The notes under the pieces: generated by a model
Databases searched by the model: none
Seen by the model: only the letters and a program-made list of their open reading frames with translations
What the model was told of the DNA's origin: nothing
Part shown: one piece after another, positions 1-64,000 of the stretch
How positions within the stretch are numbered: the stretch's first letter is position 1
Layout: the number at the start of each line of letters is the position of its first letter
Made by a program: the position numbers and the translations under genes
Source of the DNA: Alphaproteobacteria bacterium
GTDB lineage: Bacteria; Pseudomonadota; Alphaproteobacteria; GCA-2731375
NCBI GenBank assembly: GCA_965232515.1
Contig: CBDDPY010000002.1
Coordinates: 2,555,528-2,619,527 of the forward strand
Direction: 5' to 3'
DNA length: 64,000 nucleotides

Positions 1-2778
1 GCCCAGCTCGCCGCGGAAGAAGCCGACCACCGATTCCGGAAATGCGATGTCTTTCTCCGGGTCGATGACGTCGTCGGGCGTCAGGCCGCTCGAGACCATC
101 ATCAGCGCCATGTCGCCCACCACCTTCGACGAGGGCGTCACCTTGACGATGTCGCCGAACAGCTGGTTGACCTGCGCGTAGGCGAGCGCCACTTCCGGCC
201 AGCGCTTCTCAAGACCCAGCGCGCGCGCCTGCTGCCGCAAATTGGTGTACTGTCCACCCGGCATCTCGTGCAGATAGACCTCCGACGCGCCCGAACGGAT
301 GTCGCTCTCGAAGGCCGCGTAGTTGCCGCGCACCGCCTCCCAGTATGTCGACAGCCGGCGGATCGCCTCCGGGTCCAGGCCGGGGTCGCGCGGACCGTGG
401 CGGAGCGCCTGCACGATCGAGCCCAGGTTCGGCTGCGAGGTCAGGCCGCTCATCGAATCCATCGCCGCGTCGACCGCGTCGGCGCCCGCCTCGACGGCGG
501 CCAGCACGCTCGCTGCCGAAATGCCGCTGGTGTCATGCGTGTGGAAGTGGATCGGCAGCCCAATCTCCTGCTTCAGCGCCCGGACCAGCGTCGCCGCCGC
601 CGTCGGGTTGCAGAGCCCGGCCATGTCCTTGATGCCGAGGATGTGCGCGCCCGCGGCCTCGAGCTCTTTCGCCATGTCGACGTAATAGGCGAGATCGTAT
701 TTCGGCCGCTCCGGATCGGTGAGGTCGCCGGTGTAGCAGATCGCCGCCTCGCAGAGCTTGCCGGTCTCGCGCACGGCGTCGATGGCGACGCGCATGTTCT
801 CGACCCAGTTCAAAGAATCGAAAATGCGGAACAGGTCGACGCCGCCGTCGGCCGCGCGCTCGACGAAATAGCGCACCACGTTGTCGGGATAGTTGGTGTA
901 GCCGACCCCGTTCGACGCCCGGAGCAGCATCTGCTGCAACAGGTTCGGCATGCCCTCGCGCAGCCGCTCGAGGCGATCCCAAGGGCACTCCTTCAAAAAT
1001 CGCATGGCGACGTCGAACGTGGCCCCGCCCCAGCTCTCGACCGACAGCAGCTCCGGCAGCAGCCGGGCGTAGGCCGGCGCGATGTCGACCATGTCCGCGC
1101 TGCGGAAGCGGGTCGCCAGCAGCGACTGGTGCGCGTCGCGGAATGTGGTGTCGGTGACCAGCACCTGTTCCTGGTCCAGCATCCAGCTCGCGAAGCCCTC
1201 GGGCCCGAGTTCTTCCAACCGCTGGCGGCTGCCGGGTGGCGGGTCGTCGCCGAGGTCGCAGTCCGGCGGCTCGGCCATGCGGAGCTGCGCCGGCCGCGGC
1301 CGGTCGGCGACCTCGGGGTTGCCGTTCACCAGGACGTCACCGATGAAGTTCAACAGCCGTGTCGCCCGGTCGCGCCGGCGCGGGAAGCGGAACAGGGCAT
1401 CCGTCTCGTCGATGAACCGCGTCGTGTAGCTCGCGTCCTTGAAGCTCGGATGGTTGATCAGGGTCTCGACGAAGCGCAGGTTGGTCGAGACGCCGCGCAC
1501 GCGGAACTCGCGCAGCGCCCGGTCCATGCGCACGCGTGTCTCCTCCGCCGTGCGGCCCCAGGCCGTGACCTTGACCAGCAGCGAGTCGTAGAACCGGGTG
1601 ATGCGCGCGCCGGAATAGGCCGTGCCGGCGTCGAGCCGGATGCCGAAGCCGGCGGCGCTGCGATAGGCGGTGATGCGGCCGTAATCGGGGATGAAGTTGT
1701 TCTCCGGGTCCTCCGACGTGACCCGGCACTGCATGGCGTGACCGTAGAGGTGGATATCGTCCTGCAACGGCAGGTCGGTGCCCGGTGCGCCCAGCTTCGC
1801 GCCTTCGGCGACGCGGATCTGTGCCTTGATCAGGTCGACGCCGGTGACGCATTCGGTGACCGTGTGCTCGACCTGAATACGCGGGTTCACCTCGATGAAA
1901 TAGAAGTCGCCGGTATCGGCGTCCTGCAGGAACTCGACCGTGCCGGCGGCCTGATAACCGACCGTGCGCGCGAGCTTCAGCGCCGCGTCGCAGAAGGCCT
2001 GGCGCTGCGCGTCGTCCAGATAGATCGCCGGCGCCCGCTCGACGACCTTCTGGTGCCGGCGCTGCACCGAGCAGTCGCGCTCATAGAGGTGCACGACGTT
2101 GCCGTGGAAGTCGCCCAGGATCTGCACCTCCACATGGCGCGCCCGCTCGACCAGCTTCTCGAAATAGACCTCGTCGTTGCCGAAGCCGGCCTGGGCCTCG
2201 CGCCGGGCGGCGCTGACCTGGTCCAGCACCTCGTCGCTCCCGCGGATCACCCGCATGCCGCGGCCGCCGCCGCCCCAGCTCGCCTTCAGCATGACGGGAT
2301 AGCCGATGCCTTCGGCCAGCCGCTTGATCTCGGCGTCGTCGTGCGGCAGCGGATCGGTGGCCGGCATCACCGGCACGCCCGCCTCGATGGCGAGATTGCG
2401 GGCTGCCACCTTGTTGCCGAGCCGCCGCATCACGTCGGGCGTCGGGCCGACGAACGTCACGCCGGCCGCGGCGCAGGCCTCGGCGAACTCCGGGTTCTCG
2501 GACAGAAAGCCGTAACCCGGATGCACGGCGTCGACATGAGCCTCGCGGCAGACGCGGACGATATCGTCAATCGAGAGATAGGCCTCGACCGGCCCCATGC
2601 CCTTGCCGACCTGATAGCTCTCGTCGGCCTTGGTGCGGTGCAGGGCGAAGCGGTCCTCGTCGGAAAAAATCGCCACCGTGGTGATGCCGAGCTCGGTCGC
2701 CGCCCGCATCACCCGGATCGCGATCTCGCCCCGGTTGGCGACCAGCAGCCGCCGAATCTTCCTGCCCCGATAGGTCAT
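1..2778 (-). CDS. pyc: pyruvate carboxylase, N-terminal ~925 aa; the 3' end runs off the window start
   Basis: Minus-strand translation from the ATG at 2778 gives MTYRGRKIRRLLVANRGEIAIRVMRAATELGITTVAIFSDEDRFALHRTKADESYQVGKG. This is a canonical biotin carboxylase N-terminus of PYC, and an HMGL-like carboxyltransferase region follows. There is no stop before position 1. Confidence 0.9.
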   Translation of the reverse strand, partial: MTYRGRKIRRLLVANRGEIAIRVMRAATELGITTVAIFSDEDRFALHRTKADESYQVGKGMGPVEAYLSIDDIVRVCREAHVDAVHPGYGFLSENPEFAEACAAAGVTFVGPTPDVMRRLGNKVAARNLAIEAGVPVMPATDPLPHDDAEIKRLAEGIGYPVMLKASWGGGGRGMRVIRGSDEVLDQVSAARREAQAGFGNDEVYFEKLVERARHVEVQILGDFHGNVVHLYERDCSVQRRHQKVVERAPAIYLDDAQRQAFCDAALKLARTVGYQAAGTVEFLQDADTGDFYFIEVNPRIQVEHTVTECVTGVDLIKAQIRVAEGAKLGAPGTDLPLQDDIHLYGHAMQCRVTSEDPENNFIPDYGRITAYRSAAGFGIRLDAGTAYSGARITRFYDSLLVKVTAWGRTAEETRVRMDRALREFRVRGVSTNLRFVETLINHPSFKDASYTTRFIDETDALFRFPRRRDRATRLLNFIGDVLVNGNPEVADRPRPAQLRMAEPPDCDLGDDPPPGSRQRLEELGPEGFASWMLDQEQVLVTDTTFRDAHQSLLATRFRSADMVDIAPAYARLLPELLSVESWGGATFDVAMRFLKECPWDRLERLREGMPNLLQQMLLRASNGVGYTNYPDNVVRYFVERAADGGVDLFRIFDSLNWVENMRVAIDAVRETGKLCEAAICYTGDLTDPERPKYDLAYYVDMAKELEAAGAHILGIKDMAGLCNPTAAATLVRALKQEIGLPIHFHTHDTSGISAASVLAAVEAGADAVDAAMDSMSGLTSQPNLGSIVQALRHGPRDPGLDPEAIRRLSTYWEAVRGNYAAFESDIRSGASEVYLHEMPGGQYTNLRQQARALGLEKRWPEVALAYAQVNQLFGDIVKVTPSSKVVGDMALMMVSSGLTPDDVIDPEKDIAFPESVVGFFRGELG

Positions 2779-2921
2779 GGCCCTCTCCACACTGACGCCG
2801 ATGCCCGGATTTTCCCCCGGCGAATGATGGCAGGCGCCAAGCCGGTTGTCACGGCGGCCGCATTCGCTGCTATATGTCCTCGTGTCACGGAAACGACATT
2901 TATTCGAGAGAGCGTAGCTAC

Positions 2922-4862
2922 ATGCCGGATCGACCGGATCAATCCCGCCCCGCCCCCGCCTTTCGCCGGGTCATCCTGACGCTGGCGCTCGGCCTCGGCC
3001 TTGCCATGCCGGCAGCGAACGGTCTGGGCGAGGCGCGTTATGTCGAGACGCCGGTTCTGGTGGATGCCATCGCCACCGGGGCGCTGCCGCCGGTCGAGGA
3101 ACGACTGCCCAGCCGTCCCCGCATCGTCACGTTCGACCGCGAGGGGCTGGCGCCCGGCAAACATGGCGGCGAGCTGCGCACGCTGATCCGCAACGGCAAG
3201 GACGTGAAGCTTCTGGTCGTTTACGGCTACGCCCGCCTGGTCGGCTACACGCCCGATTTCGAGCTGGTGCCCGATATTCTTGAGGACGTCGAGGTCGAGG
3301 AAGGCCGGATCTTCACGCTCAGGCTGCGGCCCGGCCACAAATGGTCTGACGGCCACGCGTTCACATCGGAGGACTTCCGCTACTGGTGGGACGACGTCGC
3401 CAACAACCCGGACCTGTCACCCAAAGGTCTGCCCAGGTCCATGCTGCTGGACGGCGCTGCGCCACGCTTCGAGGTGCTGGACAAGTGGACCGTGCGCTAC
3501 ACCTGGGACCGGCCGAACCCGTTCTTCCTGCCGCGCCTGGCCGCCGCCTCGCCGCTCTTTGTCTACCGGCCGGCACACTATCTGCGGCAGTTTCATGAAC
3601 GCTACGGCGACCCGCAGGCGCTGGCTAGCGCGGTGAAGGCGGCGAAGGTCCGCAACTGGGCGGCGCTGCACGACCGGCGCGACAATCTCTACCTCTTCAA
3701 CAATCCCGACCAGCCGACGCTGCAGCCCTGGATCGTGCGCAACGCCCCGCCGTCGACCCGGTTCGTCGCCGAGCGCAATCCATTCTTCCATCGCGTGGAC
3801 GAGGCCGGCCGGCAATTGCCCTATATCGACCGCGTCGTGCTGGCGGTGACGGCAAGCGCGCTGATCCCCGCAAAGGCAGCGGCCGGGGACAGCGACCTGC
3901 AAAGCCGCGGCCTGTCGTTTCAGGACTACGCGCTGTTGCAGGAGAATGCCGCGCGCAGCAGCTACCGGCCGCTGCTGTGGCGCGAGGCCAGCGGCGCGCA
4001 GATCGCCCTGTTCCCGAACCTGAACGTCAACGACCCGGTCTGGCGCAAGCTGCTGCAGGACGTGCGCTTCCGGCGCGCGCTGAGCCTCGCCATCGACCGC
4101 TACGCGGTGAACGAGTTCCTGTTCTTCGGCCTCGGCCGCGAGAGCAACAACACAGTGCTGAAGGAAAGCCCGCTCTATCGGCCGGAGTATCAGACGTCCT
4201 GGACCGAGCACGACCCCGGCCGCGCGAACGCGCTGCTGGACGAGCTCGGGCTGACCGAACGGAACGCCGAGGGCACCCGGCTGCTGCCCGACGGCCGGCC
4301 GCTGCAGATCGTCGTCGAGACCGCCGGCGAGCAGACGACCCAGGTCGATTTTCTCGAGCTGATCGAGCAGAACTGGAACGAGGTCGGCGTCAAGCTGTTC
4401 AGCAAACCGTCGCACCGCGCCACGCTGCGCGCGCGGGTGTCGAGCGGCGAGACCATGATGTCCGTCTGGACCGGCCTGTTGAACGCAGTGCCGACGGCGG
4501 ACAGCAGCCCCGAGGAGCTGGTACCGAGCAGCCGGATCGATTTTCAATGGCCGAAATGGGGCCTCTACGAGGAAACCGGCGGCACCTCGGGCGAGCCGGT
4601 CGATCTGGCGGAAGTGAAAGAGCTGCTGCGGTTGAACACGGCCTGGCTGGCCGCCACCGACCGCGACAGCCGCGCGACGATCTGGCACCAGATGCTGCGG
4701 ATCCACGCCGAGCAGATCTTCTCCATCGGCGTCATCTCGGGCGTGCGCCAGCCGGTCGTGGTCTCGAACCGGCTGATGAACGTGCCCACCGAGGCGATTT
4801 ACAATTGGGACCCCGGCGCCATCATCGGCGTCTACCGGCCCGACACCTTCTGGTTCAAGTGA
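2922..4862 (+). CDS. ABC transporter periplasmic substrate-binding protein, family 5 (DppA/OppA/YejA-like); no permease or ATPase genes adjacent
   Basis: 647 aa. N-terminal signal peptide RRVILTLALGLGLAMPAANG. Overall family-5 SBP architecture. Start chosen at the Met that follows GAGAGA. Confidence 0.8.
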   Translation: MPDRPDQSRPAPAFRRVILTLALGLGLAMPAANGLGEARYVETPVLVDAIATGALPPVEERLPSRPRIVTFDREGLAPGKHGGELRTLIRNGKDVKLLVVYGYARLVGYTPDFELVPDILEDVEVEEGRIFTLRLRPGHKWSDGHAFTSEDFRYWWDDVANNPDLSPKGLPRSMLLDGAAPRFEVLDKWTVRYTWDRPNPFFLPRLAAASPLFVYRPAHYLRQFHERYGDPQALASAVKAAKVRNWAALHDRRDNLYLFNNPDQPTLQPWIVRNAPPSTRFVAERNPFFHRVDEAGRQLPYIDRVVLAVTASALIPAKAAAGDSDLQSRGLSFQDYALLQENAARSSYRPLLWREASGAQIALFPNLNVNDPVWRKLLQDVRFRRALSLAIDRYAVNEFLFFGLGRESNNTVLKESPLYRPEYQTSWTEHDPGRANALLDELGLTERNAEGTRLLPDGRPLQIVVETAGEQTTQVDFLELIEQNWNEVGVKLFSKPSHRATLRARVSSGETMMSVWTGLLNAVPTADSSPEELVPSSRIDFQWPKWGLYEETGGTSGEPVDLAEVKELLRLNTAWLAATDRDSRATIWHQMLRIHAEQIFSIGVISGVRQPVVVSNRLMNVPTEAIYNWDPGAIIGVYRPDTFWFK

Positions 4863-4880
4863 CAAGGGGAGCTTGGACGA

Positions 4881-6178
4881 TGCACTATGATGCGATCATC
4901 ATCGGCGCCGGCATCATCGGCGCCTGCACGGCTTATGAACTGTCGAAGCGCGGCTATCGCACGCTGAACGTCGACAAGCTGCCGGCGGCGGGCTACGGCT
5001 CGACAGGCAGCTCGTGCGCCATCATCCGCACACATTACTCGACGCTCGACGGCTCGGCGCTGGCCTACGAGGGCTACCACTACTGGACCGACTGGCCCGG
5101 CTATATCGGTGTCGACGACGAGCGCGGCCTGGCCAGGTTCCACGAGACCGGCTGCATCGTCATGAAGACCGAGCTCAACAGCTATCTCGAGCCGATCTGC
5201 CGCACCATGGACGAGATCGGCGTGCCCTGGCATGACCTGGGCCCGGCCGACGTCAAGGCGAAGCTGCCGATCTACGACCTGCACCGCTTTGGCCCCGTGA
5301 AGCTGCCGGACGATCCCGGCTTCGGCGAGGCGACCGGCGAGGCGCTGGCCGGCGCGGTGCTGTTCCCGAAGGCCGGCTATATCAGCGACCCGCAGCTCGC
5401 GACCCACAACGTGCAACGCGCGGTCGAGGCGACGGGCGGCGAGTTCCTGTTCAACGCGGAGGTCACCGCCATCCGGCAGGCCGACGGCCGCGTTTGCGGC
5501 ATCAGCCTCGCCGACGGCCGCGACATCGACGCGCCTGTTGTCGTCAACGTCGCCGGACCGCATTCCTTCAAGATCAACCAATTGGCCGGCGTCGAGGCCG
5601 GCATGAACATCAAGACACGCGCGCTGCGCCAAGAGGTGGCGCACGTGCCCTCGCCGGTCGGCTTCGATTTCGAGGCCGACGGCTTCGTGATCTCGGACAG
5701 CGATATCGGTTGTTACAGCCGGCCGGAGCTGGGCAATCACATCCTGATCGGCAGCGAAGATCCGGAATGCGACGACCGCGAATGGGTCGATCCCGACGAC
5801 TACAACCGCGAATTCACGGCGCAATGGCAGACCCAGGTCTATCGCGCCGCCCAGCGCATCCCCAGCCTCGGCATCCCGAACCAGACCAAGGGCGTGGTCG
5901 ATCTCTACGACGTGTCGGACGACTGGATCCCGATCTACGACAAGTCGGACCTGCCGGGCTTCTACATGGCGGTCGGCAGCAGCGGTAATCAGTTCAAGAA
6001 CGCGCCTGTCGCCGGCGCCATGATGGCGGAGCTGATCCTGGCCTGCGAAGGCGGGCGCGATCACGACGCCGAGCCCGTGCGCTTCGCGCTCCGGCACATT
6101 GGCCGCGAGGTCGATATCGGCTTCTATTCCCGCCGGCGCGAAATCAACCGGGAGAGCAGCTTCTCGGTGCTCGGTTAG
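4881..6178 (+). CDS. FAD-dependent oxidoreductase (DAO family; sarcosine/opine/D-amino-acid oxidase-like)
   Basis: N-terminal Rossmann motif MHYDAIIIGAGIIGACTAYEL. C-terminal GSSGNQFKNAPVAGAMMAELI. It lies 18 nt downstream of the SBP gene, so likely in the same operon. Confidence 0.8.
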
Positions 6179-6786
6179 CCCGACGTCCAGCGACGCCGCG
6201 CCAGGCCTAGGCCGAGCAGACCGATACCGAAAAGACCGATGCCCATCGGTTCGGCAACGATGATCTGACCCCGGATTTCCCCCGACTGATAGTCATCCGT
6301 GTGGACGTTGTAGTAGAGGTTGCCGTTCAACAGATCTTCGATCATGGCGGTGAAGGCGCCATCGTCGACAATAAGTTGAAAGCCCACCGTCGTGGCGCCG
6401 TCGAGGATGTCGCTGAACGTGCCGTCAGCGCCGACATTCACGACGATCGGACCGTTCGACCCGGCGGGCGCCAGGTGAATATGCACCGGGCTGCCGCCGA
6501 CATCGAACAGCTCGGGCTGGGTGATGCCCAGCACGGACAATGTCAGATCGTAAAGCCCGGTCTCGGTATCGACACGCAGCGACGCCGTCCCGGTCGCATC
6601 GCTCGGCACCGGGTTCGACGGCATGACCTCCTGAAAGAAGTCGAGGCTGGTATCGACCGAAATGACGGCGGCCTGTGCCGGCCGCGCCAGGACAAACGCC
6701 GCGATCACCATCCCCGCCAGCATCGCGCTATGGATGGCGCGACCGAAGCGCGCCTGCCGACGTCGCTGAAACTGCAAGTTGGGCAT
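6175..6786 (-). CDS. CHRD domain-containing protein with C-terminal PEP-CTERM sorting signal
   Basis: Signal peptide MLAGMVIAAFVLARPAQA. CHRD hallmark VHIHLAPAGSNGPIVV. C-terminal AEPMGIGLFGIGLLGLGLARRRW fits a PEP motif followed by a TM helix and an Arg cluster. Convergent with the oxidoreductase and overlapping it by 4 nt. Confidence 0.7.
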   Translation of the reverse strand: MPNLQFQRRRQARFGRAIHSAMLAGMVIAAFVLARPAQAAVISVDTSLDFFQEVMPSNPVPSDATGTASLRVDTETGLYDLTLSVLGITQPELFDVGGSPVHIHLAPAGSNGPIVVNVGADGTFSDILDGATTVGFQLIVDDGAFTAMIEDLLNGNLYYNVHTDDYQSGEIRGQIIVAEPMGIGLFGIGLLGLGLARRRWTSG

Positions 6787-6940
6787 GGGCTTGCACCTCC
6801 GCTGCAGCAGGTATCGCCAACGTCGGTTCAAGTTGGCGAACCGGCATCCCACTCGATGCGACGATGCTAGGGGGCGGTTACGAAGGATCGTGTGATCAGC
6901 GTGTGTCTTTGCTGCGGCGCAGCATTAGCGGGATCGTTTA

Positions 6941-7600
6941 TTAGCGCCAGGCCCATTCCGGCTGGTCGTAGCCGTCGACGCGCGTGCCGCGGCCGTGCAG
7001 GGCGACCTCGCGAAACTGATAGAGCACGGCCGCGGTCGGCGCATGGATCTGACTGTCGCCGATCAGGACCTTGATGATCGGCCTGACATCGTGCGGATTG
7101 GCGACGAACTGCGGCGAGTCCGGCCGGTCCAGCTCGGTCAGCGGAATGCGATGGATGGCCGCAACCTCGTCGGGGTTGGCGACCAGATCGCCGCCCCGGT
7201 CGGTCCAGGCGACGACCGGCGTGATCAGATAGCCGGAACGCGTCGGATAGTCGTCGAGCTGGCCGATGACTGCTGACGGCGGCAGTGCGAGGCCGATCTC
7301 CTCGGCGATTTCGCGGCGGGCGGCCTGCACGATCGTTTCGCCGGCGTCGAGACGGCCACCCGGCAACGCCCATTGGCCGGAATGCCGCCGCAGGCCGGTC
7401 GCGCGGCGAGTCAGAATCAGCGCGGCGTCGCCGTCGTCCATACCGACCAGCAGCACCGTCACCGCCGCGCGCTTCAAGCCGTTGTCGGACCGCTGTTGGA
7501 CATCAAAGGCGGCGACGTTCGCCGAGATCCGCCGATGCAGCGCCGCGTCGAAGCGGTAGGTTGGCGCGAATGTATCCTCGCTCGATGGCATGTCAGGCAT
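6941..7600 (-). CDS. NUDIX hydrolase
   Basis: Nudix box GGRLDAGETIVQAARREIAEEIGL. Start taken at MPDMPSSEDT. Confidence 0.75.
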   Translation of the reverse strand: MPDMPSSEDTFAPTYRFDAALHRRISANVAAFDVQQRSDNGLKRAAVTVLLVGMDDGDAALILTRRATGLRRHSGQWALPGGRLDAGETIVQAARREIAEEIGLALPPSAVIGQLDDYPTRSGYLITPVVAWTDRGGDLVANPDEVAAIHRIPLTELDRPDSPQFVANPHDVRPIIKVLIGDSQIHAPTAAVLYQFREVALHGRGTRVDGYDQPEWAWR

Positions 7601-7672
7601 GGCGGCTCGATCCTTCCGGCGCCTGTTGGAGCAGGAAATGCCGCACCTCGTCAATCGCAGAAGACGATCGGT

Positions 7673-8257
7673 TCAGCGACCAGCCACCAGGTTCTCGCCC
7701 ACCGCCGCGCGACAGGCATCGAGAATGTTGGTTGCCAATGCATCGTCGTGCACGCCGCGGGCGACGATCAGCCCGCCGACGCAGAGCGCGATGCTCGCCA
7801 GGATGCGCGGATCGCGACTGTCCGCATCCGGCAGGCCGCGGGCGAACTCGCCGGCCAGTTCCTCGACCTTGTGTGTGTAGGCCTCGCGCACCGGACGTCC
7901 GGCGCGCGCCACGTCGACCGAGAGCGAGGCCATGGCGCAGCCCTGTCCGACGCGGCGCCGGTTGTCGGGGTGCAGATAGCCTGCCACCACCTCGAGCGCC
8001 TGTTGCGTCAGCTCAGCCGACGTTTCACCGTCGCGCGCCTGCAGGCGCTTGTTGAAGTCGTGCTCCCCGCGCATCACCTCGGCGAACAGCTCGGCCTTCG
8101 AGCGGAAATAACCGTAGAAGCCGCCACGTGTCAGCTTTGCCGCCGCCATGATGCCGTCGATGCCGACGCCGGCATAGCCGAAGCGGCGGAACAGACGACC
8201 GGCCTGCTGCACGATGCGCGCCTTGGTCTGCTGCTTGTGTTCCGGCCGGTACCGCAT
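7673..8257 (-). CDS. TetR/AcrR family transcriptional regulator
   Basis: N-terminal HTH region RIVQQAGRLFRRFGYAGVGIDGIMAAAKLTRGGFYGYFRSKAELF. Divergent from the GST gene. Confidence 0.8.
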   Translation of the reverse strand: MRYRPEHKQQTKARIVQQAGRLFRRFGYAGVGIDGIMAAAKLTRGGFYGYFRSKAELFAEVMRGEHDFNKRLQARDGETSAELTQQALEVVAGYLHPDNRRRVGQGCAMASLSVDVARAGRPVREAYTHKVEELAGEFARGLPDADSRDPRILASIALCVGGLIVARGVHDDALATNILDACRAAVGENLVAGR

Positions 8258-8280
8258 ATCCGGTTCTCCCGTATCACTCT

Positions 8281-8325
8281 TTACATGTCGACTGTACTGC
8301 AATTAGCATGTCGATCAACATGTAA
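8281..8325. promoter_or_regulatory. candidate TetR operator in the divergent TetR-GST intergenic region
   Basis: Inverted repeat TTACATGT (8281-8288) and ACATGTAA (8318-8325). Direct repeat CATGTCGA at 8284-8291 and 8307-8314. The region lies between the divergent starts at 8257 and 8338. Confidence 0.3.
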
Positions 8326-8337
8326 TAAGGGAGGCGG

Positions 8338-9108
8338 ATGATGGAACCGGCCGTCGAGCTGCTGCAGTTTCCCTATTCCCACTTCAACGAAAAGGTGCGC
8401 TGGGCGCTGGACTTCAAACAGGTGCCGCATCGGCGGCAGAGCTATCTGCCCGGGCCGCATATTCCGGCCATCCGCCGCCTGACCGGCCAGACCAAGACGC
8501 CTGTCGTGCGGTTCGGCGATACGCTCGTGCACGGTACGGCGCGCATCATCGACGAGCTGGAAACGCGGTATGCCGAACCGCCGCTTTACCCCGAGGCGCC
8601 TGATCAGCGCGAACGCGCGCTCGAACTACAACACTGGTTCGACGAGGACGTCGGGCCGGCCGTGCGCTGCGCGCTGTTCGCGGAGATGATCGGCGAGCTT
8701 GGTTATCTCAGCCGCCTATTCGCCGGCGAAAAGAGCCTTTTGGTGCGCGCGCTTTACCGCAGCAGTCTGCCGTTCGTTCGGGGTCTTATGCGCAAGGGAA
8801 ACGGCGTGACCGGTCCGGACGCCGTCGCTGCCGCACGGACCCGCACACGCGAAGCGCTCGACTTCGTGGCGCGCGAAACCGCCGACAGCGGCTATCTCGT
8901 CGGCGACCGGTTCAGCGTCGCCGACCTGACGGCGGCGGCCCTGCTAGCGCCCGCGGCCAACCCGCCGGGCGTGCCGACGATCAGCAAACCGGAACCCATG
9001 CCCGCCAGCGTCAAGGCCTGGCACGACGAATGGGCCGACCACCCCGGCGTCGCCTGGGTGCACGCGCAGTTCGCGCGGCACCGCCCGGCGTCCGCGGCCA
9101 TTTCCTGA
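8338..9108 (+). CDS. glutathione S-transferase family protein
   Basis: 256 aa. N-terminal thioredoxin-like region with PHIPAIRRLTGQTKTPVV and an alpha-helical C-terminal domain. Preceded by AAGGGAGG. Confidence 0.8.
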   Translation: MMEPAVELLQFPYSHFNEKVRWALDFKQVPHRRQSYLPGPHIPAIRRLTGQTKTPVVRFGDTLVHGTARIIDELETRYAEPPLYPEAPDQRERALELQHWFDEDVGPAVRCALFAEMIGELGYLSRLFAGEKSLLVRALYRSSLPFVRGLMRKGNGVTGPDAVAAARTRTREALDFVARETADSGYLVGDRFSVADLTAAALLAPAANPPGVPTISKPEPMPASVKAWHDEWADHPGVAWVHAQFARHRPASAAIS

Positions 9109-9136
9109 GGATGTGGATCAGCGGCGGTGTCTTCCG

Positions 9137-9220
9137 TCAGAAATACGCCTGACCGATGTGATACACCACCAGCGCCAGTGCGATCGCGCCCGCGATCCCG
9201 GCGACATAATGATACAGCAT
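9137..9220 (-). CDS. candidate 27-aa single-pass membrane peptide MLYHYVAGIAGAIALALVVYHIGQAYF
   Basis: GGAGG lies 10 nt upstream of the ATG at 9220, which is strong SD spacing. The product is a single hydrophobic helix. It is below the ORF-track size cutoff. Coding status is unverified. Confidence 0.3.
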   Translation of the reverse strand: MLYHYVAGIAGAIALALVVYHIGQAYF

Positions 9221-9415
9221 TGCTCAGCGGCCTCCCGACCCGACCTGCAGGCTGTGTCATTATTGTGGCGCTAATTGTCAGATTTGCCAGACCGTGCGCG
9301 ATAATGCCCTGAATTTGTCACAGACGACGTTCGCGTGCGCAAATCGGAGCATCGAAAACAAATTGATGAGGGTATTGCTTCCATCCTCCAACCACCTCAG
9401 AAGGCTAAGGGTGGT

Positions 9416-9490
9416 TGGCGTCCCCTAGGGGAATCGAACCCCTGTTTCGGGCGTGAGAGGCCCGCGTCCTGACCGCTAGACGAAGGGGAC
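9416..9490 (-). tRNA. tRNA-Glu (anticodon CUC)
   Basis: The minus strand reads GTCCCCTTCGTCTAGCGGTCAGGACGCGGGCCTCTCACGCCCGAAACAGGGGTTCGATTCCCCTAGGGGACGCCA. This is a cloverleaf with anticodon loop CT-CTC-AC, a T-arm GGTTCGATTCC and encoded CCA. It is very similar to the canonical bacterial tRNA-Glu. Confidence 0.85.
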
Positions 9491-9561
9491 GTCGGCGGAA
9501 AGCCGAGAAGTAGCGGCAGAGCGGGCCCAGGTCAAGGGGGTGCTAAGGCCGCCGGGCCAAC

Positions 9562-10602
9562 TCAGGCGGCCTCCAGATGGCGGCGGGCGCTGGCGATCAG
9601 GCGGTCCACGTCGTCGGGATCGGTGTTGAAGGCGGTGACGAGGCGGAGCGTGGTCGCCGTGGGCCCGCCCCAGCGCAGGAAGCCGACGCCGTCGGCGGCG
9701 AGACCGTCGATCACGGCCTCGGGCAGGCGGACGAAGACCTCGTTGGCCTCGACCGGATGTTCGAGCTCGGCGCCGGGCAGGGCCGCGAGACCGTCGGCGA
9801 GGCGGCGGGCGCAGGCGTTGGCGTGACGGGCGTTCTTGAGCCAGAGATCGTCGCGCACATAGGCGCGGAGCTGGGCCGAGAGGAAGCGCATCTTCGAGAA
9901 CAGATGGCCGCCGCGCTTGCGCCGGAAGCGGAAGTCGCGGGCGAGTTCGGGTTTGAAGAACAGCACGGCCTCGGCCGCCATGGCGCCGTTCTTAGTGGCG
10001 CCGAGCGACATCACGTCCACGCCGGCGCGCCAGGTGACGTCGGCCGGCGCGCAGCCGAGATGGGCGACGGCGTTGGCGAAGCGCGCGCCGTCCATATGCA
10101 GCGGCAGGCCGTGCGCCCGCGCGACCTCGGCGATGGCCCTGACCTCATCCACCGTGTAGACGGCGCCCTGCTCGCTCGCCTGCGTGACCGAGACGGCGGC
10201 GGGCTGGGCGTGATGCTCGACCCCGGTGCCGGCCGTGGCGAGCACCTCGGCGAGCGCCGCGGCATCGAACTTGGCGTGCGGCCCGTCGAGAAGCGTGAGC
10301 TTGGCGCCGCCCGTGAAGAATTCTGGCGCGTTGCACTCGTCCTCCTCGATATGGGCGTGGCGGTGGCAATAGACCGTGCCGTAGGGCGGCGCGAGCGTCG
10401 CCAGGGCCAGCGCGTTGGCGGCCGTGCCGGTGGCGACGGGATGCATGACGAGATCGCAGTCGAACAGCGTCCGCAGGTCGTCCTGCGCCGCGGCCGTCAT
10501 CTCGTCGGCGCCGTAGGCGGTCGCGCTGCCGCTGTTGGCCTCGGCGAGCGCCGCCATGATCTCGGGGCAGACGCCGGACGCGTTGTCGCTGGTGAAGTTC
10601 AC
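9562..10602 (-). CDS. ltaE: low-specificity L-threonine aldolase
   Basis: 346 aa. MNFTSDNASGVCPEIMAALAEAN... with the PLP-lysine context SLGATKNGAMAAEAVLF. A typical threonine aldolase. Confidence 0.85.
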   Translation of the reverse strand: MNFTSDNASGVCPEIMAALAEANSGSATAYGADEMTAAAQDDLRTLFDCDLVMHPVATGTAANALALATLAPPYGTVYCHRHAHIEEDECNAPEFFTGGAKLTLLDGPHAKFDAAALAEVLATAGTGVEHHAQPAAVSVTQASEQGAVYTVDEVRAIAEVARAHGLPLHMDGARFANAVAHLGCAPADVTWRAGVDVMSLGATKNGAMAAEAVLFFKPELARDFRFRRKRGGHLFSKMRFLSAQLRAYVRDDLWLKNARHANACARRLADGLAALPGAELEHPVEANEVFVRLPEAVIDGLAADGVGFLRWGGPTATTLRLVTAFNTDPDDVDRLIASARRHLEAA

Positions 10603-11027
10603 GGGCGCGCCCCGGCGTCGATGGCAAGGTCCAGCCGCTCGAAGCCGGCGCCGTCGGCCGTCAGCCGATGCGCCGCCACCTCGCCGACCTCGCGGTTTTC
10701 GACGGCGAGAATGACCCAGACCAGATCGGGCTCGGTCGCCCAGGCAAGATCGGTCGCCGAGGGCCGCGCCGGGCCGTCGGGATGGGAATGGTAATGCCCG
10801 ACGATATCGCGCGGCGATTGCCGCAGCGCCTTCTGCAGCCGCAGCCGCAGCGCCGGGTCGACCTCGAACCGGCGCCGGCGGTCGGCCGCGAGATTGGCGC
10901 CGGGCGCAAGTTGCGTGACCCGGATCTGGTCGTCCGCCTCGCGCGCGCCGACGAGGAGGCCGCAGGCTTCTTCCGGAAAGGCTGCCGTGGCGGCGGCCTT
11001 CATGGCGTCGAGCTGTTGGGGCGTGAA
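10599..11027 (-). CDS. Mov34/MPN/PAD-1 (JAB/JAMM) family metalloprotease-like protein
   Basis: JAMM motif elements: E in FPEEACGLL, HYHSHPDGPARPSATD (HxHx7Sx2D). GTG start (VILFTPQQL) overlaps the upstream stop. 4-nt overlap with ltaE. Confidence 0.7.
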   Translation of the reverse strand, partial: FTPQQLDAMKAAATAAFPEEACGLLVGAREADDQIRVTQLAPGANLAADRRRRFEVDPALRLRLQKALRQSPRDIVGHYHSHPDGPARPSATDLAWATEPDLVWVILAVENREVGEVAAHRLTADGAGFERLDLAIDAGARP

Positions 11028-11032
11028 CAGGA

Positions 11033-11357
11033 TCACGGGCCGGGCACCAGACGCACGACGCCGAGGCGCTGGCCCGTCGTCAGATCGAAGACGATGACCC
11101 GCTCGTTGCCGTCGGCGTCGGCGACGCGCACCGACAGGCGGTCGCCGCTGGCGCTGACATCGACGACCCGGTCGTCGGCCGGCAGCGCGACCTCGATCTC
11201 GCCGAACACGCGCTCGGCCGCCGCCATGCTCTCGGAGAGATCGCCGCTGGTCCGGGCAATGCCGACGACCAGCGCGATCAGGCCGATCACCAGCAATGTG
11301 GTCATCACGCCGACGAGCCACTTGAGTGCGGTCGTGTTCTGTGTCCAGTCTGAGATC

Positions 11358-11359
<2 letters not shown>
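11033..11359 (-). CDS. small membrane protein of unknown function (~90-108 aa; one TM helix then a soluble domain)
   Basis: TM helix LVGVMTTLLVIGLIALVVGIA. High GC3. The ATG at 11359 overlaps the rluD ATG through the palindrome CATG. An internal Met 18 codons downstream, at 11305, is an alternative start. Confidence 0.5.
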
Positions 11360-12341
<982 letters not shown>

Positions 12342-12458
12342 CCCAGAATGAAACATTCGTGCGAAACAACTGAACGGCGTTTTCTTGACAAAAGTCCACG
12401 AACTGAATAGCTCTAGTTCTTCCCTGACCAGAAATCCATCTTCCGAACGAGCGTTCCC

Positions 12459-13355
12459 ATGAGCGAGCGAAGCCTCTCGAGTGTCAATCTGCCGGCGCTG
12501 ACGCCGGAGGGCAGCCTGTCCCGCTACCTGCAGGAAATCCGCAAGTTTCCGATGCTGGAGCCCGAACAGGAGTACATGCTGGCGAAAGCCTGGCGGGAAA
12601 AGGACGACATCGATTCCGCGCATCAGCTGGTCACCAGCCATCTGCGGCTGGTGGCCAAGATCGCGATGGGCTATCGCGGCTACGGCCTGCCGGTCGGCGA
12701 GCTGATCGCCGAAGGCAATGTCGGCATGATGCAGGCGGTCAAGCGCTTCGATCCGGAGCGCGGCTTCCGTCTCGCCACCTATGCCATGTGGTGGATCCGG
12801 GCCGCCATCCAGGAATACATCCTGCGCTCCTGGTCGCTGGTGAAGATCGGCACCACGGCGGCGCAGAAGAAGCTGTTCTTCAACCTGCGCAAGATCAAAG
12901 GGCAACTACAGGCGATCGAGGAAGGCGACCTGCATCCCGACCAGGTGGCGCTGATCGCCAAGAAGCTGAACGTGCCCGAGCAGGACGTGGTGTCGATGAA
13001 CCGCCGGCTGGCGGCACCGGACAATTCGTTGAACGCGCCGGTGCGCGCCGACAGCGAGGGCGAGTGGCAGGACTGGCTGGTCGACGACACGATCGATCAG
13101 GAGACTCAGCTCGCGGAAAGCGAGGAGCTGAGCAACCGCCGCGACCTGCTGAAGCAGGCGATGACGCATCTGAACGATCGCGAGCGGCACATCCTGACCG
13201 AGCGGCGGCTGCAGGAAAGCCCGACAACGCTGGAAGACCTCAGCAAGGAATACGACATCAGCCGCGAGCGGGTCCGGCAGATCGAAGTCCGGGCCTTCGA
13301 AAAGCTGCAGAAGGCCATGCGCAAGGCCATGGTCGAACAGCGCACGAAACGGTAG
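12459..13355 (+). CDS. rpoH: RNA polymerase sigma-32 factor
   Basis: 298 aa. RpoH box QEIRKFPMLEPEQEY. Regions 2.x and 4.2 DISRERVRQIEVRAFEKL. Lies downstream of rluD, as in many Alphaproteobacteria. Confidence 0.92.
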   Translation: MSERSLSSVNLPALTPEGSLSRYLQEIRKFPMLEPEQEYMLAKAWREKDDIDSAHQLVTSHLRLVAKIAMGYRGYGLPVGELIAEGNVGMMQAVKRFDPERGFRLATYAMWWIRAAIQEYILRSWSLVKIGTTAAQKKLFFNLRKIKGQLQAIEEGDLHPDQVALIAKKLNVPEQDVVSMNRRLAAPDNSLNAPVRADSEGEWQDWLVDDTIDQETQLAESEELSNRRDLLKQAMTHLNDRERHILTERRLQESPTTLEDLSKEYDISRERVRQIEVRAFEKLQKAMRKAMVEQRTKR

Positions 13356-13386
13356 GGCCGACAGGTAGGACGGCGGCGGTCTTCCG

Positions 13387-14679
13387 CTAATCGACGAAGG
13401 GGTCGCGCACCAGGATCGTATCGTCGCGCTCCGGGCTGGTCGACAGCAGCGCCACGCGCACGCCGATCAGTTCCTCGATGCGGACGATGTACTTGATCGC
13501 CGTTGCCGGCAGATCGGCCCAGCTGCGCGCGCCGCGCGTGCTTTCCGACCAGCCTTCCAGGGTTTCGTAAACCGGCTCGACCCGGTGCTGCCGCTCGGAC
13601 TCGGCCGGCAGGTAGCCGATGTCGTCACCGTCGAGCTTGTAGCCGATGCAGACCTTGATCTCGGGCATGCCGTCCAGCACGTCGAGCTTGGTGAGCGCAA
13701 TGCCGTGAATGCCGCTCACCTTGACGGCCTGACGCACCATGACGGCGTCGAACCAGCCGCAGCGCCGCCGGCGCTGGGTGACGGTGCCGAACTCGTGGCC
13801 GCGCTCGCCCAGGCCGCGTCCGACGGCGTTGTCCTGCTCGGTCGGGAACGGGCCCTGGCCGACGCGGGTGGTGTAGGCCTTGGTGATGCCGAGGACGAAA
13901 TTCACCGCGTCCGGGCCGATACCGCAGCCGACGGCCGCCTCGCCCGCGATGGTGTTGGACGAGGTGACGAACGGATAGGTGCCGTGGTCGACGTCCAGCA
14001 TGGCGCCCTGCGCGCCCTCGAACAGGATGCGTTCGCCCTGCCGCCGGGCCTCGTCGAGGTCGCGCCAGATCACGGAACTATAGGGCAAGATCTCGGGAGC
14101 GATGGCCTGAAGTTCGGCGATCAGTTCAACGCCGTCGACCTCGGGCTGCTGCAATCCGCGCCTGAGCGCGTTGTGGTGCACCAGCAGATGGTCGACCTTG
14201 AAGCTGAGCGTGTCCGGATCCGAGAGGTCGCAGACCCGGATCGCGCGCCGGCCGACCTTGTCCTCGTAGGCTGGGCCGATACCGCGCCGCGTGGTGCCGA
14301 TGGCGCTGTTGCCGCGCGCCTCCTCGCGGAGCGCATCGAGCTCGCGATGCAGCGGCAGAATGAGCGTTGCGTTGTGCGCGATGCGCAGATTATCGGGGCC
14401 GACCTCGACGCCCATCTCGCGCACGGCGCGGATCTCCTCGACCAGCGCCCAGGGATCGATGACGACTCCGCTGCCGATCACCGACAGCTTGCCCGGTCGG
14501 ACGATTCCGGACGGCAACAGGCTGAGCTTGTAGGTCTTGCCGTCGATAACGAGCGTATGCCCGGCGTTGTGGCCGCCCTGAAACCGCGCCACCACGGCCG
14601 CCCGCTCGGACAGCCAGTCGACGATCTTGCCCTTGCCCTCGTCGCCCCATTGCGAGCCGACCACCGCGACATTGGCCAT
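13387..14679 (-). CDS. purA: adenylosuccinate synthetase
   Basis: [23 protein letters not shown]... is a canonical PurA N-terminus. 430 aa. Confidence 0.95.
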
Positions 14680-14729
14680 GCGTGCCCCTCTTCGTTCCGG
14701 TTGCCCGAGACCGCGGCGATGCGATCGGG

Positions 14730-15869
14730 TCAGTTCACCTCGACGGCGGCGCCGTCGAGAAAGACATGGCTGCAGCCCATCCGGCGCGCCTCGTCCGGCG
14801 CCGACTCGACGGCGGCGAGGCCACGCACCGTGCGCCAGCCATCCGCCCGGCAGCTTTTTGCGGCCGAGGCCGGCGTCCCGGCCGGCAGATAGAGCGTTCG
14901 GTCATTGGTAGGACTTGGTAGTGCTCGCATCACGCTGTCCATATAGAGCGTGAAGCCGGTCGCCGGCTCGCCGGTGGCCAAGTCGTAGCGGCCGCCCCGC
15001 CCCAGCTCGCCCCGCACGCCCTTCGCCAGCAAGGTGAAGCTGACGCCGGTCTGGTACTCGAAACCGCGACTTTCGCCGGGATCGACCGTCATCGTCAGAC
15101 CTTCGCCATCGGCCTGCAGCACAGTGACGACCTCGGCCAACCGATTCACAATCCCCTTGGCGTCGGCCGGTAGGGCCAGGGACTGCAGCGCCGGCAGCGC
15201 CGTCGCGACGGGTCCGGCTGCATCCAGAACCCCGGACAGCAGCGTCTTTGCATCGTTAGGCAGACCGTCGAGCGCGGCCCGGTCCTTTCGGTCAAGCGCG
15301 GCCCGCACCCGCTCCGCCAGCACCGGCTCCAGGCCGAAGTGATCGCAGACGATCGGCACCAGGCTCGGCACCGTCAGATCGACGGACAGCTGCTTCACGC
15401 CGACGGCGTTCAGCGATTCGGCCGCCAGCAGCACGACCTCGGCGTCGCCCGCCGGCAGATCGGCGCCGATCAGCTCGACGCCGGCCTGGGCGAACTGCCG
15501 CTCGGGCCGCAGCTGCGCGCCGCGCACGCGCAGGACCTGGCCGGCATAGCAAAGCCGCAGCGGCCGCGGCAGCTCGCGCAGCCGGGTGATGGCGATGCGG
15601 GCGACCTGCGTGGTCATGTCGGCGCGCACGGCCATCATGCGCTGCGAGATCGGGTCCATCAGGCGGAACATGTGGCGGGCGACGCTGGCGCCCGGCCCCG
15701 CCAGCAGGCTCTCCTCGAATTCGATCAGCGGCGGCTTGACGCGCTCGTAGCCCTGCGCCGAAAAGGCGCCGATCAGCCGCTCGATGACCCGCGCCTCGTG
15801 CGCGGCAAGCGGCGGCAGATCGTCGTGCAGGCCCTCGGGCAGCAGCGCAAGATTGGCCGTATCGTCCAT
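14730..15869 (-). CDS. hisZ: ATP phosphoribosyltransferase regulatory subunit
   Basis: HisRS-like class II core without an anticodon-binding domain. A purA-hisZ neighbourhood is typical in Alphaproteobacteria. Confidence 0.85.
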
Positions 15870-15939
15870 GGCGTCGAAAGTCTAGCTCACAACCCGGTCA
15901 CGAGACAGCGCGGGCACGCAGGCGCCGCGCCGTCCGCCG

Positions 15940-17523
15940 CTAACCGAAGGTCAGCGGCTTCGCCTGGACGACGTGGCTGAGGCCGCGCACCTCGGCCAGC
16001 ACCTTCTCGGACACCGCCTGGTCCACCTCGATGAGCGCGATGGCATCGCCGCCAGCCTCGGCCCGGCCGAGATGGAAGGTGGCGATATTGACGCCGGCAT
16101 TGCCCAGCGTGGTGCCGAGCGCGCCGATGAAGCCGGGCTTGTCCTCGTTGGTGACGTAAAGCATGTTCGGCGCCGTCTCGGCCTCGAGCTTGATGCCCTT
16201 GATCTGCACGATGCGCGGCCGCCGGTCGGCGAACAGCGTGCCGGCGACCGACCGGCTCTGCCGCTCGGTGGTGACGGTCAGGCGGATTAGCGTCTGGTAG
16301 TCGCCGGGCGCCTCGTCGCGCGTCTCGCGCACGTCGATGTCGCGCTGCTTGGCGATGGCCGCGGCGTTGACCATGTTGACCGTGTCCATCAGCGGACTGA
16401 GCAATCCTTCCAGCACGATCGAGGTCAGCGGCCGGGTGTTCAGCGTCGCGACATGGCCTTCGTATTCGATGTGCACGCCCTGGATCGCCGTCTCGGTGAG
16501 CTGCCCGGCGAAGCTGCCGAGCTCGCGCGCGAGATCGAAATAGGGCCGCAGCCGCGGCGCCTCCTCGGCCGTGACCGAGGCCATGTTCAGCGCGTTGGTG
16601 ACCGCCCCGTCGAGCAGGTAGTCGGACATCTGCTCGGCCACCTGAACGGCGACATTCTCCTGCGCTTCCGAGGTCGAGGCCCCGAGATGCGGCGTCGCCA
16701 CGACCTTGTCATGGCCGAACAGCACGTTCTCCTTCGCCGGTTCCTGCGAAAACACGTCGAGCGCGGCGCCGCCGACCTGGCCGGAATCGAGCGCCGCCAG
16801 CAGGTCGGCCTCGACGATCAGGCCGCCGCGCGCGCAGTTGATCAGGCGCACGCCCTGCTTGGCCTTGGCCAACGTCTCGCTGTTGAGCAGGCCCTTGGTC
16901 GATTCCGTCATTGGCGTGTGCAGCGAGATGAAGTCGGCGCGGGCCAACAGCTCGTCGAGCTCCACCTTCTCGATGCCGAGTTCGACGGCGCGCTCGAGCG
17001 CCAGGAACGGGTCGTAGACGACGACGCGCATCTTCAGGCCCTGCGCCCGGTCGGCCACGATCGAGCCGATATTGCCGCAGCCGATGATGCCGAGCACCTT
17101 GCCGTAGAGCTCGACGCCCATGAAGCGGCTCTTCTCCCACTTGCCGGCGTGGGTCGATTCATTGGCGGCCGGGATCTCCCGCGCCAGCGCCAGCATCATC
17201 GAGATGGCATGCTCGGCCGTCGTGATCGAGTTTCCGAACGGCGTGTTCATGACACAGACGCCGTTCGCCGTCGCCGCCTCGATATCGACATTGTCGACGC
17301 CGATGCCGGCGCGGCCGACGACCTTGAGCCGGCCATTGGCCGCGTTCAGGACATCTGATGTCACCTTGGTGGCCGACCGCACGGCGAGACCGTCATAGTC
17401 GCCGATCGCGGCGACCAGATCCTCGGGGCTGAGGTCGGTTCGCTCATCGACATCGACGCCCCGGCCGCGGAACACCTCCGCCGCGCGCGGGCTCATCTTG
17501 TCGGAAATCAGTACTTTCACCAT
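15940..17523 (-). CDS. serA: D-3-phosphoglycerate dehydrogenase
   Basis: 527 aa. NAD-binding GIIGCGNIGSIVADRA. Catalytic His context ATPHLGAST. C-terminal ACT domain. Confidence 0.92.
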   Translation of the reverse strand: MVKVLISDKMSPRAAEVFRGRGVDVDERTDLSPEDLVAAIGDYDGLAVRSATKVTSDVLNAANGRLKVVGRAGIGVDNVDIEAATANGVCVMNTPFGNSITTAEHAISMMLALAREIPAANESTHAGKWEKSRFMGVELYGKVLGIIGCGNIGSIVADRAQGLKMRVVVYDPFLALERAVELGIEKVELDELLARADFISLHTPMTESTKGLLNSETLAKAKQGVRLINCARGGLIVEADLLAALDSGQVGGAALDVFSQEPAKENVLFGHDKVVATPHLGASTSEAQENVAVQVAEQMSDYLLDGAVTNALNMASVTAEEAPRLRPYFDLARELGSFAGQLTETAIQGVHIEYEGHVATLNTRPLTSIVLEGLLSPLMDTVNMVNAAAIAKQRDIDVRETRDEAPGDYQTLIRLTVTTERQSRSVAGTLFADRRPRIVQIKGIKLEAETAPNMLYVTNEDKPGFIGALGTTLGNAGVNIATFHLGRAEAGGDAIALIEVDQAVSEKVLAEVRGLSHVVQAKPLTFG

Positions 17524-17535
17524 GGTATCGGATCC

Positions 17536-18699
17536 TCAGGCGGCCGGCCGATGGGCCGTCTTGGTTTCGGCATAGGCCCAGTCGAGCCAGGGCAGCAGGG
17601 CGGCGATATCGTCGGTCTCTATGGTCGCGCCGCACCAGATGCGCAGGCCCGGCGGCGCGTCGCGATAGGCGCCGATATCGAGCGCCACGCCCTCCTGCTC
17701 GAGCGTCGCGGCAAGCTGCTTGGCAACGGCAGCCTGCCGGTCGGTCGGCAGGCCGGCGAACCAGTCGTCGACAATCGAGAGGCAGACCGACGTGCAGGAG
17801 CGGCTCGCCGGATCGGCGGCCAGGAAGTCGACCCAGCCGGTGCGGGCAACCCAGTCGGCAATCGTGGCGAGGTTACGCTCCGACCGCGCAATCAGACCGT
17901 CCAGTCCGCCAACCGATTCGGCCCAGGTCAGCGCGGCGAGATAGTCCTCGACGCAGAGCATGGACGGCGTGTTGATGGTCTCGCCCTTGAACACGCCCTC
18001 GATCAGCTTGCCGCCCTTGGTCAGACGGAAGATCTTCGGCAGCGGCCAGGGCGGCGCGTAGCTCTCGAGCCGGGCGACGGCGCGCGGGCTCAGGATCAGC
18101 ATGCCGTGCTGCGCCTCGCCGCCCAGCACCTTTTGCCAGGAGAAGGTGGTGACGTCGAGCTTGTCCCACGGCAGCGCCATGGCGAACGCGGCCGAGGTCG
18201 CATCGCAAATCGTCAGGCCCTGCCGTTCGTCGGCGATCCAGTCGCCATCCGGCACCCGCACGCCCGAGGTGGTGCCGTTCCAGCAGAACACGATGTCGCG
18301 CGCCGGATCGGCTTGCGACAGGTCGGGCAGATCGCCGTAGCCGGCCTCGAGCACTCGCACGTCTTCCAGCTTCAGCTGCTTCAGCACGTCGGTCACCCAA
18401 CCGTGGCCGAAACTCTCCCAGGCCAGCAGATCGATGCCGCGTTCGCCGAGCAGCGACCACAAGGCCATCTCGACGGCGCCGGTGTCGGACGCCGGCGTGA
18501 TGCCGATGCGATAGTCGGCCGGCACGCCAAGCAGATCCCGGGTCCGTTCGATGGCCGCCGACAGGCGCGCCTTGCCGTCTTTCGACCGGTGCGATCGTCC
18601 GAGCACCGCGTCGGCCAGCGCCTGGGGGCTCCAGCCGGGATACTTGGCACAGGGGCCGGACGAGAAATTCGGCACGTCGGGCGCAAGGTTCGGCTTCAT
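17536..18699 (-). CDS. serC: phosphoserine aminotransferase
   Basis: [23 protein letters not shown]... of the alphaproteobacterial SerC type. Lies immediately upstream of serA in the operon. Start taken at Met17 of the track ORF. Confidence 0.85.
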
Positions 18700-19043
18700 C
18701 GACTTCTTCCCTTCAGTGGGCGTTGCCCCGACAACGCCGACACACATTCCCGCTGGCCGAGCCTCCGAAGACGCGGCAATGCCGGCCTCGGATCGAGGTC
18801 CATGCGATTGATTTGGACTGTTCCTATTCCATGCGATCGCTGCCGGCGGGGTCGCGAAGCATATTGCGCAGCGTATGCAAAAGTCCCATTAACGACGTCG
18901 GACGGCGGCGATAGTATGGACGCGCCTTGCCATGTCAACGGGCGATTTGTCGCGGTCGGGCATCGGCACCCGGTTGACTTCCATGGCCGCCGGCGTTTGT
19001 CATGCGGCCTTCGAATTCGCGTTCCCGATCGAGGCGTCAGCGC

Positions 19044-20177
19044 ATGATTCCCTGCCAACGATCCCTGTTCGACCTGCCCGACGACGTGGCCTATTTCAAC
19101 TGCGCCTATATGTCGCCGCTGATGAAGCCGGTCGTGGCCGCCGGTGAGGCCGGGGTCGCCCGCAAGGCCCGGCCGTGGCAGATAACCCCGCCGGACTTCT
19201 TCACAGGCCCGGAGAAGGCCCGCGGTCTGTTCGCCGAGCTGATCGGCGGCGAAGCCGACAACATCGCGGTCATTCCGGCCGCCAGCTATGGGATCGCGGC
19301 TGCCGCCCGCAACATCCCCATCGGGCGCAATCAGCGCGTCGTGGTGCTGGCGAGCCAGTTTCCCTCCAACGTCTATGTCTGGCGCGAGCGCACGCGCGAG
19401 ACCGGCGGCAAGTTCACCACCGTCAAGCGGCCCGACAACGGCGACTGGACGTCGGCGATCCTCGACGCCATCGACGACGACACCGCGGTGGTCGCGACCG
19501 CGAACTGCCACTGGACCGACGGCGGACTGATCGACGTGGCGGCTGTCGGCAGCCGATGCCGCGAGGTTGGCGCGGCCTTCGTGCTCGACCTGACGCAGTC
19601 GATCGGCGCGCTGCCCTTCGATGTGCAAGCGGCGCACGCCGATTTCGCCATTGCCGCCTGCTACAAATGGATGATGGGGCCCTACTCGCTGGGTTTCATG
19701 CACGTGGCGCCGCGCTACCACGAAGGCCGGCCGCTGGAACACAACTGGATGGCGCGAGCCGGCAGCGAGGATTTCACGGCGCTGGTGAACTACCAAAACG
19801 ACTTTCAGCCCGGCGCGCGGCGGTTCGACATGGGCGAGACGGCGAACTTTCATCTGCTGCCCATGGCCATCGCCGCGCTCGAGCAGTTGCTGGCCTGGAC
19901 GCCCGCGGCCGTGCAAACGACGCTGACCGAGATGACCGGATCGATCGCGGCGCGCGCGGAACAGCTTGGCCTGATCGCCTCCGATCCGCGCTACCGCGCC
20001 GGCCACTTCCTCGGCCTCCGCTTTCCGGGCGGACCGCCGGACGGGCTGCTGGAACGCCTCGCACAAGCTCAGGTGCATGTCAGCCTGCGCGGCGATTCGA
20101 TGCGGGTGACGCCGCACGTCTACAACAACACGGCCGATATCGACCGGCTGATCGACACCCTGCAATCTTCGCTTTGA
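19044..20177 (+). CDS. aminotransferase class V-fold PLP-dependent enzyme (function unassigned)
   Basis: 377 aa. Fold-type I class V signature region AIAACYKWMMGPYSLGF. First gene of a three-gene tightly spaced set. Confidence 0.75.
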   Translation: MIPCQRSLFDLPDDVAYFNCAYMSPLMKPVVAAGEAGVARKARPWQITPPDFFTGPEKARGLFAELIGGEADNIAVIPAASYGIAAAARNIPIGRNQRVVVLASQFPSNVYVWRERTRETGGKFTTVKRPDNGDWTSAILDAIDDDTAVVATANCHWTDGGLIDVAAVGSRCREVGAAFVLDLTQSIGALPFDVQAAHADFAIAACYKWMMGPYSLGFMHVAPRYHEGRPLEHNWMARAGSEDFTALVNYQNDFQPGARRFDMGETANFHLLPMAIAALEQLLAWTPAAVQTTLTEMTGSIAARAEQLGLIASDPRYRAGHFLGLRFPGGPPDGLLERLAQAQVHVSLRGDSMRVTPHVYNNTADIDRLIDTLQSSL

Positions 20178-20208
20178 CCAAGAATTCGACAGACGGAGCT
20201 GGCGACAG

Positions 20209-21198
20209 ATGACCATGCAATACGTCCCGTTCGGCAATACCGGCATGAAGGTCTCGCGGCTGTGCCTCGGCACGCTCACCTTCGGCGCGCCGCAATGGCG
20301 CGACTGGGTGATGGACGAGGCCGACAGCCGGCCGATCGTCAAGTCGGCGCTGGATGCCGGCATCAACTTCATCGACACGGCCGACATGTATTCGCTCGGC
20401 GCCAGCGAGGAGGTCGTCGGCAAGATCCTCGCCGACATCGGGCCGCCGCGCGACGAGCTGGTGGTGGCGACCAAGGTCTACAACCGCATGAAGGACGATC
20501 CCAACGCCCGCGGCCTGTCGCGCAAGCACATCATGGAGGGCATCGACGCGTCGCTGAAGCGGCTACGGATGGACTATGTCGACCTCTACCAGATACACCG
20601 CTGGGACTACGAGACGCCGATCGAGGAGACGCTGGACGCGCTGAATGACGTAGTGCGCGCCGGCAAAGCGCTCTATATCGGCGCGTCCAGCATGTGGGCC
20701 TGGCAGTTCATGAAGGCGCTGGAGATTTCGCGCCGCAACGGCTGGGCGCCGTTCGTCTCGATGCAGCCGCACTACAACCTGATCTACCGCGAGGAGGAAC
20801 GCGAGATGCTGCCGCTCTGCCGCAGCGAGGGCATTGCCGTCATTCCCTGGAGCCCGCTGGCGCGCGGCTTCCTGGCCGGCAACCGGCACCGGCAGGGCGG
20901 CGGCGACACGGCGCGGGCGAAGAACGATCCGATGGCGCAGCAGGACTATTACAGCGACCAGGATTTCCAGATCGCCGACAAGGTCGTCGAGATCGCGCAC
21001 AAGCGCGGCGTCGCTCCGACGCAGGTGGCGCTCGCCTGGCACTTAAGCAAGCCGCACATCACCGCGCCCATTGTCGGCGTCTCCAAGGTCGAGCACGTGC
21101 TGAGCCACGTCGCCGCGCTGGAGGTCGAGCTGACGGACGACGAGATCGCCGCGCTGGACGCGCCGTACCGGCCGAAACCGGTCGCCGGACACGAATAG
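20209..21198 (+). CDS. aldo/keto reductase
   Basis: 329 aa. AKR motifs GINFIDTADMY, LYQIHRWD, IPWSPLARG. Confidence 0.85.
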   Translation: MTMQYVPFGNTGMKVSRLCLGTLTFGAPQWRDWVMDEADSRPIVKSALDAGINFIDTADMYSLGASEEVVGKILADIGPPRDELVVATKVYNRMKDDPNARGLSRKHIMEGIDASLKRLRMDYVDLYQIHRWDYETPIEETLDALNDVVRAGKALYIGASSMWAWQFMKALEISRRNGWAPFVSMQPHYNLIYREEEREMLPLCRSEGIAVIPWSPLARGFLAGNRHRQGGGDTARAKNDPMAQQDYYSDQDFQIADKVVEIAHKRGVAPTQVALAWHLSKPHITAPIVGVSKVEHVLSHVAALEVELTDDEIAALDAPYRPKPVAGHE

Positions 21199-21208
21199 GG
21201 ACCAACTC

Positions 21209-22390
21209 ATGACAATCGATGTCGCGGCCGTACGGGCCGACACGCCGGGCTGCGCCAACGTCGCGCATCTCTACAATTGCGGCGCCGGGCTGATGCCGCG
21301 CCAAGTGTTGGACAGTCTGACCGCGCACTTGACGCTGGAGGCGGAGATCGGCGGCTACGAGGCGGCCAACCGTTGCGAGGCCGCCGTGGCGCACAGCTAT
21401 GACGCCATCGCCACGCTGCTGAATTGCGATGCCGACGAGATCGCCATGGTCGAGAATGCGACCGTCGGCTGGGACATGGCCTTCTACGGCATGTCGTTCC
21501 AGCCTGGCGACCGGATCCTGACGGCGATATCCGAATACGCCTCGAACTACATCGCCTTCCTGCAGGTGGCGAAGCGCACCGGGGCCGAGATCGTCGTGGT
21601 GCCGAACGACGCGGCGGGACAGCTCGACGTGGCGGCGCTGGAAAACCTGATCGACGCGCGCGCCAGGCTGATCGCGGTAACCCACGTGCCGACGAACGGC
21701 GGCCTCGTCAATCCGGCGGCCGAGATCGGACGCGTCGCCCGGGCCGCCGGCGTGCCGTTTCTGCTGGACGCCTGCCAGGCGGCCGGACATCTGTCGCTCG
21801 ACGTGCAGGCGATCGGCTGCGACATGCTGTCGGCGACCGGCCGCAAGTATCTGCGCGGCCCCCGGGGCACCGGGTTCCTTTACGTCGCCCGCCACATGTT
21901 GGACAGGCTGGAGCCGCCGTTTCTGGACCTGCACGCGGCCAACTGGGTCGCGCCGGACCGCTACGAACTGCGGCCCGACGCCAAGCGTTTCGAGAACTGG
22001 GAAAGCTACATCGCCGGCAAGATCGGCCTCGGCGTCGCCGTCGATTACGCGCTGGCGCTGGGCATGGACGCCGTCGAGCAGCGCGTCGACATGCTGGCGG
22101 CGGGACTGCGCCAACGCCTCGACTCAATTCCGGCGGTTCGGGTTCAGGATCTCGGCGCCCGCAAATGCGGGATCATCAGCTTCTCGATCGACGGGGTCGA
22201 TCCGAACGACGTCGTGCGCGAGATGGCGGACCGCAACATCAATATCGGCACGACCTCGGTCTTCAGCACCCGGATCGACATGGGCGGTCGCGACATCCAA
22301 CTGATGAACCGGATGGGATTGCACTACTACAATTCCGAGGACGAGCTCGACCGCTTCGCCACGCTGGTCGAAGACCTCAGCCGGCGCTGA
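21209..22390 (+). CDS. aminotransferase class V-fold PLP-dependent enzyme (cysteine desulfurase/selenocysteine-lyase-like fold; function unassigned)
   Basis: 393 aa. LSATGRKYLRGPRGTGFLYV is a PLP-lysine context. Starts 10 nt after the AKR stop. Confidence 0.75.
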   Translation: MTIDVAAVRADTPGCANVAHLYNCGAGLMPRQVLDSLTAHLTLEAEIGGYEAANRCEAAVAHSYDAIATLLNCDADEIAMVENATVGWDMAFYGMSFQPGDRILTAISEYASNYIAFLQVAKRTGAEIVVVPNDAAGQLDVAALENLIDARARLIAVTHVPTNGGLVNPAAEIGRVARAAGVPFLLDACQAAGHLSLDVQAIGCDMLSATGRKYLRGPRGTGFLYVARHMLDRLEPPFLDLHAANWVAPDRYELRPDAKRFENWESYIAGKIGLGVAVDYALALGMDAVEQRVDMLAAGLRQRLDSIPAVRVQDLGARKCGIISFSIDGVDPNDVVREMADRNINIGTTSVFSTRIDMGGRDIQLMNRMGLHYYNSEDELDRFATLVEDLSRR

Positions 22391-23288
22391 CGCCAGCGCC
22401 GGCGAGTGACGCCTGTTCGCGGGTCAGGGCATCGACGACGAAACCGGCCACGACCTTGGTCCGCGCGTGGTCGCGGATGCGCCGGTCGATCAGCAACCAC
22501 ATGCTGAGGCGCCCCAGCTCGTCCGGACCGAACAGCCGCCGCAGTCCCGCGTCGCCGTCGGCCAGCAGACAGGGCAGCATGGCGATGCCGACCCCGGCAC
22601 GGGCCGCGGTCAACCGGGCATGCGGGCTGTTGCTGCGCAGGGCGATGGTCGTCCCCTGGCGACGGCGGCGCAGCCATTTCGCCGGTGCGACGTGGCCGGC
22701 GGAGATGTCGAAGTCGATCACATCGTGATCGGTCAGGCGATCGACGCTGTCGGGCCGGCCCCGACAGTCGAGATAGGCCGGCGCGGCATAGACCCCGAAG
22801 CCGACGGCGAACGACTCGCGCGCGACGAAATCGCCCTGCGCTGGCTTCTGAAAGCGCAGCGCCAGGTCGGTATCGCGGCCGGAGATCTCAGCCGCCGGAC
22901 TGCCGCTGACCAGCTCCACCCGCAATCCCGGATGATCCCGCTGCAACTGCCCCAGACCGCCGGACAACAGCTCGGCCGCGACGAATTCCGGCGCCGTGAT
23001 CCGCACGTCGCCGGCGACCGTCGGCGACCGTCCCGACAGCAGGCGCTTGGCCGCGAACAGCTCCGTCTCGATGGTCTCGGCCGTGCGCAGCAGCAGCTCG
23101 CCGTCGGCCGTCGGCACATAGCCCGAGCGGCGCTGCGCGAACAGCTTCAGCCCGAGTTCCGCCTCCAGCGCCGCAATGTGGCGCCACACGGTTGCCGGCG
23201 ACACGCCCAGTCGCCGGCTGGCCTCGGCCAGGCTGCCGGACTGGGCCACGGCCAGCAGATAGCGCAGGTCATCCCAGCTTTCCGACAT
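22377..23288 (-). CDS. LysR family transcriptional regulator
   Basis: N-terminal HTH LRYLLAVAQSGSLAEASRRLGVSPATVWRHIAALE and a LysR substrate-binding domain. Divergent from the cupin gene. Confidence 0.85.
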   Translation of the reverse strand: MSESWDDLRYLLAVAQSGSLAEASRRLGVSPATVWRHIAALEAELGLKLFAQRRSGYVPTADGELLLRTAETIETELFAAKRLLSGRSPTVAGDVRITAPEFVAAELLSGGLGQLQRDHPGLRVELVSGSPAAEISGRDTDLALRFQKPAQGDFVARESFAVGFGVYAAPAYLDCRGRPDSVDRLTDHDVIDFDISAGHVAPAKWLRRRRQGTTIALRSNSPHARLTAARAGVGIAMLPCLLADGDAGLRRLFGPDELGRLSMWLLIDRRIRDHARTKVVAGFVVDALTREQASLAGAGVSAG

Positions 23289-23295
23289 GAGAAAT

Positions 23296-23311
23296 CTTTC
23301 ATTTTTGAAAG
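23296..23311. promoter_or_regulatory. LysR-type T-N11-A inverted repeat CTTTC-Attttt-GAAAG
   Basis: A perfect 5-bp inverted repeat with a T-rich centre, 8 nt upstream of the LysR start codon. It sits in an AT-rich intergenic region that is unusual for this genome. Confidence 0.35.
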
Positions 23312-23406
23312 AACAACATTCAAATTTATCGACTTATGTTTCAAATACGGCAAGCCTATCTTCACAGCATTGGACATCCCGACAGGTTTGTGACGGAACG
23401 AAACCC

Positions 23407-23733
23407 ATGTCTCAATCGACCTTTCCCGACGCCATCCGGCGGCTGGAGCCCTACAGCGAGCGCTTCGACGCGTATCGGCTGCGCGGCCAGGGCTGCGATG
23501 TCTATTTCGCCACTTATCCGGCCGGCACGGAGATCGAGCCGCATCATCACGACAGCGACAATCACGGTCTGATCACCAAGGGCGAGCTGATCCTGCTGAT
23601 CGATGGGGAGGAGCGGCGCTTCGCGGCCGGCAGCTGGTATCACATCCCGCCCGGCGCCACGCACGCGGCGCGCTTCGAGCAGTCGACCGAAGAGATCGAG
23701 TTCTGGTTTACCGGCGGCTCAGCGCCAGGCTAA
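23407..23733 (+). CDS. cupin domain-containing protein
   Basis: 108 aa. The cupin metal motif region GTEIEPHHHDSDNHGLITKGEL is followed by WYHIPPGATHAARF. Confidence 0.7.
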   Translation: MSQSTFPDAIRRLEPYSERFDAYRLRGQGCDVYFATYPAGTEIEPHHHDSDNHGLITKGELILLIDGEERRFAAGSWYHIPPGATHAARFEQSTEEIEFWFTGGSAPG

Positions 23734-24200
23734 CGCAGGTCGAGTTCGAGAAACTTGGCGGTGGGCACGGGATTGAAGCAGTAGGGTTCGATCTCGCGGA
23801 ATCCCCGGGCGAGATAGATCTCGATTGCCCGCGGCTGTGCGTCGGTCACCGTATCCAGCCGCATGGCCCGATAGCCCAGGCGCCGCCCCTCGGCAATGAC
23901 GGCATCGACCAGCCGGGAGCCGAGGCCAGTGCCCCGCGCCGTCGGCCGGAGATAAAGCCGCTTCATCTCGCAGAATCCGTCGCCGAGGTCGCGCAGGCCG
24001 ACCACGCCGACCGGCAGGCTATCAAGCTTCGCCAACAGCAGCGCGCCCGTCGGTGGCCCGTACTTGCCGGGAAAGTCTTTCAGCTCGGCCTCGAAATCCT
24101 GGAAATCGAGCTCGAATTCCAGGTCGTCGACATATTCACGAAACAGCGTCTTGACGGCGTCGAGATCCGCACCGGTCCGCGCCTGCACGATCTCGCTCAC
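23730..24200 (-). CDS. GNAT family N-acetyltransferase
   Basis: Acetyl-CoA binding region RGTGLGSRLVDAVIAEGRRLGYRAM. The GTG start (VSEIVQARTG) overlaps the PhzF stop. Only the C-terminal ~156 codons of the 442-aa track ORF are this gene. Confidence 0.7.
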   Translation of the reverse strand: MSEIVQARTGADLDAVKTLFREYVDDLEFELDFQDFEAELKDFPGKYGPPTGALLLAKLDSLPVGVVGLRDLGDGFCEMKRLYLRPTARGTGLGSRLVDAVIAEGRRLGYRAMRLDTVTDAQPRAIEIYLARGFREIEPYCFNPVPTAKFLELDLR

Positions 24201-24976
24201 AGCGTGATCGTCCCCTCCATATAGAAGGCGCAGGCGCCGGTGAGATGGACACGGTCGTCGATCAGTTCGCATACGAGATCGCCGCCGCGCTCGGAAATTT
24301 GCCGCGCCGTCAACACCGACTTGTCGAGCTTCATCGCCCAGTAAGGCGCGCCCATGCAATGCGCCGAACCCGTGACCGGGTCCTCGTTGATGCCGGAGAC
24401 CGGCGCGAAGAACCGTGAGACGAAATCGACGTCGCGGCCCGGCGCCGTCGCCATCACATTCGCGCCTTCCAGCCGCCCAAGACTGTTGAAGTCCGGCGTC
24501 AGTACCTCGATCTCTTCTTCGTTGGCATAGACCAACATGTAGAAGCGGGCTTTCAGGATCTCGACCGGCGCGCCGCCTATGGATTCCACCAGGCCGGGCG
24601 GCGGCTCGACAGGTTCGGGCGGCAGAGCCGGGAAATCCATTTTCAGCCGGTCGCCGTCGCGCCGCACATGGAGCGGCCCGGACAGCGTGTCGAACGCCAC
24701 AGCGTCCGTTCCCGGACGCAGATAGTTCAGCACGACATGACCGCTGGCAAGCGTCGCATGGCCGCAGAGCGGGACCTCGACCGCCGGCGTGAACCAGCGC
24801 AAATGATAGCCCTCGTCGTTCGATACGATGAAAGCCGTCTCGGAAAGGTTGTTCTCGGCAGCGATCGCCTGCAGCGTCGCATCGTCCAGCCAGTCGTCGA
24901 GCGGGCAGACGGCGGCGGGATTGCCAGCAAACGGCCGGTCGGTGAACGCGTCGATCTGATAGAGCTTGATCTGCAT
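24197..24976 (-). CDS. PhzF family phenazine-biosynthesis-like isomerase
   Basis: MQIKLYQIDAFTDRPFAGNPAAVCPL is a canonical PhzF/YHI9 N-terminus. 259 aa. Confidence 0.8.
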   Translation of the reverse strand: MQIKLYQIDAFTDRPFAGNPAAVCPLDDWLDDATLQAIAAENNLSETAFIVSNDEGYHLRWFTPAVEVPLCGHATLASGHVVLNYLRPGTDAVAFDTLSGPLHVRRDGDRLKMDFPALPPEPVEPPPGLVESIGGAPVEILKARFYMLVYANEEEIEVLTPDFNSLGRLEGANVMATAPGRDVDFVSRFFAPVSGINEDPVTGSAHCMGAPYWAMKLDKSVLTARQISERGGDLVCELIDDRVHLTGACAFYMEGTITL

Positions 24977-25067
24977 TGGGACATTCCTGCTGCGTCGCGG
25001 CGCCCGCACTGACTCTTGGCGGCGCCATGTCCCCGCCGCCTGCCGACGGCGGGGACAATTGAAGGAT

Positions 25068-25313
25068 CTAAGCGCGCCAGAAAGGTTTGCGGCTCTCCTG
25101 ATCAACCTGGATGCGGGTCAGGCCTACGTCCTTGAGCATGCGGTCATCCATTTCGCCTAGCGCATGCCGTTCGGCAGCACGCGACTGCCAGAGCAGCAGC
25201 AGATCGAAGAGCCCGAAGCGGCGCCGTACCAGACCGTTGGTCCATTTGCCGGCCGGCCGCCGATTCAAGTTCGGATGGATTGTATGCGTCCAATTTTTCG
25301 CAAAATCGCTCAT
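25068..25313 (-). CDS. DUF1127 domain-containing small protein
   Basis: 81 aa. Conserved DUF1127 core LGEMDDRMLKDVGLTRIQVDQESRKPFWRA. Confidence 0.6.
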   Translation of the reverse strand: MSDFAKNWTHTIHPNLNRRPAGKWTNGLVRRRFGLFDLLLLWQSRAAERHALGEMDDRMLKDVGLTRIQVDQESRKPFWRA

Positions 25314-25333
25314 TGCCTGACTCCATCAATATG

Positions 25334-25425
25334 TTGTTGCCAACAATCTCCCTGACGTTTTTGGAACAATGTGACAATAAGCTTGACATTGTCTCCAAAC
25401 AAGCGAAATATTGTCATGATGACAA
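25334..25425. promoter_or_regulatory. candidate MocR operator cluster: odd palindromes TTGTTG-c-CAACAA (25334-25346) and TTGTCAT-g-ATGACAA (25411-25425), plus TGACAA/TTGACA half-sites at 25371-25395
   Basis: Read directly from the sequence. The second palindrome is centred on the MocR start codons at 25416 and 25419. A HindIII-centred GACAATAAGCTTGACATTGTC sits in between. Confidence 0.35.
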
Positions 25426-26807
25426 TTTGGGTTCCCGATTTGTCGAACCGCGACGGGCCGCTCTATTCGGCCATCGCGGACGCCATCGACGACGCGGTCC
25501 GGAGCGGCGATCTGCCGCCGGATTCGCGGCTACCCCCGCAGCGCGAGCTGGCCTGGCGGCTCGGCGTCACGGTCGGCACGGTGACGCGGGCCTATGCGCT
25601 GGCCGAGCAGCGCGGCGCGGTATCCGCCCATGTCGGCCGCGGCACCTTCGTTCGGCCCTCGCCCGGCTACGCCGTGGCCTCGCCCTACTTTCCCGATCCG
25701 GCCCCGAACATCATCGATCTCAGCGTCAACACGCCGCTCTACGATCTGCCGTCGGAGGCCCTGCGCCGAGCCCTCGCCGATCTCTCCCGCCGCCCCGATC
25801 TCGACGCCCTATTGCGCTACACACCCGATCGGGGGCATGAGCGGCATCGGGCGGCCGGCGCCATTTGGATGCGCCGGGTCGGCATCGAGGCGACGCCCGA
25901 CTGTGTCGTGCTCGCCAATGGCGTTCAGCAGGGCCTGACCACGGCGCTGCTCACCCTGACGCAGCCGGGCGACACCGTGCTGACCGAGGAGCTGACCTAT
26001 GGCGGCATCATCGAAGCCGCCCAGATCTGCCGCGTCGGCTTGCGCGGCCTCGCCATGGACGCGGATGGCATCATCCCCGACGCGCTGGCCGAGGTGGCGA
26101 CGGAGACCGGCGCGCGGGTGCTGGTGACCAACCCGACGATCCACAATCCGACATCGATCGACGTGCCCGAACAGCGGCGGCGTGAGCTGCTGGCGATCGC
26201 CGAGGCGCACGACATGCTGATCGTCGAGGACGACGTCTATGGCAACCTGCCGGCCGAGCGCGCGCCGCCCATGGCCGCCCTGGCGCCGGATCGCGTGGTC
26301 TATGTGACCAGTGCCTCGAAATGCATGGCGCCGGGCCTGCGGGTCGCCTGGCTCGCCTGCCCGGAGAAGCTCGCCGGACGGATCGCCGAGTCGATCCACA
26401 TGCAGGCGGTCTGCCTGCCGCCGCTGACGGCCGAGATCGCCACCATGTGGATCGAGGACGGCACCGGCGATGAGCTGGCCCAGAGCATTGCCGACGAGGC
26501 GACGGCGCGCCAGGACCTGGCGACCGAGGCTTTCGACGGCCTGGACTGGCACAGCCATCCGAACGGCTTTCACGGCCTGCTCTACCTGCCGAGTCCCTGG
26601 CGGCGCGAGACCTTCGCGGCGGCGGCGGCGCAACGCGGCGTGCGCATCGTGCCCGCCGGCACCTTCGCCGTCGGCCAGACCACGGCGCCGCATGCGGTGC
26701 GTCTGGCCCTGATCGCCGCGCGCGACCGCGCGGTGCTGGGCCAGGCGCTGTCGACGCTGTCGGAACTCGCCCGCTCCGCGCCCGGATCGCGGGGCATCGT
26801 TATCTGA
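25416..26807 (+). CDS. MocR/PdxR-type transcriptional regulator (GntR HTH fused to an aminotransferase-like domain)
   Basis: N-terminal GntR HTH LYSAIADAIDDAVRSGDLPPDSRLPPQRELAWRLGVTVGTVTRAYALAEQRG. Large fold-type I aminotransferase-like C-terminal domain. Confidence 0.85.
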   Translation: MMTIWVPDLSNRDGPLYSAIADAIDDAVRSGDLPPDSRLPPQRELAWRLGVTVGTVTRAYALAEQRGAVSAHVGRGTFVRPSPGYAVASPYFPDPAPNIIDLSVNTPLYDLPSEALRRALADLSRRPDLDALLRYTPDRGHERHRAAGAIWMRRVGIEATPDCVVLANGVQQGLTTALLTLTQPGDTVLTEELTYGGIIEAAQICRVGLRGLAMDADGIIPDALAEVATETGARVLVTNPTIHNPTSIDVPEQRRRELLAIAEAHDMLIVEDDVYGNLPAERAPPMAALAPDRVVYVTSASKCMAPGLRVAWLACPEKLAGRIAESIHMQAVCLPPLTAEIATMWIEDGTGDELAQSIADEATARQDLATEAFDGLDWHSHPNGFHGLLYLPSPWRRETFAAAAAQRGVRIVPAGTFAVGQTTAPHAVRLALIAARDRAVLGQALSTLSELARSAPGSRGIVI

Positions 26808-26881
26808 CCCATCGCGCTACGGTGGCAACGAATGCTGCGGCGTGCCAAGCTTTCGGCCGATTCCGGATTGCGGAGGCGCGG

Positions 26882-27990
26882 ATGGCGATGCCCGAAAACG
26901 ATCACCTGCCGCATCGCGCGGAACATGTCGGCAGCTTGCTGCGGCCAGAGAATTTGAAGCAGGCGGCACGGCAGCATCGGCTTGGCGCGATCGACGACGA
27001 CGCGTTTGAAAAAACCGTCGAGGAGGAAATCGCAAACGCCATCCGCTTGCAGGAAGAGGTCGGCCTGCGCTCGATCACCGACGGCGAGTTTCGGCGCAGC
27101 TCTTGGTTCGGCTTCTACTTCGACGGTCTCTCGGGACTCAGTCTGAAGGACAGCCGTTTCAGCTTCCGCGACGCCGAGGGCAAGACCTATACCTGGCCAA
27201 CCTGCTATTTCGACGGCCCGCTGCGCCGCACGCGGCCCATCTGCCTGCCCGAGTTCCAGACCATCGCCCGGCACACGACGGCGGTGCCGAAGGCGACGAT
27301 GCCGTCACCCAGCGCCTTTCATTTCTTCCGCGGCCGCGAGGCGGTCGATCCCACGGTCTATCCAGAGCTCGGCTTGTTCTGGGACGATCTTGTCGCGGTC
27401 TATCGTCAGGAGATCGCCGACCTCGCCGCGGCCGGCTGCCGATATCTGCAGTTCGACGAGGTGCCGCTCGCCATGCTGTGCGACGCCAACGTGCGGCAGC
27501 AGATCAGCGATGCCGGCGAGGCGCCGGAAGCTTTCATCGGCATGTATCTCGACGTCATGGGGCGTGTGCTTGCCGACGTGCCGTCGGACATGACCGTCGG
27601 CATGCATATGTGCCGCGGCAACTTCCGCTCGCGCTGGATGGCGGAAGGCGGCTACGAGCCGGTCGCGGAACGCCTGTTCGGCGAGCTGCCGGTCGACGCG
27701 TTCTTTCTGGAATACGACAGCCCGCGGGCCGGCGATTTTTCGCCGCTGCGCCTGATGGGCGCCGATAAATCGGTGGTTCTCGGCATCATCAGCACGAAGA
27801 CATCGGAACTGGAGCCGGTCGACGAGTTGAGCCGGCGTATCGACGAGGCAAGCCGGTACGTGCCGCTGGACCGCCTGGCGGTCAGCCCGCAATGCGGTTT
27901 CGCCAGCGTCGCCGGCGGCAACAGCATCGGCGAGGCCGACCAGAAGGCGAAGCTCAGGCTTGTCGTCGAGCTGGCCGACGCGATCTGGGG

Positions 27991-27994
<4 letters not shown>
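26882..27994 (+). CDS. cobalamin-independent methionine synthase catalytic-domain (MetE C-terminal-like) protein, ~370 aa
   Basis: Resembles the MetE C-terminal UroD-like catalytic domain (HVGSLLRPENLKQA, SPQCGFA with Zn-binding Cys). It lacks the N-terminal MetE domain. Confidence 0.75.
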
Positions 27995-30143
<2,149 letters not shown>

Positions 30144-30221
30144 GCAACACACCCACGCGCGTTCGCCGACGAATCACGGCCGGTCAAAACCTAACATATG
30201 CCGGGGATTCCTGCGCAACGC

Positions 30222-31328
30222 TTAACATGAGCCGCCTGTGATCAGTGCGTGCCAAATCGTCACGGCCTGACGGCTTTCGGCAACGTCATGCAAGCGGACG
30301 ATCTGGACGCCCTGAGCCAGTCCCTGCAGCATGGCCGCAAGCGAGCCCGGCAGACGCGCCGATGGCGTCTTTTCGCCACTCAATCGCCCGATGAATCCCT
30401 TTCGCGACACGCCGAGCAACAATGGGCAGCCCAGGCCGTGGAACAGCGACAGCCCGCGCAGCAGCTGGAGATTGTGCGACAACGTCTTGCCGAAGCCGAT
30501 GCCGGGATCGATAACCAGCCGCTCACGGGCGATGCCGGCCGCTTCGCAGACGTCGATCCGATCCGCCAGAAAGTCGTAGACGTCGAGCAGCACGTCGTCA
30601 TAGACGGGATCGTCCTGCATGGACGCCGGATCGCCCTGCGCATGCATCAGCACGACCGGAAGGCCGCTCCCGGCGGCGACGGCAAGGCTCTCGGGCTCAT
30701 GGCGAAGTGCGCTGACATCGTTGATGACGGCGGCTCCCGCGGCGACCGCGGATCGCATGACGGCGGCATGCCGGGTGTCGATCGACAGCGGCGACGGCGC
30801 GTTCGACAGTCCGGCCAGCACCGGCAGGATACGCTCGACCTCAACGCCGGCCGGTGTTTCCGCCGCGCCGGGACGCGTCGACTCGCCGCCAACATCGATG
30901 AGATCGGCGCCGGCTTGCACCATTTCCCAGGCGTGGTCGATCGCCGCCTCGGTGTCGACGAAGGCGCCGCCGTCCGAAAAGCTGTCCGGCGTCACATTCA
31001 AAACGCCCATCAGCCGCGGCCGGTCCATCGTCAGACCGGCGATATCGGCGCGGGGCGCCGTCAGCCGACCCAGCCGCGCCTGAACCTCGGCATGACGCGC
31101 TTCGCCAACGGATGCCGCCCATTCCAGGACCTGATCGATCGAGGCAATCGCATCGGCATCGCCCGGCCGCAGCCGTACCTGCAGATCTTCGAAGGCGAGG
31201 GGACCGCCGGCGAGCGGCCGGCAGGCCGGCCCGAGATCGCCGGTACGGGCCGGGATTGGACGCAGGTAAAGCCGGGTATCGTCGGCGACGACGCGCGGCA
31301 ACGCGGCTAACGATCGGGAAGCGGTCAT
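30222..31328 (-). CDS. folP: dihydropteroate synthase with a ~100-aa N-terminal extension
   Basis: The catalytic domain starts near MDRPRLMGVLNVTPDSFSDGG (Met101 at 31028). The in-frame upstream 100 codons have coding-like GC3 and begin 37 nt after the ftsH stop. Confidence 0.85.
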   Translation of the reverse strand: MTASRSLAALPRVVADDTRLYLRPIPARTGDLGPACRPLAGGPLAFEDLQVRLRPGDADAIASIDQVLEWAASVGEARHAEVQARLGRLTAPRADIAGLTMDRPRLMGVLNVTPDSFSDGGAFVDTEAAIDHAWEMVQAGADLIDVGGESTRPGAAETPAGVEVERILPVLAGLSNAPSPLSIDTRHAAVMRSAVAAGAAVINDVSALRHEPESLAVAAGSGLPVVLMHAQGDPASMQDDPVYDDVLLDVYDFLADRIDVCEAAGIARERLVIDPGIGFGKTLSHNLQLLRGLSLFHGLGCPLLLGVSRKGFIGRLSGEKTPSARLPGSLAAMLQGLAQGVQIVRLHDVAESRQAVTIWHALITGGSC

Positions 31329-31365
31329 CGAAGAAATGGTGCGGCCGGCCGAAGCCGGCCGGTCC

Positions 31366-33297
31366 TCAGGAGCCCGGCTGCGGTTCCGGCTCCATGCTGC
31401 CCGGATTTTCGTTGCCCTTGGGCTTGCCGGACGATGGCACCGAGGTCGAGGCCGCGGCGTCCTCGGGTGGCTCGCTCAGATCCTCGCGGACGATGGTTTC
31501 GCCGCGCAGCAGCCCGCGAACCTCTTCGCCGGACAGGGTCTCGTACTCCAGCAGCGCCTTGGCCACATTGTGCAGGTCGTCCATATGCTCTTCCAGCACC
31601 TGGCGCGCCCGGCCTTCGGCCGTCTCGACCAACTTCCGGATTTCCTCGTCGATGATCTGCGCCGTCGCCTCGGAGATGTTCTTACGCTGGGTGACCGAAT
31701 GGCCGAGGAAAATCTCCTCGTCATTCTCGTGATAACGCAACGGACCGAGCTTCTCGCTCATGCCGTATTCCGTCACCATGGCCCGCGCCCAATTGGTCGC
31801 CTGCTGGATGTCGTTGCCGGCGCCCGTGGTGACATTCTCCTTGCCGTAGATCAGCTCTTCGGCGACCCGGCCGCCGAAGGCCATGGCCAGGCGCGCTTCG
31901 ATCTCCATCTTCTTGTGGCTCAGACGGTCGCGCTCCGGCAGGTTCATGGTCACGCCCAGCGCGCGTCCGCGCGGAATGATCGTCACCTTGTGCAGCGGAT
32001 CGTTGCCCGGAATGAACAGACTGACGAGCGCATGACCGGTCTCGTGATAGGCCGTCATTTCCTTCTCGTCGTCGGTCATGACCATGGAGCGCCGCTCGGT
32101 GCCCATCATGACCTTGTCCTTGGCGGACTCGAACTCGTTCATGGTGACGACGCGCTTGTTCTTGCGCGCCGCCAGCAGCGCCGCCTCGTTCACCAGGTTC
32201 GCGAGGTCGGCGCCGGAAAAGCCGGGCGTGCCGCGCGCCACGGTGCGCACATCGACGTCGGGCGCAATCGGCACCTTGCGCATATGTACTTTCAGGATCT
32301 GCTCGCGGCCGAGAATATCGGGGTTGGGCACCACGACCTGACGGTCGAAACGGCCCGGACGCAGCAGCGCCGGGTCCAGCACGTCCGGCCGGTTCGTCGC
32401 CGCGATCAGGATCACGCCGTCGTTCGCCTCGAAGCCGTCCATTTCGACCAGCAGCTGGTTCAGCGTCTGCTCGCGCTCGTCGTTGCCGCCGCCGAGGCCG
32501 GCGCCGCGATGCCGGCCGACGGCATCGATTTCGTCGATGAAGATAATGCAGGGCGCGTTCTTCTTCGCCTGCTCGAACATGTCGCGCACACGGCTGGCGC
32601 CGACGCCGACGAACATCTCGACAAAGTCGGAGCCGGAAATCGTGAAGAACGGCACGTTCGCCTCACCGGCGATGGCGCGGGCCAGCAGCGTCTTACCGGT
32701 ACCAGGCGGGCCGACCAGCAGCGCGCCCTTCGGGATGCGCCCGCCCAGCCGCTGGAACTTCTGCGGGTCCTTCAGGAACTCGACGATCTCTTCCAGTTCT
32801 TCCTTGGCCTCCTCGATGCCGGCGACGTCATCGAATGTGACGCGTCCCGATCGTTCGGTCAGCAATCGGGCTTTCGATTTGCCGAAGCCCATGGCTTTAC
32901 CGCCGCCGGACTGCATCTGTCGCATGAAGAAGATCCAGACGCCGATCAGCAGCAGCATCGGGAACCAGTTCAGCAGGATCGCGAACAGCGTCGGCGTGCC
33001 TTCCTCGTCCGGCGCCGCGTTGATCGTGATACCGCGGTCCGCGAGGCGTTGGACCAGATCGGGATCGTCGGGCGCATAGGTGTTGAAGGCGCGGCCATCC
33101 GTATAGTGACCGGAAATCGACCGGCCCTTAATGGTCACATCGCGAATGTCGCCGGAATTCACTTCCGCGAGGAAATCGGAGTAGGCGCGCGTCGAACTCG
33201 GCCCGCGCTGGGAAGGACTTTGAAATAGATTGAAAACGGCAAGCACCAGCAAGCCGATAATCACCCACAAAACGATGTTGCGGCTGAAATTATTCAC
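31366..33297 (-). CDS. ftsH: ATP-dependent zinc metalloprotease FtsH
   Basis: 643 aa. Walker [12 protein letters not shown] region. Zn motif HETGHAL. Confidence 0.95.
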
Positions 33298-33420
33298 GAC
33301 GTTTACTTCTCCCGCGCCGCCGGCGCCTCGCTTGATGGCAGCTGATGCCAGGACTTAAGGTCGACGCCCATTCATTACAACATTTCCAAGCTAGGCTTTA
33401 AAGATAATGTGACCAAATCG

Positions 33421-34740
33421 TTAGGCAAGCGTGAAGCTGTCCGAAACCAGCGATTGGGGCGGACTGAAAATGGCCGAAAATGGTGGTTCGGTGTCGCTTT
33501 TCGGGCAAATAAGGGGGATATGCGGGGCGTATAGCAGTCTATCGCAGTGCCAAAGGGATGGCAGGCTCGGCCGGACAGCCCTCGGAAGCGTGGTAAACGC
33601 CGTTTCGGCGATTTGACGCCAGCCCTCCGCGCCCAGCCGCCGCACCTGCAACATGCCGTCATCGGACAATCGGATGCCGTCGGCGATCCGGATCGAAAAT
33701 CGGTCCCAGCGCCCCTGCCACCCGGGGACGACATCAACCGTCTCCCTCAAGCGGCCGACTTCACGGCAGATCAGCAAGCGTCCAGGCCCAAGCAACAGCC
33801 GGCAACCGCCGAGCGTGCGCCCGCCGGATGTATCTGACCCGACCAGCCAGCCGTCGAGCGCCGCTAGCGGACCGGCACGGGGCGGATAGAACGAACCGCC
33901 GATGCACATCAGCAGACGGCTGAGCAGGCGCTGTCGGACCGCCATCGGCGCCGCGCCATAACGCGATAGCGAAAGGCAGGCGTATCCGGCCTGATGCAGG
34001 TCGACGGCGGCTGCCGCGAGATCCGATGTCATCGCCGACATGGCGCGGCGGTGTTGGCCGAAGGCGTGGACGGTCCGGGTCAGCCCTGCCAACTCCGCCG
34101 CGGTCAGCCGCGACAGCCGTCGGCGCAGATGACTGCGGCGGAACGCCGGATCCCGATTGCTCGGATCGTCGATCCAGCATTGATCGTTTTGCTCGAGCAA
34201 CTCGACGAGTTGCAATTTCGGCGTGGTCAGCAGCGGGCGCAGAAGCCTGATGCCGGCAACCACGGACAGCGCCGACATGCCAGCCAGGCCGTCGAGGCCG
34301 CTATGGCGTTCAAGCCGCATGAGAAACGTCTCGACCTGATCGTCCCGGTGATGCGCCAGCAGAAGGTGCAATACCCCATTCTGCCGGCACCAGCCGGTCA
34401 GCAGATCATATCGTGCCTGCCGTGCAGCCGCCTGAATGCCGCTCGCCGGCAGCGGGCCATGCCGGACCAGGGTGTGATGTTCGATCCCCCGCTGGGCGAG
34501 CCACACGCCGACCTGACGGCATTCCGCCGCGGCCTCCGGCCTCATGCCATGATCGACCGTGAGGCCGATGACCTTGCCGTTGCGGCCGTTCGCCCATGCA
34601 TCGGCAAACAAGGTCAGCGCTAAGCTGTCCGCACCACCGGACACGGCGACGGCGACGACAGGCGCATCTTCGAACGGGCCGAGCGCCGCCATGGCGGCGT
34701 CGAAGTCGTCCGACGGCAAACCGTCCGGCGGCGCGCGCAA
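33421..34740 (-). CDS. tilS: tRNA(Ile)-lysidine synthetase
   Basis: PP-loop VAVSGGADSLAL. The tilS-ftsH-folP-glmM order is the conserved alphaproteobacterial arrangement. Confidence 0.85.
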   Translation of the reverse strand: MRAPPDGLPSDDFDAAMAALGPFEDAPVVAVAVSGGADSLALTLFADAWANGRNGKVIGLTVDHGMRPEAAAECRQVGVWLAQRGIEHHTLVRHGPLPASGIQAAARQARYDLLTGWCRQNGVLHLLLAHHRDDQVETFLMRLERHSGLDGLAGMSALSVVAGIRLLRPLLTTPKLQLVELLEQNDQCWIDDPSNRDPAFRRSHLRRRLSRLTAAELAGLTRTVHAFGQHRRAMSAMTSDLAAAAVDLHQAGYACLSLSRYGAAPMAVRQRLLSRLLMCIGGSFYPPRAGPLAALDGWLVGSDTSGGRTLGGCRLLLGPGRLLICREVGRLRETVDVVPGWQGRWDRFSIRIADGIRLSDDGMLQVRRLGAEGWRQIAETAFTTLPRAVRPSLPSLWHCDRLLYAPHIPLICPKSDTEPPFSAIFSPPQSLVSDSFTLA

Positions 34741-34748
34741 GATCGACG

Positions 34749-35690
34749 CTAGCCGCAGTCCGTCCGCTGCTTTTGCTGTTCCGCGTTGCTGCGGATGCGG
34801 TTATCGGCATCGGGAAAGCTGCGCAGCAGCTCGTTCCAGGTGTTGCACGCTTCGGCCGGCTGGCCCAGTTCGCGCAGCGTGATGCCAAGCTTCAGCAACG
34901 TATCCGGCGCTTTGGTGCTGGCCGGATACTGCTTGATGCCTTGCAGGAAAGCCGCTGCCGCGGCGTCGAATTGATTGCGCACATAGAACGTTTCGCCCAG
35001 CCAGTACTGGGCGTTCGCCGCCAGATCATCGTCGGGGTGCGCCGCAAGAAACTCCGTAAATGCTTGTTCCGCTCGGTCGAATTCAGACTTACGCAGTAAC
35101 GAGAAGGCGAAGTTGTAGCGCTCCATCGGCGAGCCGTCCGGCAACACCGTGCCGGGCGCGGCCGGCGCCGCCGCCGCCTGCTGCGTGCCTTCGCGTTGGC
35201 CCGCCGCGGCCTGAACCTGCTGTCCGAAGCCGGTCGCGGCCGGTGGCGCGGCTGGCGGCGAAACGCCGTCGGCCGCCGCTGCCCCAGCTTGGGGCGGCGC
35301 GCCCGCGCCGCGCTCCAGCTCGCCGAGGCGAAAGTCGACATCGCCAACCAGCTTGTCCAGCCGGGTGCTGATCTGCCGCAGCCTGAAGCTCACTTCTTCG
35401 ATGCGGCCGGTCAAGTTACGCAGCTCGTTCTCGAGCTGCGTCATCCGCACTTCGGCTTCGGCGATACGCGCCGTCGAGGGCGCCGAAAAACTGTCGGGCG
35501 ACCGGGCGGTCACACCGCCGCGCGGCGTCTCGCCGCGATAGACCAGAGGTTCGAGGTCGCGGAGACTACGCTCCAGACGCTCAATTCGATCGACCAGCGC
35601 ATCGACGTTCTGCGCCGTCGCCACATCGGGCTGAACGATCGCCGCGACGATTCCTACCATCGAGAAAAATAGCGTTGGTTTTCGGATCAT
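34749..35690 (-). CDS. cpoB: Tol-Pal system protein CpoB/YbgF
   Basis: Signal peptide MIRKPTLFFSMVGIVAAIVQPDVATAQ. Coiled-coil region. C-terminal TPR-like YbgF domain. Start taken at Met103 of the track ORF. Confidence 0.8.
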   Translation of the reverse strand: MIRKPTLFFSMVGIVAAIVQPDVATAQNVDALVDRIERLERSLRDLEPLVYRGETPRGGVTARSPDSFSAPSTARIAEAEVRMTQLENELRNLTGRIEEVSFRLRQISTRLDKLVGDVDFRLGELERGAGAPPQAGAAAADGVSPPAAPPAATGFGQQVQAAAGQREGTQQAAAAPAAPGTVLPDGSPMERYNFAFSLLRKSEFDRAEQAFTEFLAAHPDDDLAANAQYWLGETFYVRNQFDAAAAAFLQGIKQYPASTKAPDTLLKLGITLRELGQPAEACNTWNELLRSFPDADNRIRSNAEQQKQRTDCG

Positions 35691-35828
35691 GGCTCGGTTC
35701 CACCTGATCTGCCGCGGCGGCATGTCCAGTGGCGGCTCGACGGCAGACTGTCGAAAGAATGCGGCGAAAATACGATCACCCGCTCGCCTGCGGATCGGTT
35801 CGCGCCGATGCACCCAGGCCTCATGTCG

Positions 35829-35873
35829 GCGAAAACGAAAACGGGATGCTGGCTCGGAGCAGCCAGCATCCCG
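35829..35873 (-). terminator. rho-independent terminator downstream of pal
   Basis: Perfect 12-bp stem GGGATGCTGGCT-cggag-AGCCAGCATCCC on the minus strand, followed by GUUUUCGUUUUCG. Confidence 0.55.
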
Positions 35874-35913
35874 TCGAACTCGGAATTGGCGCTGGAAACG
35901 CAGCGCCGAAGCG

Positions 35914-36465
35914 CTAGTTGACGACGGCGACGCCGCGGCGGTTTTGCGACCAGCAGGCTTCGTTGTGAGCCACGCAGCCCGGCCGCTCCTTGCCATACGA
36001 TATCGTCGCTATCCGGTCGGGATTGACGCCAAGCGCGATCAGGTAATTTCTCGCCGACGTCGCCCGCCGCTCACCCAGCGCCAGGTTGTACTCGCGGGTA
36101 CCGCGCTCGTCGGCATGCCCTTCAACCGTGACCGTGACATCGGGATACTGCTTCAGCCAAGCGGCCCAGCGCTCGATGGTGGCGCGCGATTGCGGCTTCA
36201 AATCGAATTTGTCGAAATCATAAAAAACGCGGTCGCCCACATTCTCGACAAAGTCTTCGTAGCTGCCGGGTGTCGGACCAGCCGGCGCCTGGGTCGAAGA
36301 CACGGACGGCGACGTCGTGGTCGTCGTCTGCGTGCTGGTCGTCTGCTGAGCGCCGCCCTGCCCGCTGGTATCGGCGGACTCCTCCGGTGCGGTTTCGCAC
36401 GCGGCTACAAGCAAAACCGCCGCGGCAAGACAAATGCCTTTTAACCCAAATTTTTCAAAGCGCAT
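35914..36465 (-). CDS. pal: peptidoglycan-associated lipoprotein Pal
   Basis: Lipobox LLVAAC. Ser/Thr-rich linker. OmpA-like C-terminal domain with NRRGVAVVN. Confidence 0.9.
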   Translation of the reverse strand: MRFEKFGLKGICLAAAVLLVAACETAPEESADTSGQGGAQQTTSTQTTTTTSPSVSSTQAPAGPTPGSYEDFVENVGDRVFYDFDKFDLKPQSRATIERWAAWLKQYPDVTVTVEGHADERGTREYNLALGERRATSARNYLIALGVNPDRIATISYGKERPGCVAHNEACWSQNRRGVAVVN

Positions 36466-36628
36466 CAAGGAGGCTCCTTTTGACCGCTGACGCAAAGTGT
36501 CCCGGAGATGAGTAACGAGGATTACTTACAGTACCCGGCAAACGCTCCGACAATCTGCCCTCATTCCCATTTAACTGCGTCACCGGGAGTTGATACCTGC
36601 ATTTGCGCCGGAATGTACTTAGATATGG

Positions 36629-37996
36629 TTAACGATTCAAGGGTGATAGCGGTGACCAAGCGGGATCTGAAGCGTCGATCGGTGTCATTATTTCGCGATC
36701 GTTGTAACCGGTAAGGTCCACGGACCAGAGACGCGTGCTGCCGCCGTTGCCCTGATTGTCGGACGGCTCCTGCCGAAAGAACATCAGGACCCGGCCGTTC
36801 GGGGCCCAAGTCGGCCCTTCGACAAGAAAACTCTCGGCCAAAAGGCGTTCGCCGCTGCCATCGACGCGCATCACGCCGATGAAGAAGCGGCCTTTTGAAA
36901 TCTTCGTAAAGGCGATCAGATCGCCACGCGGCGACCAGACGGGTGTTGCATATCTGCCATCACCGAAGGAAATCCGCTGTACGCCGCTGCCGTCGGCGTT
37001 CATCACGTAGAGCTGCTGACTGCCGCCGCGGTCGGAATTGAAAACGATTCGGCTCCCGTCCGGCGAATAGCACGGCGACGTATCGATCGCTGGATGGCTC
37101 GTCAGTTGCTGAATCTGGCGGGTCCGGAGGTCCATCACATAGACATCGGAATTGCCGTTCCGCGCCAGACTCATGATCACCCGGTTGCCGTCCGGCGAGA
37201 AGCGCGGCGCGAAGGTCATGCCGGGGAAGTCGCCGAGGACTTCCTGCTTGCCGGTATCGATGTTGTAGAGATACACGCGCGGCTTCTCGGCGATGTACGA
37301 CAGATAGGTAATCTCCTGCCGCGTCGGCGAGAAGCGCGGCGTCAGCACCAGGTGGCCGCCATCTGTCAGGAAACGATGGCCGGCGCCGTCCTGATCCATT
37401 ATCGCCAGGCGTTTGACCCGGCGGTCGGCCGGCCCGCTCTCGGCGATGTAGACGACCCGCGTGTCGAAATAGCCTTCCTCGCCGGTCAGACGCTTATAGA
37501 TCGCATCCGAAATTATGTGCGCGATCCGCCGCCAGTTGCCGGGTGTCGTGAAGTAGACGAGGCCCGTCATCTGCTCGCCGGCCAGCACGTCCCAAAGACG
37601 GAACTCGACGCGCAGCCGCCCGTCCGGCTGCAGCTCGACCTTGCCGGTGACCAGCGCCTGGGCATTCAGCACCCGCCAATCGGCGAACCGCGGCTGCACC
37701 TGCATCGATTCTGGTTTCTGTATGAACGACGACGGATTGAGCGGGCGAAACAGACCCGATCTTTCCAAGTTGTTGGTGATGACGCCGGAGATGTCCTTGC
37801 CCGTCTGCGCGGAAGCGCCCCCCGGGTTGAAGAACTCGGGGAGCGCGATCGGCAGGGGATCGACGTTGCCCTGGGTAATGTCGATTTCCAGCGCGGCGCG
37901 CGCGGGTCCGCCGGCCAACAGCACCAGCAATGCAACCGCGGTCAGTACGCGCGTGCGCCAGACCGGTATCTGCAGAAGGCTACGATCCAGGATCAT
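36629..37996 (-). CDS. tolB: Tol-Pal system beta-propeller protein TolB
   Basis: Signal peptide, TolB N-terminal domain and WD40-like beta-propeller repeats (PRFSPDG, YSPDG, WSPRG). Confidence 0.92.
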
Positions 37997-38904
37997 CCTT
38001 GCAACATCTCCTTCGGGTTGAAGGTCAGCGTGATCTCGCGCCAACGCTCATACTTTGTGACCGGCAGGTTCTTCAAGGGGCTGCACTTCTGCACGGCGCG
38101 GCGCGCGCTCTCCGCGGCGACCCGGAAGAACTCCTCGCCCGGCCGAGTCATGCGCCCGCCATCGATGATCTCGGGCGGCCGGGCGAGCGAACCATCCGGC
38201 TTGAGAAAGATCCTGATCTGAACGATCAGGTTCTCGGCATCTCGCGCGCCGGCGGGTATCGACCAGCATTGCTGGATCTGAAACCGGATCGCGTCGATCT
38301 CGCTCATCGTCAACGGCTGGTCCGAACTCAGCGCCACTCGTGGCGTCGGCTTCCGTTCGGCCTGCGCCGCCTTCGCCGTTGTCTCCGCCGCCTTGGCGAC
38401 GGGCTGTTTCTGATCCTTCATGCGCTTGTCAAGCAGCGCGGCGATACGGTCGGCACTGAAGCGCTTCTCCGGCTTGACCGGTTTGGTCCGCGGCTTCGGC
38501 GCCTTGGAGAGGTCGACCGGCTTGGCCTGCGGTTCGGGTTTCGGTTTCGGCTTGGGTTCCGGCTTCGGCACCTCCGCCAGTTCCTTCGGCTTCGGTTCCG
38601 GCTTCGGCGCCGGCGGCGTCGGCTTCGCTTCCGGCGGGGCCGGCGGCGGCGGCGCTGGCGCGGCCACGGGCTCGGGCGGCTTCGGCGGCGGCTTCTTCTC
38701 GACCTCGACTTCCTTGACGGGCTCCGGCTCGGGTTCCGGCTCCGGCGGCGCCTGGCTGGTGGTGACTTCGTCGACCGTCACCAGTTCGACCAGCAATGGC
38801 TGTGTCTCGAGCTCGTCAGGTTGGAACAGGCTGGGCAGACCGAACACCGCAAGTACGATCATGCTGACATGCAGCATGGCGGATATGATCAGCCCGTTAC
38901 GCAA
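37993..38904 (-). CDS. tolA: cell envelope integrity protein TolA
   Basis: N-terminal TM anchor [18 protein letters not shown]. Long Pro/Glu/Lys-rich linker. C-terminal TolA domain. Overlaps tolB by 4 nt. Confidence 0.75.
38499..38754 (-). repeat. low-complexity PEPK-type repeat tract inside tolA
   Basis: Repeated PEPEPEPEP and [12 protein letters not shown] codon tracts, visible as ccggagccc/ccgaagccg periodicity. Confidence 0.5.
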
Positions 38905-38913
38905 CGGTTCGCC

Positions 38914-39357
38914 CTAATTGTCCACGGTCGGCGCCTCGGCAACGAGCGCGACCTTGTTGAAACCGGCGGCATTGATCGTGCTCATCACCGTCATCACCCG
39001 GCCATAGTCGATGGCGCGGTCGCCGCGGACGAAGATCCGCGTTTCGCCGTTGCGGGTCTGGGCGATCGCCTGTAGGCGCGGCACCAGCTCCGACATCTCG
39101 ATTTCGGTCTCCTGCAGAAAGACCTTGCCGGCGGTATCGACCGTGATGGTCAACGGCTCTTCCGAACCCTGCAGGTTCTGCGCGCTGGCTTTCGGCAGGT
39201 CGACCGGCACGCCGACGGTCAACAGCGGCGCGGTGATCATGAACACGACCAGCAGCACCAGCATGACGTCGACGAACGGCGTGATGTTGATCTCGGACAT
39301 CGGCCGATGCCGGGCCGACGCGCTGCGCGCCTTGGCATGACGCATAAAGACCGCCAT
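38914..39357 (-). CDS. tolR: Tol-Pal system protein TolR (ExbD family)
   Basis: MSEINITPFVDVMLVLLVVFMI is the ExbD/TolR signature. The alternative start at 39300 gives the canonical N-terminus. Confidence 0.85.
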   Translation of the reverse strand: MAVFMRHAKARSASARHRPMSEINITPFVDVMLVLLVVFMITAPLLTVGVPVDLPKASAQNLQGSEEPLTITVDTAGKVFLQETEIEMSELVPRLQAIAQTRNGETRIFVRGDRAIDYGRVMTVMSTINAAGFNKVALVAEAPTVDN

Positions 39358-40091
39358 CAGCCCTGCCTCTCCTCGAGTTGACGCGACAGGATGGCCGAGA
39401 ACTCGCCGACGAAGCCGTCGAGGCGATTGGCGTAGCGGCCGAGATCGTCGGAGAACTTGTTGTAGGCGACCACGGCCGGGATCGCGGCGATCAGGCCCAG
39501 CGCCGTCGCGAACAAAGCTTCCGCGATGCCGGGCGCGACGACGGCTAGGTTGGTGTTCTTGCTGAGCGCGATCGACTGGAAGCTGTTCATGATGCCCCAG
39601 ACGGTGCCGAACAGGCCGATGAACGGCGCCGTCGAGCCGACGGTCGCCAGGAAGCCGAGATAGCGTTCCAGCCGCTGCATCTCGCGGTCCATGGTCACCT
39701 GCATGACCTGACCGATGCGTTCCTTGATGCCGGCACGGAGCGACTGCTCATTGCCGATCCCCTTGGCGGTCGACCGGCGCCATTCGCGCATGGCGGACGC
39801 GAACAGGATCTCCATCGGGTGATCGGGTCTGGCGCCGATATGGTCGTAGAGGTCCTCGAGGCTTCCGCCGGACCAGAACGAGTCTTCGAACTCGTCGGCC
39901 TGCGCGCGCAGACGGCGGAAGCGCAGCCACTTCTCGAAGATGATCGCCCAGCACCAGACGGAGGCGACGAGAAGCAGCAGCATCACCGCTTTGACGACGA
40001 AATCTGCTTTCAGGAACAGGCCCCATAACGACATGTCTACGTCCGCTACCGAGCCCGCTAGAGCGAGGGCATCAACCGCTTGGTTTTCCAT
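39357..40091 (-). CDS. tolQ: Tol-Pal system protein TolQ
   Basis: MotA/TolQ/ExbB signature LATVGSTAPFIGLFGTVWGIMNSF. Three TM helices. One-nt overlap (TGATG) with tolR. Confidence 0.9.
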   Translation of the reverse strand: MENQAVDALALAGSVADVDMSLWGLFLKADFVVKAVMLLLLVASVWCWAIIFEKWLRFRRLRAQADEFEDSFWSGGSLEDLYDHIGARPDHPMEILFASAMREWRRSTAKGIGNEQSLRAGIKERIGQVMQVTMDREMQRLERYLGFLATVGSTAPFIGLFGTVWGIMNSFQSIALSKNTNLAVVAPGIAEALFATALGLIAAIPAVVAYNKFSDDLGRYANRLDGFVGEFSAILSRQLEERQG

Positions 40092-40114
40092 GCGCCTTTG
40101 TCACACGTTCATGG

Positions 40115-40561
40115 TTAACAGGATCTAATTGTCATTGCCGTCAGGGCCGCACGGACCGGCGCCGGCAGGCGTTGCGGCCGACCGCCGCGCCCGGTGCAGG
40201 CGAGACGGATCTTGCCCCGCGCCAGCACCGCGTCGGCGCGCGTCACGTCCTGGTCCAGATCGATGGTCGCGCCGCCGACGGCACGCACGGTGGTATGCAC
40301 ATCCAGTTCGTCGCCCAGGCGCGCCGGCGCCAGGTAGTCGATCTCGCAGCGCCGCACCGGAAACACGATCCCCTCCTCGGCCAGCAGGGCGCTCTGATCG
40401 ATGCCAGCGGCCTCGACCATCTCGCTGCGCGCGCGCTCGAAGAATTTCAGGAAGTTCGCGTAATAGACGATGCCGGCCGCGTCCGTGTCTTCCCAATAAA
40501 CCCGCAATCGAAAGCGCTGCGGCGCCGCCGTGACGGCGGCATCGATGGCCGTCGTCGTCAT
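40115..40561 (-). CDS. ybgC: acyl-CoA thioesterase YbgC (4HBT family)
   Basis: [25 protein letters not shown] hot-dog fold. Sits first in the tol-pal operon position. Confidence 0.8.
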
Positions 40562-41616
40562 GCGTCGTTCCCGTCATCCGCCAGCAGGTCCAGTTGCGCC
40601 TGTACCGATGTCGGCACGGCGAGCCCGAGATGCGCGAAGCCGTTTTGTGTCAACATCCGGCCGCGCGGCGTGCGATGCAGAAAGCCCTGTTGGATCAGAT
40701 AGGGCTCGATGATCTCCTCGATCGCGTCCCGCGGCTCGGACAAGGCCGCGGCCATGGTTTCGACACCGACCGGCCCGCCGCCGAAATCGCTGGCGATGCG
40801 CGACAGGTACCGGCGGTCCATGGCGTCGAGGCCGCGCTGATCGACCTCCAGCCGGTTGAGCGCGGCATCGGCCTTGACGGCATCGACGGTTTCGGCGCCG
40901 GCGACGGCGGCGAAGTCGCGTACCCGCCGCAACAGCCGGATCGCCACGCGCGGCGTGCCGCGTGACCTTTTTGCCACCTCGCGCGCGCCGTCCGCCGTCA
41001 GGTTCATGTCCAGCAGCTTGGCGCCGCGGCGGACGATCCGGTCGAGCTCGTCGACATCGTAGAAGTTCAGTCTGACCGGAATGCCGAAACGCTCGCGCAG
41101 CGGTGTCGTGATCAGGCCCGAACGGGTGGTCGCGCCCACCAGCGTGAACGGTGGCAGATCGATGCGCACGTTGCGCGCGGCCGGCCCCTCGCCAATGACC
41201 AGATCGAGCTGAAAATCCTCCATGGCCGGATACAACACCTCTTCCACGGCAGGATTAAGGCGATGTATCTCGTCGATGAACAAAACATCGCCGGACTGCA
41301 GATGCGTCAGGATCGCGGCCAGGTCGCCGGCCTTGGCGATGACCGGGCCCGACGTGGCGCGGAAGTTGACGCCGAGCTCGCGCGCGACGATCTGCGCCAG
41401 CGTCGTCTTGCCCAGGCCCGGCGGTCCGAAGAACAGCACGTGGTCCAGCGCCTCGCCGCGGCCCTTGGCCGCCTCGATATAGACTTTCAGATTCTCGCAC
41501 TCGGCCCGCTGACCGACGAAGTCGCTCAACAGCTGCGGCCGTAAGCCCACATCGCCGGCGTCCTCGGCCGTGCCGTCGGGATTGACCAGCCGGGGCGTCC
41601 CGGCGCTGTCGGTCAT
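40558..41616 (-). CDS. ruvB: Holliday junction branch migration DNA helicase RuvB
   Basis: Walker [12 protein letters not shown]. Sensor motifs. 352 aa. Confidence 0.95.
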
Positions 41617-42230
41617 CGGGCCAGCTCCTGCAGGCTGCCGCGGATCAGGGCCTGCAGATCCGTTTCCGCGCCGAGCGTGCGCACGGTCGTCTGCACCGCG
41701 CTCAACGCGTCAGGCTGCCGGTAGCCGAGATTGACCAGGGCCGAAACCGCGTCGCCGGCGGCATCGCCCAGCGCGACCGCGGGACCGGCCGCCTCGGCGC
41801 CAGCCACGACACCCGGACCGAGGGCGAGATTGCCGACCTTGTCCTTCAGCTCGTTGACGACGCGCGTGGCGAGCTTCGGCCCGACGCTGGGCGCGCGGGT
41901 CAGCGCCGTCTTGTCCTGGGTCATGATCGCCTGCAGCAGCTCGCCCGGCGCCAGCACCGACAGCACGCCGAGCGCCACGCGGGCGCCGATGCCCTGCACG
42001 CTCTGCAGCAGGTTGAACCAGTCGCGCTCGGCCTGATCGGCGAAGCCGAACAAATGGATGTGGTCCTCGCGGACATGGGTTTCGGTGTGGACCTCGACCG
42101 CCTCGCCCGCCGACGGCAGCGCCGAGAGCGTACGGCCCGAGCAGAACACGCGATAGCCGACGCCGCCGACATCGATCACCGCCCAATCGTCGCCGACGCT
42201 GTCGACGCGGCCTTTCAGTTTGGCGATCAT
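41613..42230 (-). CDS. ruvA: Holliday junction branch migration protein RuvA
   Basis: [28 protein letters not shown]... is a canonical RuvA N-terminus. HhH motifs. Confidence 0.92.
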
Positions 42231-42742
42231 CCGCCGGCGCCCGCCGCGGCGATGGCTGTGTCGATGCGGGCCGCCGATTGCCGGTGATGCGCGTGGCAGA
42301 TGGCGACCGCCAGCGCGTCGGCCGCGTCCGCCGCGGCGATCGCAACGCCCGGCAGCAGGGTCTGCACCATCATTTCGATCTGGCGCTTCTGGGCGTGGCC
42401 GGTGCCGACGATCGATTTCTTGATCAGGTTCGGCGCGTACTCCGCCACCGTCAGGCCGGCAAGCGCCGGCGCCAGCAGCGCGATGCCGCGGGCCTGGCCC
42501 AGCTTCAGGGTCGAGGTCGGATTCTTGTTGACGAAGGTCTCCTCGACCGCCGCCTCCTCGGGCGCGTAGTCGTCCAGCACCGCGTTCACGCCCTCAAACA
42601 GCTGCCGCAGGCGGTCGGACAGCGCGCGATCCGGATCGGACCGCACCAAGCCGTTCGCGACATGGCGCAGGCGATTGCCCGATGCCTCGATGATGCCCCA
42701 CCCGGTATGCCGCAGGCCGGGGTCCAATCCGATGATGCGCAT
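42227..42742 (-). CDS. ruvC: crossover junction endodeoxyribonuclease RuvC
   Basis: [19 protein letters not shown]... with catalytic acidic residues. Confidence 0.92.
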
Positions 42743-42755
42743 GCCCTCTCCGGTC

Positions 42756-43505
42756 TCAGGCGCTCAGCTTCTGCATGACCTCTTCAGAGACATCGAAGTT
42801 GGCCGTGATCTGCTGCACGTCATCGTTGTCTTCCAGCACTTCCAGCATTTTGAACAGGGTCGATGCCGTGTCCTCGTCGATCGGGATCGTCGACTGCGGC
42901 CGCCAGGTCAGCCGGGCGCTGCGCGGATCGCCAAAGCGGCTTTCCAGCGCCTCGCGCACCTGATGCAGATCGTCGGGCGCGCAGACGATCGTATGCCCCT
43001 CGTCCGACGTCTCGACGTCGTCGGCCCCGGCCTCGACCGCGGCCTCGAACATTTCGTCGGCGCCGGCCGCGTCGGCCGCATACTCGATGGCGCCGATGCG
43101 GTCGAACATGAAGGCGACGCTGTTGGTCTCGCCCAACGAACCGCCATACTTGCCGAAGGTCGCGCGGACGTCGGAGGCCGTGCGGTTGCGGTTGTCGGTC
43201 AGCGCCTCGACGATCACGCCGACGCCGCCGACGGCAAAGCCCTCGTAGCGGATCTCCTCGTAGGCCTCGCCCTCGCCGCCCTGGGTCGCCCGTTTGATGG
43301 CGCGCTCGACATTGTCCTTCGGCATGTTGGCGGCGCGCGCGGCCTGGATGGCGGCGCGGAGACGGGGGTTCATGGCCGGATCAGGCAGCCCCTGGCGCGC
43401 GGCGACCGTCAGCTCGCGAATAAGCTTGGCGAAAACCTTGGCGCGCTTCGCGTCCTGCGCGCCCTTGCGGTACATGATGTTCTTGAATTGGGAATGACCG
43501 GCCAT
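42756..43505 (-). CDS. yebC: YebC/PmpR family DNA-binding transcriptional regulator
   Basis: [28 protein letters not shown]... is a canonical YebC N-terminus. Confidence 0.9.
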
Positions 43506-43717
43506 GGTCGAAGATTACCCTTGTCTTGTATGCAACCCGCCCAACATCTACTAGATATTGTGGCAACCTGCAGCAATTAGCCCTAACAACGCAATATGGC
43601 AAGATTGAGGCGTGGCGCCGGTCCGGCACGGCCGGCCGAACGTAAAGCTTCCTTAATGCCGATGTCCGAAAATGCCAACCTTTTGCACATCCTGCGACGC
43701 CACCGGGAGGGCGTGAA

Positions 43718-44008
43718 GTGGGACGAGTCCAAGACGAAAAACCGCTCGTGCTGGACGCGGAGTCGCTGCCCGAGTGGATCGACATCGCGCGCCGCATCGA
43801 CGAGGTAATCGGCGAGATCTATCGCGTCAGCAACAACATGAATGTTGCGGCGCTGGATGCCGTGCTCGAGGTGGCGGAAACGTCAACGCGTCTACGGACC
43901 GCGGCCGCCGAAGCCAAGTCGCTGGCTGACCAGGTCGCCGGTGCCACTGCGGCGTTGACCGCGCAGTTCCGGCACGACACCTCAAACCAGTCCGGCGACG
44001 GCGCCTAG
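43718..44008 (+). CDS. hypothetical small protein (96 aa, GTG start); coding status uncertain
   Basis: High GC3 and helical, Ala-rich composition. An alternative overlapping frame at 43596-43808 has poorer codon bias. No recognisable domain. Confidence 0.3.
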   Translation: MGRVQDEKPLVLDAESLPEWIDIARRIDEVIGEIYRVSNNMNVAALDAVLEVAETSTRLRTAAAEAKSLADQVAGATAALTAQFRHDTSNQSGDGA

Positions 44009-44011
44009 CCG

Positions 44012-44824
44012 CTATCGCGGCCAGCAGGCGGAAAGCTGTCCGCCCTCGCGCAGCGACGCCACATAAGTGGCGCGACCGGTGCGGTCGTCGCTCTCGACAT
44101 AAACCCCGCAAATCGTCGTCTCGCCCAGCGCCGCCGTGAAGCGGCCGGTGGCGATCTTGCGGGTGAACCGCTGCAACGGCTCAACCTTGTCCATGCCGAT
44201 CACCGACGCATAGTCGCCGCACATGCCGACATCGCTGATATAGGCGGTGCCGCCCTCCATGACGTGCGCGTCGGCCGTCGGGACATGGGTATGCGTGCCG
44301 GCGACCAGCGAGACGCGGCCGTCGAGATAATGACCCATCGCCATCTTCTCGCTGGTGGCCTCGCCGTGAATATCGACCATCACGAACTGCGCGTCGCGGC
44401 CCAATTCGATGTCGGCGAGCGCCGCGTCGACACAGGCGAAAGGATCGTCGAGCGGATCCATGAACACCCGCCCCATGACCTGCACGACGATCGCCGTCCG
44501 ACCGCCCTTCACCTTGTAACGGCCGATGCCGCTGCCCGGCGCGCTGGCGGGAAAGTTCTGCGGCCGCAGCAGCCGCGGCTCGCGCTCGAAGACCGGCAGG
44601 ATCTCCTTTTGGTCCCAGACATGGTTGCCGGTAACGATGACGTCGGCGCCGGCCTCGAACAGTTGGTCGCAGATCTCCGACGTGATGCCGAAACCGCCGG
44701 CCGCGTTCTCGCCGTTGACGACGACGAAATCGAGCGCCAGCTTCTTGATCAGCTTCGGCAGGCGCTGACCGACCGTGTTGCGCGCCGTGCGCCCGACGAT
44801 GTCGCCGAGATAGAGCGTCTTCAT
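44012..44824 (-). CDS. TIGR00282/YmdB-like metallophosphoesterase
   Basis: MKTLYLGDIVGRTARN... GNHVWD and GTHTHVPTAD calcineurin-like phosphoesterase motifs. Confidence 0.85.
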   Translation of the reverse strand: MKTLYLGDIVGRTARNTVGQRLPKLIKKLALDFVVVNGENAAGGFGITSEICDQLFEAGADVIVTGNHVWDQKEILPVFEREPRLLRPQNFPASAPGSGIGRYKVKGGRTAIVVQVMGRVFMDPLDDPFACVDAALADIELGRDAQFVMVDIHGEATSEKMAMGHYLDGRVSLVAGTHTHVPTADAHVMEGGTAYISDVGMCGDYASVIGMDKVEPLQRFTRKIATGRFTAALGETTICGVYVESDDRTGRATYVASLREGGQLSACWPR

Positions 44825-45429
44825 GCGGCGCGCTCCGGAAAACGGACGGCGCCGGCCTCGCTGACCAGCCAGTCCAGCGGCTCGTCGCCGTCATCGTGCG
44901 GCAGGGCCTCGACGCGCTGGCCGGCGAAGGCAAGCCCGACCGCCGACACGCCCCAGTCCTGCGCGCGCAATGCCGCGAACGTGCGGTCGTAGTAGCCACC
45001 GCCATAGCCGAGGCGATAGCCGTCATCGTCGAAGGCCAGCAGCGGCGCGACGATGACATCGGGCCGCACCGCCGCGGCGTTATCCGGCGGCACCGACACG
45101 CCGAACGATCCGGTCTGCAATTCCGTGTCCGGCGTCCAGGCGCGAAACACCAGCGGTTCGGCCCGGCCGGTCACGACGGGCAAGGCGCAGAAATGGCCAT
45201 CGGCATGCAACGCCGACAGCAGCGGCCGGCAGTCGAACTCGTCCGGCAACGGCCAGTATCCCGCAACCGTCGTCCGTCCGCGCAGCGGCAGCGCCTCGCG
45301 GAAGTGCGCGACGGCCCGCCCGCCGGCCACGTCCGCGCCGGTGGCGGCCAACCGCCGCCTGCGCGCCCGCGTCTCTGACCGGAGCGCCTGCTTGCGCGCC
45401 TTGAGTTCGTCGCTAACCACTGGCTGCAT
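44821..45429 (-). CDS. ygfA: 5-formyltetrahydrofolate cyclo-ligase
   Basis: 202 aa. MTHFS family core (GYGGGYYDR). 4-nt overlap with the YmdB-like gene. Confidence 0.8.
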   Translation of the reverse strand: MQPVVSDELKARKQALRSETRARRRRLAATGADVAGGRAVAHFREALPLRGRTTVAGYWPLPDEFDCRPLLSALHADGHFCALPVVTGRAEPLVFRAWTPDTELQTGSFGVSVPPDNAAAVRPDVIVAPLLAFDDDGYRLGYGGGYYDRTFAALRAQDWGVSAVGLAFAGQRVEALPHDDGDEPLDWLVSEAGAVRFPERAA

Positions 45430-45439
45430 GTGTTTGGAA

Positions 45440-45612
45440 ACTGCCTTGCCGGGCCATGTGATGTCGAAAGCGGGACCGCAGCGACCGTGAGCGTTTCTCG
45501 CTCTCCTGTGGCCTACATAACGTAGGTGGGCGCCGTTGATACCGAGACCACGATCCCGGAAGGGACAGCTCCCGTCACAGTCGATATTGGCCCAGGGACC
45601 GTAACGCTTGCA
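45440..45612 (-). ncRNA. ssrS: probable 6S RNA
   Basis: A 213-nt stretch with no ORF lies between the zapA stop and the ygfA start. The zapA-ssrS-ygfA synteny is conserved. The minus-strand 5' segment CUGGGCCAAUAUCGACUGUGACGGGAGC is complementary, with internal loops, to the 3' segment GCGGUCCCGCUUUCGACAUCACAUGGCCCGG. Central hairpins are CCUACGUUAUGUAGG and GAGCGAGAAACGCUC. The ends are approximate. Confidence 0.55.
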
Positions 45613-45642
45613 CGCATCGTGCAGTGCCCGCCGGATGTCTAA

Positions 45643-45975
45643 TTAAGTCGTTTCCAGGCTGGCGGCAACGGTCTCGACCCGCGCGGCCAAATCCTCCATC
45701 GCTTCGGCCGCGCCGTTATCGCCCTCCGTTGCCCCGGCGCCGGCGCCGCCGGCCTTGAGGTCGTCGAGCTCATGATAAGCTTCTGCCAGCTCGTCGGCGA
45801 TCAACAGCGAGACCATCAGCAGCAGCCGCGCCTCGCCCACCTGGCCGACGGTTCCGGTCAGCTCGCCGACCCGTTCGTCCAAATAAGATGCCAGCTCGGT
45901 GACGTGCTCCTCGTCGCCGTCGTCGCAGGCAATCTGGTAGTCTCGTCCGTTGACGGTGACGGTGACCTGCGCCAC
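45643..45975 (-). CDS. zapA: cell division protein ZapA
   Basis: MAQVTVTVNGRDYQIACDDGDEEHVTELASYLDERV... is a canonical ZapA N-terminus. Confidence 0.8.
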   Translation of the reverse strand: MAQVTVTVNGRDYQIACDDGDEEHVTELASYLDERVGELTGTVGQVGEARLLLMVSLLIADELAEAYHELDDLKAGGAGAGATEGDNGAAEAMEDLAARVETVAASLETT

Positions 45976-45976
45976 G

Positions 45977-46249
45977 TCACGCGCCCCGCATCGTTTTCAG
46001 ATCGCCGATGGCATGATCCAGACGGTTCGACACCGTCGCCGTGACCTCGCGCAGCTTGCGGTAATCGGCGCGAATCGTATCCAGTTCGCGCATCAGCCGT
46101 TCGCGTTCGTCGCGCAGCGCCGCCAGCTCCGTCGACAGCCGCGCCGTTTCGTCGCTCGCCGGCTGCTGCGCCTGCATCTTGCCGACCGCGTTTTCCAGTC
46201 GACCGACCGCCGACTCCAAACGCACCTTCGCCGCCTCGATATTGGTCAT
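45977..46249 (-). CDS. DUF4164 family coiled-coil protein
   Basis: 90 aa. [25 protein letters not shown]... Lies immediately upstream of zapA, as is usual in Alphaproteobacteria. Confidence 0.6.
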
Positions 46250-46550
46250 GAGGCAAATTCGCCTTTTTCCAGAAAGACTTACGCCGTCACAAACGCGGCA
46301 GCATAACCACCAGCGGGAAGTGCCGTCAACCAACCTGGCCTGCCCCGCCACCGGCCGTCCGGAGACGCCCATCGGGTGCTTGACGGATCGGATCGTGGTC
46401 GTCATGTTGGCCGCCGTCGACAGCCCGGAAAACCGGGCCGCTTCCGCACCGAAATCCCCGCCGGCGCACCATGCTGCAGACGCAACCTTCGAGCCGACAG
46501 CAAACTGCTTGCCGGACTTCCGATTCCGAACCCAGCCGGGACACATTGAG

Positions 46551-48557
46551 ATGACAGTCACCGACGCGAAAGTCGCGCCCGTTGCCGCCAGCCATAACGA
46601 CATGGCGAACGCGATCCGCGCCTTGTCCATGGACGCCGTCCAGGCCGCCAAGTCGGGCCACCCCGGCATGCCGATGGGCATGGCCGATGTCGCGACCGTG
46701 CTGTTTACCCGCTTCCTGAATTTCGATCCCGCCGCCCCCGACTGGCCGGACCGCGACCGCTTCGTCCTGTCGGCCGGGCATGGCTCGATGCTGCTCTACG
46801 CCCTGCTCTATCTGACGGGCTACGAGGACATTGACGAGGACCAGATCCGTCGCTTCCGTCAGTTGAGCAGCCGCACCGCTGGGCATCCGGAGTTCGGTCA
46901 CGCGGCCGGCATTGAAACCACGACAGGACCGCTGGGCCAGGGCCTGGGCAACGCCGTCGGCATGGCGCTCGCCGAACGCATCCTCGCCGCCCGTTTCGGC
47001 GACGCGTTGGTCGACCATTACACCTATGTCATCGCCGGCGACGGCGATCTGATGGAAGGCGTCAGCCACGAGGCGGCGTCGCTTGCCGGTCACCTGCGAC
47101 TGTCGAAGCTGATCGTGCTGTTCGACGACAATCAGATTTCCATCGACGGTCCGACCAGCCTGACCGTCAGCGACGATCAGCAGGCGCGCTTCGCCGCCTA
47201 TGGCTGGGACGTGAGCGCCGTCGACGGTCACGATCCCGAGGCCGTGGCCGCCGCCATCGAGGCGGCGCGCGCCAGCGATCGGCCGTCGCTGATCGCCTGC
47301 CGCACCGAGATCGGCTTCGGCGCGCCGACCAAGGGTGGCACCGCGGCGACACATGGCGCGCCGCTCGGCGACGAGGAGATCGCGGGCGCCCGCGCGAAGC
47401 TCGGCTGGTCGCATCCGCCGTTCGACCTGCCGGACGACGTTCGGTCCGCCTGGCGGCAGTCCGCGACACGCGGTGAAGATGCGCACGCATCCTGGCGGCA
47501 ACGCTTCGACGCGGCCGACGCCGATATCCGCGCGGCATTCGAGCGCGCCACCATCGGCGAGCTGCCGGCCGAACTCGACACGGCGATCGTTGCGCACAAG
47601 CGCGGCCTCAGCGAGTCTGCGCCGACCGTGGCGACGCGCGCGGCGTCGGGCGACGTGCTCGACGTGATCAATGCGGTCCTGCCGGAGACGATCGGCGGTT
47701 CGGCCGACCTGACCGGCTCGAACAATACCCGCAGCTCGCAGCACCGGCCGATCACGGCGGACGATTTCGGCGGCCGTTACATTCACTACGGCGTGCGCGA
47801 GCACGGCATGGCCGCGGCCATGAACGGCATGGCGCTGCATCGCGGCGTCATTCCCTATAGCGGCACGTTTCTGGTGTTCAGCGATTACTGCCGTCCGTCG
47901 ATCCGCCTGTCGGCGCTGATGCGCCAGCGCGTCGTCTACGTGATGACGCACGATTCCATCGGCCTCGGCGAAGACGGCCCGACCCATCAGCCGATCGAGC
48001 ATCTGGCAAGCCTGCGCGCCATGCCGAACCTGGCTGTGTTCAGGCCAGCCGACGCGGTCGAGACGGCCGAGTGCTGGCAGCTGGCCTTGGCCAGCCGCGA
48101 CCGGCCGTCGGTGCTGGCGCTGACCCGCCAGGGCCTGCCGACCGTTCGGACGGCGCACACGGACGAGAACCTCAGCGCGCGTGGCGCCTACGAGTTGCGG
48201 TCCGCGAACGGCGCGGCCGCCGTCACCCTGCTGGCGACGGGATCGGAAGTCTCGATCGCGCTCGCCGCCGCCGATCTGTTGGAGACCGACGGCACGCCGA
48301 CCCGTGTCGTCTCGATGCCTTGCTGCGAGCTGTTCGATGCCCAGCCGGACGACGTCCGCGCGGCCATCCTCGGTCCGGGCACGGTCCGCGTCGCCGTCGA
48401 GGCCGCGGTCGGCTACGGCTGGGAACGCTATATCGGCCCCGACGGCGGCTTCGTCGGGATGACCGGCTTCGGCGCCTCGGCCCCGGCCAAGGATCTCTAT
48501 CGTCATTTCAATATCACGGCCGAAGCGGTGGCTCATGCCGCCAAAGACCGGCTATAA
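46551..48557 (+). CDS. tkt: transketolase
   Basis: [37 protein letters not shown]-binding N-terminus. 668 aa from the chosen start. Confidence 0.92.
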
Positions 48558-48592
48558 ACCGCTAGCGTCAATACAACCCCCGGGAGGAATGC

Positions 48593-49600
<1,008 letters not shown>

Positions 49601-49612
49601 GGATCCACCACC

Positions 49613-50809
49613 ATGGCCAAGTTCGCGACACTCGACGATCTCGACGTCGCGGGTAAGCGTGTCCTGCTGCGGCTCGATCTAAACGTGCCCATGAAAGGCG
49701 GCGAGGTGACGGACGCGACGCGGATCGAGCGCGCCGTGCCGACCGTCACCGAACTTGCCGACAGGGGCGCGCGGGTCGTGATCATGTCGCATTTCGGCCG
49801 GCCGAAGGGAAAGGCAGTGCCGGAGATGTCGCTCGGTGCCGTCGTCGCGCCGCTCAGCGCCGCGCTCGGCCAGCGTCTGGTGTCCTTCGCCGTCGATTGC
49901 GTGGGCGAGAAGGCCGCGGCCGTGGTCGACGGTCTGGCCGACGGCGAGATCGCCGTGCTGGAAAATCTTCGGTTCCATCCTGGCGAGGAAGCGAACGACG
50001 AGACCTTCGCCGGCCAGTTGGCCGCGCTTGGCGATTTCTATGTTAACGACGCCTTCTCGGCCGCGCACCGGGCGCACGCCTCGACGGAAGGCATCGCCAG
50101 GCTGTTGCCGGCCGCCGCGGGGCGGGCCATGGAAGCCGAGCTCGACGCGCTCGAGCGCGCATTGGCGACGCCGGAACGGCCGGTGGCGGCGCTGGTTGGC
50201 GGCGCCAAGGTGTCGACCAAGCTCGCCGTCCTCAATCACCTGATCGACAAGGTCGATTGCCTGATCATCGGCGGCGGCATGGCGAATACGTTCCTGCACG
50301 CCGAAGGCGTCGAGGTCGGCCGCTCGCTGTGCGAGCATGACATGGCCGAGATGGCTCGCGAGATCGTCGACGCGGCCGAGCAGTCGGGCTGCGAGATCAT
50401 GCTGCCGCGAGACGTGGTGCTGGCGCACGAGTTGAAGCCGAACGCCGACACGTCGACGGTCGTCACCGAGCATGTGGCCGAGGATATGATGATCCTGGAT
50501 GTCGGGCCGCGCGCCGTCGCCGATCTGATCGAACGGCTGCGCGGCTGCCGGACGCTGATCTGGAACGGGCCGCTCGGCGCCTTCGAGACCGCCCCGTTCG
50601 ATCAGGGCACCAACGAAGTGGCGCGGGCCGCGGCCGAGCTGACCAAATCCGGCAGCCTGGTTTCGGTGGCCGGCGGCGGCGATACCGTGGCGGCGCTGAA
50701 CAATGCCGGCGTGACCCGGGACTTCAGCTATGTCTCGACCGCCGGCGGCGCGTTCCTGGAATGGCTGGAAGGCCGGCCGCTGCCAGGCGTGGTTGCGCTC
50801 TATCAATGA
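49613..50809 (+). CDS. pgk: phosphoglycerate kinase
   Basis: [13 protein letters not shown] is a canonical PGK N-terminus. 398 aa. Confidence 0.95.
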
Positions 50810-50813
50810 CCGG

Positions 50814-51227
50814 ATGACTGGGGTCGCTGTAATCTTTCACAATGTGTCCCAGTTATCCGCCGCCCTTGCCGTCGCCGAACAGACCGGTAAGCCGATAATG
50901 CTGCTGACGCCACCCGGCGGGGCCAGCTATGCCGGGCCTGGTTTCTATCGACGCCTGCTGGACCAGGCTTCGTCGGCGTATCGGCACGCGCAATTCCACT
51001 GCTTGCTGGACTGCGGCACGGATGCCGCGCTGGCGTTGCAGGCCTTGCGAGACGGCTGGACTGAGATCGTGTTCTGCGGTCCGGCGGAAGTGCGCGAGAA
51101 GGTCGAAAGCGCTGCCGGAACGATGGAGGCCCGTGTTCACGCGGCGGCGCCGGCCGCCGTCGATCTGCTGGTCTCGGCCGATATCGACGCCGCCTGCCGT
51201 GCGGCGTTGACCGGGGACCAAGTGTGA
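50814..51227 (+). CDS. hypothetical protein (137 aa) between pgk and fba
   Basis: The ATG lies 5 nt after the pgk stop. High GC3. No recognisable motif. Confidence 0.45.
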   Translation: MTGVAVIFHNVSQLSAALAVAEQTGKPIMLLTPPGGASYAGPGFYRRLLDQASSAYRHAQFHCLLDCGTDAALALQALRDGWTEIVFCGPAEVREKVESAAGTMEARVHAAAPAAVDLLVSADIDAACRAALTGDQV

Positions 51228-51308
51228 TTGCCAACACTGCGATAGCTGCGGTATTCACGGCAGAAATCGCCGACCAAAACTGACAACGACAGACAAGGGG
51301 CCGTCGAT

Positions 51309-52238
51309 ATGAAGCTGACGCGGAAAGTCCGCCAGATCCTGGACAACTACGAGAGCGATACGCCGGGCACCAAGGCCAACCTGGCCCGCATCCTGATGCA
51401 CGGCAAGCTGGGGGGCACCGGCAAGATGGTGATCCTGCCGGTGGACCAGGGTTTCGAGCATGGCCCGCACCGCAGCTTCATCCCCAATCCGCCGGCCTTC
51501 GATCCGCAGTATCACTTCCAGCTCGCCGTCGACGCCGGCCTGAACGCCTTCGCGACGCCGCTCGGCATGGTGGAGGCTGGCGCCAGCACCTTCGCGGGGC
51601 AGATCCCGCTGATCCTGAAGGTGAACAGCGCCAATTCGCTCTATCCCGGCGAGGAGCCCAAGGACCAGGCGACCACGGCATCGGTCAAGGACGCGCTGCG
51701 GCTCGGCTGCTCGGCCATCGGCTTCACCATCTATCCCGGCAGCGAAGCCTCCTACGACATGATGGAGGAGATCCGGGAGATGGCCGAGGAGGCCAAATCC
51801 GTCGGCCTCGCCGTGGTCGTGTGGTCGTATCCGCGCGGCGGCGACGTCACCAAGGACGGCGAGACGGCCATGGACGTGGCCGCCTATGCCGCACACATGG
51901 CGGCGCTGCTGGGCGCGCATATCATCAAGGTGAAGCTGCCGAGCGACCATCTGATGCAAGGCGAGGCCAAGAAGGTCTACGACCTCTACGGTGTCGATTT
52001 GGCGACCCAGGCGGCGCGGGTGCGCCAGGTCATGCAGGCTGCCTTCGACAGCCGCCGCATCGTCGTCTTCTCCGGCGGCGCCAAGAAGGGCGAGGACCAG
52101 GTCTACGACGACGCCCGGGCGATCCGCGACGGAGGCGGCAACGGCTCGATCATCGGCCGCAACACCTTCCAGCGGCCGCGCGAGGAAGCCATCGCCATGC
52201 TGAACAAGATCATCCGGATCTATCAGGGCAAAGAGTAG
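51309..52238 (+). CDS. fbaB: class I fructose-bisphosphate aldolase (DhnA/FbaB archaeal-type)
   Basis: 309 aa. Schiff-base Lys context HIIKVKLP. Overall DhnA-family similarity. Confidence 0.85.
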
Positions 52239-52242
52239 GCGC

Positions 52243-52896
52243 TTGGCCGAACCGCGGGACCGCTGCCGGCTCTATCCGATCACGCCGCCGGCCATCGATC
52301 CGGCCTCATTTGGCAACGATCTGGCGGCCGCGCTCGACGCCGGCGATGTCGCTTGCCTGCAGCTCAGGCTGAAGGATGTGGATGACGACACGGTGCGCCG
52401 GGCGACCGAGGTGCTGATGCCGGTCGCGCATGCGCGCGACGTCGCTTTTCTGATCAACGACCGGCCGGATCTCGCAGCCGAGATGGGGGCCGACGGCTGC
52501 CATGTCGGCCAGGAGGATACGGCCTACGCCGAGGCCCGGCGCCTGGTCGGCGACGACGCCATCGTCGGCGTGACCTGCCACAACTCCCGCCATCTGGCGA
52601 TGGAAGCGGGCGAAGCCGGCGCCGACTACGTGGCGTTCGGGGCCTTCTTCGCGACGGGCACCAAGCAGCCCAAAACCGTCGCGACCACCGAGATCCTCGA
52701 CTGGTGGTCCGAGCTGTTTGAGATCCCATGCGTCGCCATCGGCGGCATCACGGTCGAGAACTGCGCGCCTCTGGTCGCCGGCGGCGCCGACTTTCTGGCC
52801 GTCGTCGGCGGGATCTGGAACCATCCCGACGGCCCGGCCGCTGCGGTCAAAGCCTTCAATGCCGAGATTGCGCGCGCCGCCAAAGCTGGCGGCTAA
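52243..52896 (+). CDS. thiE: thiamine-phosphate synthase
   Basis: RLYPITPP..., [21 protein letters not shown] start immediately after the fba stop. Confidence 0.8.
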
Positions 52897-53096
52897 TCGA
52901 CGGGTTGTCGTAAGACCGACAGCGGCTGTCGGTTTACCTCGGGCGTCGTATAGCAGTCGACGTCGGCCAGCGTACGGTAGCAATAGCCGGTGACGGCTGC
53001 CTTGGCGCCGTCACCCTCACAGTCCGGGCAGACTGCGCAGCCAGCCAGCAGGACGGCGCCAAGCACCGCCGCCGCAACCGTCGTCAAAGACGGCAT
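52893..53096 (-). CDS. small Cys-rich lipoprotein (67 aa)
   Basis: Lipobox AVLLAGC. Mature part [34 protein letters not shown] has six Cys. Overlaps the thiE stop by 4 nt. Confidence 0.4.
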
Positions 53097-53116
53097 CAAG
53101 ATCGTCCTGATGCCGC

Positions 53117-53464
53117 TTATTTCGCCGCCGTGACCATGATCTCGACAACAAATTGCGGCGCCGCGAGCTTGCTCTCGACACAGGCCCGGCACGGTGGGTT
53201 CTCGGGATCGATCCAGGCGTCCCAGACCGAATTCATGTCGGCGAAGGTGCCGATATCCGAGAGCCAGATCTGCGCCGACAACAGCTTCGACTTATTACTG
53301 CCACATTCGGCCAGCAGGCTGTCGATCCGGTCGAGGATCTGCTGGGTCTGGCCCTTGACGTCGGCCGACGGGTCCGAGGCGACCTGACCGGCGAGAAATA
53401 CGAGATTGCCGTATTCGACAGCCTGGCTCATGCGTGGACCGACGTCATGGCGGGTGATGGTCAT
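53117..53464 (-). CDS. RidA/YjgF family reactive-intermediate deaminase
   Basis: 115 aa. NLVFLAGQVASDPS... KLLSAQIWL ... FVVEIMVTAAK is a typical RidA fold sequence. Confidence 0.8.
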   Translation of the reverse strand: MTITRHDVGPRMSQAVEYGNLVFLAGQVASDPSADVKGQTQQILDRIDSLLAECGSNKSKLLSAQIWLSDIGTFADMNSVWDAWIDPENPPCRACVESKLAAPQFVVEIMVTAAK

Positions 53465-53629
53465 GTCACGACTCCCTGAATTTTGGATGATGTCTTGGCC
53501 GGCATTATCCACGAATTCCCGGCCTTCGCCAGCCGCGCGATTTGCCACGGCTTCAGCGTTGCGCCGAGGCAGGCGAGTTGATAGCTTCCGCGGCGCGTTA
53601 ACGCGGCTCAATTCCAACGAGATCATGCC

Positions 53630-54196
53630 ATGCGAATCAACGGCAACGCCATCCGTCCGGGCAACGTCATCGAGCATAATGGCGAACTCTGGCGGGCCAT
53701 GAAGATCCAGCACACCCAGCCGGGCAAGGGCGGCGCCTATATGCAGGTCGAACTGCGGAATCTGCGCAACGGCAGCAAGCTGAATGAGCGGTTCCGCGCC
53801 TCTGAGAGCGTCGAGCGCGTGCGGCTCGACCAGAAGGAGCACCAGTTCCTGTTCGGCGACGGCGACAGTTTCACCTTCATGGATTCCGAGACCTACGAGC
53901 AGGTCGAGTTGAACAAGGATCTGCTGGGCGATCAGGCCGCTTATCTGCAGGACGGCATGACCGTGATCATCGAAAGCCATGAAGGCAGCCCGCTGGGACT
54001 TAGCCTGCCGGAGCATGCGACGTTCGCCGTCACCGAGACCGAGCCCGCCGTCAAGGGCCAGACGGCCGCCGCGTCCTACAAGCCGGCCATGCTGGAAAAC
54101 GGCCTCCGGACAACCGTGCCGCCCTTCGTCAACATTGGCGACCGCGTCGTTATCAGCACCGAGGACGGCAGTTACGTGAAGCGGGCCGACGCCTGA
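53630..54196 (+). CDS. efp: elongation factor P
   Basis: [45 protein letters not shown] is a canonical EF-P N-terminus. 188 aa. Confidence 0.95.
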
Positions 54197-54220
54197 CGGC
54201 TGGAGAATTGGATTTCTGCA

Positions 54221-55054
54221 ATGGCCCTTAAGTCACCGCTGATCAACGTCATGACCGGCGCCGCGTTGAAAGCCGGACGGGCGCTGGTGCGTGATTTCGG
54301 CGAGGTCGAAAATCTTCAGGTCTCGCGCAAGGGACCGGCCGATTTTGTCTCTGTGGCCGACGTCAAGGCCGAAAACATCCTGCGGCGGGAGCTGTCCCGG
54401 GCCCGTCCCGGATTCGGGTTCCTGATGGAGGAATCGGGCGCCGTCGACGGTGACGATCCAAGTCATCGCTGGATCGTCGACCCGCTGGACGGCACCACCA
54501 ACTTCCTGCACGGCATTCCGCATTTTGCCGTTTCGGTCGGTCTCGAGCGGGATGGCGTGATCGTCGCCGGCGTGATCTATAACCCCATCAGCGACGAGAT
54601 CTATTGGGCCGAGAAGGGCCAGGGGGCGTTTCTGAATGACCGGCGGCTGCGCGTGTCGGCCCGCGAAAATCTGAGCGATGCGGTGCTTGCCACCGGTATT
54701 CCGCATCTCGGTCGCGGCGATCGCGCCGGTTTCCTCTCCGTATTGGACGAGGTGATGACGAAAGTGGCCGGCGTACGGCGATTCGGCTGCGCGTCGCTCG
54801 ACCTCGCCTACGTGGCGGCCGGACGCTGCGACGGGTTCTGGGAAGCGGACCTCGACGCCTGGGATGTCGCCGCCGGCGCGATCCTTGTTCGCGAGGCCGG
54901 CGGCTACGTTACGAATTATAAAGGTGGTGACGCGATTTTTGCTGACCGGGAAATAATCGCGGGAAATGACCGCATGCACGAGAGCCTGCGCAAGCTGCTG
55001 TCACAAAGACCGATCGACAATGAGGTCGCCGATGTTCACGCGGCTGGCACCTAG
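54221..55054 (+). CDS. suhB: inositol monophosphatase family protein
   Basis: DPLDGTTNFLHGIPHF and WDVAAG motifs. Confidence 0.88.
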   Translation: MALKSPLINVMTGAALKAGRALVRDFGEVENLQVSRKGPADFVSVADVKAENILRRELSRARPGFGFLMEESGAVDGDDPSHRWIVDPLDGTTNFLHGIPHFAVSVGLERDGVIVAGVIYNPISDEIYWAEKGQGAFLNDRRLRVSARENLSDAVLATGIPHLGRGDRAGFLSVLDEVMTKVAGVRRFGCASLDLAYVAAGRCDGFWEADLDAWDVAAGAILVREAGGYVTNYKGGDAIFADREIIAGNDRMHESLRKLLSQRPIDNEVADVHAAGT

Positions 55055-55187
55055 ATTACGCGCCGCCGGCGGCCGTCCAGCCGCGACGCGTTGCCCGATG
55101 TATCGCATTGAGATATCGTTTGCGCCGGATTCGAAGCGGTCGCTGAAGGCCGCCGAAGGCTCGGGGGAAGGTTCTCTGGGGTATCGC

Positions 55188-56564
55188 ATGCGCGGCGCCT
55201 TTCGCCTCAATGGCCATCGGGCCATCAAATCCTGCCGCTTGACCATGGCTGCCGCAGCTTCCGTCGGCATCTGGCTGTCGACGACGGTCATGGCGCAGAA
55301 CACCTATACCGTCGGCGCCGGCGGGCGGCCTAGTGTCGAAATCGATCTCGGCGTCGTCGACGCACCGGCCGGCCAGCGGCCAATCACGGTCGCGCCGGGT
55401 CTGGCGCCCATCGGGTCGCTGCCGCAGCAGCAGTTGCTGTATCCGAATGAGCGGAGCGCCGGTCGGATCACCCTGACGCCGCCAGGCAGCCGCAACGCCC
55501 CGACCTTGCGTCGGCCGCCGCAACGCAGCGCGCCAGCCATGGCCGCGGTGCCGCGGACGCCGGTGTTGTCCGCGCCGATCCCGGCATCGAAGCCGCAGGC
55601 GGTTGCGGCGGCGCCGGCCCCGACGCCACCGCCCGCCCTCAGAGCCCCGGCGCCGGTTCGCACCGCGGCGCCAGCGGCAGCCGCCCCTTCGGCGCCGCCG
55701 CCACGGGCTGACGCGGACACGACCGCCGCATTGAGATCGACCGCCCCACGCATCGACACCACCCGGCAGTCGCCGCCGCCATCGGCGCCGAAAGTGGCCT
55801 CGAAGGCGCCGGTCGCGCCGTCGCCGACCGCCGCTTTTCCGCCGCCGCCCGCGCCGTTGAGCAAACCACCGGCGACGTCGGCGAGACCGCTGCCTGCCGC
55901 GCCGCAACCGAAACCGCCACCGGCGGCCGAAGCAGCGCCACCGACACAGATCGCCGCGGCGCCGCCACCGGCAGCGGCGCTTCCGCGGCCGCCGGCGACG
56001 TCGGCTGCACCGTCAACGACGACGCCGGTTGTCGCCGCACCGCCACCTCCACCACCGCCGCCCCTGCCGGCCGTCAGCACGTCGAGTCCCGCGCCGGCCA
56101 ATCAGGACGACGTCCCCAGCGTGCCCAGGGGCCAGGTCACGGCCGCGCCGCTGACGGCCGCCGAACCCGCACCGACGGCGGCGACGGCGCCCACTCCGGC
56201 CAGGGACAGCACCCCGACCGAGGCCACGCGGATGGTCGCGCTGCCGCCGGCCGGCGGCGATATCCTGCAAGTCGAGTTCGCGCAGGGAAGCTCGGCATTG
56301 TCCCGCGACATCGAATCGAAGCTGGGCGCGCTCGCGGCGCAGCTGAAGGCCACCGACGCCCGGCTGCAACTCAAGGCCTTCGCCAGCACGAACGGCGACA
56401 ACATCAGCCGGGCCCGTCGCCTGTCGCTGTCGCGGGCGCTCGCCGTGCGGTCGTTCCTGATCGAGCAAGGTCTGCGCAGCACCCGGATCGATGTCCGCGC
56501 CCTGGGCATCGCCCGTGACGGCGGCGCGAGCGACCGCGTCGACGTCGTGCTGCTGTCCCCCTAG
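55188..56564 (+). CDS. Pro/Ala-rich envelope protein with C-terminal OmpA/MotB-like peptidoglycan-binding domain
   Basis: Long signal peptide ending TTVMAQ. ~230-aa PAPT-type low-complexity tract. C-terminal OmpA-like region ARRLSLSRALAVRSFLIEQGLRSTRIDVRALG...DRVDVVLLSP. The start is ambiguous (55188 or 55245). Confidence 0.6.
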   Translation: MRGAFRLNGHRAIKSCRLTMAAAASVGIWLSTTVMAQNTYTVGAGGRPSVEIDLGVVDAPAGQRPITVAPGLAPIGSLPQQQLLYPNERSAGRITLTPPGSRNAPTLRRPPQRSAPAMAAVPRTPVLSAPIPASKPQAVAAAPAPTPPPALRAPAPVRTAAPAAAAPSAPPPRADADTTAALRSTAPRIDTTRQSPPPSAPKVASKAPVAPSPTAAFPPPPAPLSKPPATSARPLPAAPQPKPPPAAEAAPPTQIAAAPPPAAALPRPPATSAAPSTTTPVVAAPPPPPPPPLPAVSTSSPAPANQDDVPSVPRGQVTAAPLTAAEPAPTAATAPTPARDSTPTEATRMVALPPAGGDILQVEFAQGSSALSRDIESKLGALAAQLKATDARLQLKAFASTNGDNISRARRLSLSRALAVRSFLIEQGLRSTRIDVRALGIARDGGASDRVDVVLLSP

Positions 56565-56615
56565 CGGCGGCGGCACCGCAGCACATCTCCGCAAATACAT
56601 TGGCGAGGTGACTCC

Positions 56616-57755
56616 TTGACGAAACCGACCCGCTACCTGACGCGCATGATCATCTTTATCATCGCCGTGGTGGCGGTATCCGGCGTCCTCTTCGGTCCGA
56701 TCGCGCGCGCCTTCCAGGCCAACCCGCCACTCAACGGAATGATCATCGCGGTGCTGCTGTTCGGCGTCGTCTATGCATTCCGGCAGGTCGCAAATCTAAG
56801 GCCGGAGGTCGAATGGATCGAGACCTTCCGCCGCTCGGAACCCGGCCTGTCGATCACCGCCGCGCCGGTTCTGCTGGCGCCCATGGCAACCATGCTGGGC
56901 GAGCGTCAGGGCCGGGTCTCGTTGTCCGCGCTGTCGATGCGCTCACTGCTCGACAGCATCGGCGCGCGCCTCGACGAACGCCGCGACATCGTCCGCTATC
57001 TCACCGGCCTGCTGGTCTTCCTCGGGCTGCTGGGCACGTTCTGGGGCCTGCTGAACACCGTCAACGCGGTCGGTGACACGATCGGCAACCTGTCGCCCGC
57101 GGTTGGCGATTTCGGCACCTTCTTCAGCGAGCTGCAGACCGGCCTGGAGTCGCCGTTAAGCGGCATGGGCATCGCCTTCTCGTCCTCGCTTTTCGGCCTC
57201 TCGGGCAGCCTGGTTCTGGGTTTCCTCGAATTGCAGGCGAGCCAGGCGCAGAACCGCTTCTATCTCGATCTCGAGGAATGGCTGTCGACGCGCACGCGCC
57301 TGTCCAGCGGTTCGAGCCTGGCGGAAGGCGATCAGTCCGTGCCGGTCTATGTGCAGGCGCTCCTCGAACAGACCGCCGACAGCCTGGAAAACCTGCAACG
57401 CACCATCGCGCGGGCCGAGGACAGCCGATCGTCGGGCCAGACGGCCATGCTGACGCTGTCGGAACGCCTCGCCACGCTCACCGACCAGATGCACAGCGAG
57501 CAGGACCTGATGGCCAGGCTGGTCGAGCATCAGATGGAGATGAAGCCCGTGCTGCAGCGCATCGCGCAGGGCGCCGACCAGGCGTCGGCCGGGCTCGACG
57601 ATGCCAGCCGCAATCACCTGCGCAACCTCGATGTCTATGTGATGCGCCTGCTCGAGGAGATGAGCGAGGGCCGCAACCAGACCATCGCCGAGCTGCGCAG
57701 CGAGATCAAACTGCTGGCCCGCACCATCGCCGCGCTCGGCGAAGAACGGCGTTGA
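56616..57755 (+). CDS. MotA/TolQ/ExbB proton-channel family protein with ~170-aa C-terminal coiled-coil tail
   Basis: Four predicted TM helices (IIFIIAVVAVSGVLFG, MIIAVLLFGVVYAF, LTGLLVFLGLLGTFWGLL, GMGIAFSSSLFGLSGSLVLGFL). Family signature LGLLGTFWG...MGIAFSSSLFGL. TTG start preceded by GAGGTG. Confidence 0.7.
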   Translation: MTKPTRYLTRMIIFIIAVVAVSGVLFGPIARAFQANPPLNGMIIAVLLFGVVYAFRQVANLRPEVEWIETFRRSEPGLSITAAPVLLAPMATMLGERQGRVSLSALSMRSLLDSIGARLDERRDIVRYLTGLLVFLGLLGTFWGLLNTVNAVGDTIGNLSPAVGDFGTFFSELQTGLESPLSGMGIAFSSSLFGLSGSLVLGFLELQASQAQNRFYLDLEEWLSTRTRLSSGSSLAEGDQSVPVYVQALLEQTADSLENLQRTIARAEDSRSSGQTAMLTLSERLATLTDQMHSEQDLMARLVEHQMEMKPVLQRIAQGADQASAGLDDASRNHLRNLDVYVMRLLEEMSEGRNQTIAELRSEIKLLARTIAALGEERR

Positions 57756-57782
57756 CGGCGCGGCCGTCATTGGCAGCCGGCC

Positions 57783-59117
57783 ATGCGTCCGCGATCGCGT
57801 AGCGAATCAGCCAGCTACTGGCCGGGTTTCGTCGATGCCCTGACCACGCTGCTGCTGGTCATCATCTTCCTGCTGGTCGTGTTCGTGCTGGCTCAGGTCG
57901 TGCTCAGCAGCGCCATTACCGGCAAGGACGAGGCGCTGGACCGCCTCAATCGGCAGGTCTCGGAACTCGCCGACCTGCTGGCGCTGGAACGGCAGGACAA
58001 CGCCAATCTGCGGCTCGACGTGGCGCAGCTGTCGAGCTCGCTGCAGACAGCCGTCTCCGAACGCGACGAATTGGTGTTGTCGTTGCAGCGCATGACCGAC
58101 CGCGCGGGCGAACTGGAGCGCCGGGCCGAGGCGGCCGAAACGGCGCTCGCCGAGGCCGAGGCGACGGTTACCGCCAGCAAGGAGACGCTTGAGCTGCGCT
58201 TGCGCGAGATGGCGAGCCTGCGTCGCGACATCGCCGCGTTACGCGAGCTTCGCTCGGATCTCGAGAGCCGCATCGGACAGCTCACCGGCAATCTCGAGGA
58301 GAGCCGCACCGAGGTTGGCTCGCTCCGAGACCGCACCAAGGAGCTCGAGGCGCAACTGGCCGACGCCGAGGAGCGGACGCTGCTGGCGCAGAAGGAAATC
58401 GCCGACCGCGACGTGCGCCTGTCCGAGTTGCTGGACCTCTATCAGCGCCTGGACGAGGACTATGCCGCCGAGCAGAAGCTGAGCGGCGAACAGCGGGCGC
58501 AGATCGGGCGGCTGAACCAGCAGATCCTGGCCCTGCGGCAGGAGCTGCAGAAGCTCAACGCGGCGCTCGACGCCGCCGAGCTGAAAGACCAGGAAAGCGA
58601 GGCCGTGATCGCCGATCTCGGCAAGCGCCTGAACCGGGCGCTCGCCGGCAAGGTCGAGGAACTGTCGCGCTACCGCTCGGAATTCTTCGGCCGGCTGCGC
58701 GAGGTGCTGGGGAGCCGCCGCGACATTCAGATCGTTGGCGATCGCTTCGTGTTCCAGTCGGAAGTGCTGTTCGACAGCGGCTCGGCCGAGCTGGAACCGG
58801 AAGGCCGGGCGCAACTGGCGCAACTCGCCGAGACGCTGTTGGAGATTTCCCAGCGTATCCCGGGCGAAATCAACTGGATCCTGCGCGTCGACGGCCATAC
58901 CGACAGCCGGCCGATCGCCACCGCCAGGTTCCCATCGAACTGGGAGCTCTCGGCCGCCCGGGCCATCTCGGTGACGAAATTCCTGGTTGATCAGGGCGTG
59001 CCGTCGGAACGCCTGGCCGCGACCGGTTTCGCGGCCTTCCAGCCGCTCGACGACCGCTACGACGAAATCGCCTACCGCCGCAACCGGCGCATCGAATTGA
59101 AGCTAACGCAACGTTAG
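57783..59117 (+). CDS. MotB-like OmpA-family protein with ~270-aa periplasmic coiled coil
   Basis: N-terminal MotB plug/TM SYWPGFVDALTTLLLVIIFLLVVFVL. A long heptad-rich ELE/LRE region follows. C-terminal OmpA domain with FDSGSAEL, NWELSAARA, NRRIELKL. Confidence 0.75.
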   Translation: MRPRSRSESASYWPGFVDALTTLLLVIIFLLVVFVLAQVVLSSAITGKDEALDRLNRQVSELADLLALERQDNANLRLDVAQLSSSLQTAVSERDELVLSLQRMTDRAGELERRAEAAETALAEAEATVTASKETLELRLREMASLRRDIAALRELRSDLESRIGQLTGNLEESRTEVGSLRDRTKELEAQLADAEERTLLAQKEIADRDVRLSELLDLYQRLDEDYAAEQKLSGEQRAQIGRLNQQILALRQELQKLNAALDAAELKDQESEAVIADLGKRLNRALAGKVEELSRYRSEFFGRLREVLGSRRDIQIVGDRFVFQSEVLFDSGSAELEPEGRAQLAQLAETLLEISQRIPGEINWILRVDGHTDSRPIATARFPSNWELSAARAISVTKFLVDQGVPSERLAATGFAAFQPLDDRYDEIAYRRNRRIELKLTQR

Positions 59118-59124
59118 AACGGAG

Positions 59125-60936
59125 TTAGTTGCCCGCGACAATGCGCGGTGTCGGGACCGCCTGGCCGGTCTCGAACTGCAGCGCCGCCAGGTGCGCGTAA
59201 AGCCCGTCGCGCTGGATCAGTTCCGCGTGCGTGCCGGTTTCGACGATGGCGCCCTGATCCATGACCACGATGCGGTCGGCCCGCAGCACCGTTGCCAGCC
59301 GGTGGGCGATGACGACGGTCGTGCGGTCCGCCATCAGCTTTTCCAGCGCCGCCTGCACCATGCGCTCGCTCTCGGCGTCGAGGGCGCTGGTCGCTTCGTC
59401 CAGCAACAGCACGGACGGATTGCGCAGGATCGCCCGCGCGATGGCGATGCGCTGACGCTGGCCGCCCGACAGCCGGACGCCGCGCTCGCCCAGGAACGTC
59501 TCGAACCCGTCCGGCAGCTCGTCGATAAAGGCGGCGGCGTTCGCCGCCACCGCCGCGGCCCTGACCTCGTCGTCGCTCGCCTCGGGCCGGCCGTAGCGGA
59601 TGTTCTCGAAGGCGTTGGCGGCGAAGATCACCGGATCCTGCGGCACCAGGCCCAGCCGGCTGCGCAGCGCCTGCGGCTCGACGGCGGCGATGTCGACATC
59701 GTCCAGCAGGATTTGCCCGGACTGCGGATCGAAGAACCGAAGCAGCAGTTGGAAGATCGTGCTCTTGCCGGCGCCGGATGGCCCGACCAGCGCCACGGTC
59801 TCGCCGGGCGCGATCGTCAGATCGAAGTCGATGACGGCGGCCTGCTCCGGCCGCGAGGGATAGTTGAACCCGACGGCCTCGAAGGTGACGGCCCCGCGCG
59901 CCGGCTCGGGCAGCGGCAACGGTTGCGCCGGCGCTGCGATTTCCGGCTCGATATCGAGCAACTGCATCAACCGCTCGGCGGCCCCGGCCGCGCGCTGCAG
60001 GTCGCCGAACACCTCGGACAGGGCGCCGAGCGCGCCGGCAACGACGATCGCATAGAACACGAAGGCCGCCAGCTCGCCGCCCGACATCACGCCCTCGACC
60101 ACGTCCTTGGCGCCGATCCAGACCACCAGATCGACCGCGCCGAAGACCAGCAGCATGACCATGGCCGTCATCCAGGCCCGTGCCCGGGTGCGCTTAACCG
60201 CGGTGTCGAAGGCCGACGTCGTGACCTCGGCGAACCGCGCCCGGTCGATCGCCTCGTGCACGAAGGCCTGCACGATCTGCACGGCGTTGAGACTTTCGCC
60301 GGCATGACTGCTGATATCGGCCACGCGGTCCTGGCTCGCCCGTGACAATCGCCGGACCTTGCGCCCGAAAATCACGATCGGCAGGATCACGACCGGCAGC
60401 ATCAGGAACACGAGGCCCGTCAGCTTCGGGCTGGAAATCACCAGCAACACCGAGCCGCCGAGAAACAGCAGCAGGTTGCGCATCGCCACCGAGGCGGTCG
60501 AGCCGACCACGGTCTGGATCAGGGTGGTGTCGGCGGTCAGCCGCGACAGCACCTCGCCGGTCCGCGTGGTCTCGAAGAAGGCGGGGCTGAGGCCGATGAC
60601 ATGGTCGTAAACGGCCTTGCGGATGTCGGCGACCACCCGCTCGCCCAGCCATGTCACCAGGTAGAAGCGCATAAACGTGGCGGCGGCAAGCACCGCGACC
60701 ACGCCCAACAATCCGATGAAGTACTGGTCGATCAGATGAGCATCTTCGGCGAAGCCGTGGTCGACCACCCGGCGGATCGCCTGGCCGATGGCCAGCACCG
60801 CGCCGGCGGCGATGATCAGCGCCACCAGGGCGCCCAGCATGACGTGAATGTAGGGCCGCACGAACGGCCCCAGCCGCCGCAGCCCGGTCAGACGCCGATC
60901 GCCCGACGTGTCCTCAACTCCCGACTTGTCGCTCAC
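59125..60936 (-). CDS. ABC transporter ATP-binding/permease protein (MsbA-like type I exporter)
   Basis: Six TM helices in the N-terminal half. Walker [13 protein letters not shown] signature [14 protein letters not shown]. Walker [12 protein letters not shown]. Confidence 0.9.
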
Positions 60937-61084
60937 CCGGCTTCCCGTCTCGTCCGTCGCATCCGTCCCGCCAGACCGCCCTTTGGGGGTATAGCAACAG
61001 GTGGGGGCCGGCTCAACGCAAAGGGTTCTTGCTACCGACCCGCCCGTTAGCTATATACGCGCGTCGAGATCCTGGAGTTCCGCG

Positions 61085-61306
61085 ATGAAGAAAGAAATCC
61101 ACCCCGAATACCACGAAATCACCGTGGTCATGACGGACGGTACCGAGTTCAAGACCCGCTCGACCTATGGCAGCGCCGGGGATGTCCTGAAGCTGGATAT
61201 CGATCCCAACACGCATCCGGCCTGGACCGGCGGCCCCCAGCGCGTGCTCGAAACCGGCCGCGTGGCGCGGTTCCGCAACAAGTTCAAGGATTTCAATCTG
61301 GGCTGA
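61085..61306 (+). CDS. rpmE: 50S ribosomal protein L31
   Basis: [27 protein letters not shown]... is a canonical L31. Confidence 0.92.
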
Positions 61307-61324
61307 GCGGCGGCGGCACCCACG

Positions 61325-61744
61325 TCAGGGGCGGCTGTTCCGGGCCACGATCTCGTCCAGGCGCGCGATCCGCGCGTACAGGCCCTCGCTTCGATCCAAA
61401 AGCTCAAGCAGATCCCGCGGCAATCCCGCCGTCGGCAGGGGACCTTCGGCCAGGCAGACGGTCTGGCCGCCCAAGCGCCAATTTTCGGACGCCAGCTCTT
61501 CGGAGGCAATTTCGCCCGCATGGGCCGCCCGCTGCACGATCAGCCAGGCCATCACCTGGGTCAGGCGTGACGTCAGCCGCATGCTCTCGACGCTGTAGGC
61601 GAGGCCACGGTCGACCGGCAGTCCGGAGGCATCCCGCTGCCCCTTGACCGTCAGATAGTCCCGCGCCTCCTGCAGCAGGCGCAGGGCCTCATCAAAGGTT
61701 CGGCCGAAATAGACGGGATCGGCATCGCCGCCCACGGCCGGCAT
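61325..61744 (-). CDS. DUF1465 family protein
   Basis: 139 aa. YFGRTFDEALRLLQEARDYL... Lies next to rpmE, which is a common neighbourhood in Alphaproteobacteria. Confidence 0.6.
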   Translation of the reverse strand: MPAVGGDADPVYFGRTFDEALRLLQEARDYLTVKGQRDASGLPVDRGLAYSVESMRLTSRLTQVMAWLIVQRAAHAGEIASEELASENWRLGGQTVCLAEGPLPTAGLPRDLLELLDRSEGLYARIARLDEIVARNSRP

Positions 61745-61846
61745 CTCGACGTCCCGCAAAACCTGTCCCTCGTCTGCCGACGTGTGCCCGTGAATAGGTC
61801 GGATTATCGGCCGGAATCGTTAAGAAACTGGCCGGTTCGGACCGGT

Positions 61847-61874
61847 CTTGAATCGGCCGCGGACGGCCATATCT
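61847..61874 (+). promoter_or_regulatory. sigma-32 (RpoH)-type heat-shock promoter for the hsp20 pair
   Basis: CTTGAA (61847-61852), a 14-nt spacer, then CCATATCT (61867-61874). This matches the CTTGAA-N13-15-CCCCATnT consensus and sits ~110 nt upstream of the first hsp20 start. Confidence 0.5.
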
Positions 61875-61981
61875 AGAGGTTGTACCGGGTGCCGGATATG
61901 GGCCCGGGAACATCGCCGGCCCGGCCGAAAACGGCGGGCCACTGAAACGCTGGTATTGCTCATGAAGGAGGATATCAAGCC

Positions 61982-62413
61982 ATGCGTCGCTTTGACCTTA
62001 CCCCCCTCTATCGTTCTACGGTTGGTTTCGACCGCTTCAATCGCGTCTTTGATGCGATCGGCGGCCTCGATGCGCCGGCCCAGACCTACCCGCCCTACAA
62101 CATCGAAAAGTCCGGCGAGGATGCCTACCGCATCACCATGGCCGTCGCCGGCTTCCGCGAGGCGGATATCGACGTCACCGTGACCGACAGCACGCTGGTC
62201 ATCACCGGCAAGCAGATCGCCGATCAGGAAGGCGTCGAGTACCTGCACCGCGGCATCGCCGGACGCCCGTTCGAACGCCGGTTCGAGCTGGCCGACAGCA
62301 TCAAGGTCGTCGGTGGGCGGCTGGAGAACGGCCTGCTGCACGTCGATCTCGTCCGCGAGGTGCCGGAGCACAAGCGCCCGCGGCAGATCAAGATCGACGC
62401 CGTTGCGGCCTGA
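61982..62413 (+). CDS. Hsp20/alpha-crystallin family small heat-shock protein (IbpA-like)
   Basis: 143 aa. Alpha-crystallin domain YNIEKSGEDAYRITMAVAGF...LENGLLHVDL. Confidence 0.88.
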   Translation: MRRFDLTPLYRSTVGFDRFNRVFDAIGGLDAPAQTYPPYNIEKSGEDAYRITMAVAGFREADIDVTVTDSTLVITGKQIADQEGVEYLHRGIAGRPFERRFELADSIKVVGGRLENGLLHVDLVREVPEHKRPRQIKIDAVAA

Positions 62414-62510
62414 CGCCTCAACCAACCGTTAACCACAGCAACGTGATGGCCCCGCCGCTCGCGGGACGACAGGACGGGTGCGTCCGCCGGCGGGGCCCAT
62501 CCGGAATTCG

Positions 62511-63002
62511 ATGGAGTTGATCATGGCATCCAATCGCCTCGTTCCCTGGAACCGCCGCTTTCCGGCCTCAAGCCCGCTGTTCGGCGATCTGCAGCAGCAG
62601 ATCAACCGCCTGTTCGACGACGCCTGGGGCGGTGACGTGGCCTCGCCGCAGGCCGAAGGCATCGCGCATCTGACGCCCAGCATCGACGTCAGCGAAACCG
62701 ACGACGCCTATCACATCGACGCCGAACTGCCGGGCGCCGACGAAAAGGACATCGACGTCACGCTGACCGACGGCGTCCTCAGCCTGAAGGGCGAGAAGAA
62801 GGTCGAGTCCGAGCGAAAGGAGAAGAACGCGCTCGTCAAGGAACGCCGCTACGGCAGCTTCTTCCGCTCGTTCCGCCTGCCGCCCGAGGTCGACGTCGAC
62901 GGCATCCAGGCCAAGTTCGAGAAGGGCGTCCTGCACGTCACCGTGCCGAAAAAGCCGGAAGCGAAGCAGGCCACCAAACAGATCGAAATCAAGTCGTCGT
63001 AA
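62511..63002 (+). CDS. Hsp20/alpha-crystallin family small heat-shock protein
   Basis: ACD core DVSETDDAYHIDAELPGADEKDIDVTL...FEKGVLHVTVPK. Alternative start at 62523. Confidence 0.85.
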   Translation: MELIMASNRLVPWNRRFPASSPLFGDLQQQINRLFDDAWGGDVASPQAEGIAHLTPSIDVSETDDAYHIDAELPGADEKDIDVTLTDGVLSLKGEKKVESERKEKNALVKERRYGSFFRSFRLPPEVDVDGIQAKFEKGVLHVTVPKKPEAKQATKQIEIKSS

Positions 63003-63030
63003 CCCGACGTTTAAGCAATCGAAATCGATT

Positions 63031-63066
63031 GTCGCCCGTCCTGCCCGGGGCGGGCGCTTTCGTTTG
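63031..63066 (+). terminator. candidate GC-rich hairpin terminator after the second hsp20 gene
   Basis: CGCCCG-tcctgcccgggg-CGGGCG followed by CTTTCGTTT. Convergent with the hydrolase gene, so possibly bidirectional. Confidence 0.35.
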
Positions 63067-63077
63067 GAGCCGGTCCG

Positions 63078-63866
63078 CTAGAAGAATGCCCGCATGGCGT
63101 CCAGGGTCTCGTCAGGGGCCTCTTCCATCATGATGTGGCCGACGCCTTTCAGCACGGTCACGTCGGCCTGCGTCATCGCGGCGGCCAAACCGCGCGCCAC
63201 CTTGACCGGCGCCATCATGTCTTTTTCGCCCAGCACGAACAGCGCCGGACAGCTGATGGCTTCGGCCGCCGCCTCGCCGTCGTTGTAAGCGTTGCAGGCG
63301 TTCAGGTCGTTGAACAGCACGCCGTCGCCGGCATGTTCCAGCACCCTTAGGCCGCCGCGCATCATCCACAGGCCCGGCACGCGGTGGCCGCCGAACTGGG
63401 CGTTGCGGCCGAAACCCCAGCTGTTCACCAGGTCCATGGCCAGATGCTCGTTCGCCTTCGCCGGCTGCAGCAAGGCGTCGTTCACCCGCATCGGATAGCC
63501 GGCGCCCAAGAGGCAGATCGACATCACCCGGTCGGCATGGCGCGCCGCCGCGTCGAGCGCCACCAGCGCGCCCATGCTGTGGCCGGCAAGCGCCGACTTG
63601 CCGACGCCGGCGGCGTCCAGCAGCCGCATCAACCAATCGGCCATCTCGGGGATCGTTTCCAGCAACGGCCCCTCGGACCGGCCATGGCCCGGCAGGTCGA
63701 CCGCCAGCACGCCATAGCCGTGCCAGGCGAAGTATCGCGTCTGCAGGGTCCAGACCGTGTGATCGAACGAAGCGCCGTGGACAAAGACGATCGTCGGCAG
63801 CGACGGATCGAACGGCTTGCCGCCGGTGGCGGCGAACACCTTGCGGTCGTCGACAGTCAGTTCCAT
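63078..63866 (-). CDS. alpha/beta hydrolase fold protein
   Basis: Nucleophile elbow GHSMGA. The VFVHGASFDHTVW N-terminal motif is a typical abhydrolase_1/6. The ATG abuts the upstream stop. Confidence 0.8.
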   Translation of the reverse strand: MELTVDDRKVFAATGGKPFDPSLPTIVFVHGASFDHTVWTLQTRYFAWHGYGVLAVDLPGHGRSEGPLLETIPEMADWLMRLLDAAGVGKSALAGHSMGALVALDAAARHADRVMSICLLGAGYPMRVNDALLQPAKANEHLAMDLVNSWGFGRNAQFGGHRVPGLWMMRGGLRVLEHAGDGVLFNDLNACNAYNDGEAAAEAISCPALFVLGEKDMMAPVKVARGLAAAMTQADVTVLKGVGHIMMEEAPDETLDAMRAFF

Positions 63867-64000
63867 GACGGCTACCCCTTCTGCGCGGCGCGCAGGCCGC
63901 GCTTCAGATCGTCGACCAGATCGGCCGGATCCTCGAGACCGATCGACAGGCGCACCAACTCCTCGCCGATCCCGGCCGCCTTCAGTGCGTCGGCGTCCAT
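63867..64000 (-). CDS. C-terminal 44 codons of a Cys/Met-metabolism PLP-dependent enzyme (O-acetylhomoserine/O-succinylhomoserine sulfhydrylase-like); the 5' end lies beyond the window
   Basis: The C-terminus ...EELVRLSIGLEDPADLVDDLKRGLRAAQKG is the conserved SIGLED tail of the trans-sulfuration PLP family. Confidence 0.7.

What the first reader, a model, noticed from the sequence alone, without database searches (positions are those of the whole stretch)
55188..59117. Uncharacterised three-gene envelope module: Pro/Ala-rich OmpA-like protein, MotA/TolQ/ExbB-like channel with coiled-coil tail, MotB-like OmpA protein with a ~270-aa periplasmic coiled coil
Three co-directional genes sit tightly between suhB and a convergent ABC exporter. 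The gaps between them are 51 and 27 nt. The middle gene has four TM helices and the MotA/TolQ/ExbB signature (LGLLGTFWG / GMGIAFSSSLFGL), plus an unusually long cytoplasmic coiled-coil C-terminus. The last gene has a MotB-type plug/TM (YWPGFVDALTTLLLVIIFLL), a very long heptad-repeat spacer, and only then an OmpA peptidoglycan-binding domain. This is neither the flagellar MotAB pair nor the Tol system, because tolQRA-tolB-pal are present elsewhere in the window. The architecture resembles stator-like ion-driven machines such as Zorya ZorAB, gliding Agl, or Tol/Exb paralogues, but no known effector gene (ZorC/D/E) follows. It may be an undescribed proton-motive envelope-spanning system whose extended coiled coils set a fixed periplasmic span or transmit force.
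Basis: partly seen in the sequence, partly recalled or inferred. Interest (0 to 1): 0.62.

Follow-up and report, generated by a model that had tools for sequence, protein, structure and literature searches.

The report
Uncharacterised ZorAB-like envelope motor pair
Two adjacent genes, kept together in many Alphaproteobacteria, look like the channel and cell-wall anchor of an ion-driven membrane motor that nobody appears to have studied; it is not the flagellar stator, Tol, Ton or the Zorya phage defence.

The parts
56616..57755 (+). g2: A subunit (379 aa), a divergent member of the MotA/TolQ/ExbB/ZorA fold
56646..56792 (+). g2 N-terminal TM hairpin (TM1 residues 11-29, TM2 residues 41-59), with a basic N-terminus on the cytoplasmic side
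   Evidence: Hydropathy and AF2 helices 4-24 and 37-59. N40 is invariant, with W67 just downstream.
56988..57260 (+). g2 channel core: TM3 (LGLLGTFWGL, Thr141), a periplasmic loop, and TM4 (PLSGMGIAFSSSLFGL, Ser189-191)
   Evidence: G137, G140, T141, G144, P180, M184, F188 and G194 are invariant in 39 diverse homologues. Thr is present in 147 of 147 representatives carrying the motif, and SSS in 102. The region aligns with ZorA TM2/TM3, which carry Thr147/Ser184 (PMC11946911).
57345..57752 (+). g2 cytoplasmic tail: a helical hairpin (helices 244-323 and 329-378) after a disordered linker at 227-243
   Evidence: AF2 secondary structure. Heptad power is above background. The base is conserved and the tip varies. 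Representatives carrying the motif (some are fragments) span 249-614 aa.
57783..59117 (+). g3: B subunit (444 aa), NCBIfam NF006543 / PRK09039 'peptidoglycan-binding protein'
   Evidence: NF006543 scores 459 bits against a cut-off of 305. PADLOC ZorB3 matches at 1.5e-26. The gene lies next to g2 in every locus whose contig reaches far enough, 35 of the 40 loci held.
57819..57905 (+). g3 TM helix with the WPGFVD motif (Asp18), preceded by a short Arg-rich cytoplasmic N-terminus
   Evidence: W13, P14, G15, V17 and D18 are invariant in 13 diverse homologues. The motif is present in all 35 locus-encoded homologues. Hydropathy peaks at residues 23-41.
57906..58709 (+). g3 periplasmic alpha-helical spacer (residues 42-309): two long helices with a break at 175-184, conserved ends and a variable middle
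   Evidence: AF2 helices 14-174 and 185-309. No Pro occurs between residues 40 and 330, and the heptad signal covers 45-180 and 270-295. Alignment A3 shows conserved 45-100 and 225-310 (KVEELSRYRSEFFGRLREVLG) with insertions in between.
58725..59111 (+). g3 OmpA-like peptidoglycan-binding domain of the MotB/MotS/PomB type, with canonical DGHTD, SNWELSxARA and NRRIE motifs
   Evidence: Pfam OmpA scores 61 bits. The best PDB sequence match is MotS at 2.3e-19. Foldseek matches MotS at 7e-10 with 32% identity. The motifs are invariant.
55188..56564 (+). g1: a lineage-restricted neighbour with a signal peptide (residues 1-36, cleavage VMA/QN inferred), a Pro/Ala-rich region (27% Pro, 24% Ala over 41-340) and a C-terminal divergent OmpA-like domain (about 361-458)
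   Evidence: Pfam OmpA scores 44 bits. The domain reads LQLKA[FY]A where canonical domains have GHTD, in all homologues. g1 is present in L001-L013, L030 and L037-L039, and absent in L016-L029, S. meliloti and Rudaea.

Best explanation
g2 and g3 encode the A (channel ring) and B (axle and anchor) subunits of an inner-membrane, ion-driven motor of the MotAB/TolQR/ExbBD/ZorAB '5:2' superfamily. They belong to a distinct, uncharacterised family that is kept as a chromosomal housekeeping pair in Alphaproteobacteria.

Inferred mechanism: protons enter from the periplasm past Thr141 and Ser189-191 of g2 and reach Asp18 of g3. Protonation cycling makes the g2 ring turn relative to a g3 dimer. The g3 dimer is held to peptidoglycan by its canonical OmpA-like domain, at the end of a long helical spacer of evolutionarily plastic length. 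The g2 cytoplasmic helical hairpins would form a short bundle under the membrane and move with the ring. That bundle would couple the motor to a cytoplasmic or membrane partner not encoded in the operon. The most likely role is envelope-related force or signal transduction between the wall and the cell interior.

g1 is an accessory periplasmic protein found in only some lineages.

Shown: homology, fold, conserved residues, topology, synteny and distribution. Inferred: stoichiometry, ion, rotation and biological role.
For: - Conserved residues: Thr141 is invariant in 147 of 147 representatives and the Ser triplet is dominant. The g3 WPGFVD Asp is kept in every full-length homologue examined. 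These correspond to ZorA Thr147/Ser184 and ZorB Asp26, shown by mutagenesis to be needed for Zorya function (PMC11946911).
- Wall anchor: the g3 domain keeps the canonical motifs and is closest to MotS/PomB/MotB.
- Adjacency: the two genes are tightly spaced, by 27 nt here, 2 nt in S. meliloti and 3 nt in Rudaea.
- Housekeeping character: suhB-A-B-msbA-like-rpmE-DUF1465 synteny runs from Rhodospirillales-like genomes to S. meliloti, with efp also upstream in the Rhodospirillales-like loci. Each of three searches returned at least 8000 clusters at 90% identity. There are 602 representatives at 50% identity below 1e-30. No phage hits were found, and the only 'plasmid' hits are chromosome-sized records (3.5-4.6 Mb) filed in the plasmid collection.
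- Not flagellar: no NCBIfam MotA, PomA, TolQ or ExbB model hits g2 at E < 0.1, while the window's real TolQ scores 291 bits. S. meliloti has flagellar motA (SMc03022) elsewhere.
Against: - No experiment on any family member was found, so function is inferred.
- Sequence similarity to solved motors is marginal. A TM-only profile against PDB sequences gives ZorA E = 0.4 and ExbB E = 7.4. Pfam MotA_ExbB is below its threshold.
- The 5:2 stoichiometry and rotation could not be modelled, because only monomers can be predicted here.
- A spacer of 170 to about 850 aa is hard to fit into a simple axle-to-wall geometry. AF2 suggests a fold-back that would place the wall-binding domain near the membrane.
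- The likely S. meliloti orthologues (SMc03993/SMc03992) are not in the essential-gene list that could be read, so any housekeeping role is dispensable in the two media used.
Confidence: 0.6

Rival explanations
1. The pair is a Zorya-type anti-phage module: a ZorAB sensor-motor whose effectors are encoded elsewhere or are unrecognised.
For: The only sequence matches of g2 to a characterised family are to ZorA (PADLOC ZorA1 2e-13; all 39 relatives hit ZorA1/ZorA3). PADLOC holds no other MotA-like models. g3 hits ZorB3 at 1.5e-26. The only solved homologue found by sequence is Shewanella ZorA. g2 has a helical cytoplasmic tail, as ZorA does.
Against: - No ZorC/D/E/F/G-like gene lies next to the pair in any locus.
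- The pair sits in a conserved core-genome block, not a defence island.
- The NCBIfam ZorA models score 12.5-15 bits against cut-offs of 100-500.
- The tail is about 135 aa and hairpin-shaped, whereas EcZorA has a tail of about 500 aa and 70 nm whose length is required for defence.
- g3 carries a 235-aa helical insertion that ZorB lacks.
- No homologues were found in phages or true plasmids.
Confidence: 0.07
2. The pair is a second or alternative flagellar stator (of the MotAB, MotCD or PomAB type), as many database names suggest.
For: Sources name homologues 'flagellar motor protein MotA' and 'chemotaxis protein MotB'. The g3 wall-binding domain is closest to MotS/PomB/MotB. g2 has a MotA-like 4-TM topology.
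Against: - No NCBIfam MotA or PomA model hits g2 at E < 0.1.
- The TM2-TM3 cytoplasmic segment is only about 65 aa, which by my own recollection is shorter than the loop that forms the torque-generating domain in MotA.
- Pfam MotB_plug does not match.
- No flagellar genes lie in the window's neighbourhood or in any related locus.
- S. meliloti has flagellar motA SMc03022 inside the fli cluster as well as this pair.
Confidence: 0.05
3. The pair is a Tol/Ton-like energiser. The g2-g3 motor would power an extended periplasmic protein such as the Pro-rich g1, to act on the outer membrane or wall, as TolQR-TolA and ExbBD-TonB do.
For: TolQ is the top fold match. g1 has a TonB-like Pro-rich region and sits 51 nt upstream. 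The g3 helical spacer recalls TolA domain II (my own recollection). A ChvI (envelope-stress regulator) bound fragment lies inside the likely S. meliloti orthologue SMc03993.
Against: - g1 has a cleavable-looking signal peptide rather than a TM anchor and is absent from many lineages that keep the pair.
- g3 ends in a MotB-type wall-binding domain, not a TolR/ExbD fold.
- No NCBIfam TolQ or ExbB hit was found.
- A full Tol-Pal cluster is already present in the window.
Confidence: 0.12
4. The pair is a static tether or scaffold between the inner membrane and the wall. The channel motifs would be relics and no ion-driven movement would occur.
For: The helical spacer is very long, of variable length and expandable by repeats. 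That looks more like a structural linker than a rigid axle. The likely S. meliloti orthologues are absent from the essential list that could be read.
Against: Asp18, Thr141, the Gly/Pro framework of TM3/TM4 and the Ser triplet are strictly conserved across homologues down to about 37% identity. That indicates selection on the ion pathway.
Confidence: 0.1

Closest known systems
Zorya ZorA-ZorB (5:2 proton-driven motor of an anti-phage system; E. coli 8QYD, Shewanella 8VVN)
   Same: - ZorA and ZorB give the only sequence matches to a characterised family.
- The polar filter is the same (Thr in one TM helix, Ser in the next) and the B subunit has a TM Asp.
- The B subunit ends in a peptidoglycan-binding domain.
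- The A subunit continues into a cytoplasmic helical tail.
- The two genes are adjacent in A-then-B order.
   Different: - No ZorC-G effectors and no defence-island context; the pair sits in a core-genome syntenic position.
- The tail is about 135 aa and hairpin-like, against about 500 aa and 70 nm in ZorA.
- g2 has an extra N-terminal TM helix.
- g3 has an insertion of about 235 aa of helix between the TM helix and the wall-binding domain.
- NCBIfam ZorA scores are far below their cut-offs.
Flagellar stator MotAB / PomAB / MotPS
   Same: - The A subunit has 4 TM helices.
- The B-subunit motif around the Asp resembles, from memory, E. coli MotB YADFMTAMMAFF.
- The wall-binding domain is most similar to MotS/PomB/MotB (32% identity to MotS).
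   Different: - No match to any MotA or PomA model.
- No large cytoplasmic torque-generating domain.
- No plug match.
- No flagellar context.
- The pair coexists with a true motA in S. meliloti.
TolQ-TolR and ExbB-ExbD
   Different: - TolQ and ExbB have 3 TM helices; g2 has 4.
- The B subunit is not of the TolR/ExbD type.
- No TolA or TonB partner was found.
- The true TolQRAB-Pal-CpoB cluster lies at 34.7-40.1 kb of the same window.
NCBIfam NF006543 / PRK09039 'peptidoglycan-binding protein'
   Same: g3 is a full member (459 bits against a cut-off of 305).
   Different: The family carries a descriptive name only and no function. The window protein has about 95 extra residues in the helical spacer relative to the 350-aa model.

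Membership tests
MotA/TolQ/ExbB/ZorA superfamily (A subunit of 5:2 motors) | Characteristic fold: a TM helix pair lining the B-subunit axle, plus peripheral helix or helices | tested here: met
MotA/TolQ/ExbB/ZorA superfamily (A subunit of 5:2 motors) | Pfam PF01618 match above the gathering score | tested here: not met
   19 bits against 22.9 for the window protein. 31 of 39 relatives match at E < 0.01, best 1e-8.
MotA/TolQ/ExbB/ZorA superfamily (A subunit of 5:2 motors) | Conserved polar Thr/Ser ion filter on the two inner TM helices | tested here: met
   Thr141 in 147 of 147 representatives; Ser189 nearly invariant and Ser191 invariant in A2.
MotA/TolQ/ExbB/ZorA superfamily (A subunit of 5:2 motors) | Adjacent B-subunit gene with a single TM helix carrying an essential Asp | tested here: met
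   g3 WPGFVD is present in every full-length homologue, and the genes are adjacent wherever the contig allows.
MotA/TolQ/ExbB/ZorA superfamily (A subunit of 5:2 motors) | A5B2 stoichiometry and ion-driven rotation | not testable with these tools
   Only monomer prediction is available. This needs AlphaFold-multimer, cryo-EM or biophysics.
Zorya ZorAB | Match to curated ZorA models above their cut-offs | tested here: not met
   NCBIfam ZorA_2/3/4 score 12.5-15 bits against cut-offs of 100-500. PADLOC ZorA1 gives 47.9 bits, but PADLOC has no curated cut-off.
Zorya ZorAB | Associated effector genes (ZorC/D, ZorE, ZorF/G) in the same locus | tested here: not met
   The neighbours are suhB/g1 upstream and a convergent MsbA-related ABC exporter downstream. 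No PADLOC hit was found for g1.
Zorya ZorAB | Very long pentameric cytoplasmic tail (about 500 aa in EcZorA) | tested here: not met
   The tail spans residues 244-378 as a predicted hairpin. ZorA tail data come from PMC11946911.
Flagellar stator MotAB/PomAB | Match to MotA or PomA family models | tested here: not met
   No NCBIfam MotA or PomA hit at E < 0.1 for g2.
Flagellar stator MotAB/PomAB | MotB plug/TM region (Pfam PF13677) | tested here: not met
   Not among the Pfam hits at E < 0.1 for g3. The helix simply continues into the spacer.
Flagellar stator MotAB/PomAB | Peptidoglycan-binding OmpA-like C-terminal domain on the B subunit | tested here: met
   Pfam OmpA 61 bits; MotS 2.3e-19; Foldseek MotS 7e-10.
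Flagellar stator MotAB/PomAB | Being the stator used by the flagellum (genomic or functional link to fla genes) | tested here: inconclusive
   No fla genes lie in the window or the related loci, and S. meliloti has a separate motA SMc03022. The rest of this 7.3-Mb genome could not be searched.
TolQR / ExbBD | Match to TolQ/ExbB and TolR/ExbD equivalog models | tested here: not met
   No hit for g2 or g3. The window's real TolQ and TolR score 291 and 138 bits.
NCBIfam NF006543 (PRK09039) peptidoglycan-binding protein | Score above the curated cut-off over the full length | tested here: met
   459 bits against 305, in two stretches because of the longer spacer.
OmpA-like peptidoglycan-binding domain (g1) | Pfam PF00691 match and the canonical Asp (GxTD) and Arg (LSxxRA) ligands | tested here: inconclusive
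   The Pfam score is 44 bits against a cut-off of 27.2 and the Arg is kept. The GxTD Asp is replaced (LQLKA[FY]A) in all g1 homologues. Binding was not tested.

The most novel reading that the evidence does not exclude
This is a core-genome, housekeeping cousin of Zorya's ZorAB, possibly related to its evolutionary source. It would be a proton-driven rotary motor, present in Alphaproteobacteria since before the Rhodospirillales-Hyphomicrobiales split. It would read the state of the cell wall through a long helical B-subunit arm whose length changes by repeat expansion, and turn a short cytoplasmic tail bundle to signal or do work inside the cell. That would make it a sixth functional class of 5:2 motor, after flagellar, Ton, Tol, gliding/T9SS and Zorya.
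Probability: 0.25. Interest if true: 0.8.

Novelty: new variant of a known kind. Interest (0 to 1): 0.58.

Why it matters
Each known class of 5:2 ion-driven motor (flagellar stators, Ton, Tol, gliding/T9SS, Zorya) opened up a distinct piece of envelope biology. This pair is a sixth, structurally distinct architecture: a short hairpin tail on A, and a very long helical arm plus wall anchor on B. It is widespread in Alphaproteobacteria, including the genetically tractable Sinorhizobium meliloti (probably SMc03993/SMc03992). No paper on it turned up in the searches I could run.

Three things follow:
- The question can be tested directly, with deletions, Asp18Asn mutants, cryo-EM and tail pull-downs.
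- It supplies a non-defence relative against which the origin and mechanism of Zorya can be compared.
- It corrects the common mis-annotations 'flagellar motor protein MotA' and 'chemotaxis protein MotB'.

Tried and rejected
- Literature. None returned a paper on this family. The CC3292 guess and the organism-name search were uninformative.
- Reviews of 5:2 motors and of MotAB evolution do not mention the family.
- The afdb50 fold library was unavailable, so model-organism orthologues could not be named through UniProt.
- The look-up of encoding contigs could not return the window's own genome, so its organism and any other motAB remain unknown.
- A full-length profile search of PDB sequences was swamped by coiled-coil hits. 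I repeated it with a TM-only profile.
- Self-BLAST for repeats in long g3 homologues returned nothing. The repeats were found by reading Gly/Pro periodicity instead.
- The Tn-seq main table of PMC5929573 was truncated in storage, so no fitness values for SMc03993/92 were obtained.
- Rejected readings. A fixed-length periplasmic ruler is rejected because of length plasticity. An obligate three-gene module is rejected because g1 is absent in many lineages. A mobile or defence element is rejected because of core synteny and the lack of phage or true plasmid hits.

Full report
**1. The observation**

ORF listing confirms three co-directional genes: g1 at 55188-56564, g2 at 56616-57755 and g3 at 57783-59117. 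The gaps between them are 51 and 27 nt.

- g2 starts at a TTG, with a GAGGTG Shine-Dalgarno 5 nt upstream. Its N-terminus (MTKP...) matches the start of homologues.
- Upstream lie efp and suhB. Downstream, 7 nt away and convergent, lies an ABC exporter that passes the NCBIfam TIGR02204 'MsbA_rel' cut-off.
- A Tol-Pal cluster sits at 34.7-40.1 kb on the minus strand. TolQ, TolR and TolB pass their cut-offs, and TolA gives only a weak match. pal and cpoB were read from the sequence.
- The genes are not chance ORFs. Homologues reach E = 1e-231 for g2 and 1e-265 for g3, the latter including a 100% identical protein from a 7.33-Mb contig.

**2. Anatomy of g2**

Hydropathy gives four TM helices (11-29, 41-59, about 125-149, 186-204). 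An AF2 model built on 39 diverse homologues is confident (pLDDT 83). It shows the TM helices, a small cytoplasmic segment between TM2 and TM3, a disordered linker (227-243) and a C-terminal helical hairpin (244-323 and 329-378).

- Foldseek against the PDB returns only A subunits of 5:2 motors in its top 50: TolQ, ExbB, ZorA and MotA.
- At sequence level the family is very divergent. Pfam MotA_ExbB scores 19 bits, below its 22.9 cut-off. No NCBIfam MotA, PomA, TolQ or ExbB model hits at E < 0.1. A TM-only profile finds only Shewanella ZorA (E = 0.4) and ExbB (E = 7.4) among PDB sequences.
- The only robust sequence matches are PADLOC ZorA models. ZorA1 matches the window protein at 2e-13, and all 39 relatives hit ZorA1 and ZorA3. 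PADLOC holds no other MotA-like models, so this library cannot compare ZorA with rival families.
- Conservation is concentrated in TM3 and TM4. G137, G140, T141, G144, P180, M184, F188 and G194 are invariant. Thr141 is present in 147 of 147 representatives, and the triplet SSS in 102.
- In EcZorA the equivalent Thr147/Ser184 form the ion filter facing ZorB Asp26, and the double mutant and D26N abolish function (PMC11946911).

**3. Anatomy of g3**

A short Arg-rich N-terminus is followed by one TM helix containing WPGFVD. That motif, with its Asp, is kept in every full-length homologue examined. Residues 42-309 have no proline and are predicted helical, with a break at 175-184. The heptad signal is strong over 45-180 and 270-295 and weak between.

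- The C-terminal domain keeps the canonical DGHTD, SNWELSxARA and NRRIE motifs. It is most similar to the MotS, PomB and MotB periplasmic domains, with sequence E = 2.3e-19 and Foldseek E = 7e-10 at 32% identity.
- g3 passes NCBIfam NF006543 (PRK09039.1-2, 'peptidoglycan-binding protein') at 459 bits against a cut-off of 305. The family is catalogued but carries only a descriptive name.
- Pfam MotB_plug does not match.
- g3 also resembles ZorB3 (1.5e-26), with the TM helix and wall-binding domain aligned and about 235 aa of helix inserted between them.

**4. The unit is two genes**

A scan of one genome per species returned 36 loci. In every locus whose contig extends far enough, a g3 homologue follows g2 directly.

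- Related Rhodospirillales-like genomes share the block tkt-gap-fba-thiE-efp-suhB-[g1]-A-B-msbA-like(convergent)-(frataxin)-rpmE-DUF1465/RcdA-HSP20.
- S. meliloti has thiE-sel1-suhB-A-B-ABC(convergent)-rpmE-DUF1465, read from a chromosome mislabelled as pSymB.
- A gammaproteobacterial group (Rudaea and other Lysobacteraceae) has only the pair, between uvrD and mazG.
- g1 homologues occur only in the nearer relatives and in an Acetobacteraceae MAG. They are absent from S. meliloti, the L016-L029 clade and Rudaea.
- g1 has a signal-peptide-like N-terminus and a region of 27% Pro and 24% Ala. Its conserved OmpA-like domain reads LQLKA[FY]A where canonical domains have GHTD, so the Asp ligand is missing in the whole g1 family.

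**5. Size and spread of the family**

Each of three word-indexed searches returned 8000 or more clusters at 90% identity. The exhaustive search found 602 representatives at 50% identity with E < 1e-30. Source names point to Rhodospirillales, Hyphomicrobiales, Minwuiales, Acetobacteraceae and unclassified Alphaproteobacteria. Product names are 'hypothetical', 'flagellar motor protein MotA', 'chemotaxis protein MotB' or 'peptidoglycan-binding protein'. I could not test Caulobacterales, Rhodobacterales, Sphingomonadales or Rickettsiales. No homologue was found in phages, and the only 'plasmid' hits are chromosome-sized records of 3.5-4.6 Mb.

**6. The spacer is not a ruler**

B-subunit homologues form continuous ORFs of 342 aa (S. 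meliloti), 354-361 aa (Rudaea group), 439-481 aa (steps of 14 aa, that is two heptads), 692 aa and up to 1013 aa. The ends of the helical region are conserved and the middle is variable. The longest forms contain ten or more near-identical 28-aa repeats, each ending in GG (DLQTRNRTLDAEVAQLTEALADAEARGG). Another form has a 123-aa unit in triplicate.

Fully extended, these arms would span roughly 25 to more than 100 nm (my own arithmetic). ZorAB work quotes about 9 nm from membrane to wall in E. coli. So the arm must tilt, lie in the plane of the membrane or fold back. AF2's two-helix prediction is compatible with a fold-back, but a monomer model cannot decide. The g2 tail shows the same pattern of conserved base and variable tip. 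Representatives carrying the motif, some of them fragments, range from 249 to 614 aa.

**7. Functional hints**

- S. meliloti gene order places the orthologues at SMc03993/SMc03992. The order runs thiE2 = SMc03996, SMc03995, suhB = SMc03994. This assignment is inferred from gene order.
- Those two genes are not among the essential genes in the supplementary list that could be read, whereas SMc03994 and SMc03995 are (PMC5929573).
- A ChvI-bound DNA fragment lies inside SMc03993 (PMC3687685). This is a weak link to the alphaproteobacterial envelope-stress regulon.
- Flagellar motA is SMc03022, within the fli cluster.

**8. Interpretation**

The best-supported reading is a proton-driven motor of the 5:2 superfamily, forming its own ZorAB-related family and inherited as a housekeeping pair. 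Homology, fold, conserved ion-path residues, topology, wall-binding motifs, operon structure and synteny are shown. Stoichiometry, ion, rotation and role are inferred.

Four rivals are each contradicted by specific tests set out above: a Zorya defence module, a flagellar stator paralogue, a Tol/Ton-type energiser with g1 as transducer, and a static tether. None can be fully excluded without experiments.

**9. Novelty and score**

The kind (a MotAB-like motor) is known, and large numbers of uncharacterised 'generic ion transporter' homologues have been noted (PMC12505986). This particular architecture, its relation to ZorAB and its core-genome status in Alphaproteobacteria were not found in the literature I could search. 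Only open-access papers and bioRxiv were covered, so subscription papers may have been missed.

I rate it a new variant of a known kind, with interest 0.58. It would not upend the field, but it is a concrete, widespread and genetically tractable unknown.

Noticed in passing
window 59125-60936 (-): An MsbA-related ABC exporter (NCBIfam TIGR02204, 873 bits against a cut-off of 780) lies convergent with g3, only 7 nt between the two stop codons. The same convergent pairing is kept in most of the nearer relatives and in S. meliloti, where the gene ends overlap. It could be neutral synteny or a functional link.
   Followed up: partly
L029:9246-12284 (g3 homologue, 1013 aa); also L016-L023: The periplasmic arm holds ten or more near-identical 28-aa tandem repeats (DLQTRNRTLDAEVAQLTEALADAEARGG), each ending in Gly-Gly. 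This implies recent repeat expansion and possibly a segmented rather than continuous helix.
   Followed up: partly
P0347 (g3 homologue, 657 aa): A unit of about 123 aa covering the whole first helix (FLGEALSGRDAALQKLENQVSELADLLALERK...) is present three times in tandem. The arm may be built from modules of about 125 aa.
   Followed up: no
window 55188-56564 (g1) and homologues in L001-L013, L030, L037: The OmpA-like domain of g1 passes the Pfam cut-off, but the GxTD aspartate is replaced throughout its family (LQLKA[FY]A). It may not bind peptidoglycan in the usual way. GC content reaches 0.76 across the Pro/Ala-rich part.
   Followed up: partly
L040 (CP090106.1, PLSDB 'pSymB' of S. meliloti Ak57): This 3.72-Mb 'plasmid' record carries purE, rpmE, suhB and other core genes and is evidently the chromosome. 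The other four hits (three Sinorhizobium records and one Shinella, 3.5-4.6 Mb) look mislabelled in the same way.
   Followed up: no
S. meliloti SMc03993 (inferred orthologue of g2): A DNA fragment bound by the envelope-stress regulator ChvI lies inside this gene (PMC3687685, fragment F10). The neighbouring sel1-repeat gene SMc03995 and suhB SMc03994 are essential in Tn-seq, whereas the pair is not listed as essential.
   Followed up: partly
window 34749-40091 (-): A Tol-Pal cluster: cpoB, pal (lipobox LLVAAC), tolB, tolA, tolR and tolQ. The tolA match is only weak, at 39.7 bits against a cut-off of 59.45.
   Followed up: partly
window 61085-63002: rpmE is followed by an RcdA-like (DUF1465) gene on the minus strand that scores below the NCBIfam cut-off (98 against 170 bits), and by two adjacent ORFs that by position match the HSP20 gene seen in relatives. 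rpmE and DUF1465 follow the pair in most of the nearer relatives and in S. meliloti.
   Followed up: no
L030:8001-10634 (Acetobacteraceae MAG): The g2 homologue is split across reading frames, and the middle of the g3 ORF looks scrambled. These are probably assembly errors rather than pseudogenes.
   Followed up: no
window 57351-57617 (g2 residues 246-334): The g2 tail gives a weak, non-significant match to the methyl-accepting chemotaxis protein signalling domain (Pfam MCPsignal, E = 0.014). The ZorA tail tip was also reported to resemble the chemoreceptor signalling bundle (PMC11946911).
   Followed up: no
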